A stretch of 64,000 bases of DNA from Hyphochytrium catenoides. Its lineage: Eukaryota; Protista; Hyphochytriomycota. Both the position numbers and the translations under genes were made by a program. The stretch is taken from positions 59,754-123,753 of the forward strand of contig FLMG01001436.1 in assembly GCA_900088475.1 (NCBI GenBank). Reading direction: 5' to 3'. Positions 1 to 64,000 of the stretch are shown piece by piece; positions within the stretch are counted from its first letter, which is position 1; every line of letters begins with the position of its first letter. The notes beneath the pieces are model-generated. The model was not told the origin of the DNA and did no database searches. It saw only the letters and a list, made by a program, of their open reading frames with translations.

Positions 1-88
1 GAGGACTGACAACACTGCAGTATAAATTGACCGCGCCTCTGTCATAAACGTAACTTCCTCGCTGGTCTTCCATTCTTTCGCCTGCCAG

Positions 89-1317
89 GACTATGCGAAA
101 AACAGATTGCGGACTGGCAAGCTTCAAATATGCCCGGGGACTCCGCTCATCCTTAATGAAGCGGGAATAACATCGGGCCAGGTAGAGCCGCTAAGAAGTG
201 TCCTCGCTTACAGGGTTCATTATTCTCTTGGCTTTCTTAGCGAAAGGAACCATTTCTCTTGCGCTTTTGACATCGGATCACCAGGTGAACGAAACAGGTC
301 TCAGGAATATCCAAGCGTTGAGAGACCTTTGTAGTAACCAGAAGGTGGGCCCTATGCGCCTTTGGCCTTTCCGAAGCTTGTCTAGATCATCATTCTTTAC
401 TACCACTTTTCGTTTACTGATCTATGTGGCCTGTCTCCTCTTTGTGCGATGTCTTTTGTTAACGGAAGTTCTTACGTAATCAACTCACGTTCGTCCAGGT
501 GGAATGTGACTTCACATACTTCCGCAAGCACTTTGAGGCGGATTCACCAACCATTCTGCTTTCCTCTAGAAAGGTATGAAGAGGAAAATATGGTTCTTTT
601 CTCAAATTGTGCATGCTAAAACCTCCACTAGTCTCTGATCCATTCAGACTTGGAGGTCCCTCTATCCAGCTCCAGCTGTCCAACCGCCCCAGCACCTCTC
701 TCTCCGGATATGCTTGCCTCCTTGCGCCTATACCTGTGCGTTATACGTTCTTACTCCTCTACGATTGGAGAAGATGTCTCAGCGGTAGCTCAGGAGTTCT
801 TTGTACAGAGTAGGGCTCAGGACGCGACTCTCTCGGTAAGTAGCAGCAATTAATACTGTTCTGCGTGTCTAGACCCTACCCTATGGGTTAGTCCTGACGC
901 CTCGTCGACTTGTGCCCCCCTATGTAAGTCGTGTCTTTGGCCCTTTCTGGTCCAATTTTTACGGTACTCATGGCTTTGATCCAATCTGTTTCTGGTCCTC
1001 CGTTCAAGTTGTCCAAAGTAGACACTATCTGCGCCATGTGAAGCCATTGCCACTTGTCAATCTGTGACTACCGCTATTCTCAACCTCATCACGCTCCTCT
1101 CTACCGTTAGGGCGATGACCTCCATAGGTGGTTAACTCTAGCCCGCCTCTCTGCCATTTCTCACGGTGTCGAGACCGTTCAATTGTCTCACTGGACAGCT
1201 GTATTGGCTCTTGAAAGAGAGAGAAAAGCAAGAATATCAAGAATCAACCAATCTACCTTTTCCCCACGCTCTCCTTCATCTGTAGCTGAACCAGTTATAA
1301 CTAAGACCGACCTTTAG
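89..1317 (+). CDS. MCMBP: Mini-chromosome maintenance complex-binding protein, 3' part (5' end lies outside the window)
   Basis: Five GT-AG exons splice to DYAKNRLRTGKLQICPGTPLILNEAGITSGQ|VNETGLRNIQALRDLCSNQK|VECDFTYFRKHFEADSPTILLSSRK|SLIHSDLEVP...DATLS|GDDLHRWLTLARLSAISHG...HWTAVLALERERKAR..., ending in TAG at 1315-1317. This matches the MCM-BP C-terminal motifs (DYxxNRLxxGxLQ; DDLHRxLxxARL). Confidence 0.9.
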
Positions 1318-1462
1318 CTTATTCGTTCACACAGGAATGTATGATATGATTGCTTTCACTCTCCTTTAACCCTTGTCCCATAAAGGTGCCCCTATCGACA
1401 CATATGTGTTTCTGGACTTCAAATTCGCTCTTTCCCGACCCCATTGTCTTCACTTTCGCGGT

Positions 1463-4400
1463 TTATCTGGACCTAGTGTTGTCGTTTCTCAAGCCAGCGG
1501 CCGAAGTCTCCGTGTGAGGAGTCTCATCCTCTTCGCTCGGTTCCTCAATCAAAGAGGACATCCTTGCCTGCCAGAGTTGTTAAGTTCCATGGTGGAGAGC
1601 AATGGAAGTTTAGAGTTCCACTACCTGTCCTGCTAACTGCTCCTTGGCCCGGACTTCCACATCTTGGTTGTCTTGTGGGTCTTGACATCTTTCCACGCCC
1701 TTTAATTTGAGCTGCTTACGTGGGCAAGAGATTTCCTTAGTTACCTTACCTCGGGTAGGCCGTACGAGATCTACGTTTATTCTAGACTTCACTTTACCTT
1801 GTCCTGCTGTGCCTCCGGTTCTACCTCCTCTATCACGTTCTCCTTGCGAATTGTCCAACTTCCACCTCTAAAGAGCGGGGATGAGCTGCTAATGTCATAG
1901 CTTCCGCCTGTTACAAGATCTCATCAGGCCAAGCCTCAAGAGATGTAAGAGACTCCACCAAAAGTCAACATTAAGTAAATGGGGCGAAATAACGACCCAG
2001 AGACTAGTATACGACTCAAGAAGAGGGAGAAGTCAGTGTCCATCACCGTAAGAGCCATCCCGAGCTGTGAGGTAACGGTCGCTACCAGTGCCAAATGTAC
2101 CTGTTCCAGGAAGGAAAAGGCCATTAGTGTCAAGATGAAGACATGACAATTGAGAAGCTGCAAGAGAGGTGCCGGCAAATGCTTTCTACGTACTAAAAGT
2201 GAAGGATTCCCATTGGGAAACTTTGCTTGAGAGGGTATCTGAAGGCCTTGAACGCGGAGTACCTGCGGTACAGAGCCAGCACCATATGGATCGTATGGAT
2301 TGAGACAGACAAAAGCATCGAAAGGCCGTTTCTAGAGTTTCTGTGCTTACCAGTGCCTGAGGACAATGTGCCAGCTGTCCACTCCTCCCTTGCAACACGG
2401 TCCTGCCATCGATTATCAGCAAAGCAAAGCATTTGCACAATGCCTCCACTGGCCAGTTAAAGACCGAACTCTACACCATATAGGGGGTCCCTCTAACATA
2501 TTCTAGCGGCTGATGGCCTCTTCTGAGCCGTGTTCCTTCCTCACCTCTCCTCCTAGTTCCGCCTGAGCTTTTTTAGCGTTCCTGCTAAGCAACTCTTCAA
2601 TTCTCGCTGTCACCCGGTCCACTTTCTGACGAAACGAACTGTCGGCGTTCTTCAGCAGCCGGTGCAAATCGCTGTATATCCGGTTTGACCATGGCAGAGT
2701 AGCAAAGCGGGAACACCGGTTAAACGGATGAGGATAACGATGGTTAGACGGATGAGGATAATGATGATGAGTGCTGTCGTGCTCAGAACTAAGGAGATGA
2801 GGACGGACACCCCTTAAGAAGTAACAGAGACAGTTGCTAGTATCTAACGACCAATGGCATCGTTTGTATGGAAGAAAGAGAGGAAGGCTGTCGTTAGTGT
2901 AGGAGAGATGGGTACCATAGTACTGCCGGAACATCCCTTAGCATGTAATTGCTCTCCAAGGCGCTTTTAAACTTCAGTAAACCCTCGTACGAAGTCTTGT
3001 TCCGATCCCAGTAGAGAGAGACAAGAGTGTTGTTGACCTGCGAATTCATTAAGTCAATAACCTTATGTCCGTAGATGAAGCTACTATGGCAAGGTATCCA
3101 ATACAGGGAGGCACTTAGGAGGCGACTAGAGGTTTTATCAAAGGAGTAATCAGTCAATGCAAGAGTCCAGCTCAGAATAGAAGTGGTAAGAGTGCCGAGA
3201 AGGCGACATCTAAGCGGGCCTCTTTTATCATCCTTGCTAGTGTACCAAGACATCAGCAGAACTAAATCAGGAGAGATGTTAAAGAGGGCCCCAGGTAGAA
3301 CGAGAAGAGACAAATAATGTAAGTAGGGCCTTGTACCGGGATGACTTGCCCTAGGGCTTCTGCCAAAGCATCGCCTAGATTATTGCCCGTCAGGTCCAAC
3401 AGCAGAAGAGAGGTGTTCGTGTGCAATGCCTAGGGTGGGGGTAGAGGGAATCGACTGAGAGCTAATCGACCACACGGGAGCATACACTTAACCGGTTTAG
3501 GAAAGGGCAGTGTTTGTCCCCATTAGGTTTCCTTCCCAAGTGAGGGTTAAGTGGGACCGGAGTGCACGCTTACTTGACAGGAGAAGTAGCAAGGACAAAA
3601 CAGGCAAGGCCATTTTGGGCTCTGACCTGTACACTCTGAAGCGCAAAAGCGGGACTGAAAGGAGTGCCGTCAGAGCTAAGATAGAGATGTTTCAACGGTG
3701 GTCCCAGCCCAGTCACGGTGTTGATTGAACAAAGCTTCCGATAAAATGCAGGCGAGGGCTCGCTGGGCCGCTACGTTTTTTGAAAAGGAAGTGGAAGCAG
3801 AGCATCGGGCGAGTATGAAGGACCAGAGCGATAGAAAATACTTAGTAGGAGTATAGGGGCCCCAAGTACGGCATCAATGTAGCTAAACAGGGAGGCTTGA
3901 GGTTGTCACCAAGAGCATCAACAAGTTAGGAAGCTAAAGAGGGACATCCCGCCAATTGTTGGTTAGTCTCGAAGAAGCAGAGAGAGGATGGTTGCAGAGA
4001 CTAAAAGGAGAAAGAGTACCGGCTAAGGATACGCACGGAAACGCCGGTCTGGCAACGAAAGGCTTCCTCCTTTCTTTTTACCTCCTTGAGCTCTTCTGTC
4101 TGCTGTAATGAATCTTCTATCTTTTTGACCACTCCAGATTCTTCATGCCCCTTCAGCAACTTGAACAGGGCAACGCCCGCCCCAGCCTCTGCCTTAGGGT
4201 CCTAGGAGAGAGTATACGTCAGTGTCTCCAAATATTTCTGGCAGTTGCCCTCGTTTTTATCCTGCTTATCTTTCTTTCCTTTCTGTCCCTCTCACGCTCC
4301 ACTCGCTCGTCTGCTATCCACGATCGTACTAGAATTAAGCATGGCTCAAACTCTGAGAGCTTCTTATCAGTTCATGGGAGAGCTGTGGTTGCTTTGTACG

Positions 4401-7400
4401 CCGAATAACAATCTCGTTTTCACAATGCTCTTACTTTCAACGAGAAGGTTGAGGCCGCCCCTCCATTGTTTGAAAGACCAAGAGACTCCAGGGTAGAGCA
4501 GTGACGGAGAGCCTCAAGGATAACCGAAAGCTAAAACAAAGAAGAAGAGGAGGGAGGCAGAGAAAACTTAGTTCGTAACGCAGTGGTGGAGCCCTGATCT
4601 TCTTTCTCTTCTTGGTCGTCGCGGCTGTTCTCAAGCCAAAAAGTCTCTCCACACCGGACCATCATGTCTTTCCTGACGCCACTGCCCTACATACCCTCAC
4701 CCTTCTTCTCTTCGCCAGCGCGGTATCTTGACGAACCTCTGCTTTTATCCCACGCTTCTCCTTACCTTATCATACTTTAGGCCACATCCAATAATGAAGA
4801 ATAGTTTTCTTCTGGCCATAGGGTAACTGAGACAGGAGTATAAGATGGAGAGTTGAAAGATGTTAGAATCACGACAATTTTGCGGTGAGCTTCAACGCCA
4901 AGTGTCACCGGTGGATGATGTGCCACGAATGCTGTTAAGAAGAAGAAAGCTAAGTAATAGGATCAATCGATGCACAGATGAAAGTTGCAGCAGTACTACT
5001 CTTCGAAGAAGGAGGAAACGCAGCTCAGTCCACCCGAAGGGACAAGGAGGGAAGTTGTGCAGTACCGGCGGAGCAGCTTAGCAATGACCTCTCCCTTCGT
5101 GCCTCCGAAGTCACTCTCGGAGAGGTCCAAAGAGGAGAACACCCTGGGGCAGTGGTTGCGATAAAGGCTTTCGAGAAGCTTTTGTAGGGACTAAGAGAAA
5201 ACCCTTGTGGGAAAAAGTGAGGAAGAAGATTGCAATGCAAAATGCCTCACCTGAGTAGAAGGTGCAGTGCCTCTCAACCGTACGTCGGCGAGAGATTCTG
5301 TGGCCTCGAGTACCCGCCCAAGGAGTAGACAAGCTGCATCTGTCAGCTGGTCGCAGAGAGGGATGGAGGGGGAGTACACAGAAATGCATGGTCAACGGCT
5401 TGGGGTGAATGAATAATTGTCACAGAAAAGAGGAGAACGGACTAATCGGTGGAAGAGTGTTACAGCGTAAGATGGAGGCAAGTGGGGAAAGAAGTAGGTC
5501 TGGAGACAGATTTACCTCCAAAGACGTGCCCGACAATACAAGGACTATAAAGGAGATTGGATAGAAGTCGTCTCTAGGCGAAATGTACCTTGTTGAAGGA
5601 AAGGTCCAGGCACTGCAGGGCTGTTCTATGTAGAACCGTGTTGCTCACCAGAGCATCCAGCACCACCTCAGTATTGATCGAAGTCTGGGCCTAGTGGGGA
5701 TGGAGTGAGCACACCCAGGATAGATAGCAGAGAGAGTAGAGAACAATACAAGCGGCGCAGTCGACATGGGGCGAAGCAGCACGACCTCTAAAGAGAGTCT
5801 CCTAATCAAGGCTGTCAAGAAGGCACAGATTTCATCTTGGAACTTTGATGCGGAAAGATCTTTGAACTTCGAGGAAGCGGGAGCAGAAGGAGAAGGCAGT
5901 AGTAAGAAGGGTAAGAGGAGCTGAAGTTTGTTGCTTTCCGTACCAGACTTAGTCTCTGAAGGACGAAAGCTGACCTAATCCATTCTGCCAAAGCTTCTGA
6001 ACCCTCAGGCCCCAAAGGGTTCTGAGAAAGATTGAGCTCCAGGAGAGAGGAAGTCCACTGAGGTGTGGAAACATCCACCAGGAGTATGCACGGTGAAGGC
6101 AAGAGAGAGAGCAATGGTAAGGAAGCTAATAATCTCTAAGCAGAAGCATTGAGCAACTGAGATGCTGATAAGAAGATGCAACGATGAGCAAAAAAAAACA
6201 AAGATTGAGCCGTAGATTACTGACATTCCAACAAGCGTAAGATTATATAAAGACAAGGAGAATAGGAAAGGACAACCTGAGGCGTTTTCAGGGTAGTCAT
6301 CAGAGGAGCAATCTTCTCCCCAGTGAGATTTGACCGCGTCAGGACTAGCCCCTTTGTTCCATGTGGATTGTAAGCCAGGTTGGCGGATAATGTAGACGTA
6401 ACAAGGAGAAGGTACATGGTTTAGTAAAAGCACGGAGGAAGTATGAACAAACAATAAACGAGAGCTGGGATGGAGGGTGAGCTGCACACGCACGTTCGTT
6501 GAAGAGAATATTCGACCTATTCGTGGAAATGTGAGGAACATGTGCCGCTCACGAAGGACAAAAAGCCAATCAGCAGATAACTCCCTTAGCAAAGAAGTCA
6601 AAGACAACTTCCCGGTACTTTCAGCTCTGGCCAACTGATTGGCAGCACTCAGCCTACCTGTAAACCTGGTTCAAAGGTAGAAAGAGCTACAGCAAGATGT
6701 AGAGGAGAGTCCTCTTCTAACGGATTACCCGAGAGGCACAGAGCTCGGAGGCCACGGTGTGTTCCTCTTCCTAAACCTGAAGTCTTTTCGCTGGTTGGCA
6801 GTTTCCTCTCCATCATGGACCTCCGGACATTCAGTTCCATGCTCTGGTCGTCCACTCGTACGTCTTCTTCGTCCTCTAGGCCTTCACACTCAGCTTCGGT
6901 CCAGCTTCCAGATGAGCAGGAGCTACCGTCCATGGATTCTAGCCCTTCCGTATATGAACTCCTACAGACAGCTCGCAGTCAGCGCCAATGCAATGTCGTA
7001 TGCGCCCTCAATCTTAATTATTCACCCCCATTCATTCTTCCTCTCAGGGTCCATCTGAAGACCGTCTGCCCTACTTCTAAGGATCTCTAATCGCGTTCAC
7101 TAATCGGGTTCAGCTCTCCTTTTCCTCCTCCTCGTCACATGCACCGACTAAGTGTACCTCAGCGATAATCTCTCACTCTGTCTTGCAACTTCTTCCTCCA
7201 CAGGCAAAGGGTTGCAGTTTCTGATAGAGCCCTGGGCGACGCCCACCCGCATCAAAGCAGCGAAGACTTCGGACGTGAAGGCAACTCCGGTTAAATATAC
7301 TCTAGCTCAAGGAAGACACCGAACCGAGAAAGAGAAGGTCAGGGAAGGGTCAACTAAGAAAGAGTTACTCTTACAGATCACTGCAAGAAGGAGTGTAACA

Positions 7401-9872
7401 AATTGAAGGAAGATAATAGCAGCAGACACAGGTTATACTAGTAGATGGGGACTACTCGGATTGTAGACCGGGGAAGTAACCACTGTAGACGGACGAGTCA
7501 GGGGCTTAGAGAACAAAGTGAAAATGTCGCCCTTACCTTTCAACAGAGGGGTTCTGGGCTACAAATGTAAAGACACATTTGACGGCCTCGTCACCAAGTC
7601 TAAGATCTCTAAGGATGACACTACGAGAAATGAAGGTGTCAGAGAAGTGTGGCATGCATTTTAGGCAATCACATCATAGATAAAGAACAACATCGCACCC
7701 AACGAACGTCAGCGAAGGAACCCAAGAGCCGATGCTAAAACATTCACAAATAGACCATAAGAGACCCCAGTCAAGAAGGTCTGCGGCCCAAAGATGTGCT
7801 GAACTGAAAGATGATGAGCTAACATAGTAGGCAGAGTGGTCTTAGCAATCAGAATAGACATAGCCGAGGGTGGGTCGGTCATAAGAGGCTACCTTTGGAA
7901 AACGTCTGAGTGCCGGAGAGAACCAAGGAGAGCTCTCACGTCCAGATGACTGCGAGAAACAAGTAAGAATAGCCAAACGAGATGCGGCACCACGGTTGAG
8001 CTCGGAGTACGACTAACGAAAGGTAACAACATAACTTGCAAGACACACAGCAAGGGATAGAGGTGAGGCCAGGCAGGCGTAGCAATGTGTTCAACAGAGA
8101 GAAAGGAGCGAAAAGGAGAGAAGTGTGAGATATGTAAGGACTACAGAGCCATCGGGTTTGATTCCTTTCCCTTACCTAATAGGCGGATCAATACAACGGG
8201 ACAGGATGCTCCATAGATCAAGATCGTGGTTCCTGATTCGTCGACGACACAAAGTAAAGCACTTAAGATGTGTAAAAGAAGAAAATAGTCCCGCAACAGA
8301 ATCTAACGCACTACCCAGCTGACATCAGCCATTACACCATCCCAACCCCAACTTCAGCTCCCGGTCTCTGCGCATCTTACCGTCGCGCAGCTATTGTCTC
8401 TCTATACGAATGAACTCTTATCGATCGCCACTTCTCATTTATAGGATCACTAGACTCGCGCTTCTTCTTTCTTGAAGCTCAGGCAGGGGCCCTATCAACT
8501 CCGCCACTAAATCTTACCGGCATTTGGTCAGTAAGAACGGTTTGATTAGCTCTGCTACACTGACTCGTAAAGGTGCCTTGAACATTGCACAGCAAGCTTC
8601 CTGTAGCACAGCAGGGCAAAACACCCGACACAACAGAAAGAGATAAATCAGAAGACGAAGCTTAGGGCTCCACCCTGTAGGTAGATGAGCTGCAGGGTAA
8701 AGTTTGGCAGTACTAAACGAGACGGCTTATGAGATAGAGTGAATTGAGAAAAAGTGACGGAAAGGAAAGAGGATACGAGAAATAGAGGGCATAGAATGAA
8801 AGAAAGCAGGCACAAAGATTTTGCCTTACATAAGTGTTCAAGAAGCCATTATAGTCATCTAGCATCACTATTTCCTCTTTCCAAGGCAGTTCTGGGGGTA
8901 TATCCACCTATTGAGAAGGGCAATAGAAGAGACAAAGGGATCTGAGGGCACTAAGGGAGGAACAGTGAACTGCCCTAGCACAAACGCTAGGACGCCTTCC
9001 TGGGCTTCTGTCTCTCATTACTGACCTGCAGCCGCTTTTCATCAGGAAAGTTGTGCTGCAGAGATGAGATAGTCTGCTGGAGCAGTCGAATAATAGCTTC
9101 AGCATGCACCGAGCTCTCTAAAACCAGCCTTTGCTTTTGGTCGTAACCAATCTAGGCAAGGCAAAAGAGTGAGGCAGACAACCAAGGTTTTCAGTAAAAG
9201 AGACAGAAAAGGCGTCATCTGGACTGAGCACGCGCATACCAGCCAGATGAAAAAGAAAGAAGGCATCACGGGAGCCAACCCACGCTGGCAAAGAGAGCGA
9301 GTGAGGACACGTGGTTTTGGGCACAGACTGATGCCGCGCGGCCATTAGGTTACCTTAAGGCGGTCCAGATGGATATGATCTACTGCTATCGAATGTACTC
9401 TCAGAAGAGGCACCGCTTTCGAAACCTTGAGACCTAGCAGAGTCTTTTTGACGGTATAGAGCATGTACTTTGAAACCACAAGCAGTCGTGATTGCTGTTT
9501 CTTCTGTCTGAGCTGGCGGACCCATCCTGAGCGGACAAGTAGCCATTAAAACCACTAGTGTCCGTCTCCTGTGCTCTCTCTCCCTTTCGCGCCCTCGCCA
9601 TTCTGTTCCTCTATCGCTGTCTTCTTGTTTCTCTTCTCCCCAGTCCCTGCCTAGCATAAAAACCTCGCTCCATCCACTCAATAGTATGCTTGCAGAGGGC
9701 GCCGCTTCGTTTTACTCACTTACTCGCCATCCGCGGTAAGAAGCTGAAAAGCAAAAGCAAACCTACCACTGAACAGCAAAGCATCATAGGGCGCAAGCCT
9801 GACAATTCTTGCCAAGTAGTTATTGTCTGGGACCGCGGCAGCGGGCTGCAGTCCCTCCTTCCTGTCCTCCAT
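1463..9872 (-). CDS. CARMIL/LRRC16-like PH + leucine-rich-repeat protein (multi-exon; C-terminal exons less certain)
   Basis: ATG at 9872. PH-like region LLFSG|WVRQLRQKKQQSRLLVVSKYMLYTVKK...VPLLRVHSIAVD, linker YNGFLNTY|EACCAMF...HLDVRALLGSLRHSDVFQSVILRD, then RNI-like LRRs (LRALCLSGNPL, LLELNLSQNPLG, LQCLDLSFNKLTD). This order matches CARMIL. Stop placed at TAA 1465-1463 by manual splicing. Confidence 0.68.
2718..2765. repeat. 24-bp tandem duplication
   Basis: ggttaaacggatgaggataacgat followed by ggttagacggatgaggataatgat (2 mismatches), inside the CARMIL-like gene. Confidence 0.85.
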
Positions 9873-10334
9873 GTTCACCTTGGAGGAAGGTCAGCCTAAG
9901 GACATGTTTACGAGCTGCGTAGAGCGTCAATAGTTACCCTAGGAGCCTGTCCTCCCGCCTTATAGCTCTGAAGAGAGGAGAACAAGTACTTGAAAGGCCC
10001 ACCCCGCAGCCTAGCCAAGAAGGGAAGAAAAGCAGAGATCTGAGAGCCAAAGAAAGCAGAGCCCACGATGATCTAGTGTGCAAACAGTGGTTTGCTGTGT
10101 ACAGTCTTCCTCAAGATCTTAGGCGTCTACTTATACAAGGGACATCCGGAAGCGGATTGCATCCTGTGAGGATGCTCAGAGGGATCAGGGGCAGGGTGAG
10201 GAAGAGAATGCATACTATTAGACAAACAGAAAAGGCGATGATTGCGAGAGACTACAGACAGGGTTGTATGGGGAGAGAGGTAGAAAGAGAGACAGACGGG
10301 GATGGAGAAACAGAGCTATGAGATAGAGACAAAG

Positions 10335-10377
10335 TGAGAGAGAGAGAGAGAGAAAGACATCGACAAAACCGAGAGGC

Positions 10378-10413
<36 letters not shown>

Positions 10414-10560
10414 NNNNNNNNNNNNNNNNNNNGAGAGAGAGAGAGAGAGAAAGAGAAAGAGAGAGAGAGAGAAAAAGAGAAAGAGAGAGAGAGGAGGAGC
10501 GAGAGAGAGAGAGAGAGAAGGAGAGAGAGAGAGAGAGATAAAGAGAGAAGAAGAGAGATG
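10335..10560. repeat. (GA)n microsatellite containing an assembly gap (N 10414-10432)
   Basis: Direct inspection. It probably lies in a 5'-UTR intron of the minus-strand CARMIL-like gene (possible donor CAG|GTAGAA near 10742). Confidence 0.95.
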
Positions 10561-10862
10561 CGAATCCTACATCCTTCTATCCCTGAAAATATGTCGGTTT
10601 CAAACACCCACAGATCAAGGATATGATCCTCACAGTGATAACTTGAGTGACAGAGCAATAGATACTGTATGTCGAAAAGGAGAGTGATGTCAGAGGAAGA
10701 ATTTTCATCATCGACATGATTGCTTCAACATAGAGGTTCTACCTGTACGCTCAACAAAAGGCGGGTTTCTGCCTTTCTGCATTCTTTATAAGAATAAGGG
10801 AGCTATGAAGACTTCAACAGGCTTTATTGCTGATCAACTCTTGATGGAGAGATAGCGACGCG

Positions 10863-10924
10863 GCTACTAGGCTAAAGGAAGAGGGCATCCTTTGCTACTA
10901 GGCTAAAGGAAGAGCGCATCCTTG
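10863..10924. repeat. 31-bp tandem duplication upstream of the LONRF-like gene
   Basis: gctactaggctaaaggaagagggcatccttt followed by gctactaggctaaaggaagagcgcatccttg. Confidence 0.9.
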
Positions 10925-11024
10925 ATGCGAAGGTGCGGTAGCTGCAAGCTGGCACAACGTATCTGTTACGAGTCCCTTAGAGCCCATCACCACCAAGCAC
11001 AGGGCCCTGTGAAAGGGGGTTACA

Positions 11025-13179
11025 ATGACTAGCGTCAGCAAACATGATGATGCCGTTCAGGCTGCTTCTGCGACTCCTATAGCGCTGGACGTCATCCGCG
11101 ATGATCTTGAATGCCCGCTTTGCTTCAAGGTGAGCAGTTCGATGCGTTCTAGTCTCCATGACGCTAACCCTTCGTCTGTAGCTCTTCTACCAACCAATCT
11201 GTACTCCATGCGGTAGGCCAATTGTCGCTCTGTGGCGTTGGGTGACCGTGGATTTAACCCTCGATCTCTCTGCAGGTCACACACTGTGCAGGACATGCAT
11301 AAGAAAGGCGGTACAAGCCAAGCAGCAGTGTCCAATCTGTAAGCTTATATCAACGTTGTTACTTGTTGTTGATCTAATAGCTCACGCTGTTCTGTTAGGT
11401 CGGACTCCTTGCCACTCCGACATCAGCGAGGTCTGGTTATTAATGCTGCTTTGGGCCACCATAGTCTTTTCTGACCTGCCTGCCTTTCTGATCTATAGAA
11501 TCCGCCAAACTATCTCCTGGCAAAGCTCATTGGCCAGCTATTTCCTGATGAACAAAAGGCTAGGATTTTAGAGGCACAAGAAGAACAAAAGGAAGAAAAG
11601 TCCAGACAATACCGCTTGTCCATATTTATTCTCAAGATGCTCGTCTTCCCGGGGGAGACTATCAATCTAAGTAGGACACATTTTGGTTCCCTGCCCCTTC
11701 CACCAGCCCCTATATCTCTCTTTCTGCCAACCCACACCATTGCGTGGAAAGATTTTCTTGAAGTGTGCCATTTGAACACCAGTCTAACGATGGAACTAAC
11801 AGACGTTTTCGAGCCGCGCTACCATGTACTTGTCCAGAGGGCTTTGGAGGGTAATCGTCGCTTTGGCATTCACTTCGATGTAAAGTATCAAAAGCGTCTT
11901 AGCCTTCACTTGTCAGGCATTCTTAGCAATTTCCATTTCATCTTCTCTTTGCCCCCATAGGCACCAGTTGGTTCACTTATGGAGATCACTTCTGTAGCTG
12001 CCCTCCGTGATGGTAGAATCCTTCTTAGTGCTCGTTGCATAGGGTAAGCCTGTTCAACCTCAACATGGTGATCTATTAGCAAAGGATGCTAGTCTATTCC
12101 TAACTCGCATGCTGCTAGACGTTACACCGTCGCAGGTCCCGGTGAGGTAGATGAGAGTGCTTATGGGCTGGTCTACTGTCAGGTCCATAATGCTGAAGAC
12201 GAACCCTTGGACTTTGATAATGGTAAGGTGAGGAATCTTGGCGTCAATGCGCTCCTTCAAGCTCGTGGCGGTCTGTCTTGCTCGCTCCCTACTCTACTGC
12301 GCTAGGACTCTATTATGCGGTAAGCCTTTCCCTCCTCCATCTTTCTTGGTGTACCTCTTTCAACGCCCGATGCCCTTTAACCCATGCTGTAACAAGACCA
12401 TTTCTGCTCTTAACCTTCCCAGATACGGCTGCAGTTGAGCGAAGTCAAGAGCTTATGGAAGCCGCTAGAGTGTTATTTGATCATTTTCGGAGCACATTGA
12501 GCCCTAGCGACCTCCAGGAACTGATCGCACGGTATATGGAAACGTTACATCTGACATTTACTCTTCTCCGCCTGCAGCGTTCTTACTCATCATTCCCACA
12601 CTTTGTATCCTTGCTCTTTGGATATCAGTCACGGGCAGGTCAGTCCATCGGCTTCGGCGTCCTCACTAGGGCTTTGGCTGACAACAATTCTTCGCTTGCC
12701 ACACAGAGACAAGGTAAGCGAATTTTCGTTGTCTGGTGTGTGTAGTCTTCCAGAGTGTAACCTTCTCTGGCCCATGCAAAGCTCCGTCTATTTTCCTCGA
12801 TGAATGCCCTTGATCGACTGGAGTTTGTGGTCAACCACATGCGAACCATAAAAGAGCACACGGACAACTCCACTCAAGATGAAACATCGAGAAGTACGTT
12901 CATGCGCAACGTGTTTGTAAGTTAGCGTACGAGCCTCCTTCGCCATTATGCCACCCATCCTGCTCTCTCACAGAGGTGTCCTTCTCCGTTTCTTCATGTG
13001 CTGGGTTCTGTTTCACAGGAGCTGGCCTTTTAAGCAGTCGAGCAGTATTTGACCTAGCTGGTCCCTCTTCACCTGATATTTCGACGCGTACGGTCATTTT
13101 AGTCCTTCTTCTTGCTGCTGTCTACTACTATCTGTTTAACAACTCCGCTTGGCTTCGAGACATTGCCCGATGGCATTAA
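11025..13179 (+). CDS. LONRF: LON peptidase N-terminal domain and RING finger protein (E3 ligase) with hydrophobic C-terminal tail
   Basis: Spliced C3HC4 RING LECPLCFK|LFYQPICTPCG|HTLCRTC...QCPIC|R. LON substrate-binding motifs IFILKMLVFPGETINLNVFEPRY..V.RALEGNRRFG, GSLMEI...LRDGRILL...GRY, and LDRLEF. Confidence 0.88.
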
Positions 13180-13219
13180 TATATAAAGTCTGATGGTATG
13201 AGAGCCCTTTAGTTCCCAA

Positions 13220-13991
13220 TCATTGAGGTAGAGCCGTGTCTTGATTGGCTTTCCTTCCACCTAATATGTGGAACACCGGGATGTCTTGAAGCTCTCTCCG
13301 TGCACATAAATACTCGCCTGTGGGGTAAAAGAGAGGTAAAGCACATGAGGGGCCCCGGGTCTCAAGGAAGTGGTGAATAGGCAATACTCACCCAAGAACA
13401 CTGTTATAGCGAAAGAGACCAGCATCGCAATCCACCATTCCCAATGGTTGGGAATTCCCTAAGAGTACCAAACGTAAGATACACCTTTGCTGCGACCCTG
13501 GCAGGGCGGTGTGCTCGAGGGGCGGACTCGTACGGAGAGACTTACCGAGTACACGGAGACAACCATGAAATGGATAAAGTACAGAGTGAACCCAAAATCG
13601 AGGCACTTCTTTGATCTCTCCACAATCAGCATCAGTGTTACGGCACTATTTGAGAGGTTAGGTTTCTCATGTACCGTCCCAGGATCAATGGAGAGACTTA
13701 CCAACCTACAGCAGCAATCCAAAAGGCGAAGACATAGGTCCATCCAACCGCAGTGGCGAAAGTAATCTCTCGATGATCCCAAAGGGGCTTCACTCCGAAA
13801 ACGGGGGTCGCCATGAGAAGGTGCATGAAGCCTAGAACAGTAAGACAAGCGCAATAAAAGCAGAGCTGCGTGATCCTGTGAGTTAATGCGTCCCTGCCGG
13901 CAGCATTTGAGACATAGGACTACTAGCCCACCTGAAGTGCCACGATTTGCCTGACAATAACTCTTGGGCCCCATTGGGCCTTCCTATACAT
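13220..13991 (-). CDS. SYS1: Golgi trafficking protein SYS1
   Basis: MYRKAQWGPRVIVRQIVALQ|LCFYC...LIVERSKKCLDFGFTLYFIHF...GIPNHWEWW...FLGEYLCARRELQDIP contains all SYS1 hallmark motifs. TGA at 13222-13220. Confidence 0.93.
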
Positions 13992-15252
13992 CTTTCCCAT
14001 TTCACCAAAGTGTTACGCTGACAATGGGCCTGCCAGAATACCACTTCTACCCTATAACGTGCTCAGACATAGTCTCTGTTTGCTCACTAAGACTTTGAAG
14101 ACTGAGCTCCTCGAGATCGAGCTGAAGGCTGCATTCCGATGGAGACAAGTAGAAGAGACACCAACAGCAGCGTTCAATACTGAGCCAATGTCATCCAAGG
14201 TCCTCCGAGAGGTCCTGACAGTTCAACAGCGCGATTTTTCTCAATAAACTAGAGTCTGTCTTCCTTTCCCCTTCAGATCCGCACTTTCTTCTCTGAGAGA
14301 TTTAGTAAGTAAATCAACCAACAAATACCCACGTGTTAGGAATACTTGGACTTATAATGGTACCAGCGAACTCCAACAAAACTTGTTGTACGACTTTACC
14401 AAAGTATCGGTCATACTGAGGAACATCGAACTGAAAGAAATAAATCATTGAGAATTTACAGTGAATCTTCCGATAGTCTCGACTCTATTCTACCCTAGAC
14501 TAACTGCTGCCTTTAGATGAATCTTTCAAAGAGGTTGCAATAAACCTTTAGCAGTAGGTACACACTCATGAAGGGACAGAACAAGGGGTAGGAAGAAAGC
14601 AGACAACAACAGGGAAAGTGGTTCTCAACAGGGCGTTTCTTGGTCTATTATATTATCCGTGTTATTTATTAGAGCTGAGTGAACAACAGAAAGGAACAGG
14701 CGGAAAACATGTGGACAAAAGCTTGCCATTCTATCACAGCTGGAAGCTCTTTCCAGCTTCTTTCTTCTTGGACGGGCCCAGCCCAAGGGCCTCCATAATG
14801 TAAAGGGTTTGTTTGTGAGGCAACAGCGACCGGTTGTACGAATGTGGGGCTTTGTGGCTGTTCGTGGGTCAGAGCTCAACAGCGTTCTGATCCGCGTACA
14901 AGTAACTCTAGCGATTGTGGCCGCCGAAAGTGTCTGACGCTGACATGGGAATCTGACTAGCGAATTCTTGCTGACTCAATTAGAAGGCCAAGGCGACGGC
15001 TATAGAGTAGTTATGTTTACGCTTATCGTGTTTACCACTGCTATATGGAGACCTTAAAGACAGTAAACGCAGAAACATATTCGAAGACGGGTGCGGCTAG
15101 ACGGCAAGCGATGACTAGAGAGAATGCATTCTGAGGCACGTATTCTACTTATGCTCAACGCCTGTGCCTGACCATCTTGCGGTGTAATCAAAATTTGTAA
15201 CGATTGGTTAAGTTGGCGCTTTATGCCTACCTCCACCTCCGAAGCGTCCAGC

Positions 15253-16087
15253 ATGGCGCATAGACATCAACCATCACTAGACACAAGAATTCTCGAAGGA
15301 CTGGCCAATCATCCTTTGTCAGTCTTGTGCATCTTAGCTGGAGGTTTCGGTGGCTGCCTATTCTTGTATGTCGTCGGCATGAAGCTTCTCTGGTAAGTCC
15401 ATCATCCCTCGTGGGTTATCATCGCCAAGACGATTGAGGAGAGCCTGACTCCAACTTTGACAAGTAGCAACGTGGTATGCGTCCTTTACCCCCTTTTCAA
15501 GTCATTCGACTCGAAGGAACTATCTCCCGAGCAGCACCGTCAACAGTGGTAAGAGACGCTGTAAGCTGGCTGAACTTTGGCGCCTTCTCGCCCTAACAGA
15601 TAGCCATTTTGCTCTCTTTCTCGTACAAGGCTGACGTACTGGGTCCTTCTTGGAGGCTTCAGCATCTTTGAGGTGTTCTCCAACACGATCCTTGCCTGGT
15701 AACGTTGCATGCAACTGTTCTAGACAGGCAGATAGCCGCCTCTTACTATTCTTTTTGCTCTCATAGGATCCCATTCTATTACGGCTTCAAGGGGGTATTC
15801 TTTCTATGGTGCATGATACCCCAGACTTTAGGGGCACAAATGTTCTACACGTCCCTCATACTCCCGTTGCTGACGGCACCGGTCTCAGATGTCAACCATC
15901 TCATGAAGCAAGTAACTAAAAACGCCATCGACCAGTCTCTTCAAGGACTTGTACCTAGTGCAAGTGCAATCAAGGAGGACATCCTAATGGTAAAAGTTCC
16001 CAATATTTTACGGCTATTCTTTACCTCAACTCACGTACGACGTCCTAGGATGCCGATGTAAATGTCGTACAGGCGACAATCGGCTAG
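15253..16087 (+). CDS. YOP1: TB2/DP1/HVA22 family ER-shaping protein (YOP1/REEP5-like)
   Basis: Five exons give ...LLCNVVCVLYPLFKS...QQWLTYWVLLGGFSIFEVF...WIPFYYGFKGVFFLWCMIPQTLGAQMFY, the DP1/Yop1 signature (YP..S, WLxYW, PFYY..K..F..W...P...GA). Confidence 0.9.
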
Positions 16088-16185
16088 CCCGCAGGCGTTA
16101 GCCACATATCATTTCTATAATGTACAATAAATACTCCTATCGCTCTGTCCTGCCCCAGTCTTCGCAGAATGCTGCTAGGTGACTC

Positions 16186-16794
16186 TCAGTATGGGCTTGC
16201 ATGCCCGTTCCAGTTTTCGGGCACAGGTTCTAAGCTGCCGCGATGATTCCCGAGTCCCAGGTTGGACTTCCGCCAGGTGTAGGTGGCGTCAGCTGAGACG
16301 AGGACGATGGGGAGCATAAACATTCTGGTGAAGACGCTGGTCAGTGTCTGGCATCCCTTACAGCTAGAGCCAGGGTGGTAGTAGGCAGCGTAGACGGCGA
16401 GCACATCCTTCCAGAATCGAAAGAGCTGCTTTGCCCGTAACTCCTGTACATCTTCTCTTAGGTGACTTTGCCAACGCTTTCTAGGAAAAGGGGTACTATT
16501 GAGAGCCCCGACCACCTGAGTACATCGGTTGCAAGTTTCGATAAGAAGATTTAGCCTCCAGGCTAGTTGCCGCTTAATCCGATGGAGGTCGCTAAACCGG
16601 TGCTGAACAATCCAGCGCTGTCCTCCTTTTACGTCGCTAATAAAGAAAGCATATAGTGTGGATGGTTGTTCATGGTGTTGCCGTAGCTTCTGCAAAAGAC
16701 ATGTCTTCGCTGAAGTTGACTTGTTCGTTCCGGGAACAGTTAGCCCGGGCCTGACAAATACTCCCTGCACAACTATCTTCAGCAACCCGCCCAT
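16186..16794 (-). CDS. PX (phox) domain-containing protein; 5' end uncertain, may extend to about 17090
   Basis: 202-aa ORF with TLYAFFI...WIVQHRFSDLHRIKRQL...PFPRKRW...VQELRAKQLFRFWKDVL, following the PX pattern (W.V.RRYSdF..L...L; FPxK; eR...L..fl..l). Confidence 0.65.
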   Translation of the reverse strand: MGGLLKIVVQGVFVRPGLTVPGTNKSTSAKTCLLQKLRQHHEQPSTLYAFFISDVKGGQRWIVQHRFSDLHRIKRQLAWRLNLLIETCNRCTQVVGALNSTPFPRKRWQSHLREDVQELRAKQLFRFWKDVLAVYAAYYHPGSSCKGCQTLTSVFTRMFMLPIVLVSADATYTWRKSNLGLGNHRGSLEPVPENWNGHASPY

Positions 16795-19566
16795 CTGCCT
16801 GCTACCAAGTAGTCTTGCGTTTTCAATACCACTGCCACGCTATCCCAGCGTTTGGGAGGGTGAGACCTCAGTACAAAGAGGCCATCGTGATAAATCGGAT
16901 TGCGATCCCGTTTGCAGGTAGTAGATACGATGTACCCTGCCAAACTAGCTTTCAGAGGGAACACCTGGCAACACCAACCACGAGCTGCGGGCCCTACTTT
17001 AGTGAAGCTAGCCCGATGAGCTTGAAATGCCGGTAAGGAAGAAGCAAGCTCTTTAGAAGCTGAAGACTCTGATCCTGGATCGAGCTTCACCTGACCTGAG
17101 AATCGTTTAGCTCCAAATCCCTAATGACCTTGCGTGCCAAGTTTCATCTGCTCGCTGCTATAGCGAGGAACGGAACATCGGAGAATCTCAAAACCCATCT
17201 TAAGCCTTGTAGAACTCTGTTTATCAGCGTCTGATAGCGGGACAGTCTTTCCCTCATAAGTTCTATCGCCTGTCTCTCTGACAGCACGCCAACAGCCATT
17301 CACCTGGAGTCTATCTTTTGATTGTGGTGTAACCGACGAAAAAGGATGGACCTGACCGAAAAGATTCAGAGCTGGGCTGTATGTTAAGCCCAGCACAACC
17401 GAAAATACGCATAGAACCAGCCTGCTTATAGAAACATCACTGCAGATAAGTAGTAGGACCGAACGATAGGAGAACTGTTCTGGAAATAATGAGACAGGCG
17501 AAGGTTCAAGGCAATGCAGTAGAAATAGAACGACTGCTTGATGCTTGAAGGCCTCGCTTCATGAGTTTGGCTCTCTTGCAGGTTGAGCTTCGGTCTCATG
17601 CTCACACGCTCGCTCATTCAGTTGGTGGTGTCTGTCCCTGTACACTAGAAGAACTACCAATACCTCCTCTTGTTGTTGCTTGGTCATCAGCGCGATTCAT
17701 CTATTGAGAACTCTTGTTGCGGTGGTAGACAGTTTCTGACGACGTGACGTACGTCTGTAGAAGAAGGAGAAGGAGAGTTACGTACAGGGCCCTTGCTGCT
17801 GTTGCTGCGGTGGGGCTGCGGGCATCTATTGTCAAACCAAGGTAGAAGAGACGATTACCATCTTTCCACCTGGGGAGACCTATATTTCACTTTCTAGAAC
17901 AGAGCAATTTGTTGAGGACTACTACTACTCATCAACCACCACTGTAATAAGCTCTGCAAGGGTCACATTGGAGCTTTGCGAGGACCTGCATTGCATACTG
18001 CTGTCAGCAACATCAGAACATAATCATGCTGCACTCTGCTGTGGCGAGCACGAGCGAGGTCACCCTGGTTTATTGCGGTGCTACCTTTGTAAAATGCGGG
18101 AAAGCAGCGGTACACCTGAGAGTATTTCGAGCCTTTGCACTTAGTAGGGACGTTCAATCATCATGCCAGGAAAGTGGAGGTCAATCAGACAGAAGCACCC
18201 CCTTATTAGCTCAATCTTAAGGCGCGATGGGCTCCTTCTTTATCTCTAGTGTTTTGCTTGCTCCCTTCATTAACGTTAACTTGTCGCCACTATCTTCTTA
18301 TCACCGCGTTGCGTAGTAAGACATTGGATTCCCTTTACTGCCAACGATATTTGACCGCCCACCCTTCATCGGCCTCCGAGAATAAGTCTTCAGGTGCACA
18401 ACGAGGGTCTCACCGCCGATGCATTTGCCTGCATCTCCCACCAGCCGTAGAAGTTGTTATTGTTAGTTGTCGAAAAGGAGAAACCACCGCTGCGGGACTT
18501 GCTTCTTCTTCTCGTGGCCCACAAAAGAATCAAAGCTCCGCGTCATTCCGCAGCAGAGCAAGGATAAGGATAGAATAACTATTAAGTACGAATATTATGA
18601 CTCGGTCCTCCCCAAACCGGACAGCGGGGGTACCAGAAAATCAAACAAGCAGGTATCTTCTTCCTCCCTCCTTCTTCTCTGTCCTCCTTGCTCATCATCT
18701 AGACGTGTAGTACTGCTGGTTGACTGCTGGTACTTCTCACCGATACCTTCCCATAAATTAGAGCGCATCGCGGTGGGCCAAGGCATCGATGCAAGTGATC
18801 TATTATGGGCTCGTTCTCATGCCTCAACACCGCGCGCCATAATGATAACGACCATCATAAGACAATGGTGGTGGACTAGCAGCAGCGACGAGCCTTATCA
18901 TGTTCTTCCTCTTCTCCTCGCTCCCAGCGGCCAGGGTTCTGCCTTATAGAAAATGGCCTTCTTCCCACTGTAAACTGGCGCCTACATTTCAACCATGTAG
19001 GCGAAGAAGAGTTCCTGTCAGGGATAACTGGCATGTAAAGTGCTACTATTTGTGATACAAGGAATGCTAATCCTAATAAGTATGACCAGCCAACCAGCCA
19101 TTTTACCCCTCTGCGCCCAAGTGATAGGAGTGATCGCTTCCATCATCAATCAACTCATCACTCGAGGAATAAGCGAGGTATCTTCTGAGCTTCTCTGCTT
19201 TATCATCACTGAGCAGAGATGCCACACTACTTTGAGGCTTGCTAAGCTGATGGAGACAATGCAGAAGAGATTGGTCTCCCTTGACGTACCAGCAAATAGT
19301 GAAGGAAGGAGAGGAGATAGGGGAGTAAGTCGTCTTCAATAAAGGAGGGAGACAAGTCCTGCTAAGTAGGAGAGAAAAGAAACGTCTTAACTCCAACAAG
19401 GGCTCGTGAGCATCCGAGCTGGACTTCAGGTACGCAGCATGCATGCAGGTGTATGAAGGACTCAGCCAACTCTGTTCGCTGTCAAGCACACTAGACTGCT
19501 TCAGGGCTTTGGCACTTTCTATCAGTCCTCGTCTCACTTTCTTGTCCGCATTCGTCTATTTACAGA

Positions 19567-21959
19567 ATGTCGTCGGGCAAGAAAAGAACAGAGAAGAGAG
19601 CGTCAAATGTAGCTGCTAGCAAGGAGAACAATGCAGCACAGTCTGCTGCTTCAGCACCAGAGCAAGTCGTAATAGGAATAGATTTCGGTACAACCCATTG
19701 CTCTGTAGGGATTTGGCAGAATGGCCGGGCAGAAGTCATTGCGAACGAACAGGTTTGAGTCCATAATATTTCCATAATAGCTGTCAAAGCTCAGATTTCA
19801 CTCGCCCAGGGCAACCGGTCTACTCCATCGGTTCTCAGCTACAGCGAAACGGAGCTGCTTGTTGGTGAGGCGGCAGAGTCTAAGATGCATAAGAATTCAG
19901 CAAATACAGTCTTTGACATCAAACGACTCATGGGAAAGAAGTTCAGCGATCCTGACATACAAAGGCTAATAAAGAGATGGCCCTTCAAGGTTATAGCTGG
20001 CCCTGACGACACCTGCCGCATAGTGGTTCAGTATCAAGGTTAGCGTCTTCGGATTCTCAAGATATACATTAGCTATGACTGAGCGGGCAATGACATCTAT
20101 AGGCAAAGAGAAAGTGTTATCTCCTGAAGAGGCGGCCGGGACATTACTAAGAAGAATCAAAGCTCAAGCCGAGAGTTACCTAGGAAAGACTGTAACCACA
20201 GCTGTGATTGCCGTCCCAGTTTCATTCACCACGGCGCAACGCCAATCGATGTTGGAGGCAGCAAAAATAGCGAAACTTCATGTAAAGCGGCTTATCAATG
20301 AACCAACCGCTGCAGTTCTGGCGTATGGAATGGACCATCACGGTACAGGCCAAAGGAATGTCCTAGTTTTCGATCTAGGAGGGGGCACGCTGGGAGTAAC
20401 ACTTATCTACGTGGACGAAGGAATGCTGACGGTGGAAGCTACGCACGGGGACAATCACCTGGGAGGAGAAGACTTTGATGACCGCCTGACGGATCACTTC
20501 ATGAAGGAGTTCAATAGAAAGACGAGGATGGATATCTCTGATAATAAGCGCTCACTCATTCGCCTAAGAACAGCCTCTGAGAGAGCCAAGAAAATTCTGT
20601 CTCAGCAGACACAGGCTGCGGTCGATATTGACTCTCTTTATGACGGAGTCGACTTCTCTTCTCGTATATCCAGAGCTCGCTTCGAAGACCTCATATTTGA
20701 TTACATTAGGGAGACGAAGGCTCACGTCGAACAGGTCAGTGAACCCGAGAGTCTGCTTTCTTTCCCTCTCTTCCCACTTAAGCCATAACGTCAAACCCTT
20801 GTAGGTTTTAAAAGAGGCAGAACTAGAGGTGGACGATGTCGATGATGTTTTAGTTGTCGGTGCTGCCAGCAGAGTCCCACGTATCCAGGCAATGCTAGAG
20901 TCAATGTTTGGCGGTGCTTCTAAGGTGCTAACAACGGCGACAACTCTACTTTGTTGTCTTATGGTGTTGAAAGTTTTGCCTGATAGTTCCGTGGCCACGC
21001 TCCTTGTATTAACTCCTTGCATTAACAGATTCAGTCCAAGGTGACTCCCGAGGAGGCCGTCGCACTCGGAGCTACTATTCAAGCGGCAATTTTGGCAGAG
21101 ACTCCTGATTTCGAAGTTCCCGATCTGACTGCGGTTGACGTCGTTCCTCTCAGCCTCGGTCTTGAGACTCAAGGCGGAGTCATGAGCGTTCTCATTGAGC
21201 GCTACGCCTTGCTGCCGGTAAGTATCTAGTTGAAGTGACAATGTTCGTTAAAGAGACCAATTCTATGCTCTTTTGATATAGGCATCCAAGAAAGTTGTCT
21301 GCTCCACTCAGCAGGACGAACAGACCTCAGTTTGCGTCAAAGTTTACGAAGGAGAAAGACAGCTAGTGGCTGACAACACGCTTCTGGGCTATTTCGTCCT
21401 GGATGGCATACCGCCGATGCCTCGTGGCGTACCTGTCATTTCTATAGAGTTTGTCGTTGACGAAAGCGGAGTCCTCCGGGTCAGCGCTGTAGAGAGCAGT
21501 TCAGAAAAGGCAGTTGAGCTAGTGGTCCAGCCGCAAGGTGATAGACTGAGCAAGGAAGGTAGGTCAATCACTGTATTTCCCATGAGGATCAGCATAGGAG
21601 TAACGCCCCTTGCTGGTGTAGATGTGGAGGAGATAGCAAAAGAAGCCGATGAAATGCTAGAGGAGGATGAGGAGAAGGTAGAGGCAATCCAAGCCTGTGT
21701 TGGCCTTCAGAATTTCGTAGACCAGGCATTGCGAGACAGACGGACTTCTGAAGAAAGACAGCAGCTATTAGAAGAGAAGCAGTGGCTGCAAACAGGCAGC
21801 GGACATCCAGCAAGTGTCTACTCCGCCAGACTTGCTCGCATCAAGCAGCTCTGCAAGATGTCAGAGAAGGGGCATTCTTCGACTACCCATGAACCGACCA
21901 CACCCTCTACTTCTGCCCCTCCAGCCGCTGCCGCTCTTGTCGATTTGGATATGGATTAG
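19567..21959 (+). CDS. Divergent Hsp70-family chaperone (7 coding exons)
   Basis: GIDFGTT, IANEQ|GNRSTPS, NTVFDIKRLMG, LINEPTAA, FDLGGGT, HLGGEDFD, PEEAVALGA, DVVPLSLG, VYEGER, GIPPMPRGVP. Six GT-AG introns (e.g. 19753-19809, 20039-20102, 21559-21621). Confidence 0.95.
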
Positions 21960-22815
21960 AAAGCTAAGGGGAACTCATGGTAGTCCTTCTCTTGCCTGGC
22001 ATCTGGCTGACCACACTCCCCTAGTTATATCCTCCAAAGTCGCGAGATTGCCTTCCCAGCTTCTGCTAGCATAGCCTTTGCGGGTGGCAAACCTATTTAT
22101 GCATGCCATGAGGTGCTTAACGTACTATATCCTTGGCAATAGTATGAAAACTTAGTGTTTCCCATGACTTGACTCTTTCATTAATCTTTGCCACTTATAG
22201 ATGGTAGCACCTCTATCGAAACCAGAGAGAGACAGCACGCTTAAGCTCCACCAGCTATAAGCCTCTGACGCCAAGCTGAGCACTATCATTGACGAGCACA
22301 AGCAACAAGCTTCATCAGCCAAGGAACACCTCTGTATTATCTAGACTCGGCTTCGACCACATCATCTGGAGACATGCCATGGACAGCCTCGCCCTACTGT
22401 AGTGCAATGGAGTGTAACAGCCATCATATCCGTGACAGATTTCGTATACTTTCAGTAGTTGTTGCGATATTCGTTATCTGAATGGCAAATTGCCGAAGTC
22501 ACAAGGTTACGAATCGGCGTTCGGGTGAAGTGTAAAACGCTTTGACGCTAAACTTTTATTGCCCTTCGGTCGGCAGACGCTGTGAGCAGAGTCCTCGGCG
22601 CTCGGGCTGCCTGCCGCCTGCTTGATCGGCGCACCTCCTGCTGCTGCTGCTGCCTGCCTGCCTCATCTGTCACTGTTCTCACCTTGACAATTAGAGTCCA
22701 TTATCCAGGCTTGCGGATCACCTAAGACGGGTTGTGAGTCAAGAAGTTGAGATAGAGTAGGGTCGGATCTCCCCGTTGACGCTGATTTGGAAGTGCAAGC
22801 TCATTGTTCAGAAAT

Positions 22816-23590
22816 ATGGTGAGCCAAATCCGATGTACCTCTTTCCCTGCTTACCATCAACTAATTGTCTGTGTTCACCCTTCAGTCGGAAGTAGAAGAG
22901 CTACTTGAGCGGATAAAGATGCACAAGGGCGTCGAGGGGTACGATTCATTAGATAAGCACGCACAATCATAGCTAACCTAAGAAACCGTACAGGTATGTC
23001 ATTTGCGACAAGAATGGAACAGTACTTCGGCGGTATCCTTCCTCGAACCAGGAGCTAGCGGACCTGCAAAGCAAGCTTATCCGGCAGCTTGCCCAGAAAG
23101 CGAGACACACTGTCCGTGATCTGGAACCCACGGTAGGTAGTCCAATCCGAGCTTTGGCTCTTCACGAGAGAGATTAAGAGTATAAAGTGGGCTAAGGTAG
23201 AGAAGTGAATGATGTGCGGGAGGGGAAACGAGCAAGCGGATGGTTATAAATGCTAACATTGCTATCTGCTAGAATGAGCTAAAATATATGAGGATCAGGG
23301 CCAAGACCAAGGAAATCATGGCTGCGTATGGTACGTGTCGCATATCTGACCGTAAAGGACTGAGATTCATGCAAATAGCTACCTTCTTTCTATGAACGCC
23401 GCTGTCCCTACATCTCTCCTTGGGCTTGCATTCCCTTCTCTCGAAGCCTACAACTACCTTATCCTCACTCTGCCCTCCCTTTGTCATAGATAATGAATAC
23501 CTTGTGATCATTATCCAGAGCTGGATGCCCAGCACGGAGTCATCACCACCAGCTATTGTGCCCCTAAACAGCCAAACTCCTAAGCCTTAA
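22816..23590 (+). CDS. DYNLRB: Dynein light chain roadblock
   Basis: M|SEVEELLERIKMHKGVEG|YVICDKNG...AQKARHTVRDLEPT|NELKYMRIRAKTKEIMAAYD|NEYLVIIIQ matches the roadblock/LC7 consensus. TAA at 23588-23590. Confidence 0.93.
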
Positions 23591-23764
23591 TGATATGCCA
23601 AGACGGAGTAATACTCTATGGCTTCTGCTAGCAATCCTCTTATATTATGTCTTCTATCCATCAGTGCCCCGAAGCTCTCCATATATTCCCATAATGTTAT
23701 GTTGCCTCTTGGACTTTCTTAGTCTTTCGATAATTCCTTAAAGTTGTCGTGGCAAAGTAGGAGC

Positions 23765-26004
23765 CTAAGAGCTTACAGTGCTGAAAGACACTCCTCGTGC
23801 AGTCAGCCTCTTGATTAGGTCTGTCCCATGAAAGGCCGCAGCAGGGGTAAGAACTCCAGGAGTCAGCTGGTCCTTCAATAGTGTCAGCGCACACTGGACC
23901 ACAATGATAGGGGTCGCGACATATCCTGGTTCTGGGCCTATGAGATAGCAGTAGTATGGGGTAGGAAGACGAGTAGTAGTCAGCCACGAGATTTCGAAAG
24001 GGAGTTCAGTTGCTCTGAGAGCCTCATTCAGACTGCTTAGGGCTGACGCAGTAGGACGTAAGATACCCGACTCTTGCAGTCTAAGCTCTGAGGCTCCAGA
24101 TATCCATACTATCTCGACGATAACTCTTTTACCTGCCACTTGCGTAATGGTGAGAACATCTGGCTTCTTGTTGGCGGCAGCAAGCTCCGGTGTAGAGTAT
24201 CCCCTCCCAAAAAACCTCATGGAGAAGGAGGTATTCTTGAGGTCTTCCTCGTTTGGCCCTTCGTGTGAGAAAACTCCAAAGGAAAATATCCTCGGATAGC
24301 GAAGCAGTAGTTTGCGGCCCATCTGAACATACATGGGTCGATGAGTACACGACCGGTTCTGGTTATAGTGGAAGGGCATGAAGTAGCAGCCAAAACCTCT
24401 TCTATGAGCAGGCATGATTGCTAAGAGGGAGCTTACATCGCGCCCGCACGAACGACAGGGTACATATAGGAAGCCCTCTCCTATAACAGAAAGAGTCTTT
24501 CTTTATACCTCGAACTTCGCCAGCATGCTAAACATCAGTCCCGCCACACAGATCAACATAAAACCAGTGAATCCAGCGGTCGTGGCGTACGCGGCGAAAT
24601 GTACTGGAGGGACTTTGGTGTCGAGTTTACTGTGCAGCTCCTGACTCTTACGGACGACCGAGGCATCTGATCCCGGAAAGGGAACAGCCCATCTATGGAC
24701 AACAAATTACAATGATGCTTGACGTTTAAAAGAAGGGACAACTCAGGCGCTGAGAGGTTAAGGAGCGACTTCAGAAGGTTGGATTTTGCGACATCTGTCA
24801 GGCCGCTCAAGCTTTGGCCAATTCTACCTGTTCATGACCTTCGAGAAGTGAGTCCCTCGATTGGAAAGTCTTGGGCCTTTCGTAGGTACTGGCGTCTTGG
24901 GTACCTTTCTCCTTAGGTCTCGGAGGGTCTTAACAGACCCGAAACCTAAGAGGGAACAGCAAAAACATGTAGAGAAGCCAGAGCAAAAACAGGCTTAGCG
25001 CTTATCCAAGGCGTCTAACCATACTTGACAAGGACCAATATCAACAGCGGAATAGAACACGCCAAAGAAGCGAGAGGACTCAATAACCCAAGGGGCTGAT
25101 TGAACCGAGCTAGATGCAGAACTTACCAAGAACAGCACATTCGTAGGTAGTGTAGTGACCCTTGACGCGTCCTCGATTGTTGGCAAGGCTCAAGTACTCT
25201 TCCACGGATGAGCAAGTCAAACCTCTTGCTTGCATCTGTTCATCTAGTGAGATCAACCTCCATACGGGCGGTTCCACGACTCAAAAACAATCGACTATGA
25301 GCACCTGTTGCACGGTATATAACGCTCCCAGATCCGCAGGTACACTGTCAAACCCACAGCAAGGCACTACCGTCACACCATTCTCCTTGGCCTTGTCCGT
25401 ATAGTAGACCAGAGTGCGCTCAATGAACTCTGGCTCCCCTACAAGAGGTAGAAGTTGATGAAAGAGTCAACATAATCACTGATTTTCCTTTCATCACCTT
25501 GGCCTTCTTCCCAGTAACCTTCGCACCAATTTCTGTCCAAACTTTCTCATTACCTACTCTCCCTTTCCCAATTCCTCTCCGTCATCCTCACCAGTAATGT
25601 CCACATAGTGGCACTTGTTTGACACGCAAGCACTGACAACCTGCTCCCCATAGAATCTGAAAGGTCCCACGCAGTTAATTAGAACCTTGCACTGCTTTGC
25701 CAGGTTGTTAAGACTAATCGCGTCATTCACATCGGCCAACAGCAAGTCGGGGCTCGATCCGGGGACGGCCTTTGAGACTCTGCCTAAGACAGCCTCCAAC
25801 TTCTCCTTGGATCGACCTGCGAGACACCACTTTCTGCCCTAGAGTGCAGAATACTATTTAGTCTTTGCTAGCGATTTTTAGGTAGGTAGCATGGTCTTTT
25901 GCAGCATACCATACCTGTGGGATCGTTCGCGCCACTTCCTCCGCAACAAACTTGCCTGTGAAGCCGCTCGCTCCAAACACGCAGAGATCATACACCTTGG
26001 CCAT
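23765..26004 (-). CDS. SCCPDH: Saccharopine dehydrogenase-like oxidoreductase
   Basis: MAKVYDLCVFGASGFTGK, LAGRSKEKL, INCVGPFRFYGEQVVSAC, YVDITGEPEF, CGFDSVPADLG, PFPGSDASVV, GPEPGYVATP, GVLTPAAAF. Confidence 0.93.
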
Positions 26005-26908
26005 TCCTCCAAGTGGTTCGTGAGGCTACTATCTCCCTAGACTCTAAGAAATTGTAACTCTCTGCTTCCTTGTATCGCAGGCCACGAGCTGGCGTGACGA
26101 CCAAGCACCTGACAGTAGAGTTCGTGCCCGATCCTCTACTGCTCTCAGTAAAACTCTTTTATATTAATAAGCTCTTGGTTAGCCCTTTATTGTCTTTGTT
26201 ATTCACTCTCTTACGATGACCTCATATCGCTTGGCTCCTTCTCATCCATCCTCTAGCTCTCTCGCACCCAGTCCCAGTCTTTCTCTCACCAGTTGCGTTG
26301 CTCTCACTGTCTCTATTCCCCATAAATATTATTACTCCGGAGTAAGATCCATCATCCTCCTCCTCCTCTCTGGCGGCATCACGTCAGGTCCGGCTCGGTC
26401 ATAACCACGCGACAGGGAGGATACACCCTTTCAACCTGAACATCGATAACAACAACAACATCAACGCATCAGTGAAGGCCGTTAGCGGTCGGGACCGTTA
26501 CTGAGAGTATGGGGAAGCTAAGAACGCCGTAGACTGACATCGCAGAGGCCGTGGGCAGCAAGGGAGATAGATCTCTGAAGCCGCATCACAGCGTGTGCCA
26601 AGCACTGGAAGGAGAAGGGAAGGGACCAGACAGAGAGAAGAGACAGAAAGAGAGAGAGATACCTGGACAAGAAAGAACAAGCGCTATCGTCGTCTGGCGC
26701 TCCTGGGTTTCCAATGGAAGTGTGTCGGCTCACGATGGACCACGATGAAAGAGTGCTGGAAGATGTCGCCGAAAAGGCATTCCAGGGTGGACGGACCGTA
26801 AGCTGGATCCTGCTCTGTTGACATCTCAAGGGCTGAGATAGAGAAGACTTGCTCCTTGCCATGCCTCCAATCTAGAGGTAATTGACCGTCGCTGCTCGAA
26901 CAAGCAGC

Positions 26909-29900
26909 ATGGCCTCGTCTCCCCCGAAGGCCAAGGTGGTGGGAAAGGGCCCATCACCGCCGAAGGCAGGAGGAGCACCGCAATCTCTGTCCTTGGGCTG
27001 GAGTGGAGACTTTTCCAACCTCGAGAGCGAGACATCAGCCATTCTCAACAGCGTCAAGAAGCCCTCGGTTGGGTCTCCAAGTCGCGTGCGCCAGCAGTTG
27101 ACGAGGGCCAAAGACACCGATAATGCAATTCGTGGCGCTTCGAGTCCGTTATGCTCCTCTTTACAATTCTATTCTGATCTCCTTCTGTCTAAGCTTCAGA
27201 AGCCCAACACCTTAGCCATGTTCCACTCAGAGTCACTCCCCTTTCTCCCCTTGCACTTGACCTGTAGTTAACCGTTATCTATCCCTTACACGCCTGCTGC
27301 CTCTGATTCTATCTCCATCTAAAACCCTGAGTTCTGTCTGTCGCCATTCCCGATTTCATGAACTCTATATCTTATATACCTTGCTACCACTCTTAGCTCC
27401 ATCCCTCATGCCTGCCTCTTAGAGTCTTTAACAATGCTGCTGCCTTGAGCTTGTCGCTTTAGTCTCGCTCAGTTTGGTTGGCGTTACTCACTCGTCTTTG
27501 CGGGCTCAATGTCTAAATCTCGCTTGGCAGGCCCTGCGTCTCCTCCTTCCAAAAAGGCTAAACCTGCTGAATCCGAAATGGGGCCCATCGGGAATAATAG
27601 ATCAGAAGTGGCGGCTCTACGAAGTACCATCGAGGTGCTCGATGCTGATGACGAGGATGAAGCGGACCTGCAGAGGGGTACGGGTAGTAGTTATCTCTAC
27701 CTAGCTTAAGCCTTCGTCCCCTCTCTTTCTCTTGGCAATACCTGCCATACAATCTTTCCATTCAGTCTATGTCATCGTCCTACGGTTCATCTGGCTTTCC
27801 TGTCGTCCTCCATTTAATCGTGAGGACTTTGTAGCTATGAGCCGTGATGAGCCTCAGGCTGAAGTCGATCAAAGTAAGGTATCACAGTACCAGAAGCTCC
27901 ACCAGGAGGAAGCCCCACTTCGAGAGCTTTCCTTCAAACAGGAAGAAGAAAGAGTCAGACAGGTAACATTGGGACAATGGCCTTCCCAGGCTTTACCCTA
28001 TCTGTGATGCTTTCGCTCTTTCTTGTCTCCGCACTTGCTCCTAAATCCTATCTCCGCTATGGCAACCATACACCTAGGCCAGTAGAGGGTTCAGCCCCGT
28101 GGCTTGGGCGTAATAAGCACCTATAGCAATCTTAGCATTCTTGGTCGTTCCTTCCTCCCAGGGCTTGGATGTCTTCAATCCTAGCAAGGACGTCAGTAAG
28201 AAGGCGTTGGAACAAAACCTTGCAGCTTTTCAGCAGCAGAAAGAGAAGCTATCAGCGTATGAGGGAGCTCAATGGGAGAAGGTTGAGAGTGAGAAGGTCA
28301 GTGGCTTCTGCTGGATTAGATATCTGTGTGGCAGGGCTATGTGAGATCGTTGTCGGTTAGGAAACTGGATTGACGAAGCTAACATGACATCCCATAGACG
28401 GCTCAAAGAATCAAAGAGATCCGCCTTCAAAGTCTTCAGGAGGAGGTGGCGGCCACCAAGATTGGTCGAGTATTCAGGGGTCATCAAGGGAGAAAGAAAG
28501 CGAACAAGGTACTGTGCACAGTAATAATGACTCTTTCGAACTCGATGTCTGGATCCTCACTGGTCTGTTGGCGCATCTCAGAGGAAAGAATGGAAGATCA
28601 GACAACGACAGGCCGTAGAGGAATGGAGAGAAGTGCGAGACAACGTGACGAAGGAAGTCTGGTACTATAACATCAAGAGTGGTGAAAGCCAGTGGGATCT
28701 ACCAGAGGATCTCAATGACCCTGATTACCCTAGAACTGATGGGAAAGAGAGACTATCGCTGCCTAAGGTAGGTCTCGACGTAGGGACTCATTGCGTAAGG
28801 ACAACGGACAGGATCAGAGTATGGGCAACCGTATGAATTACTGCTCCAGTCAGATAAGAAGTTTGATAGTGGTTCCATATCAAAGGATCCAGGGTGCACA
28901 CGGAGTGTGAGACATGAGTGCCTTGGCCTGATTCCCTAGGGAGATGGTGTCGATCCCTGGCTTTCTTCTTCTTTCCCTGGTTATCTGAGGCCCTCTTTTG
29001 TACTTCTCTGCCTCACTCTATCTCTCGATGCAGTTGGCGTCCACTGAAAAGGCTGAGCAATCTTCGCCGGAAACGGGGACTCCTAGGAATAAGGAAATTT
29101 CCCTTCCTGCTCTTCCCGTCGGCCAAGGAACCCCGAGATCAGGTAGCAAAAGGCCTCACAATGAAGAAAGATGGAAAGAAGTGGCGGCCTGAACAAAGCG
29201 AGAGGAAAGGAGCCCAGCATCATGATGGCAGGGGTCGTCACCACAGGGATACTTTATAAGACTGTGAAGGAAGCGTGTGAAATAGAAGCTGGTCTCTTCT
29301 AGAGCTACTGGACTAACCATTGTGCTGAGCAGGACGACGGCAACTATCTAGTCAAAGTGCAACACTCCCTATAATACTGTCTGGAGAGACAGCAGTTGAG
29401 GAAGAAGGATTGGAGCTAGAAGAGGAGCAGGTGAAACGGATTGCGTACAGTGCCCTCATCCTCTGACAAAAGGGCTAGCTCTTATTCTGCGTGTCCCCAT
29501 CATCTTCTTGTCTGACCTCCTCTTGATCCTTAGGGTCTCTTTCTACCTGATGGCTCTGCCAACATTCGACTGCGGGATACCATCCGCGACGCTCTGCGTC
29601 TGCACAAGTTTGACAGCGTGAGCACTCTCCTGGCCAGTGGGTTCAGGGCCAAACCGAAGAAAGAGAAGAAGCCGACTAATGGAGGTGGAGTGACTCCCCT
29701 TTTCTCTGGGGCTAAACCCAAACCAATGGTTGCGATGTTGGTAAGACTCGTCGGGAAATAAGAACCTCTGTGGGAGTCATCTAAGTGTAAAGATAAGGAG
29801 ATTTGGGTTGAACTATCAGAAAAGGAGACTGAGCACCGCGCGCGAGAGAGAATAGAGCTGGAGAAAGCATCTGCAAGAAGGAACGACTCACGGAAGCTCT

Positions 29901-32900
29901 TGCAGGTGGATGAGGATAATAAACCTCTATTACGCGGCTCACCAACCAAGAAAGGAGCTTTGGCTACGCCTCCTACCGTCTACGACGTGTCGGATCCAGG
30001 TTTTAGCTTACCGCAGAGCGAGCTAGGAGGAGAGAAGCACCCAGACGTCTGCTTCGCTTGCTGGTCCTCTAATACGAAAGGATGCGAGCTGCATACTACA
30101 GAGGGAGGAAGAGAAAAAGCGAAAGGGAGCAGCTTGATGTGCTCAAACTGGGAACTAGACGCCCTCCGTCGAAAGTACAGGGCGGAGGAACTGCAGGAGC
30201 TCTTCGCGCAGAGCAACAAGAGTATTCGTTATGATAAGAACAGGAAGGAGTTCGTCACGGTAGTGGAAGCGAGGCATCCCATATATAGAGCCATAGATGC
30301 CTCTGTCACGGGTAAGTCCTGACAGGCACTTTTTCTCTCTCTAGTTCTTTGGATGTCCTGTCTTCCTATCTATCAACAGTTTTTACCTCGCGACTAGCCT
30401 CTATCAGATCTACGACTCAGCTTTGGTCTATTGCGCATTCTCTTCTCTGCACGCTCGGACGCATCCAGATTTCCTCGCTCCTCGGCTGTCTCTTTAGATC
30501 CTCCAACAACCATGTGCCTATCTCTTTCTTAAGTATATCCATCTACTTCGCAATGTGCTGGCACTTTACATTTACTGTCTATAGATTACCTCCTCAATTT
30601 TACCTTCTCAGCTTGAAGTACTTGCGCTAACTCTCTCTTGTTTTTTGTTTACCTCCCCGTCAAGCCCTAAACAAGGCATCACGGCGGAAAATACACGCCA
30701 GGGCCTGGGTTCGCTCCTTTCTGGAGTACATTCGGATGGGTAAAGTGTCGAAGGCTTCTTCCTCCCTACAAAATCTTCTAAGGCTCAAGAGGACCTTGGC
30801 CAATCATAAGTGGTAGGTAGAAGTCCAGTATGTCTTACACTTGCCTACGTGCCGTACCCTTCCAAGAGCCATGCTCTGCTCGTCACTTTCTCTTCTAAAC
30901 GCTATGATGGGCTGTCACGACGCAATGTCAGGTGACTCACGACACTCTTGGACACAAATAGTCTCCGTCCTTATCCCTTCTTGTCAATCGGTCTCCCTGT
31001 CTCTATCTCCCTCTCCCCCATCTGTTTTTTCTCTTTGGTTGCTCCTCAGTCCATTGCAACATCGCTGATGCACTCTTATACATCGCCACTTAGGACCCAA
31101 GGCTACGCTCAAAGCGTCCGGGATAAGCATCCCAAGCCCCCTGTAACGGAAAAGGTAGAGCACTAGCTCAACTCTGCATTCCGCCTTTTCTGTGTTACCT
31201 TATCTTAACGATCTTTCCACTCTCTGTCTGTTCGATCCATGTTTCAACTTCTATCTTGGGCCTTCTCGTGACGGCCCCTGGAACCATCTGATGATCATGT
31301 GTGCCTTAGAAACACCTCTTCACAGGCTCCTTGCCCCGGTACTCGTTAACCCGCTATTTATCTATCCAGGTCATCACCTCATCCAAGCCTATCCCGCTGG
31401 AGGTTATTGTCCTGGACTTCCTTGGCGCGGACTTCTCAACATGGAAGCTCTGCACTCCGTTCTGTAAGCCGACGGAGCTTTATCGACCACGAAGATATCA
31501 ACTAGTGCCCCCAAGAAGGTAGAAAGCCAAAGGACAAAGTGGGATGTTTAAACACTGCTGTTAGATAGAGTAGAAGCACCATCAAGAGACAAGGGGAGTA
31601 CAACCCATCAGGTGGAGAGAGAGAGAGATGCAGTTGAGACGTAGAGGTGAAGAGAGAGTGACAAAGAGTCCAGAGAACCCCAAAACAATGTGCTGAATGT
31701 CTCTTGACTCACAGCATCCCTATGCCCGAGCCCTCTCTTGAGGAGCAGGTTCCTATCCCGACCAGAAACGAGATCATGGACGACTTGCTAAAGGTTCTGC
31801 CTCTCCTCTTTCCACCCCTACTGCTCACTTGCGTTGACACGTGCACTTCGGCTATGCTTTCTTCCTACATACTCGTCACCATGGCTCAGAGGAGCATTTG
31901 AGTCATCATGTCTTGCTTATCGCAAAATCACTCCCCAAGGTCCCAGATGACTTAACTATACGATTGAGATTTTCCACTCAGCTACTCCAGCTTCACACTT
32001 TCATTGGCTCTATTTTTCTTGGCACAGAGCTCCTGGATTGAGCGACTAGCTAAACGCGCGGCAATGGCCGCTGTTGAGATGTCCAAGATTCAAGTGGAGG
32101 CGTGCACTCCTCCGCGAGGCTTTGACAAGATAAATAGGACAAAACATCCGAAGCCCCTCACAGTAAAGTTTGCGTGCATCGCAAGGAAAGAGGTCAGAGT
32201 GGCATCTCTTCTCTCTCTCTCTCTCTCTTTCTCTCTTTCTCTCTCTCTCTGTCTTCCTGTTGCTTGGTCGGATCTCGGCCTTCTTGATATACCGGCCAAC
32301 ATCGTACACATCAGCTCGATTTTGTCTGGGCTTCTCACCCTACCTGCCCTCGACTCCTCAATCACCTACACTTGGTCGCGTCGATGGTTCTCGATACTGA
32401 GCCTATGCGTTTTCTGTCCCTATAGGCTCCTGACGGACTAGCCATCGGTGGCTCTAGCCTTGAGATGACAGTTAGCCAGCTCGTGACCACATACGTCCCG
32501 GCGCAGTTTGGTGGGTTTTCTGTCACTGACAAGAGAGCAGTGGCACCGAGCAAACAACTGGTAAGACGGACATCACAGCGCTCGTGTATGTCACTTCAGA
32601 CGGCAGTCATTGTACTGTCCCACGTCTTTTGCTACCTTTTGCAGCTCCTTGTGATGTCTTAGGGTGTACCTTCAGAGCAGTCTTGGCGGGCTTCTTGCCT
32701 GCCGAAATTACTGTGGCACTGTGCGAAGAAGTAAACTTAACGCTCTGCAAACCTCTGTCTGTTTCTCGATACTGCTGTTCAAGGATTGTTTCGCTACGTT
32801 CCCTACGCTAATAGTGACACTAGAGAGTCAGCTTTACATCCATCGGGAGCTGGTCCATCGACTCAACGTTCGCATCGTACCCACGCTAGTCATTTCTACG

Positions 32901-35900
32901 GCTTCCCCGGCGTCAGAGCCGAACTATCATGGAAACAATAGGCCTGAGCAAACGGGAGAAGTAGAGTATTATGGCTTCAGAACATCGGTAACCATGCCTT
33001 GCTCATCCTACCAAATCTGTTGAAGCGTTCTTTCTCTTTCTCTGCTTTAATATCGGGCCCGTTGTCGCAAAGCTTTTACTGGAAGAGGAACAGTGTGCTC
33101 GGTGTCGGACTATCTTTGTGACTAGCGGCAAATCTTCTCTCCTCAGGCCTTTCACTTGCCTTAATGCCCCTCTACATCGACTTGAAGTGACCGCATAGTC
33201 CTTTGTCATTTATACTTCGTTTCTCTTTCTATGAAGCTCTACTGGGTCGGGCTTTCCATAAAGAAGGACTCTACTCCCAGTGCGTTTACCCCTACCACAG
33301 AGATCATCTCTCCCAATCTGCCTATGTCCAACCGCNNNNNNNNNNNNNNNNNNNNNNNNNNNNNNNNNNNNNNNNNNNNNNNNNNNTGTTGTTAGCTGCC
33401 GTCAATCACGTGATGGCCATCGATCCTACGGAACTAGGCTAACACTTTTTTCTCTCCTCCTCGCTCTTCTCTCTCCGTTCAGGGACTACCCCTTCTGTGT
33501 GCCGACAAACAAGGATAATACGACCTTAGAGTTCTATCATTTGCTCCTTCTGGGAAAGAGCAGCAGGAATCAGGCCCAATGCTTCACCTCCTTGGGCCAG
33601 CAGGATCCTGGCCAGTATATGAGACATGGGGACCCTAATGGCCAGCTGGCGGCCTACACAAATGCTATTTATAGGCAAGTGCTATTCGTGTTGGACTCGC
33701 TCTGTCACCTTGGTTCTACAGCTTTTTTGATGGTCTCTTCTCCGTCGAGTCAGAATCTGTGCTTAATTTCTTCTGACACCACGTGATGCTCTTCCCCTAT
33801 GGCGCAGGAGCTGGGCCTACACCCAGGAGAGTGAGATTGAGGAGTTTGTGACGGATGATGGCGTCGCCTACTGGTACAATAGAAGGACAGGTATTTGACA
33901 CGCTGGAGTCTTTGCCTGCGACCTGAGTTCCGTTCTCTGTCGCTCTCCTATTTCCGTATTCTAATCCGCCTTCGTTCATCTATCTTTACCTTGCCAACAC
34001 TAACCGGCTGACTCCTTTGTATTCTAGGTGAGACCTTCTGGGAGCGTCCCATCGACCCTCGAGAATTGGCGAGAGGTGATGATGGGGGGGTGGACGGGAC
34101 ACTACCCACAGGAGAGAAGGAGGCGCCCACTATCTCGTCCGGCGGACAAGCGATCAAGTACAGCCAGCAGCAGGTGAGGACTTCAAAGTCAGAGAAAAGC
34201 CAAAGAAGGGCAGACTAAGGACTAGACCACGTAGATGATAAACAACATGGTAGGGCTAAGCAACAGCCCATCACGAAGCCCAAGTCATAATTGCAAAGTA
34301 GACAAAAGGCCAAAGAGGTTTAGAAGACACGTGACGCAAGAGAAAGGCTAGGGGCTAGTGAATAGAAAGTATTCGGGAAATGAGATCTCTGCCACAAGAG
34401 TGTATTGTGAAGGCTGACCCTCACATGCGTCCCAGATGCGGAAGTACATTCTGAAGACAGTTGAGGAGCCGGAGCAGGAGAAGAAGCGTCTTTCTGACGT
34501 GCGAGCTAGCCTAAAGGATGCCACAATCAAGATGCCTTCTTCCTCTTCGACTCCTCCGACTATCAAAGCTGATAAAGGGAAGACGCTTACCGCCGCTGTT
34601 CCTGAGGTTGTTGGGGACCGGTCCGCGGCCCTTCGAGCAGCATTTTCTCCGACGTCTGGTGCTAAAACTCCTGAGATGGTCCGGGCGAACGCTACAGCTA
34701 ACCCGCAAGGGGGGACAGAGGAAGAGGAGCAGGAAGGATCTCGTCCTTCGTCTCCTTCCCGCCCAACGTCCTCGGCTGCACCGCTTTCCTCCCCTTCCCG
34801 CGCACGAGCTCAAGACGAGACCAAGGGACAGACTCAACCATCTATGTCATTGTCGCAAAACAGCCCTTCTTCGCAACCAAGACAGGCAAAGAAAGAAGAG
34901 AATGGCGACCCTCTCCCTCCTCTGGGAGGTATCAACGCTGATCAACTCATGAAGTCATTATCCTCAGCCCTCCAGTCTGTCTCTACGTCCTTAGGCGACA
35001 AAGCGAAGCCTCAAGATCTCCTCCAGCTAGGCCTAGGCCTCGGTTTAGGCTTAGGACTTCAGCAGGCAGCCTTCTCAGCCCTTGCGGTCGGGGATATGCC
35101 TGTTGATGTGCGGGAAAGGACCAAGACTCCGGGAGTAAAGAACAAGACTGAAGACGATGTTGCTGGTGGAGATCCGAATGAGGGAAAGGAGGCAGTTGAG
35201 GAAACTGCGAAACCGAAGTCAGAATCAATGCAGATCACTCCGACGCCTGATGAAGCACCGCCTCCAGTAGAAGAGCCCGATGTGGCTGGAATCATAGTGG
35301 CACGAGAAGTCAAGCCAGGTGAGAGTCCCTTTTCTCTAATTTGCCTCTTTCTGCGGACGATCGTTCTATTCTTTGCCTCCAGGTACACCAATGCACTAGC
35401 TACCGATAGCCAGGGGCTCTGCAGCTCTCTTTCCTGTTAATCTAGCTTTTTGGCCGTCAATCGCTCAGTTGGCCCGCTTGTTATTTTCTAGAGTCATGTC
35501 TTACCGCCGTCCGTCCTTCCCTCTCTCTTGCGCTGTCTCCTTCTCTCCCGTCTACGTCTACCTGTCTCTCTCTTACATATCCTTCAACCCTTTCCCTGTC
35601 CTTGGTCACCAGGTGTAGACTACCTTACCCATCCAGCAGCCGGGGCTGGTGTAGTTTACCAACCCGAGAAAGGAGGGAATGGTCTTCCATCTCAAGTTCA
35701 AGTGCGGAGGACGGCGGCAGTTCTGCCCAAGAACTTCAAGGAGTCAATCACTTTGCCATCCATCGGGAGGATGTTCGTTGACTATCTACCCAGAACGGCC
35801 AACCTTGTAAGAATTCTTAGCACTTGGCCCTGTTGTCATCCTTAAAGCATCAATACTCTGTTTCATGAGAGGACCTGTCCAGTTTAACCTTAAAGGCTCC

Positions 35901-37006
35901 TCTGTAGGACTATCGCCCTCCAATCCCTATTCCATTTGGCCTCTAGTCTGCTGGTCTCACTTGGTGTCTTAACTCTCTGACTCGGTCATGCCTTATCCAC
36001 TCACTGCAGAATCAACCCAAGTCGGTCGGGGTAGTCAAGCCGCGCACTGCAGCTGAAGACTGGCTGGCTATGGGGTATGACCCTTGGTCAGCTGGCAAAG
36101 AGCCAATGCGCACAGAGTTCCTCACCTCTCTCCTCACTGTGGAGAGCACCATTTTCGCTCCTTCGGCAGGAGCCAACGCAGAAGCAGCGGAAGGAGTAGC
36201 TGTGGGAGCTACCGAAGGCGTGGCAGAGCAGAACGAAAAGATCACGCAGCAGAACAAGCAGGCAAAAGATTTGGAGACACTCTTCAGCCTTGCTAGGCAT
36301 GGAAAGTATGAAGAGATTGAACAGGTAAATGGAGATCCTCCTCTCCCCCATCTTAGTCGTCTGTCTTCCCTGTCCCCCAGTGTTATACCCTTGCGATTAT
36401 CTCTATACCAAGTCTAACACCCTCTGCAGATGCTGGATCATCCCGACGTTACCGTGTCCATCGACGCTAAGGACCCTGTCGGCAATACGCTGCTCTCTAT
36501 AGCGACACAGAACGGCAACAAGCGCATTGTCAAGCTTTGCTTGCGAAAGGGCGCCAACATTAACACGCAAAATGTGAGACAGCCTCCTCTGTTTTGTCTT
36601 CTCTCACCATTCATCTTCAACAAGTCCTGGCCTGATATACTACATCCTTGCGTTCATCGGCCTTCAGTTTCGCGTGAAAAGTGTCACGCGCAGTGAAGTC
36701 GTAATCTGTGTACTCCTGGCTCCCTCAGCGTTAGCTATTCTAACTTCACCTCTTCCAATGTCGGTCACTATTACCTCTGAATGTCTGTCTCTGGACCTCT
36801 CGATTTGGCGATTCCTAAAATATGCCTTCATTCCCCAATCTCTCCGCGCACTATAGCTCAATGGCCAGACCCCTCTCCATTTCGCCTTCGCTTATGGATT
36901 CGAGGAGCTTGCGCACTATCTGATGGAGAAGGGAGCTGATGATAGCATCACGAATGCCGAAGGTCTGACATGCTATGAGGGGCTTACAAGAGAGAGTATA
37001 GAGTAG
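26909..37006 (+). CDS. Large multi-exon IQ + WW + WW + C-terminal ankyrin-repeat protein
   Basis: IQ-like AATKIGRVFRGHQGRK (~28450). WW1 WREVRDNVTKEVWYYNIKSGESQWDLP. WW2 EEFVTDDGVAYWYNRRTGETFWERP. Ankyrin GNTLLSIATQNGNKRIVKLCLRKGANINTQN|LNGQTPLHFAFAYG...KGAD. TAG at 37004-37006. N-gap at 33336-33386. Confidence 0.8.
33675..33807 (+). other. Probable GC-AG intron
   Basis: TAT AG|GCAAGT...GGCGCAG|G AGC TGG. This phase-2 join gives NAIYR-SWAYTQE leading into WW2, and the donor is otherwise a perfect consensus. Confidence 0.72.
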
Positions 37007-38011
37007 AGAGGCCCAAGCCCAGACCCTCCAGAACTTCCAACTAGGAAGTCCGTTGCTTAACTGTGAGATCACCGTCAATCATTATCTAATCTATTTATTC
37101 TCGGCCGCATCAATGTGACCCGCGGCTAAACATACCGCCAGCAACAACATCAACTACTTTCCCTCGCTTCTTCCTCTAAGTCTCGCCACACCAAAAGACA
37201 GTACGCCAACCGCCATCTCCTTGATCTCCAGTGCACACCGATTGAGCTATCTAAAGCTCTGCACTTCCACTGCCGGTGCCCTGACCCTTGATACTTATAA
37301 GGCGTCAGACCGCCAAACGCCGCCGTGAGATCACATTGCTCAATGGCAAAATGAGGGAAAAGAGAAATCTGAAGATCTGAAGGGCCCTCTGGCGCAACAA
37401 AGATCACAGCCTTGTTCATTTCGGTCTTTCTTCTGCTTTGACATTCGGATGCCATTTGCATGCCGATCGGAGATATAACTAAGCTTTTGTTCACAATGCC
37501 CTCCGTTGGTTTCAGTTCTTGATCGGCCTTATTGACGGGGCCACATGCTATATAAGTATATGCATTTGTGTTAAATGTGGAGTGTTTTGGCTAGCATACT
37601 ATGGTCGAAGGAGGAAAGTGAAGGTTGCACAAATGAAGATTTTGCTGGGTTTAGACTTACCTCACTTCGCTGTCTAACCCACAGTGGCTCTATGGAAGTT
37701 GCTAATACTAAGGAGCACCAACATCAGGCATTAGACGCATCCTTTCCTCAGACCCACAACACTCTCTTGACCCATTGTGTTAGACACCTAATATTCTGGA
37801 ATGTGATTGATGCAGATTCAGAATAGGGGCGAAGCTAACAGTACGATTGTACATATGTTAAAGAAAGACAAGGAGAGACAGAGTGAGAGGAGTGAGAGAG
37901 ATAAAGGAGTTCTGTCTTGTCCGGGAGGACATGTGAGGAGACAGAGTAAGGACGAGATGGCACAAGAAAAGGGAAGCAGAGGAAGCTTGAGTCACCTGGA
38001 CAGGGAACACA

Positions 38012-38205
38012 AGAGAGAGAGAGAGACAGTGAGAGACAGAGAAAGAGAAATGGGGAGGAAGAGGGAGAGAGAGAGAGAAAGAGGGAGAGAGAGAGAGAAA
38101 GAGGCAGAGAGAGGGAGAGAGAAAGAGAAGAGAAAGAGAGACAGAGAGCGAGAGAGAGAGAGAGAAAGAAGAGAGACGAGAGGGGGCAAGAATGGGAGAG
38201 AGAGA
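38012..38205. repeat. Degenerate (GA)n purine tract
   Basis: Direct inspection. A CT-rich tract follows at about 38318-38500. Confidence 0.9.
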
Positions 38206-38756
38206 ATGCAACTGATGCCTTGATGTTGTTGAGAACGCAGTGTCAGAGGAACACTCAAGGCCGTTTGCTGCTGTGCTGCTGGTGGTCAAGCCAGACAAAG
38301 CGGCAGGAGTTATCGACCTCTCTCTGTTCCTCCTCCTCCTTCCTCCTCGTCCTCGCACTTGATACGAGAGCTCGTCTCCTATCGCAGTCTCTCCTCCCCA
38401 ACGCGGCCTTCCCCTTTCTCTCACTTCCCCGTACCGTCCTCCCTCATCGCTGGCAGTATTGGTCTCTGTCCCTCTCTTCTCCGTGGTCTGCCTCTCTTGC
38501 GACGCATCGCATGGTAGAAGAGTAAAAGAGGGACCTTGACGGCGGGATATACTGGTTCTCTCCCACTGACTACCTGGCGAGACAGCATCGCGGTTCAGCT
38601 ACCTTTCCCTCGTTCAAGCGCCGTTGCTCAGCGCATGGCGCAGACCCAAGTCGACAGCTGTCGTTTTCTCTCTCTCTCTTGCTTTCTTTTTATCTCTTTC
38701 ATTCACGGTCTTCTCTCTGACGCTTTACTGAGAAGCAATAGTTAGGATAGACCAGA

Positions 38757-41700
38757 ATGAGGGTTATTGTCGGAGGCAGGCTCCTGTCAGAGCATCATAG
38801 AGCGCAACCAGACGTGGCTCCCATGCCAAGCATGAGGTGAGACAAAGAATAGAATTTCCAGAATCATTGAGAAGTAAAGCTCACGTGTTCACTCACGCTT
38901 CGCTGTGCTCTCTCTCTCTCTTCTCCCTCTTTCTCTGTATTGTATCTATCTGTCTCTCTCGGTCTCTCCTTCCTTCTCTTTCTCCTCCCCTCCTCTTCTC
39001 CCTCTGGCGCTCGTCGTCCGCGTCCCGCAACGGTACCTATCAGTAAGAAGCGGGCATCTAGGTCTCCTGCTGTGAACCTGGCACAGCTTTACCATCAGAG
39101 CCAACGGACAGGAAGAGGCGTGAAGTCAGTACAAACGGTCAGGCCCTTGCTGATCCTAGTGCATCTCGTCTAGATCTCCTTTTGCTGACTGTAAAGCATC
39201 ATCGTGTCACCACTCCTATGTCTTCTTCATCGTCAATTATCATCATCTGTCCTCAGGCTCTCTCTCCGTCGTCCGTAGAATATATCCCGCTGCCAAACGC
39301 AGTGTCTCAGTCTCAGCATTATTCTGCTGTCTCTTCCACATTGCCTTTGGCCCGTATTGACTTCTGTCGCTTCTCGCCCTTGTGCGTTCAGCTTCCAAGA
39401 CTGTTCCGCAAGAGCTTAAGTCAGAAACATGGTGGGCTGGTGGAGCGGGTGGTGAAGCTGGAAAAGGACTTCTGTGAGAACGATATGGTTGAGTTCAAGA
39501 AGGATCTATTGGAAATTGGGGCCATACTCGCAGAGGTAGATCGCGCACTTTTTGAGGCTCACTTGCCAAAGTAGAGAGAGCGTAGAGATTTGACGGCTAG
39601 ATAGAGACTCAATAGATATGGAGAGGTGGCGAAAAGCAGGAGAGCTTTGTGGTATGCTGATGAACTATTCTTCCTACACTTCTAGCCAAGCAATGTTGCC
39701 AAGCATGAGGAGAGGGAGCTCTTCATCGCTATTGGGGGGCCTGAGATCCTCATCCGCATGCTCCTGGCCAAAGGAGCTTCAGAAGATGGTGACGCAAGGA
39801 CCTATATCCCTAGAGGAAAGGGGAAAAAACTAAGCAAGGCAGAGGAAAAGAAGCTCCTAATCGAGACGCTGGTAAGACTAAGCTGCAGGAAGGTGTTAGA
39901 TCAGAGGAAAAGAATGAACAGACAACCGGGAGAGGTTGGACCGCTAGTGAAGTGTCCAAGTCTGGTATCACCCTTCACTGTCTACCGGCTTGCGCTCTCT
40001 GGGCTGACGACTGTTTCTCATCCTGCATCGGTCTCATAGAATATTCTGCGAGAGCTAAGCTTCGCGTTTATGAGTTTGACACAGCGGATATGCGTGCACG
40101 ACGACCTCATCGTTTATCTCTTTTCGCTCTTGGGCGAGGGAAACTACTTTGACTACGCAGGTATGCATTCTGAAGGGAATCGGGGTTTCTTAGAGGGTAC
40201 GGTTGGGAACTGTGGGCGTTCGATCGATCGAGAGTAAGAGAAGCGGAGAGGATAGAGAGAGAAGGAACCGACGAGCATGAAGTTTGAGGAATCACCTAGA
40301 AGATAGGGAAGTTGAGGATCTGCTATTATCATCTGACCCTTTCCCTTCCGCCAGCCGGGTTAGTTGAGGAGATGCTAGCAGTGAGGGAGGAGAGCTTCAA
40401 CCTTGCTCTCGTTCCCCGGTTCCACGAGCTGCTGCGCGGGTTTTCCTCGCGACAATTTTCCTTTTTCTGTCGCATTCTCGCACTCGTAGTGTTTGAACCT
40501 GAAGACCGGCAGTTGATGGAGACCTCGAAAGTGCTGAAATCTGTAGAGCTACTGAAGCTCAGGCGTAACAGGATGATCCGGCCAGAGAATGTCATAGACA
40601 GAAATCATGCGATTGTTTTGGGTAAGAGAAGACTAAGCAGGCATTTCCTTGTGCTTGTTAAAGTGAATCATTTCCAGTGCTATTTTCTCAACTCCCGCGG
40701 CGCAAGGTTCTCCGATTACGGAGCCATGAAAGGTGTATTGCCTGCTAAGCTGATGAAGCTCACTCTATGCTGTTTTCTCCTACGACGCTCTAGCGGTCGT
40801 AGAGCGGTCACCTTCATACTACTGGCCTCCAACTCCTTGTAACTTAACTCCGGATGTGGCCGCCTGTTTATCTTTCTCTCGTCTTCTTTCGTTCCTTGCC
40901 ACTCCTTTAGGTCTCCCGGAGCTTATCCCTCGGCTGGTGAAGCTCATACAAGTCCAAAATGCCACTCCGCCCAGTGAGAACATTCCGGACCAACTACAAG
41001 CGAATCTAGAGATTCTTCTCTTCCTCGGAATGAACGAAGAGAATGATTGGGACTACTTGCCAATAGAGCCGGTAGACAGAACGCAGGAGCGAGAAGCAGA
41101 AGGAGAAAGGTCAGGACAGGCAGCTGGGATGGGTTCAGGTGCCGGAGCAGGATTATGGGCGGGTATTGGTACCACAGCCACTGCTGCTGCGTCAACAGCG
41201 GCAATGTTGGCAGAGTTCATGCTGCCTCCTCTTTCTCCCTGGAACGCTTCCAGAAACCCTCCCAACAACCAGCAGGACGGGAGTCAGGTGGGAGCTGGCG
41301 TGAGAGGAGGCGCAGCCGCCGCTGGACTAGGAGCAGCGGGTCATACGCCAATGAATGCGACACCACGGGGACTACAGAGCGGACCAACCGCTTTGGCAGG
41401 AGGTAAGAAGTGGGCACTCTCTCGGCTATTTTAGGAGGCTACTTCGTCTGCGGGAGAAAGGAATCAACTAGCTTGTGTAGTGGAGCGTTGAAGTACAGAC
41501 AAGGCCAAAAGCAAGGGCAAAGCAAAAGTGGAAGAGGAATGAAGATTGGAGTAGATCAAGATTGAGTAGAGCCTAATCGGCCCCGGGTTGGCCTGAAAGT
41601 GTCTTAGGGGCTCATCGGCCATGCCGCCTGCTGACTGGCTCTTTAGTTGGTCGTGAAACAGGCAATCAAGGCTCTAGAGGGAATAGGTTCTTTCAGATGT

Positions 41701-44382
41701 TCGACATGCACCGCCAGATGAAAGCATTAGCTCTAGCGCCACATCAGGTCAGCTCTATAGTCTGAGCCTTACATTGCCGTATCTCGCTGCTATCAATGGT
41801 TGCGATACTTATGTATGTGGCGCTGTCCCAACTTCCCTCTTTGACTTTCAGGTGGAGGTGCTGTTCGTCCTATGCACACTGCTTGGCGGAAAGAGGAAGG
41901 CAGATGTCCAGGACTCACTTGCTTCTCTCGGGTTTATTGATGTACTTTCGGTCATGTTTGACCGCCTGAACTGGAACCAGCCACCCAGGCCTAATCCAGC
42001 GCATCTTGAGCGCCTTCATGGACCAGGGTGAGGTGTCAATTCTCTCTTTCTTCTTGTTGGTCATGTCTCTCTGCGATCCAGTTCTGCCCTGTTTGGTCAT
42101 GAGACGTCTTCTGCGCATCGGTGGCTCGTCTCCCTGCCGCTTCCCTAGTCTCAGTCTAACGTCTCCGTTCGGTCTATCTGGACTAATCGTTATTGCATTC
42201 GCTCTTGCTTGTTATCCTCAGGTGCGACTGCAACTCCGAGTCCGCTATTCGGGTACAATTCCTTCGTTTGGTGCACAACTATTGCGACAGAGACTGTGAT
42301 CCAGCGAGGGCGCCCTCCGAGATGCTTTCAAAAGAAGAAAGAGCGCTAGCGAACTGTAAGTGTGGGATTGATCTTCTAGTGTCAAAGAATCAGGGACGAG
42401 AAGAGCGGAAACCAAGGTCATATCATGGGACATCTTTCTTCATGATCTACAGGAGATTGTAGCACTATGCAAAGAGAGAGAAGGAGCGAGAGGGAGACAA
42501 GAGAGCGAGAGAAAAGGAGGAGAAGAGAGGAGACAGAGAGAGAGGACGAGAGAAGTCAGTCCCTAGAAAGGATTCTTCCGTCGCCGGGGGCCTCGATCTC
42601 CTCCACCAAACGTAACCCTTCGCGCAATTAATCGCTGCCTTTCCATGATCCGTTGCTGCAGCTGGGGCTGTCACCTACCCTCCAGATCTGCAAGCCCCAA
42701 CTCGAGGGCTGCTGGTCAAGATCATCGCGGTACTCATGAAAGAGCCACATGATTCCACCTACAGGTTCTGGCTGGCATCCTGCATAGAAACCTTCTTGCG
42801 GGGAGCAAGTAAGTAATATTCTTGAGAGGGAGGGTCTAGCCATTTTCCAAGAGACCATTCTGCTCATTGTTTCTCTTTCTAGTGGCATAGACTGTCCGCC
42901 CTCTTGTGTCCTCTAGTGGCATGGTGAATGTTTTGACGGAACGAAACTACTAGTCTGCTCTTGGAACATTCACCTTGGCTGAGTGTACGGTCCTTTGTCC
43001 GTCGCCGTTTGAAGTCAAGTCCTGCTCTATACTATACTGATCATAACGTTTCTTCCGATGTAGGCAAGAATGAGCAGGTATTTGTGGCCCGAACGGGTCT
43101 TCTTCGGCATCTGGTGGACGAGGTGCTGGCAGAGGGCTTCAGATGTGCCGGATGCCTCCAGACGGGCTTTGATCTGCTCGGCGAGCTTATCAAGGGCAAC
43201 AAAGACGTGCTAAGAGAGTTTGGCGCTTTGCTCCAAGGACCAAAGCTCAACAGGCTAATGCGTATCCTTCCCTCACAAATACTGGCTCAAAAACTGTCAT
43301 CTCCGTACAACTCCCATTGACTCCTGGACCAGTCTTTCACCTTTCTCAAAAATCTGAGGACGCGTTTATCATCACTACTTGGCTGAGCGTTTTAATTCCC
43401 ACTCTGGCCTTTGATTTTGACCTTATTGATTATCTGGCGCCATTGCTGTCAGCGTTGTCCTTAACCTCGGTGTAGAGGTGGTGGTGTCACACCTTGTCGA
43501 TTCAAATGTATTTATTAGGGCTATGCTACTCTCCTTGGAGAAGCTTCGGGGTCCAGCCAGCCCCAAGGACTTTGTCCCAGATAGTGTTAGCGAGCCTTTC
43601 AGGTAGGAGTCCTCGCAACAATTAACTTCAATGTTGCGTCCTGATCAAGCTTGATGGTGTCAGCCCTCATAACCCGGACCATCCGATCTAATCTAATGTC
43701 TGACAAATCTGACTTCATGTGCCTCTGTGACGGCCCTTCGTCCGCGGATACGCTAATCCTTGTGTGCTAAGCTCAACTTCACCTCTTGACTGAACCTCCT
43801 CCTAAATTGAACTCCTTCCCAGGTTTGACTTCGAGGATATCTTCGAGTTCTTCACTTACAGCAAGGTTCGCCTTCTGCGGGACCTGATGACGGTCGTCTC
43901 AGTTAGTGAGGTGAACCATGAGAATATTTGCTGCCTCAACACGGCAGTGGTTATCTTTGTCTTTGCGCACAGGCAAGGCATGGTAGCATCGATTGTTCAG
44001 GTACGGACAACCGTCAATGTGCAGTCAGACACAAGGCTATTTCACCAAGGCGTAGTGAATGGAAAGGGCAGTCAAGACTAAGTCTGACACCTGCTAAAAA
44101 TCTAATCATGTCTACTCTCTTTTGAAGGCTCTGAAGCAGTACGAGGCAGAAGGAAATGGCAAAGTAGCGACTAGGAGAAACTTCAGAGAACTTCTCTGGT
44201 TTTGGCGCGAGTACTATTCCCGTGGGAGAGACCGCCTAAGCTTAGAGTGTTCCTCCGGTGTCCGGTTTTCTGAGTGGCAGGCTGCGGTGGAACTGCTTTG
44301 TGCGGATGATGGAAGCCCAACAGCACTGCTCGCTGAGCCCCTGCGATTAGAGTTTGGCAAGCTGTGCAAACAGTCAATGTGA
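38757..44382 (+). CDS. TRPC4AP: TRPC4-associated protein (TRUSS; DDB1-CUL4 substrate receptor) homolog
   Basis: CDCNSESAIRVQFLRLVHNYCD, YRFWLASCIETFLRG, QTGFDLLGELIKGN, LVDSNVFIRAMLLSL, NHENICCLNTAVVIF, NFRELLWFWREYY...LECSSGV.FSEW, collinear with recalled TRPC4AP motifs. The exact start is less certain. Confidence 0.88.
43262..43475 (+). other. U12-type (minor spliceosome) GT-AG intron, phase 1
   Basis: 5' splice site GTATCCTTCC. Branch site TCCTTAAC at 43458-43465, about 11 nt before TAG|, with no polypyrimidine tract. Removal gives GPKLNRLMQVVVSHLVDSN in frame. Confidence 0.88.
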
Positions 44383-44847
44383 TGTAGTCTATTGGCGCTG
44401 ATAGCGACACTATTTGGGGCAGTTTGGAACGAAGACTTAGTGCAAGAATCTGTCAAACGAGCCTATTGAGAATTGGCTAATAATCTTATTACTTTCTGCT
44501 TGAGTGTCATTGTCTCCAAGACAAACTGGCAGGGAAAGCGAGGCCCCGTGGGGAGAGAATGCCACTTTTTGGCTATATCCTCTCCACTTGCTGTACTGTT
44601 GATGCAGTAGCACTGTTTCTATCACTCATCAACACCTCTGTGATTGGAGGCTACCATCCTGACGCAGGCAGCAGCCTGGACTACCAACCAGATGTGGCAA
44701 TGCAATACCTAAGCAACTAAGCAGAATATTGACCATAAGCACCAGTCTGACTCATGAGGCAGAGGAACATAAGGTGGGAGGGTAATGAGGAAGCAGGGCA
44801 ACAACGACCCTATTCAATAAATAATAGACAGTGGAGGTCACCCGCTG

Positions 44848-47652
44848 CTAGATGAGTCCAACTTCAACGGCAAAGACCAGGTCATAGATCATGGCAAAGA
44901 AGAAGAACAGAGCCACCAAGGGCCAGGTGCAAGCGACCCATCCGGGAACTCTCATCCTGATGTTTCGTCCATCGTAGCGTGAGATAGCAAAGATGACGGC
45001 CACAAAGAAGCCTGACTCCATGTTAAGTGCCAGAGATGTGAAAACCTCTAGCACCACAAGGAATCCTGTTGGGTTCATTGATGCAACCACCAGGACCAGC
45101 CCGAAGGACACGAAGTACATCACTCCTTGTAAAACTCTAGGAGAATGGCGAGAAAGGATATTGTAAGGGTGACAGATCCCACGCCAACGAGGATCGACAG
45201 TGAAGGCAAATAACGAGGGTACACAGGATGCTTGACAAGGGAGCAGATCCACGAGGTAACAGCTAGTGGCGCCCGATTTACAGAGGTACAGATGAAGGGG
45301 TCACGAAACGCCAAAATCAATGACTCTACCTGGTGCCTCGTAAACACTGAAAGAAATTGCCAGCCCCTAGACAGATGTTGACAGTCTGACTCCACAACCC
45401 TCCAGGGCCGGCAAGGCTTTTGATGAGACCGTCCACCATATGCTTCAGTCCGGAGCCCATGGTCAGATAGCTCACGGTAATTGATACGGCGATGAAGGTA
45501 TCCACAATCTGAGACATCCACTTGAGGCCCGGAAAGTCTCTATTGATGATGTTTAGGATCGGCACCGTACTGATCTGCCCAGCTTTGTGAGCAGCAAGGA
45601 GGGTTACGGCCTCATTACCAGCTGTAACAGTCACTCATTAGTCTTAACCTGTCACGCTGTAAACCACTCTTGAGAAAGCAGAACATGAGATTCAACGATA
45701 CGGAAAAGTTGGGAAGAAGTAAAACGCAGCTCTGCGATGTGCCATTCAAAAGGACCTGATTCGTAGCTAGAGAGGTCAATACGACGCAGAGAATGGACAG
45801 CAGACAAGAAAGTGAGATACACTACCAGCTTTTGACCCTCCCTCCGCCTCCTGGGGCACAATCTGAAGCACGAAGTAGGCCCAAAATAGATTGAGAATCC
45901 AACACGTAAGAATTCCATAGCACACAGCATTCCGAAAGCCCGCCAGATCAGTGTTCGGTACTGTTCCATATAGCACAGGCATAATATTAACAATTCCGCC
46001 AAGTGCCACCGTTCCCATCAAAAAAGGTTCTCCCGCGTGTCCCCAGGAACTGGAGTGCTCCACATCCAGATGCCCAGCCAAATAGCCTGAGCCGCCCACG
46101 AGGACGAGCAGTAGTGCCACCTTTAGCACCGTGGCATATGAAATGGCGTTGCTGACCAATTCGTAAAGAAAGATCACCACGAGCGTGAAGCTAATGATGA
46201 AAGGAGCTATCATCACAGTATGATCCACGCCTAAGAGATGGCCAAAGGCTGTAGATCCCGCAAGACCGTAGCTGACAAGGACGGACATGAAATGCACAAT
46301 CACAGCTACGTCAAAGACAAACGCAGCCCAAGACTTTAGGTATAAACTGCTGAGACGGTGAAGGCTTGGACCCTCGGCTAGGCCGGAGTTGGCTGAGCTG
46401 CCCTGCCTTGCGACTGCGTGAGGTGTAGAGGAGATAGAACCACAATGTCAGACCACATTAATGCTTGACAAGTCGTCGGGAGACTCGCTAAGTGTTAGCG
46501 TACCGGCAGCGCGTCCAATCTCTTTGCTGCTTGGACTCTTCCTAGCGAAGAAAGCAAGGAACCGAGGCATCCCCCTGACCATCTTGGAGCCATCGGGTGC
46601 GGAATACGGTTCAGCAGACGCCTTCTGTACCTTCCGTGGCTGAACTTCAGGGGACTAAAGACAACAGACATCATTGAGGATCCAAGCTAAGAACCAAAGG
46701 GCTAATGCCGAGACACATACGAGCCCAGGAATGAATGAACGGGGAACAAAAACTCTCAATACTCACTGCGAATTGCAAGGCCTCATAGTCAGAGCTCTCG
46801 TCACCCTTCTGAAGCAACTCCACCATGTAGATGACCGTAAGGATCTGCAAAGAGTAACCGTTGACCCGTAAGTGCCAACTCCCATCTATGCTATTTTCGT
46901 ACTCTTACCTGCATGACGAAAGTCATTGAAAATCCTGCACAAAAGGGCGTAAAACCGCTCTGATAAAGAGACACAGGAAGCCCCAAGATGCCTATGAAGA
47001 AGAAATCTGGTTGGTTAACTTAACCTGACTTCAAGATGCCAAAGATGCAAGAATATGAACAGTCTTGGGGGCACAACGTGGCTACCATGGCGATTCGATA
47101 GAATGGTGGTCAAAGAGGATCATAAGCTAGAGCCTATCAGCTTCCCCAACCATACCTGTTCCTAACGTGGCTGCAATGGAGACAAAGTAGACGTAGAAAA
47201 GAATCCGAAGCTTCGGGCCACAAAGCCCCCGACCAGGGGCACCTGTTCGGTCACCCTGACGTTCACCTAACCATGAAGTGAAGATCAGCATTCTATAGAC
47301 TAGTGTCTAGTGGTACTATACGGCCACTATCTATCTCCTTACTTGAGCTCCGCCTAAGCAGATCTTGGTCCCTTTGGCTCCCCTGAGCCACAATAGGGCT
47401 AAGGGTGCGCTTAGGGGTAGCTCTTTTCTTCACGTCCTGCGTTGGCGACAACGGTATGTCCGCTAAAGCGATCGGAGAGGTATGACTGCTCAGCTTCCCA
47501 TAAGCCGAAAGATGTTCTGCTTGAGGTATAGAAATATCCAGAGTCGATGCATCAACAACATTCTCCCCTGAGCCATCTTCTAGGGAAGAGGTCTCTGTGT
47601 CTTTGCCTAGTCTTTCTCCACCAGCTGCTTTATCGCTAGTAGTACTGATCAT
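44848..47652 (-). CDS. Amino-acid permease (AAAP/HAAAP, Trp/Tyr-permease-like) with long hydrophilic N-terminus
   Basis: YFVSIAATLGT|GILGLPVSLYQSGF TM1 signature, HFMSVLVSYGLAG, PFLMGTVALGG, FIAVSITVSYLTMGSGL, and many hydrophobic segments. Confidence 0.8.
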
Positions 47653-48724
47653 CTTGAATTCATAAGCCCAGGCTCTCAAGTGACAGCTGCACCGCTGAGG
47701 GTTTGTTGCTTTTCCTAGCCGTCTGAGAGCTTCTGCTATTACGAGCAGTTGGAATGGTCAACTATGCAAGGCCTTTCCATACACCGACGTAAATACTTGC
47801 TATGGCCAAGACGCGATCTGTTTCTAAAGCTCGAGGTTCATCTGATGAGGAGATGGTGTTGGCAGATGAAGATCAGAATGTCTCATTTAGCGCGCAATAA
47901 AGGTTTCCTGCACTGGACATCACGGGGCAAACCCACAGCGATACCGGCGCAGAGTATGGCATACCAGGGGCATTACCAAACCCACACGGTTCTCACAAGG
48001 GTTGTTAGACCTGCCATCACATCAGAGTCAAGCCCTCAAAACCTGGTAAGCCGGTAATCGATACTACTGGAAGAATTAGTTATCAACGATTGATGAAGAG
48101 TCAAATTTTTGTGTAGCTCCCCTCCTCATCATTCTTGGCAACAAAGCTGTTAAGCTTCCTATCTGCTACAAATCAAGGGACTCTCCTGATAGAACTTGAG
48201 ATCTACTCTGCAACAGCTTCTGCAACCTGACCTTCTCCCCCCAAAAGAGTCTCACAAGCTCACAAGAAGCACTCTTTATTCCACTCTCTTATCTGCCCCT
48301 TTGAAAATTGCGAGTCAAACGAGATTCATACGGTAGCATTTTTGAATACGTTCTGCAGGAGTGCTGGTTCCCCAGCAGCAAGCGCGCAATGTATTTATTA
48401 TTGTAGGACACTAGTTAGGTCACTTTTCTTCTCGCATCATAGAGCTTAACTGCGTTCAGAGCACGTAGGATAACCTTCATGGCTGACCTCTTCAATAAAG
48501 CCAAGCTTGAATATGTCAAGCTGACCTACCCTTCAAAAATGCCCTGGCCGACCAAACACCAGAGGCCGTAACAAACTATAAGCCGTGTATGGCCCAAAGC
48601 TATGACCTAAATAGGCTAAAAACATCCCCCTTGTTGCCATGAACCCGGTAGCTAGCCAAAGGCAAAGCAGCCAACAGACCAACCCAAACCGTGGGCTTAT
48701 ATACTTGCTCTGTTAGACTCCATG

Positions 48725-51577
48725 TCAAGGTATGAGGTAAGAGAGCAGCAGACGCCTGGATGTCTCGGCTAAAGAGCGGCTTAGGTGGAACCTCGTGAGG
48801 TGAACTATGTCGTCAAATCCTTCGACTTTCTGTCACGTAGTACTCTTCGTGAGGAAAGACGTGGATTGGGCCAGAAAGCAACATTGCTGAACTCACCTGC
48901 GGAGGAACAAGATCCTAATGGAGGAAGGGAACGTTGCAAATGGAGTATGAGAGAGCGAGCAAGCGTTAGCCACAGAAAAGTCACAAATTATAAGGGTGTA
49001 AAGGGGTGGACCTTGTACGCCTTGTGGATAGCCATAGCAGGAAGCACTCGTTTGTCGGTTGACCCGGGGTCTAGACCTCTGAACATGTTGAGATGAAATG
49101 ACATTTCCTTAGGAAAGTCCAAGAAGATACATCGGACTCCAACGTTCTACACCATTTTATGAGGGTGAGGCCTGTCAGCTTGAAAGTGAAGTACAGAAGA
49201 CTCGGCGTAAAGAGGTCGACTCACCATCTCTTTAGCAAGAGATATCCATTTCTTTCTAGTCTGCAGATAGCGGTCACCTTAGTATTACCTAGAAAATTAG
49301 GAATGAGTTCTTACTCGTTTTGTGCATACCTGGACTTCCTTATTCGTGTTATCTACTATGACACTCGAACCTTTAGCAAGGCTGGACTTGCAACTTTGTA
49401 GGCAGTTCTGAAGGGTCTTCAAGGTATNNNNNNNNNNNNNNNNNNNNNNNNNNNNNNNNNNNNNNNNNNNNNNNNNNNNNNNTCGCCGGACACCCCACAA
49501 GTATCAAGAGCTCTTGATCCTTTGTCTTGAGTTCCAACGAGGGCAAAGGGGGAGCTACACATTGGTCTGAGCAACATGTACACAAGGAGCGCCACTTGGA
49601 TGCTTGGCGTACCGTTTGCTAAAGAACTAGGCTTGAAGCCAAGGTCTGCATTTATCCGGATTGAGTGCAAGGCCTGAATGATGGATGCTTGGCGTTATGG
49701 AGGAGGGCTAACCACTACTTCCGCGTCCGTAAGCACCTGTTTTGAGCCAAGAAGGAACTCCTCTGGTGTAAAGAACTTGATACCTGGGATGCAAGGTAAG
49801 CGTCTGATAGTCTGGTATCTCCTCTTAACATTCCATGACCCACCTAGGTTCAGTGCAAACTTCAAGTCTCCTGCCGAGAAGTCTTTCTTCCTCCCACTTG
49901 CTAGGTAGATACAGGTTGAGTAAAGAGTGGTCATAAGAAGGCGACAACAGTCTCACCTGCAGGTCTCCCAGCAGCATCTCCGACGAAGAAGCAGTTCCCC
50001 GTGTACAGGTCCAGACCCCCGTTATGGTACGTCGACTATCCCAGTAAGGGAATTTAGCACCCCGATGGGATGCACTCAATGAGTGAACGTTGGAGTGTGA
50101 ACGCCAAAGTCCAAGAGAAAACCGAGGAAAGAGAAGGGAGCCAAATGGCGTTGAAGAGGGGATAGCCAAGCAAATTTACAGCGAAGAAAGGTATTAAGAG
50201 GCTGTGTAGTACCATGAGGTGCCACATCCCTGTTCGCGGCTTACGCATGAGATCGTCCCCCACAGCAAGGTAGATAGATATAGGGAGATGGAGCTGTTCG
50301 AGTTTCTTCGCGATAGCATGGAACTTTTGCTAAACATGGGAAGCGGATAAGTCGATCAGAATGTAAGTGTAGACAGTCTTCAACCTTGGGTGGCCTACCT
50401 TCACCGCCTGGACGTCTGAGCTTCCTGTCTGCACGCCCTTCTGGTTTGAAAAGAAGACAAGCTTAAAGCCTGTCTTAAGTAACAGGTTAGAGAAGACCTT
50501 GCGATGAGGTCTCAAGAATAAGTTCATACTGACCAGCCGCGTGAAGCTCCTCCAGCTTCTTTGTTACGTTTGGGTGCCACCATCGCCAGTCTGAAGCTGA
50601 CTGCGCAAATCTTTTACCACTAGCTGTGGTTATGATTGTTCCTGAAGATGGTGGAGTCACAAAAGGGAGGACTTGAGGTTACGACATGAGTGCCGAGCAG
50701 AAGGTAAAGGCCACCTACCATCAACGTCAAACGAAGCGATTTTTTCTTTGTGTTCAGCCTTTGGCGAGATCATACAGAGAACAGAAAGATTGCCGTCTGC
50801 GTCGTAAAATTCTTCCCATATCCAATCATTTCTCTTGATGACGGCCGCTGGTGCTTGCACTGACATAGGATGTGGGATAACCTTCTCGCCTATGTCATCT
50901 GGGTTGAGGATTGAGGAAGGTAGAGTTCCAGCAGTGCCGTACACAGCCGAAGCGGGCTTCTTCACCTCGGTGAGGTCCTCAGAGGAGAGCTTCCGCTTCT
51001 GGCTAGGCCTAGCCAGCTGAAGTGAAGGTTGACCATCGCTGCTTTCCGCACCAGGAAGCGGAAAGGCGCAATGCGTTAGTTCTGATTCCCCAGAGCCGTC
51101 GGGTGTCACGGCGAAAGGTTCTAAGGGCACGAGACGTTTCTCACGTAGGCAGGTGCTTATCCATTTTGCTAGGAGAGGCTGCATCAGTGCTTACAGTTAG
51201 CACTTTTGCTAGCTGCAATCTCTATTTATCCTAATACCTGCACAGCCTGAAGGGCGGTCGTTCCGTTGGCCGTGCGCACCTCTTCATTGAACATTTCATA
51301 GGAAGCCGGAGACTCCAGAAGAGCGTAGGCGTTGGCCGCTCCACTTGCTGCTTCGATGAAAGCCTGTGTGAGAAGATAGAGATCAGGGGCTATAGAGGAC
51401 CGAAGTAGCGTTGGTTACGTGCACCTTCGTCGGAAGCACTCGCCCGCCGTGGTCGACAATCTGCTGAGTAAGTGAAGAGCGTCTTACAAAGGACATCTCC
51501 TTTCCGAGAAACATAAAGACCATATTCTCAAAGTACTTCTCCTTGGCACCTAAAGTGGCCTTCTTCCTCGGCCCCAT
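48725..51577 (-). CDS. PNKP: Bifunctional polynucleotide 3'-phosphatase/5'-kinase with N-terminal BRCT-like domain
   Basis: HAD motifs IASFDVDG|TIITTASG, DWRWW, FFSNQKG, RKPRTGMW, FFVGDAAGRP, KDFSAGDLKFALN, FFTPEE. Kinase ILVGCPA[N-gap 49428-49482], VIVDNTN, EGFDDI. Confidence 0.92.
48897..48914 (-). other. 18-nt microexon of PNKP (DLVPPQ)
   Basis: ccattag|GATCTTGTTCCTCCGCAG|gtgagt joins HKAYK to KVEGFDDI in phase 0. Confidence 0.78.
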
Positions 51578-52198
51578 AGCTCCAGCCGAACGGCAGGTGC
51601 TGCACAGGCAGTACTCCTCAACGACCTACAGGAACTTCCCAGGTTGCCGTGCAGTCCGATGCAGGGTCAAAGCTGGTAAGCAAGCACGGCAGAACTGGAA
51701 CTGGGCAGTCGGCCTATCAAGACAAGAAGAAAGGCCTGGCTGCCGTCGAGTGAATCAATGATAATAAGAATCCAATAATGAAGAGTGACAAAATCTCTCC
51801 AGCTTGCGCTGACGGCCGTTATCGGCTTCATGTTGAAGCTTGAAACATCATCTCCATCTCTCTTTCTTTGATGAACAAGAACTTTGTGTTTGCAGCCACC
51901 GAGGGGTAGGTCCGCTGCAAAAGAGGCGTGCCATGAACGGGTCAGCATAGTGGCACATATCTTAATGCAGGCCAGGCTCTCGAGGAGGTTATACAACGAT
52001 ATATTGTTAATCCGATGAATGCAATAGCGACTTCAATAGGTCATAGAGTACGACTATAGCGAAAACCGAGGTGAACATTCCTGGGCCGAGAACGCGTCAC
52101 TTTCACTTCCTTGATGATGGGACATGGCGAAGCCAGTTGCAAAAGGGTCCTTACAGAGTCTCACTCTTTCTATCATCGAGCGTAGGCCACATGTCAAC

Positions 52199-52264
52199 AA
52201 CCATGCGCCTTTCGTTCTGATTGTTGTTGGGAACCATGCGCCTTTCGTTCTGACCGTTGTTGGC
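52199..52264. repeat. 33-bp tandem duplication
   Basis: aaccatgcgcctttcgttctgattgttgttggg followed by aaccatgcgcctttcgttctgaccgttgttggc. Confidence 0.9.
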
Positions 52265-52596
52265 TCAGTTAGGAGCGACAGCAGCCCCATCCCGGTCGTA
52301 AAGCCACGGCTGACCGCCTGCATTCTAATGACATCCCACTATGAGGATCGACTAGCAAAGAAGGGAATTGACTCTGTTACAGGAGATATAGAATCACATT
52401 ATATTCTGCGTACAGCGGCAGCTACTCCCTCAACAGTCTGTTGGCCCCATTCTGGTAGGAGACAGACAGGTCTTGTGCATCTGCATGCTATCCTCTATCG
52501 CCTATCTTCCGCTATCTATGACTGCTGCCTCTGCTCCACTTCCATCCGTTGATCTTAATATCAAACGCCTGGCAGTGACTATTCCCTCGATGACTC

Positions 52597-54877
52597 TCAC
52601 CACATAAATCTGGCCACACTGCCGTCATTCCAGCTGAAGGGCCGAAGATTGTAAACCAGGATGGTGAAGAGGTTGGCAAAGCTGTATAGCCCCAGAGCTG
52701 GCAAGTACTTATAAGCTGACCCCTAGACATTAAACTTCGTTAGGCTCTCAGCTGTCGGGCAGCGACCGGACGGTTCTCATGCCACCGGAATACGTACCAC
52801 GTCGCTGCTAAGATGGTAAAGGAAAAAAGGCACGATGAAGTATCGGAACCTGTGATGCGTGACAGAATGATGTTAGAAGTGTTGCACGGAATAACGAACC
52901 CACCCGAAGCGATAGGTAACTCACTCAACCAAGTGCGTCGGCAGGAGGACGATTGAGAGTGCCAGAGTGAATATTAACCGCCAAAGTAAGCCTGGTCGCC
53001 TTCCTAGAGATTTCAAAATTAGAGAAGTCTCGGTTACGCTGGGCATCGGAAGTGCTTTCATCTTTCCTCAGTACTTACCCAGGCGGTATGAGAGGATGCG
53101 GTAGCCTTGTATGTACAGTGGGATGAGGGTGAACTTTGCGTATTCAAACCGGCGAAAAAAGTTCTTCCAGATGTAGAAGACATAGTGGCGATTGTCTGCC
53201 AGCATAAACGGGTGAACAAAACTGTGAAACGAAGAGCATTAGACGCATGCTAAGCTCCGTGAGCACTTGGTTTGTCCTACCTAAACTTGCTCAAAAGGAG
53301 CCAAAGAAGCCCTAATCCGATGCACGTTAGCAATCCTCTCTTAGGGCTCCGCAGGGAGGACACGAAGAACCGCCCTAAGTCCTTCCATAGTCCTGAGAAG
53401 CAGGTGCCGGGGGATTGTAAGGTATTGAAGAGGGAAGACCGTCGCATACTGGCTTACCAAGCCTCAAAAAATCCATAGCAAGCATGGAGCTGCAGACTAA
53501 GATGAAGTAGGGCAGCTGGGCAAAGTGAAAGACCATATTATGATGAGCTTTGTCGCCTTAAGGAAGTAGAAAGAAAGCTCGCTTAGTTCTTTGACCAACT
53601 AGTTGCCGCCAGACAAATGGTGCATCATCATACCCACGACCACCGAGCCATTCAAGGCCAGGAAGGCTAGGAACACCACCAGTAGCGCGATGAAAGGTAG
53701 GTAAGTGCTGAGGATCCAGGGCAAATTCTTCGTGATAAATCTGAATAGAAATGGCACCGTGTCCACGCCTGTCAGAGACATGAAAATGCAAGAAGGCGCA
53801 TTTAGTTCTCCCTCAGAGCATTTCTCTCGATCACAGAAATAAAGTCCACTTGGTGATGATGAGATACCTTACCTTGTCCTCCCTGTCTATTGTCCTTCAC
53901 TTTCTCCTTGAGAGGCGCCCGATGCCAGAGAACTGGAGACTGTCCCCCAGAGATGTTACCGACAGTTGATACGTGGACGCCCGCCGCGAATAAGACCCAG
54001 ATGATGTTATTCTGTCGGAAAAGTACGGCCACAGCTCCTGACTAGGTGGCGTGCAGTAAGTCCATCTGGGTATCCCGATATTGAGGTAGCGAGCCACTCA
54101 CCAGAGCAGATAGTGCAAGGAGGTTCTTATATGGAAGGCGATGACGGAAGCGTTGGAGAGACAGCTGGGATAGGTAGTACATCAGAACCACAAAGAAGGT
54201 GGAGCCTGAGTCGGTGTAGTACAGAAAGCTGGTAAAGAAGTGGACTGGAAGAAGGTTGATGGTCACTGCTTTCATGAATGCGTGTCTCCGAGAGGCCAAT
54301 TGCTAGTGACAAAGAGCGGTTAGAGCTAATGCAGACCTGCAGGCGACCAAATGTTCTCGCCTAAAGCAACACCACTTACCACGGTACGTAAATATTCATA
54401 AGATAACGCCAAAGTCGCTAAAGCCATAAGCACGTTGAACGAGCGAAGTACGCTAATGGAGCAAATACTGCCAAGAGCTTCCGACCCGTTCAGCCCCTTG
54501 CCTGGTACTAGCAATGCTAATATCTGGGCATAGGCAGCACCAAAGATGTAGAGTCCAGGGAAAGTGGTAATTTTAGCGTCCCACGTGCCTGTACACGGGC
54601 AACGAAGACATGATAAGTCTTTGGAGATGCCGTATGAACTGCTGGTCGTATACCGAAGTCACCGGCGCAGTAGCGCTGCGTCTGAGGTAAATGGAAAACC
54701 TCGTCCTACATAGTACTGCGAGTCAGTTTAGAAGGCGCTAGCCCTGTTCTGCTATCAACATACCATGTAAGGCTCGGGGGCATGACTCTGAAAGAAGGCA
54801 AAGGTGATGCCATAGATGCAGCAGGTGGTACCGAATAAGAGCCCATCATGAACAGCCTCTCGCAGGCTGCGCTTCAT
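52597..54877 (-). CDS. ALG10: Dol-P-Glc:Glc2Man9GlcNAc2-PP-Dol alpha-1,2-glucosyltransferase
   Basis: PEPYM|DEVFHLPQTQRYCAGDF|GTWDAKITTFPGLY, FLYYTDSGS, FRQNNIIW, NGSVVVGDK.HH, HPFMLADNRHYVFYIW, LVEFRYFIVP, and terminal RPFSW....ARFMW*. Confidence 0.95.
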
Positions 54878-55528
54878 TGAGCTAATCCAACTGTCGTCAG
54901 GCCCTTATCCTGGGTGACCAAGCTGTCACAAGTATTCTCTTTGTTCTTACGTGCAGAGTGCTTTAGACTTTCTCTCTCACTTGAGCTTCGTCTGGCCAAT
55001 GTCACTGCCTGACCAGAGAGATCTTGAGCTTTGATCAACGAAAGCCTTCCAGGTCATCAGCTCAAGACCTCATGAGCACCCGACTACACGAATCTAATTA
55101 CCGGCTCTAATCGGCCGAAACTATCAGAAAGATAATCCCCATTCAAAGTGGAATAAAAGAATTGGTGAAGCTGTAGCAATAGCGTCATAGGGGAAGGAAG
55201 GCGTAAAATAACACTTTGACAGCCTAATATACGGTTTGATCCTTGATCGATTAGGAAACCAAAAATGACCTTTCATTCACTTGCCTTTAGAACAGGCTCA
55301 CAGTTTCTTTTCATTTTTATCGGAGAAGCGTCCAAACGAGGGAAGTCACACTTCTCCATCCCGTTGCCTTCCACTTGTCAGCCGTCGACAAAGAGTCTGT
55401 CATACATCTATAGAGAGCTAGCCTTATAATCTGCGCCTCTGAAGCTCAATATAAGGTCCTTGCACCGTAGCGCACTGTCTAAGCCAAAGGCAAGGCATCA
55501 ACCAGGAAGGGCCGGCAACCTCCAAGAC

Positions 55529-56930
55529 ATGGCGCGACGGTTAGGCTTCCTCGTCCTCGCCCTCTGCATCTACCTCCTATGCAACACGCTCCAGGATGTG
55601 GATGCAGGCAAGAAGCGCAAAAGACGTGCGCGAGACCTTACGGAGCAAGACTTAGAGCGCATAGAGAAAGAATGGGAAGCAGGTAAGGATTCAGCTGTAG
55701 AATCCCTGCCCCTAGAAGAAAATAATATGAACAGGGGACACTGACAGGAGACGAGCCCGAAGAGCTTACGGACGAGTTTCAAGAGGCAATGAAGCGCAAA
55801 GAAGCTCAGCGGATGCCTCTGGATGATGTTCTCAAGAAAGCAAAAGAGAGCGGGTGGGGCAACCCCGTCTGGCTCTGAGGCCCACCTCAAGTCTATCTCA
55901 AGTCTTGGAAAGTTTCTTTGCCGTTGTTTTACTAAGTCGCTCTTCGCATTATTTCTTCTGTCATCTTCCCTCTTCTTTCCCGTGCACCTTAGGTTGAATG
56001 TCCTCACTTTCTCCTTCTAATTCTCGATTTCTCATCACGTGCTTGCGGCAGAGAGAACGCCCACGAGGTCATTGCGGAGCATAATGGCGGTGGTGTGACC
56101 ATGATGTTTGCTAACCTATGGGAGGAGAAGGATGATGGCACCGCGCGCACTAAAGAGGATAACAATGCTCTCACAGACGTTTGGTACAAGGTTGGGCTTT
56201 ACTAGGCTTTAGAAAAGCTTCATCCGTACATCCGGACGACCCTCTGCAGATATCTGCAGAAATATCTTCTCTGACTTGCTCTTCTCCTAACCTCCTTCAC
56301 TGACTTCACTCCTCTTATTCTTTAAATGTGTCTTCGCCGGTTTAGCTCTTCAAGACTGGGATGGTGGACGCTAAAGTCTACGTCATCGACGAGAAAAGCA
56401 TCCTCGTCAGCTCTGACGGCAGTGATGCTAGGAGGATCAAGGACTTCCTCATCGATCGACCAGAAGTGAAGGAAGTGACATGGAACTCCAGGACTTACCC
56501 ATCACGTAAGAAAGACTAATATTATACAGCTGAAGTACCGTGCAGACAGATAGTAATATCTAATGTATGCAGTCCACCCGAAGCCCACCAAGGGGAAGAA
56601 AGTGGAACTCCCTAACGAAGACGAGGACGACTCGGACACGAAGATGAAGGACAGAAATGAAAATGGCAGAAAGAAGAAAGACAAGAAAGATAGAAAGGAG
56701 AAAAAGAGAGACAAAACTGAGAAGCACGAGGACAGAGCGGAGAAGAACAAGGACAGGGACGAGAAGAAGAAGAACAAGTCTGAGAAAGAGAAGTCTAAAA
56801 ACAAGGACAAGAAGGTAGATTATCCTCCAGGAACAACCAGGAAGCCCGAACGTAGGCACTGATATCGTGACTTGACCAGGAAAAGTTGGACAAAAAGAAG
56901 GATAAGAAGAAAGAAAAAGAGGAGCTGTGA
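55529..56930 (+). CDS. MESD: MESD/Boca-like ER chaperone
   Basis: Signal peptide, RDLTEQDLERIEKEWE, VTMMFANL, KEDNNALTDVW, VYVIDEKSIL, IKDFLIDRPEVKEVTWNSRTYP, and a Lys-rich tail ending KEKEEL* (KDEL-like). Confidence 0.85.
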
Positions 56931-57132
56931 AAGGTCTATCACTTACGGCCTCAGTCAAGTATGCAAACTATTATAATACATTGGAGTATTCTCCATCTCC
57001 ATATCCTCTCCCTACTTCACGTCTCGGCGCCATCTCCATCAACAGAAAGCAGGTAGCCTCCAACCCTATAAATCAAACGGTACGCAGCGCGACATCTATC
57101 TACCTTCACTCTAGAACTCTCCTTTCCTTTTC

Positions 57133-59025
57133 TTACGTGAGGCTCAACAGCTCCCTCAGCAATTCTTCGTCTTCCTTTCTAACGAAGCGACCCTTCACTC
57201 TCAACCTCGAGTCTGCAAAGTTCTTTCGGACATCGTACTTGACCTTCTTCGTCCACACTCGATGCTTTCGTTTCTCCAAAAATTTCTCGATCCTCTTTCT
57301 TCTTGACTCAGGAGAATATGCTCCCACAAACCTGCGCATCAGAGGTGAAGAGGTTAAGATCTGCATATTCTTTGTTTGCCGTTGCAGAAGGAGAAGTGGT
57401 GGAACGTCATAAATAGAAAGATTTCGAGTCTTAGGGGAAAGTGTCGCACCCACAGCATAACAGCAGAGAGAACCAAGGCAGGGAATAAAAGATCACTACG
57501 CAGGAGACAGGGGAAGACACTTAATTTACCTCTTCGCCAGGTCGTCCGACGCGGTGTTGCTGCTGCTTCCAGGGATCACTATCGGAGCCGAAACAGTCTT
57601 TACGCCAGATGTGGTGGAGTTGACAGTTGCACCAGAGGTAGGCCGCGCAGCACCTGGGATTGCTGGCGATGGCGTTCGATTGAGAGTCTTGTTGTCTGTT
57701 TGAGCTGAGGAAGGACCAGCCTCTGCCTTTTTCTTATCCGCTGACAGATTCTAAAGAGAAGAAGTTGAACAAATGTATATCCATTAGACTTACGAAAGAA
57801 AAAGACCAGAGTAAGGTCCAGCGAAAAGAGTGTGAGAAGTAGCTCAATACAAGCCTGGCGTTGTCCATCTTTTTTTTCAGCTTTCACCAGCACTTCAGTA
57901 AAGGATTTACCTCAACTTTGTATGGGATGTAATGGTCTGAAAAGTTGAACGGATGGGGAGGAGTGACTCCCATCCCGACGGTCGGAAGGGAGCTTGCCAA
58001 GCCCTTTGAATCGAATGAGACTCGAGAGCCTATTAGCAAGAGCGATCAGCCAGTTGAGAAGGCAACGCCCAGAAACTAGCTAAAAGATGGAAGCCAAGTG
58101 CTTCTTAAGAGGATGGAAGCCAACCCTGCCACTATCTTGTGTGCCTTACCGTCCCCCAACCTCTTCCCTTTTCCTCCCAGGATGTCCAAGGTGTCTGAGC
58201 TCTCGTCGCTAAAGCGAAGCTCTCCCGGGGCAAAGTTGATTTCATCGAACTCGCTAAGCCCTCCCGATAAATACTGACTATCTCTGGCGAACTGCGCATC
58301 ATACGCGTTGTCCTAGAATTTATCAGAATAGAGGTCACGGAGGAGCAAAGTAACAAGACAGACAAAGAGGAGGCCGCAAAAGATCAGTCGGTGTTCACAT
58401 GCCCGCATGGTCAGGAATGTCTACAGTCTGCACGTACTCTGGGAGAATTAGTTTCCTCCAAAGAACCAACGCTCAGAAAGTTTAGGTCTAGTTCATCCAA
58501 TAAATCAAGTGATGACTTCCGATTTTGAAGCATTCCATGCGCCACCAAAGCTGCAAAACAGAAGAGAATTAACAGGAATTAGCTAAGTGCAAAGGGCGTT
58601 CAGAACCAACTACAAGTAGTTAGACGAACCTTCAAGCTCCGACGGATCTCCGTCCTCATAAGCATCAAGCGCTCCAAGAAGCTGCTCATCCCCGCTGATG
58701 ATAAGGTCCTGGACACCGGAGCATGCAAAAAGACGTTATTACTGTGAGATCGGTGACCGGCATAGCTCAAGTACAGTCGAAGCACCTTCAAAATACCCTT
58801 CTGATAACGATCAATGAAACCCTTATCCTCCAGATCTGAAGCACTTCGCAATCTCCCTGATATGCTGCCAGTTCTGTTTCTTTTCATAGGTGCGTCCATG
58901 CTAGTAGAAAGTGTAGGCGGAGTGTGGGATAGGCCAAACGATGCCAGCAAATCATCGTTGAAGTTTCCAAAGATGCCGGTGAAGCTATCTTTTCTAGGTG
59001 GAAGACTCATTTCTTGCTTCAGCAT
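57133..59025 (-). CDS. CCT-domain protein
   Basis: C-terminal GAYSPESRRKRIEKFLEKRKHRVWTKKVKYDVRKNFADSRLRVKGRFV is a CCT motif. All upstream exons join by GT-AG from MLKQEMSLPP. Confidence 0.88.
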
Positions 59026-59429
59026 ACTAACCAACGAATTGTGATAGGTGATAGATCAAAAGCAGAAGATAAAGGAGCTCGCTGGGGGCACAGACTTGGC
59101 ACCTGCCAGCTACTTGAGCTTCCACTAAAGTTGAAGTCAGCTACAAAGCTCTGTAAGACGGTTCCCTGCAACTCGTTGCAGATTCGTCCTTATAAACCTT
59201 TGGCGGTCTAACCTTATTATACCTGACCACTTCGGTAGAGCGGGAACTATTAAGATGAAGCACAGAGCGGCGCAGGCGGAAGCTTCTGAGACGAAGCTTT
59301 AGAAGAGACAGAGCTCAATCTGTCTGTCTTTTTATTGCGGCTTCCAGGACAGGGAGTAGAACTATTTATCGCGCTGGTTGCCTGTCCACCTTCTCAGAAT
59401 TGAGCGAATACCTCGCAACGATGGACTTC

Positions 59430-59585
59430 TCACGAGACAGAGCAAAGGAGAGATGACGGGGAAGAGCGAGAGAGAAAGAGTGTGGAAGGAGGGTGAGAGA
59501 GATAGATCGTAGAAGAGAAAGAAAGAGGGAGAAAGAGAGGAGACAGAGCAGATGAGGAAAGGAAGAGACAGATGCAGAGATAGGA
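59430..59585. repeat. GA-rich low-complexity tract
   Basis: Direct inspection. It reads CT-rich on the CCT gene strand and is likely a 5'-UTR intron. Confidence 0.8.
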
Positions 59586-61617
59586 AAGGTACTCTAAGTA
59601 CAAGAGAGCCCACCCCGACAAACAGAGTGGATAAAGACAGAATACCTGAGAGTTGAGGTGTAAGTTCTTGACCATACGAATAAGAATTTAGGGGTTAGCA
59701 CAACATTGAACAGAGACAGAGAGCGGTGAGATGAAGTAGAGGAAGATGAGATGGGGATGAGAAAGCCGCGGGGGGCCTCTGTGTACGAGTTTATTACGTG
59801 CTGTTTGTACTTGTAATCAAAAGAAACCAAAAAGCTGGCTTGCCCTTCTCTGCCTCCTCTGCCTTCTCTTAACTCATTTTTATAATCCAAAGCCAACAAA
59901 TTAAACCTGATATACCTAATCCTATTCCCCTATTGGTGGCTGGGTAGACTGTCAGAGAAGGCAATAACCCACAAACCTGACTCAAACATACGCCCTTAAC
60001 GGCTTTGTGTTTTTAATGTGTCTACCTCCATCTTACATTTATTGATCCTCATTGCCAATGTGTCATCACTCCTTCTCTGTCTCTCGTTCTTCTTCTCCCC
60101 CCATCCCTTCCTCTCTTCCTATTTTTCACGCACTCTGTCTCGTTCTCATCCATCCGCCTTCAGAATACCTCATTTGAATTCTTGTCTACCCTTGCTCTTT
60201 TCCCTATCTTTCTATCTGTCATTTTGGGCTTCTTGTCGAGATGGTCAACAGGGTCGGAAATAAGGAGAGTGGAAATGGAGGCCTCATTATTTGACTCTAT
60301 GGACACCCAACCAGAACGACTTGGCAAATATTCGGAAATGACGGGACAATTTCGGAGTTTTCTCAACTTTCTTCAACCAAGTCTAGCGGTTACCAGCTAT
60401 TTCGCATCTCAGTACCTTCCACCCCAGACATTGCGACAAAAGCTGGATGAAACCGGGCATCCAGTAGCTGTTCTGGATCACGTGTTCAGATGTTAAGGGT
60501 TTACCTGTAAACCTCAACCCTTATTTAGCTTCCTAAGCACGTTTCGCCTCTTGTTTGCGACAATGCTAGGACCCTGTGCTTGTCGTTATCTAAATGGTGC
60601 TTCTCGCCCTCAGACTGGCTCTCTTCCGTTACGTTTTGGAGCCTTTCTGACTTCCTGAGATAGGCGCAGAAGTCCGTCTCTATTCCTAGAAGCTGCAGCA
60701 GCAGCAACTGCAACCCTCAGCAACCTTCTTCTTTTCTTCCTCACTCATACAGATGAATAGCTGACTGTTCCTTATCGAGCTCTGTCTTGACCTGTTACCT
60801 CTTGCTGTCCGTGTCACGGGTCAGTAGGAAGGTCAAATGTCACCATAGGAGATGTCAGAGGAGTCGATTGCTCTTATAAAACACAGAGCCAGATTCTACT
60901 TTTAGGGGATGATGAAGACGGTGCCCCAGGTAGTTCATGAGAAGGAAGAGCCTCATATGCCATTTTTGGGACAGTGATTGACTAGACCTTTTAACGTTGA
61001 TAGTAAGGAATATCATAATAGGACCGGAACTGGAACTGGTAGTATAAGATCCAACAGGTAGAATTAGTCTACACCCCTTCGGGCAAAATTTGTCATCAAC
61101 AGTCATGCGCGTCTTCTAAGAGAGCATGTCCTGTTTCGGCTACTTTATCAGACTTCGCAGAGGTAGGAGAGATCGGAGTCCAATCAACGAGTGCCTGTCG
61201 TGTTCGAACCTTCTTCTAACTGTACATACAGCATCGTTGTCTCCTATGCATTATGCTTGCAGAATGTGTTTAGAATGAAGAGCTTTGGGTCATCTCTTAT
61301 GCACTCTTGACCTAGTATGAGGATGGGCATCTCTGTCCACTTTCAGTCTCTGCAATGGAGAGTCTTCTCTTCGGTGATCTCCATGCTACATCGTTGCCAG
61401 TAGGTGCCGGTTCTCCCAGCCAATGGTCGATGCTCTCTTAGCTCATGATGCCGCTCTACTTCCATTGCCTTGTATCCACAGCCGAATATCTCCCTTGGCG
61501 AGGAATAAAATTGGACGTTCCAATAGATACTGGTGGAAGGATATAGATAACCAAACGCTTATTACTCTGCTGCTATGTCTGTGGTCGACCGACGATCGAG
61601 CTGACGGTCCAGTCAGT

Positions 61618-62650
61618 CTAGGTCTGAGCCAGAATACGCGGGAGGACAGATTGCTGGAAGATTGTACAATCCATGGCTGTGGGAAGACAGATCTTGATAA
61701 AGTGTTGACTGTTATGAGGGTCGTAGTCTTGCCCGAAGTGTTCCAGGTTCCTCATCACCTTGAACTGCACGGTGCGCTGCGAAGGATTAAAGGTGACATG
61801 CCTCATGTCCGAATATTTCATCTTCATGTGCACCTCTTTCTGTTGGAAGGGATGGAAGAAGATGTAACTAGCGCCACATGTCAGCTTTGCTAATGGCATA
61901 GCGATAAGGAGGAAAGAAGGCAGGTTGTACGGGATAGCTTACCGACACTCGTCCCTCAGAAAGTGGACAGGTGATGGGAAACGGCACTCTAAACGTCCAA
62001 CAATCAGGTTATTTGACGGCGTTGAGAGCAGGGACTGCTGTAAAGTCACACAGAAAATTGTGAGTCACTTGGACTCCGAATGCCCAAATCTTGAAGTCGT
62101 CATGATATTACCTCCGTATTGTTCACTGGGATGATATCACTTTCTAGCGCATTCTTTTGCCTCACTGATTTCGTTATTTCTTCGGCCTGCTTACTGATGC
62201 TTGATAGTTGTTCGGTCAAGGAAGGTCTCAATCTGGATCCCTTTGATGGAAGCTGGAGGGGCTTTGGTCGCCGGAGGGAATGTATTGGCGCATTATTGGC
62301 CCGAGAGCTGGATGGGTTTATAGGCTGCTTAATGGACACGGCAGACTCGCCAGCTATAGAAGGCTTGGTCTCTATCGCTTCTTCAGGGGGACTTGGTTGA
62401 ACAATGGAAGCAAGTGACTTGCCCGAACGCACGAGCTTCGGAACTGGAGTCGGTGCTTTGAAGTCGCTTGGGCCGAATATCGCGTCAAGGTAGCTGAGTG
62501 CTTTAGGGGTTTCTTGGCTTTCGACGCACTCTTTTTCCGATGCAGGTCCCGTGCTTCTGACATGATTTCCAACAACCTGGTCCTTGAACTTTGTGCTGGA
62601 GGGCATGGCAGATCAACAACCGATACGCTTCTTCGTGTCAGACACGCCAT
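61618..62650 (-). CDS. Hypothetical protein (disordered N-terminus, compact beta-rich C-terminal domain)
   Basis: A 168-codon exon plus GT-AG exons giving NNLIVGRLECRFPSPVHFLRDECR|YIFFHPFQQKEVHMKMKYSDMRHV...VQFKV...YDP....HFIKI. Start is 62650 or 62606. Confidence 0.65.
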
Positions 62651-63533
62651 GTACTGTGCCTTTCATACTAGCAACAAACTTTATCGTCTCGCAACCATAG
62701 CTATCGCTTGAGGCCTGCGACAGAAGACCTGAGTGCACCTCCCCTCCTATCATCACATCTCAAGTCCAGCCATCTCCCTCTTCATCACAGGGAACGCTAT
62801 CGAGGTCAGCCGTCCCAAGTACCACAGGCTGTGCTTATCCCAAGCCGCTATTTGCCCTCATCCCTACAAGCCATCACCTTTATCGCCTGTCTTCGACAAT
62901 GTAAGGTGGGGTCTGAGGGGAAGAGGCGATAGTTGGCTCTGATGGGGCTTTCCCCAACTGGGATTAGTAACGTCCAGTCGCTCCTGGGGTAGGTCAGAGC
63001 ATCTGGCCAAGTACTGTACAGTATCGGGTATCAGAACCTGATAGCTTCTGAATAGACTGTGCTGTATCCGTAATGAGCCTAGTGGGGGAACAAAGAGAGA
63101 ATTTGAAAATGTGTCAAGCTCCCGTTGGCGCCTCCAGCCTCCAACCTCTGAAGTGCTTCAGTCCGTCAGCGCCAGGGACCAAGAGTCAGGGACCAAGGAC
63201 CGCCCACTACTAGTTCGCCAAGCCATCTCCGAAGACACTGAGATTCTGGGAGGTCAAGGTTATATCTGGGCTAACACTTGCTCGTTATGCCACTATTACA
63301 AGGGCTTCGAAGGCTCTAGGTTAGCCCAACTTAGAACCAGGGTCATTGTGACCTTCTTAGAACTTGTTCCGTAGGGGAACACCGTCCCGGCAAGTGGTTC
63401 CCACTGGATTTGTCCAGGCTTTCACACCTACCTGGCTGCTAGGGGTTATTTTTGAGTTATCACCAAGGTATGGAGAGGAGGCCAATTCTCGCCTCCAAGG
63501 TTAGAAGCTAGCCATTGCTAGATTATCAAGAGA

Positions 63534-64000
63534 ATGGAATCAGACGAGACTTTGCTTGGACCTCGTCAGAGCCTCCCACAGCCCCATCCACCACCAAGAC
63601 GGCTCCTATCAGCTATTGAACCAGATCAACCAAAGCGTGAGGCCGACCAGGCGCAAAGAGTCGATCATGGACGCCTATTAGAGAGCCAGAAGGTTAAAGG
63701 CAAGCGCCAGGTTAGCTTTGCTAATGACCTCAACCCCAGACCACCGGCGCCACAGCCCACCAGTGGGGGGCCACGTGACGCAAAAGGCTTCAATCCGTCC
63801 GGAGCCCGCACAATGCCACAGATTCGAGGCCACCGGTTGCAGAATAGCTATAAGAATCCGGCCAAGGTAACCTCCTTAAAAGCACGACTGGATAAGCGAC
63901 GTCGGGCAGCGGCAGAAATCGATGCGTGGCAACCGCTTGGCTATCCGGAGAACTTTGATGCGAATGCTGCGCCGATCGTGGCGGGTCCCGTGCCTCACTC
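63534..64000 (+). CDS. Hypothetical protein, runs off the window end
   Basis: ATG at 63534 opens 155 stop-free codons (MESDETLLGPRQSLPQ...KGKRQVSFAND...GPVPH). It is absent from the ORF track because it has no stop in the window. Confidence 0.6.
   Translation, partial: MESDETLLGPRQSLPQPHPPPRRLLSAIEPDQPKREADQAQRVDHGRLLESQKVKGKRQVSFANDLNPRPPAPQPTSGGPRDAKGFNPSGARTMPQIRGHRLQNSYKNPAKVTSLKARLDKRRRAAAEIDAWQPLGYPENFDANAAPIVAGPVPH

What the first reader, a model, noticed from the sequence alone, without database searches (positions are those of the whole stretch)
43262..43475. Consensus U12-type (minor spliceosome) intron in the TRPC4AP gene
Seen: donor GTATCCTTCC, branch site TCCTTAAC about 11 nt upstream of the AG, no pyrimidine tract, phase 1. 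None of the other introns I traced has this combination. Splicing restores KLNRLMQVVVSHLVDSN without a gap against the TRPC4AP segment as I recall it. Known: RTATCCTT plus TCCTTAAC define U12 introns, which need U11/U12/U4atac/U6atac, and the minor spliceosome has been lost repeatedly in protists. Inference: this organism retains a working minor spliceosome, and the intron may rate-limit a CRL4 receptor.
Basis: partly seen in the sequence, partly recalled or inferred. Interest (0 to 1): 0.8.

Follow-up and report, generated by a model that had tools for sequence, protein, structure and literature searches.

The report
U12-type intron in TRPC4AP gene
A 214-base intron in a TRPC4AP-like gene carries the textbook signals of the rare "minor" (U12) splicing system and looks genuine, but such introns are already known in this organism's nearest relatives, so it is an ordinary new example.

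Summary
Window 43262-43475 (+) is a 214-nt, phase-1 GT-AG intron. Its donor is GTATCCTTCC. TCCTTAAC lies with its branch A 11 nt before the AG. The gene is a TRPC4AP/DUF3689 homologue (five exons hit PF12463 in order).

- Seven other modelled introns of the gene all have G at +5 and no U12 motifs.
- Splicing at 43261|43476 gives an ungapped alignment with orthologues. Retention would run into a stop at 43318.
- One RNA contig from a closely related organism covers the downstream exon and carries the last 9 nt of the upstream exon. This is suggestive, but below the tool's 31-nt bridging rule.
- In a DNA run with two alleles, the middle of the intron varies while the donor and the last 36 nt do not.

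Phytophthora and Saprolegnia have an intron at exactly the same codon and phase, but of U2 type. Bryophytes and a green-alga-like contig have a U2 intron 2 nt downstream. Animal-like contigs have one about 5 codons upstream.

The genome is probably Hyphochytrium catenoides (inferred). Minor introns are published for oomycetes and Blastocystis, so this is a new member of a known kind. The "rate-limits a CRL4 receptor" idea has no support. First-stage notes of this scan flag at least a dozen other U12 candidates elsewhere in this genome.

The parts
43262..43475 (+). U12-type GT-AG intron, 214 nt, phase 1
   Evidence: The boundaries are fixed by reading frame, by ungapped orthologue alignment and by the RNA contig overhang.
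43262..43271 (+). 5' splice site GTATCCTTCC (8/8 match to RTATCCTT; C at +5, where all 7 other introns have G)
   Evidence: It is unchanged in the second allele of DNA run X1, whose first difference is at 43272.
43458..43465 (+). Branch-point motif TCCTTAAC; branch A at 43463/43464, 12/11 nt from the 3' end of the intron
   Evidence: X1 contig record 7 (43440-43975, full depth) differs only at 43649, 43650 and 43859, so this motif is identical there.
43474..43475 (+). 3' splice site AG. The tandem AG at 43476-43477 would break the frame.
   Evidence: The X8 RNA contig aligns from 43476.
43064..43261 (+). Upstream exon (…KNEQVFVARTGLL…GPKLNRLM + first base of the Q codon)
   Evidence: PF12463 positions 145-201, E 2.4e-12. 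The RNA joint 42808/43064 defines its 5' end.
43476..43602 (+). Downstream exon (…VVVSHLVDSNVFIRAMLLSLE…)
   Evidence: PF12463 positions 212-234. X8 RNA contig record 14 covers it, with flanking letters of both neighbouring exons.
41285..44382 (+). Modelled 3' part of the TRPC4AP/DUF3689 gene. Exons: 41285-41402, 41647-41747, 41852-42027, 42222-42355, 42662-42808, 43064-43261, 43476-43602, 43823-44000, 44128-44382 (stop included). The gene starts further upstream near 39.4-39.6 kb, and that part is not exactly modelled.

Best explanation
Window 43262-43475 is a genuine U12-type (minor-class) GT-AG intron of a TRPC4AP/DUF3689 gene. By the established mechanism of this intron class (inferred here, not shown), the /GTATCCTT donor is recognised by U11 and later U6atac. 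The TCCTTAAC box pairs with U12 snRNA and bulges the branch adenosine 11-12 nt before the AG. Removal at 43261|43476 rebuilds a glutamine codon (C|AG) and is obligatory for a full-length protein, because read-through stops at 43318. The intron site is old. Oomycetes carry an intron at the same codon and phase, but of the major (U2) type. The simplest history is an ancestral minor intron kept in this lineage (probably the hyphochytrid Hyphochytrium catenoides) and converted to major type in oomycetes. This follows the accepted minor-to-major direction of conversion.
For: - Motifs and geometry: 8/8 donor, 8/8 branch box, branch A 11 nt from the AG.
- All seven other modelled introns are GTAAG/GTGAG/GTAGG/GTCAG/GTACG with G at +5 and no branch box near the 3' end.
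- The joint chance of both motifs at homology-fixed intron ends is about 3e-8.
- Gene identity: PF12463 hits on five exons in collinear order, and 52% identity over 394 aa to oomycete TRPC4AP.
- The spliced product aligns without a gap for +/-40 residues to nine orthologues. Retention gives a stop 19 codons in.
- RNA: X8 contig record 14 (151 nt) is made of 9 letters GGCTAATGC (= window 43253-43261), then 43476-43602, then 15 letters of the next exon.
- Alleles: there are 6 substitutions and 3 indels at 43272-43355. None were listed in the 10-nt donor, though that list is truncated. The one full-depth contig over 43440-43975 differs only at 43649, 43650 and 43859, so the last 36 nt are unchanged.
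- Same codon and phase in Phytophthora infestans (ATG G|GTACGC…TACAG|AA, 80 nt) and Saprolegnia parasitica (ATG C|GTACGT…TGTAG|AT, 47 nt).
- Literature: minor introns and all four minor snRNAs are reported in Phytophthora, Saprolegnia and Blastocystis, and conversion is taken to run minor to major (PMC10639083).
Against: - The RNA junction rests on a 9-nt overhang in one assembled contig from a different (coded) organism. This is below the tool's own 31-nt criterion for a bridging record.
- No RNA run of the window's own organism was found.
- No orthologue examined has a U12-type intron at this site, so class conservation, the strongest comparative argument, is missing.
- The ancestral-minor history is a parsimony argument from two oomycetes and one assumed direction of conversion.
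Confidence: 0.85

Rival explanations
1. The intron only looks like a U12-type intron and is in fact removed by the major (U2) spliceosome, as a 'minor-like' or hybrid intron.
For: GT-AG termini are compatible with both systems. No minor snRNA was seen in the window. The orthologous intron is U2-type in oomycetes. A graded taxonomy of minor, minor-like and hybrid introns has been proposed (PMC11347168, abstract listed).
Against: Positions +4 to +6 are TCC, whereas all seven neighbouring introns have G at +5, so U1 pairing would be poor. A perfect TCCTTAAC sits 11 nt from the AG, leaving no room for a pyrimidine tract and U2AF. Both motifs stay invariant while the intron interior differs between alleles. 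Other consensus AT-AC introns are noted elsewhere in this genome, and the major spliceosome cannot use those; these notes are unverified.
Confidence: 0.07
2. The intron is U12-type but became so recently in this lineage, by U2-to-U12 conversion or by replacement at an old intron site, rather than being an ancestral minor intron that oomycetes converted.
For: No other lineage examined has a U12 intron here. Oomycetes have a U2 intron at this site, plants and a green-alga-like contig have a U2 intron 2 nt away, and animal-like contigs have one about 5 codons away.
Against: Creating 14 or more specified positions de novo is much less likely than degrading them. The literature treats conversion as almost exclusively minor-to-major (PMC10639083). 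[quoted passage not shown]
Confidence: 0.12
3. The intron is a regulatory bottleneck: slow minor splicing, or regulated retention, limits output of a CUL4-DDB1 substrate receptor.
For: Retention would truncate the protein at 43318. Established knowledge of human TRPC4AP/TRUSS as a DDB1-CUL4 receptor is the only basis for the CRL4 link.
Against: There are no expression or retention data. The single RNA contig is the spliced form. The pan-eukaryotic survey argues that neutral processes explain most minor-intron patterns (PMC10639083). CRL4 receptor function is untested in this organism.
Confidence: 0.05

Closest known systems
Canonical U12-type GT-AG introns (minor class) of animals, plants, Acanthamoeba and Phytophthora
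   Same: /GTATCCTT donor, TCCTTAAC branch box 11-12 nt from the 3' splice site, no room for a pyrimidine tract, non-zero phase, and a host gene that is long and intron-rich.
   Different: Nothing in the signals differs. Dependence on U11/U12/U4atac/U6atac was not shown here.
The orthologous TRPC4AP intron of oomycetes (Phytophthora infestans PITG_09826; Saprolegnia parasitica SPRG_10787)
   Same: Same codon (the one after the conserved Met, six codons before LVDSN) and same phase 1. In Saprolegnia even the exon end ATG C| is the same.
   Different: The oomycete introns are short (80 and 47 nt) and U2-type (GTACGC and GTACGT donors, no TCCTTAAC near the 3' end).
Bryophyte and green-alga TRPC4AP intron (Marchantia L001, Physcomitrium L006, moss-like L059-63, alga-like L049/57)
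   Same: An intron in the same short stretch, adjoining the same aligned codon.
   Different: It lies 2 nt downstream (phase 0, after the E codon) and is U2-type (GTGACC, GTATAT, GTCTGT and GTGCGC donors).
Minor-intron sets of other stramenopiles (Blastocystis about 253, Saprolegnia dozens, Phytophthora few; PMC10639083)
   Same: Same supergroup. They show that the minor spliceosome survives in non-photosynthetic stramenopiles.
   Different: Blastocystis minor introns are mostly AT-AC, about 40 nt long and rich in phase 0. This one is GT-AG, 214 nt and phase 1. In the library searched, no paper pairs Hyphochytrium with 'U12' or 'minor spliceosome'.

Membership tests
U12-type (minor-class) spliceosomal intron | 5' splice site /RTATCCTT | tested here: met
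   GTATCCTT at 43262-43269, an 8/8 match. The other 7 introns match 3-4 of 8.
U12-type (minor-class) spliceosomal intron | Branch-point box TCCTTRAY close to the 3' splice site (about 10-15 nt) | tested here: met
   TCCTTAAC at 43458-43465, with the branch A 11-12 nt from the last intron base.
U12-type (minor-class) spliceosomal intron | GT-AG or AT-AC termini | tested here: met
   GT at 43262-63 and AG at 43474-75.
U12-type (minor-class) spliceosomal intron | No polypyrimidine tract between branch site and 3' splice site | tested here: inconclusive
   Only CTCGGTGT (9 nt with the AG) follows the box. Pyrimidine fraction at -20..-4 is 0.65, the same as three U2-type neighbours.
U12-type (minor-class) spliceosomal intron | Excised in RNA at exactly these boundaries | tested here: inconclusive
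   One RNA contig of a related organism joins 43253-43261 to 43476 onwards, but with only 9 letters on one side. Frame and orthologue alignment require the same join.
U12-type (minor-class) spliceosomal intron | Splicing depends on U11, U12, U4atac and U6atac snRNPs, and the genome encodes them | not testable with these tools
Unverified scan notes report an RNPC3 gene and many AT-AC introns.
U12-type (minor-class) spliceosomal intron | Conserved as a minor intron at the same position in distant orthologues (supportive, not obligatory) | tested here: not met
   The same site is U2-type in two oomycetes. Plants and algae have a U2 intron offset by 2 nt. Animal-like contigs have one about 5 codons upstream. 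64 of 80 metagenome loci have no intron there.
TRPC4AP / DUF3689 (PF12463) protein family | Collinear match to the PF12463 profile | tested here: met
   Exon pieces hit profile positions 1-38, 39-75, 145-201, 212-234 and 255-311 (E down to 9.6e-19). Identity to oomycete TRPC4AP is 52% over 394 aa.
TRPC4AP / DUF3689 (PF12463) protein family | Acts as a DDB1-CUL4 substrate receptor | not tested
   This is known only for the human protein, from general knowledge. Nothing here bears on it.

The most novel reading that the evidence does not exclude
This would be the first documented minor-spliceosome intron of a hyphochytrid (probably Hyphochytrium catenoides). Together with the U2-type intron at the identical codon and phase in Phytophthora and Saprolegnia, it would be a clean, datable case of minor-to-major intron conversion on the oomycete stem. 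With the other candidates noted in this genome, hyphochytrids would then be a minor-intron-rich reference point for reconstructing minor-intron loss in stramenopiles.
Probability: 0.55. Interest if true: 0.3.

Novelty: new member of a known kind. Interest (0 to 1): 0.2.

Why it matters
It adds one well-supported minor intron, and by inference a working minor spliceosome, to a little-studied stramenopile lineage. In the library I could search, no paper pairs Hyphochytrium with 'U12' or 'minor spliceosome'. It also gives a matched pair for studying intron-class conversion: U12-type here, U2-type at the same codon in oomycetes. It has a practical side too. Gene predictors that know only U2 signals can mis-model such genes, so annotations of this genome should be checked at U12 sites. 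It does not change what is known about the distribution or mechanism of minor splicing.

Tried and rejected
- Rfam scan of the window for U11/U12/U4atac/U6atac or any RNA family: nothing. This says little for a 64-kb piece.
- RNA runs of the same organism: none listed. One search attempt failed twice as busy before answering.
- Search for the window's own full-length protein and for close relatives: the best representative is only 53-68% identical in the best exon, and no row was masked as the window's own.
- Orthologue loci that gave no intron information:
  - TARA contigs L003-L005 are intronless.
  - L002 and L007 are transcripts.
  - Priapulus and Chara were not on record, and one NCBI locus came without DNA. 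No named animal gene structure could therefore be compared. Only animal-like metagenome contigs L086-L090 were available.
- First metagenome scan with the single exon found nothing. The alignment-based scan gave 80 loci.
- Literature: no paper holds TRPC4AP together with 'minor intron', and none of the three papers holding both TRPC4AP and 'U12' looked relevant from title and abstract. Supplements of PMC10639083 and PMC11347168 hold no gene list.
- Physarum-style expansion was rejected. Only one clear U12 intron is in the window, other RTATCCTT sites lack coding support, and run X1 shows two diverged alleles at about equal depth.
- ATATCCTT at 45161(-) was rejected as a donor. It lies inside a long hydrophobic ORF that reads through.
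- A Markov-chain simulation of chance motif pairs timed out and was replaced by an analytic estimate.
- The automatic exon-boundary refiner failed for most junctions. The junctions that matter were read by eye.

Full report
**Observation**

- GTATCCTTCC starts at 43262.
- TCCTTAAC occupies 43458-43465.
- The intron ends with AG at 43474-43475, so it is 214 nt long.
- The upstream exon ends ...AAC AGG CTA ATG C and the downstream exon begins AG GTG GTG GTG TCA CAC CTT GTC GAT TCA AAT.

The intron is therefore phase 1 and the join reads KLNRLM-Q-VVVSHLVDSN. The next AG (43476-77) would break the frame. Read-through of the intron meets a stop at 43318.

**Chance**

On their own the two motifs are not unusual in 64 kb. 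RTATCCTT occurs 9 times against 3.3 expected, and TCCTTAAC 2 times against 2.2 expected. A donor followed within 3 kb by a branch box and an AG/AC is expected about 0.11 times per window.

What matters is the placement. Both motifs sit exactly at the two ends of an intron whose ends are fixed independently by reading frame and protein homology. The probability of that is about 3e-8 per intron, or 3e-6 for 100 introns.

**The gene**

Exon-sized ORFs on the + strand between about 39.4 and 44.4 kb hit Pfam PF12463 (DUF3689, the TRPC4AP family) in collinear order. The profile positions are 1-38, 39-75, 145-201, 212-234 and 255-311, with the best E-value 9.6e-19.

I modelled the 3' part from frames, splice signals and three RNA joints (41402/41647, 41747/41852 and 42808/43064, after the tool's cut offsets). 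The exons are 41285-41402, 41647-41747, 41852-42027, 42222-42355, 42662-42808, 43064-43261, 43476-43602, 43823-44000 and 44128-44382. The 5' part was not modelled exactly, because one phase conflict near 39570/39686 is unresolved.

The 404-aa C-terminal product is 52% identical over 394 aa to oomycete TRPC4AP proteins and about 44% to bryophyte ones. Around the junction it aligns without any gap for +/-40 residues to nine orthologues.

**Intron class**

| Feature | Intron 43262-43475 | The seven other modelled introns |
|---|---|---|
| Donor | GTATCCTTCCCT | GTAAGA, GTCAGC, GTGAGG, GTAAGT, GTAAGT, GTAGGA, GTACGG |
| Position +5 | C | G in all seven |
| Match to GTATCCTT | 8 of 8 | 3-4 of 8 |
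| TCCTTAAC near the 3' end | 8 of 8, branch A 11 nt from the AG | none |

Only 9 nt follow the branch box, so there is no room for a pyrimidine tract.

**RNA and allele evidence**

No RNA run of the window's own organism was listed. One RNA run of a differently labelled organism (X8) has exon contigs that are mostly 90-99% identical (one 172-nt piece has 15 differences), and it was laid on 39400-44500.

X8's 151-nt contig, record 14, aligns to 43476-43604. It carries 9 unaligned letters GGCTAATGC before 43476 and 13 letters TTGACTTCGAGGG behind 43604.
- The 9 letters are exactly window 43253-43261, the end of the upstream exon. They do not match the intron's last 9 nt.
- The 13 letters match the start of the next exon (43825 onwards).

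So this contig is the spliced form across both flanking introns.

DNA run X1 (organism A) shows two alleles at about half depth each.
- In the intron they differ at 43272, 43285, 43289, 43299, 43301 and 43305, and by indels at 43343-43355.
- No difference was listed in the 10-nt donor. The list of differences is truncated (67 not shown).
- One full-depth contig spans 43440-43975 and differs from the window only at 43649, 43650 and 43859. The branch box and acceptor are therefore the same.

This pattern is modest evidence that selection keeps the splicing signals unchanged.

**Orthologous sites**

| Source | Intron at or near this site | Type |
|---|---|---|
| Phytophthora infestans (L008) | ...TTC ATG G\|GTACGC...TACAG\|AA GTG GTC; 80 nt; phase 1 in the codon after the conserved Met | U2 |
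| Saprolegnia parasitica (L010) | ...TTT ATG C\|GTACGT...TGTAG\|AT GTG GTG; 47 nt; same codon and phase | U2 |
| Marchantia (L001), Physcomitrium (L006) | 2 nt downstream; phase 0, after the aligned E codon | U2 |
| Moss-like metagenome contigs L059-63 | same as bryophytes | U2 |
| GC-rich, probably green-algal contigs L049/57 | same as bryophytes | U2 |
| Brown alga Scytosiphon (L009) | none here | - |
| Animal-like contigs L086-L090 | about five codons upstream | U2 |
| Other metagenome loci | 64 of 80 are uninterrupted across the site | - |

The site is therefore shared exactly with oomycetes, but nowhere else did I find a U12-type intron at it. The published view is that conversion runs almost exclusively from minor to major type (PMC10639083). 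The simplest history is thus an ancestral minor intron kept here and converted on the oomycete stem. The reverse direction cannot be excluded with this sampling.

**Which organism**

The runs are coded, so this is an inference. The observations below fit Hyphochytrium catenoides as described in PMC5795050.

| Observation here | H. catenoides (PMC5795050) |
|---|---|
| Two alleles at about equal depth in X1; total depth about 365 | Diploid, SNP frequency about 0.0275; coverage 312-610x |
| About 101 Mb of uncollapsed contigs in X1 | 107-Mb uncollapsed Ray assembly |
| DNA runs dated 2011 and 2017 | Illumina GAIIx run plus a later HiSeq run |
| The eight modelled introns are 104-306 nt | Mean intron 208 bp, 3.64 introns per gene |

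Further points fit as well. The protein is closest to oomycetes and shares the intron site with them. A 100%-identical 151-nt contig lies in a rhizosphere metagenome. An unverified first-stage note reports a tandem pair of kalium-channelrhodopsin-like genes elsewhere in the same genome, and that protein family was described from H. catenoides (abstract of 10.1101/2022.09.26.509509). I put this identification at roughly 80%. The main conclusion does not depend on it.

**Novelty**

Minor introns and all four minor snRNAs are published for Phytophthora, Saprolegnia and Blastocystis, and for many other protists, fungi and green algae (PMC10639083). No paper in the searchable library contains Hyphochytrium together with 'U12' or 'minor spliceosome', and none links TRPC4AP with a minor intron. 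This is therefore a new member of a known kind.

First-stage notes of this scan list at least a dozen further U12 candidates in the same genome (ICMT, VAC14, MICU, DCTN3, TMTC, SMG8, TRF4 and LRR genes). They also list an RNPC3 gene and a possible variant donor class. I could not check any of them. They agree with a functioning minor system but are not independent evidence.

**What is not supported**

Nothing here bears on the idea that the intron limits output of a CRL4 receptor. The only RNA seen is spliced, the CRL4 role is known only for the human protein, and the large survey favours neutral explanations for most minor-intron patterns.

**Other RTATCCTT sites in the window**

- 12605-12823(+) has GTATCCTT, a CCTTGAT box 10 nt from an AG, and open frames on both sides in phase 0. 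There is no homology support.
- 35577-35856(+) and 61544-60482(-) pair ATATCCTT with a branch-like box and AC, but lack any coding context.
- 45161(-) lies inside a long hydrophobic ORF and is not a donor.

**Verdict**

This is a real, textbook U12-type intron in a TRPC4AP homologue (confidence 0.85). It is of modest interest (0.2). Its value lies in extending minor splicing to a hyphochytrid and in the matched U12/U2 pair with oomycetes.

Noticed in passing
window 12605-12823 (+): A possible second U12-type GT-AG intron: GTATCCTTGC donor, CCTTGAT box with its A 10 nt before an AG, 219 nt, phase 0, with ORFs open on both sides (126 aa upstream, 33 aa downstream). No Pfam support for the flanking pieces.
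   Followed up: partly
window 35577-35856 (+) and 61544-60482 (-): ATATCCTT paired with a branch-like box (TCCTTAAAG, CCTTAAC) at U12-like distance from an AC. I found no convincing coding context on either side, so these may be chance.
   Followed up: partly
window 39400-44500 (run X1): DNA contigs fall into two alleles at about half depth each (about 180 of about 365). There are many substitutions and small indels in introns, for example 43272-43355 and 42858-42902. This indicates a strongly heterozygous diploid.
   Followed up: partly
window 42478-42648: A GA/AG-rich low-complexity stretch inside an intron of the TRPC4AP gene. Word depth rises to about 1,700 (against about 360 around it), and many contigs end there with loose ends. 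It is a simple repeat found at many places in the genome.
   Followed up: no
window 41647-41747 (+): A 101-nt exon invisible to ORF listing, revealed only by the RNA joints 41400/41645 and 41743/41848 of run X8. Its flanking introns are GTAAGA...AG and GTCAGC...AG.
   Followed up: yes
window 20075-21959 (+): A divergent Hsp70-family gene. PF00012 positions 104-316 hit with E 6e-73 and positions 444-590 with E 5e-16, in two large exons.
   Followed up: no
window 39570-39686 (+): At the 5' part of the TRPC4AP gene, the obvious donor (AA|GTAGAG, phase 2) and acceptor (…TCTAG|CCA, phase 0) do not agree in phase. A small exon or another splice site must lie between them, and the start codon was not fixed.
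   Followed up: no
L008 2451-2530; L010 2573-2619: The intron-poor oomycete TRPC4AP genes (at least 2 introns in P. infestans and 4 in S. parasitica, from tblastn pieces) have kept an intron at exactly the site where this window has its U12 intron.
   Followed up: yes
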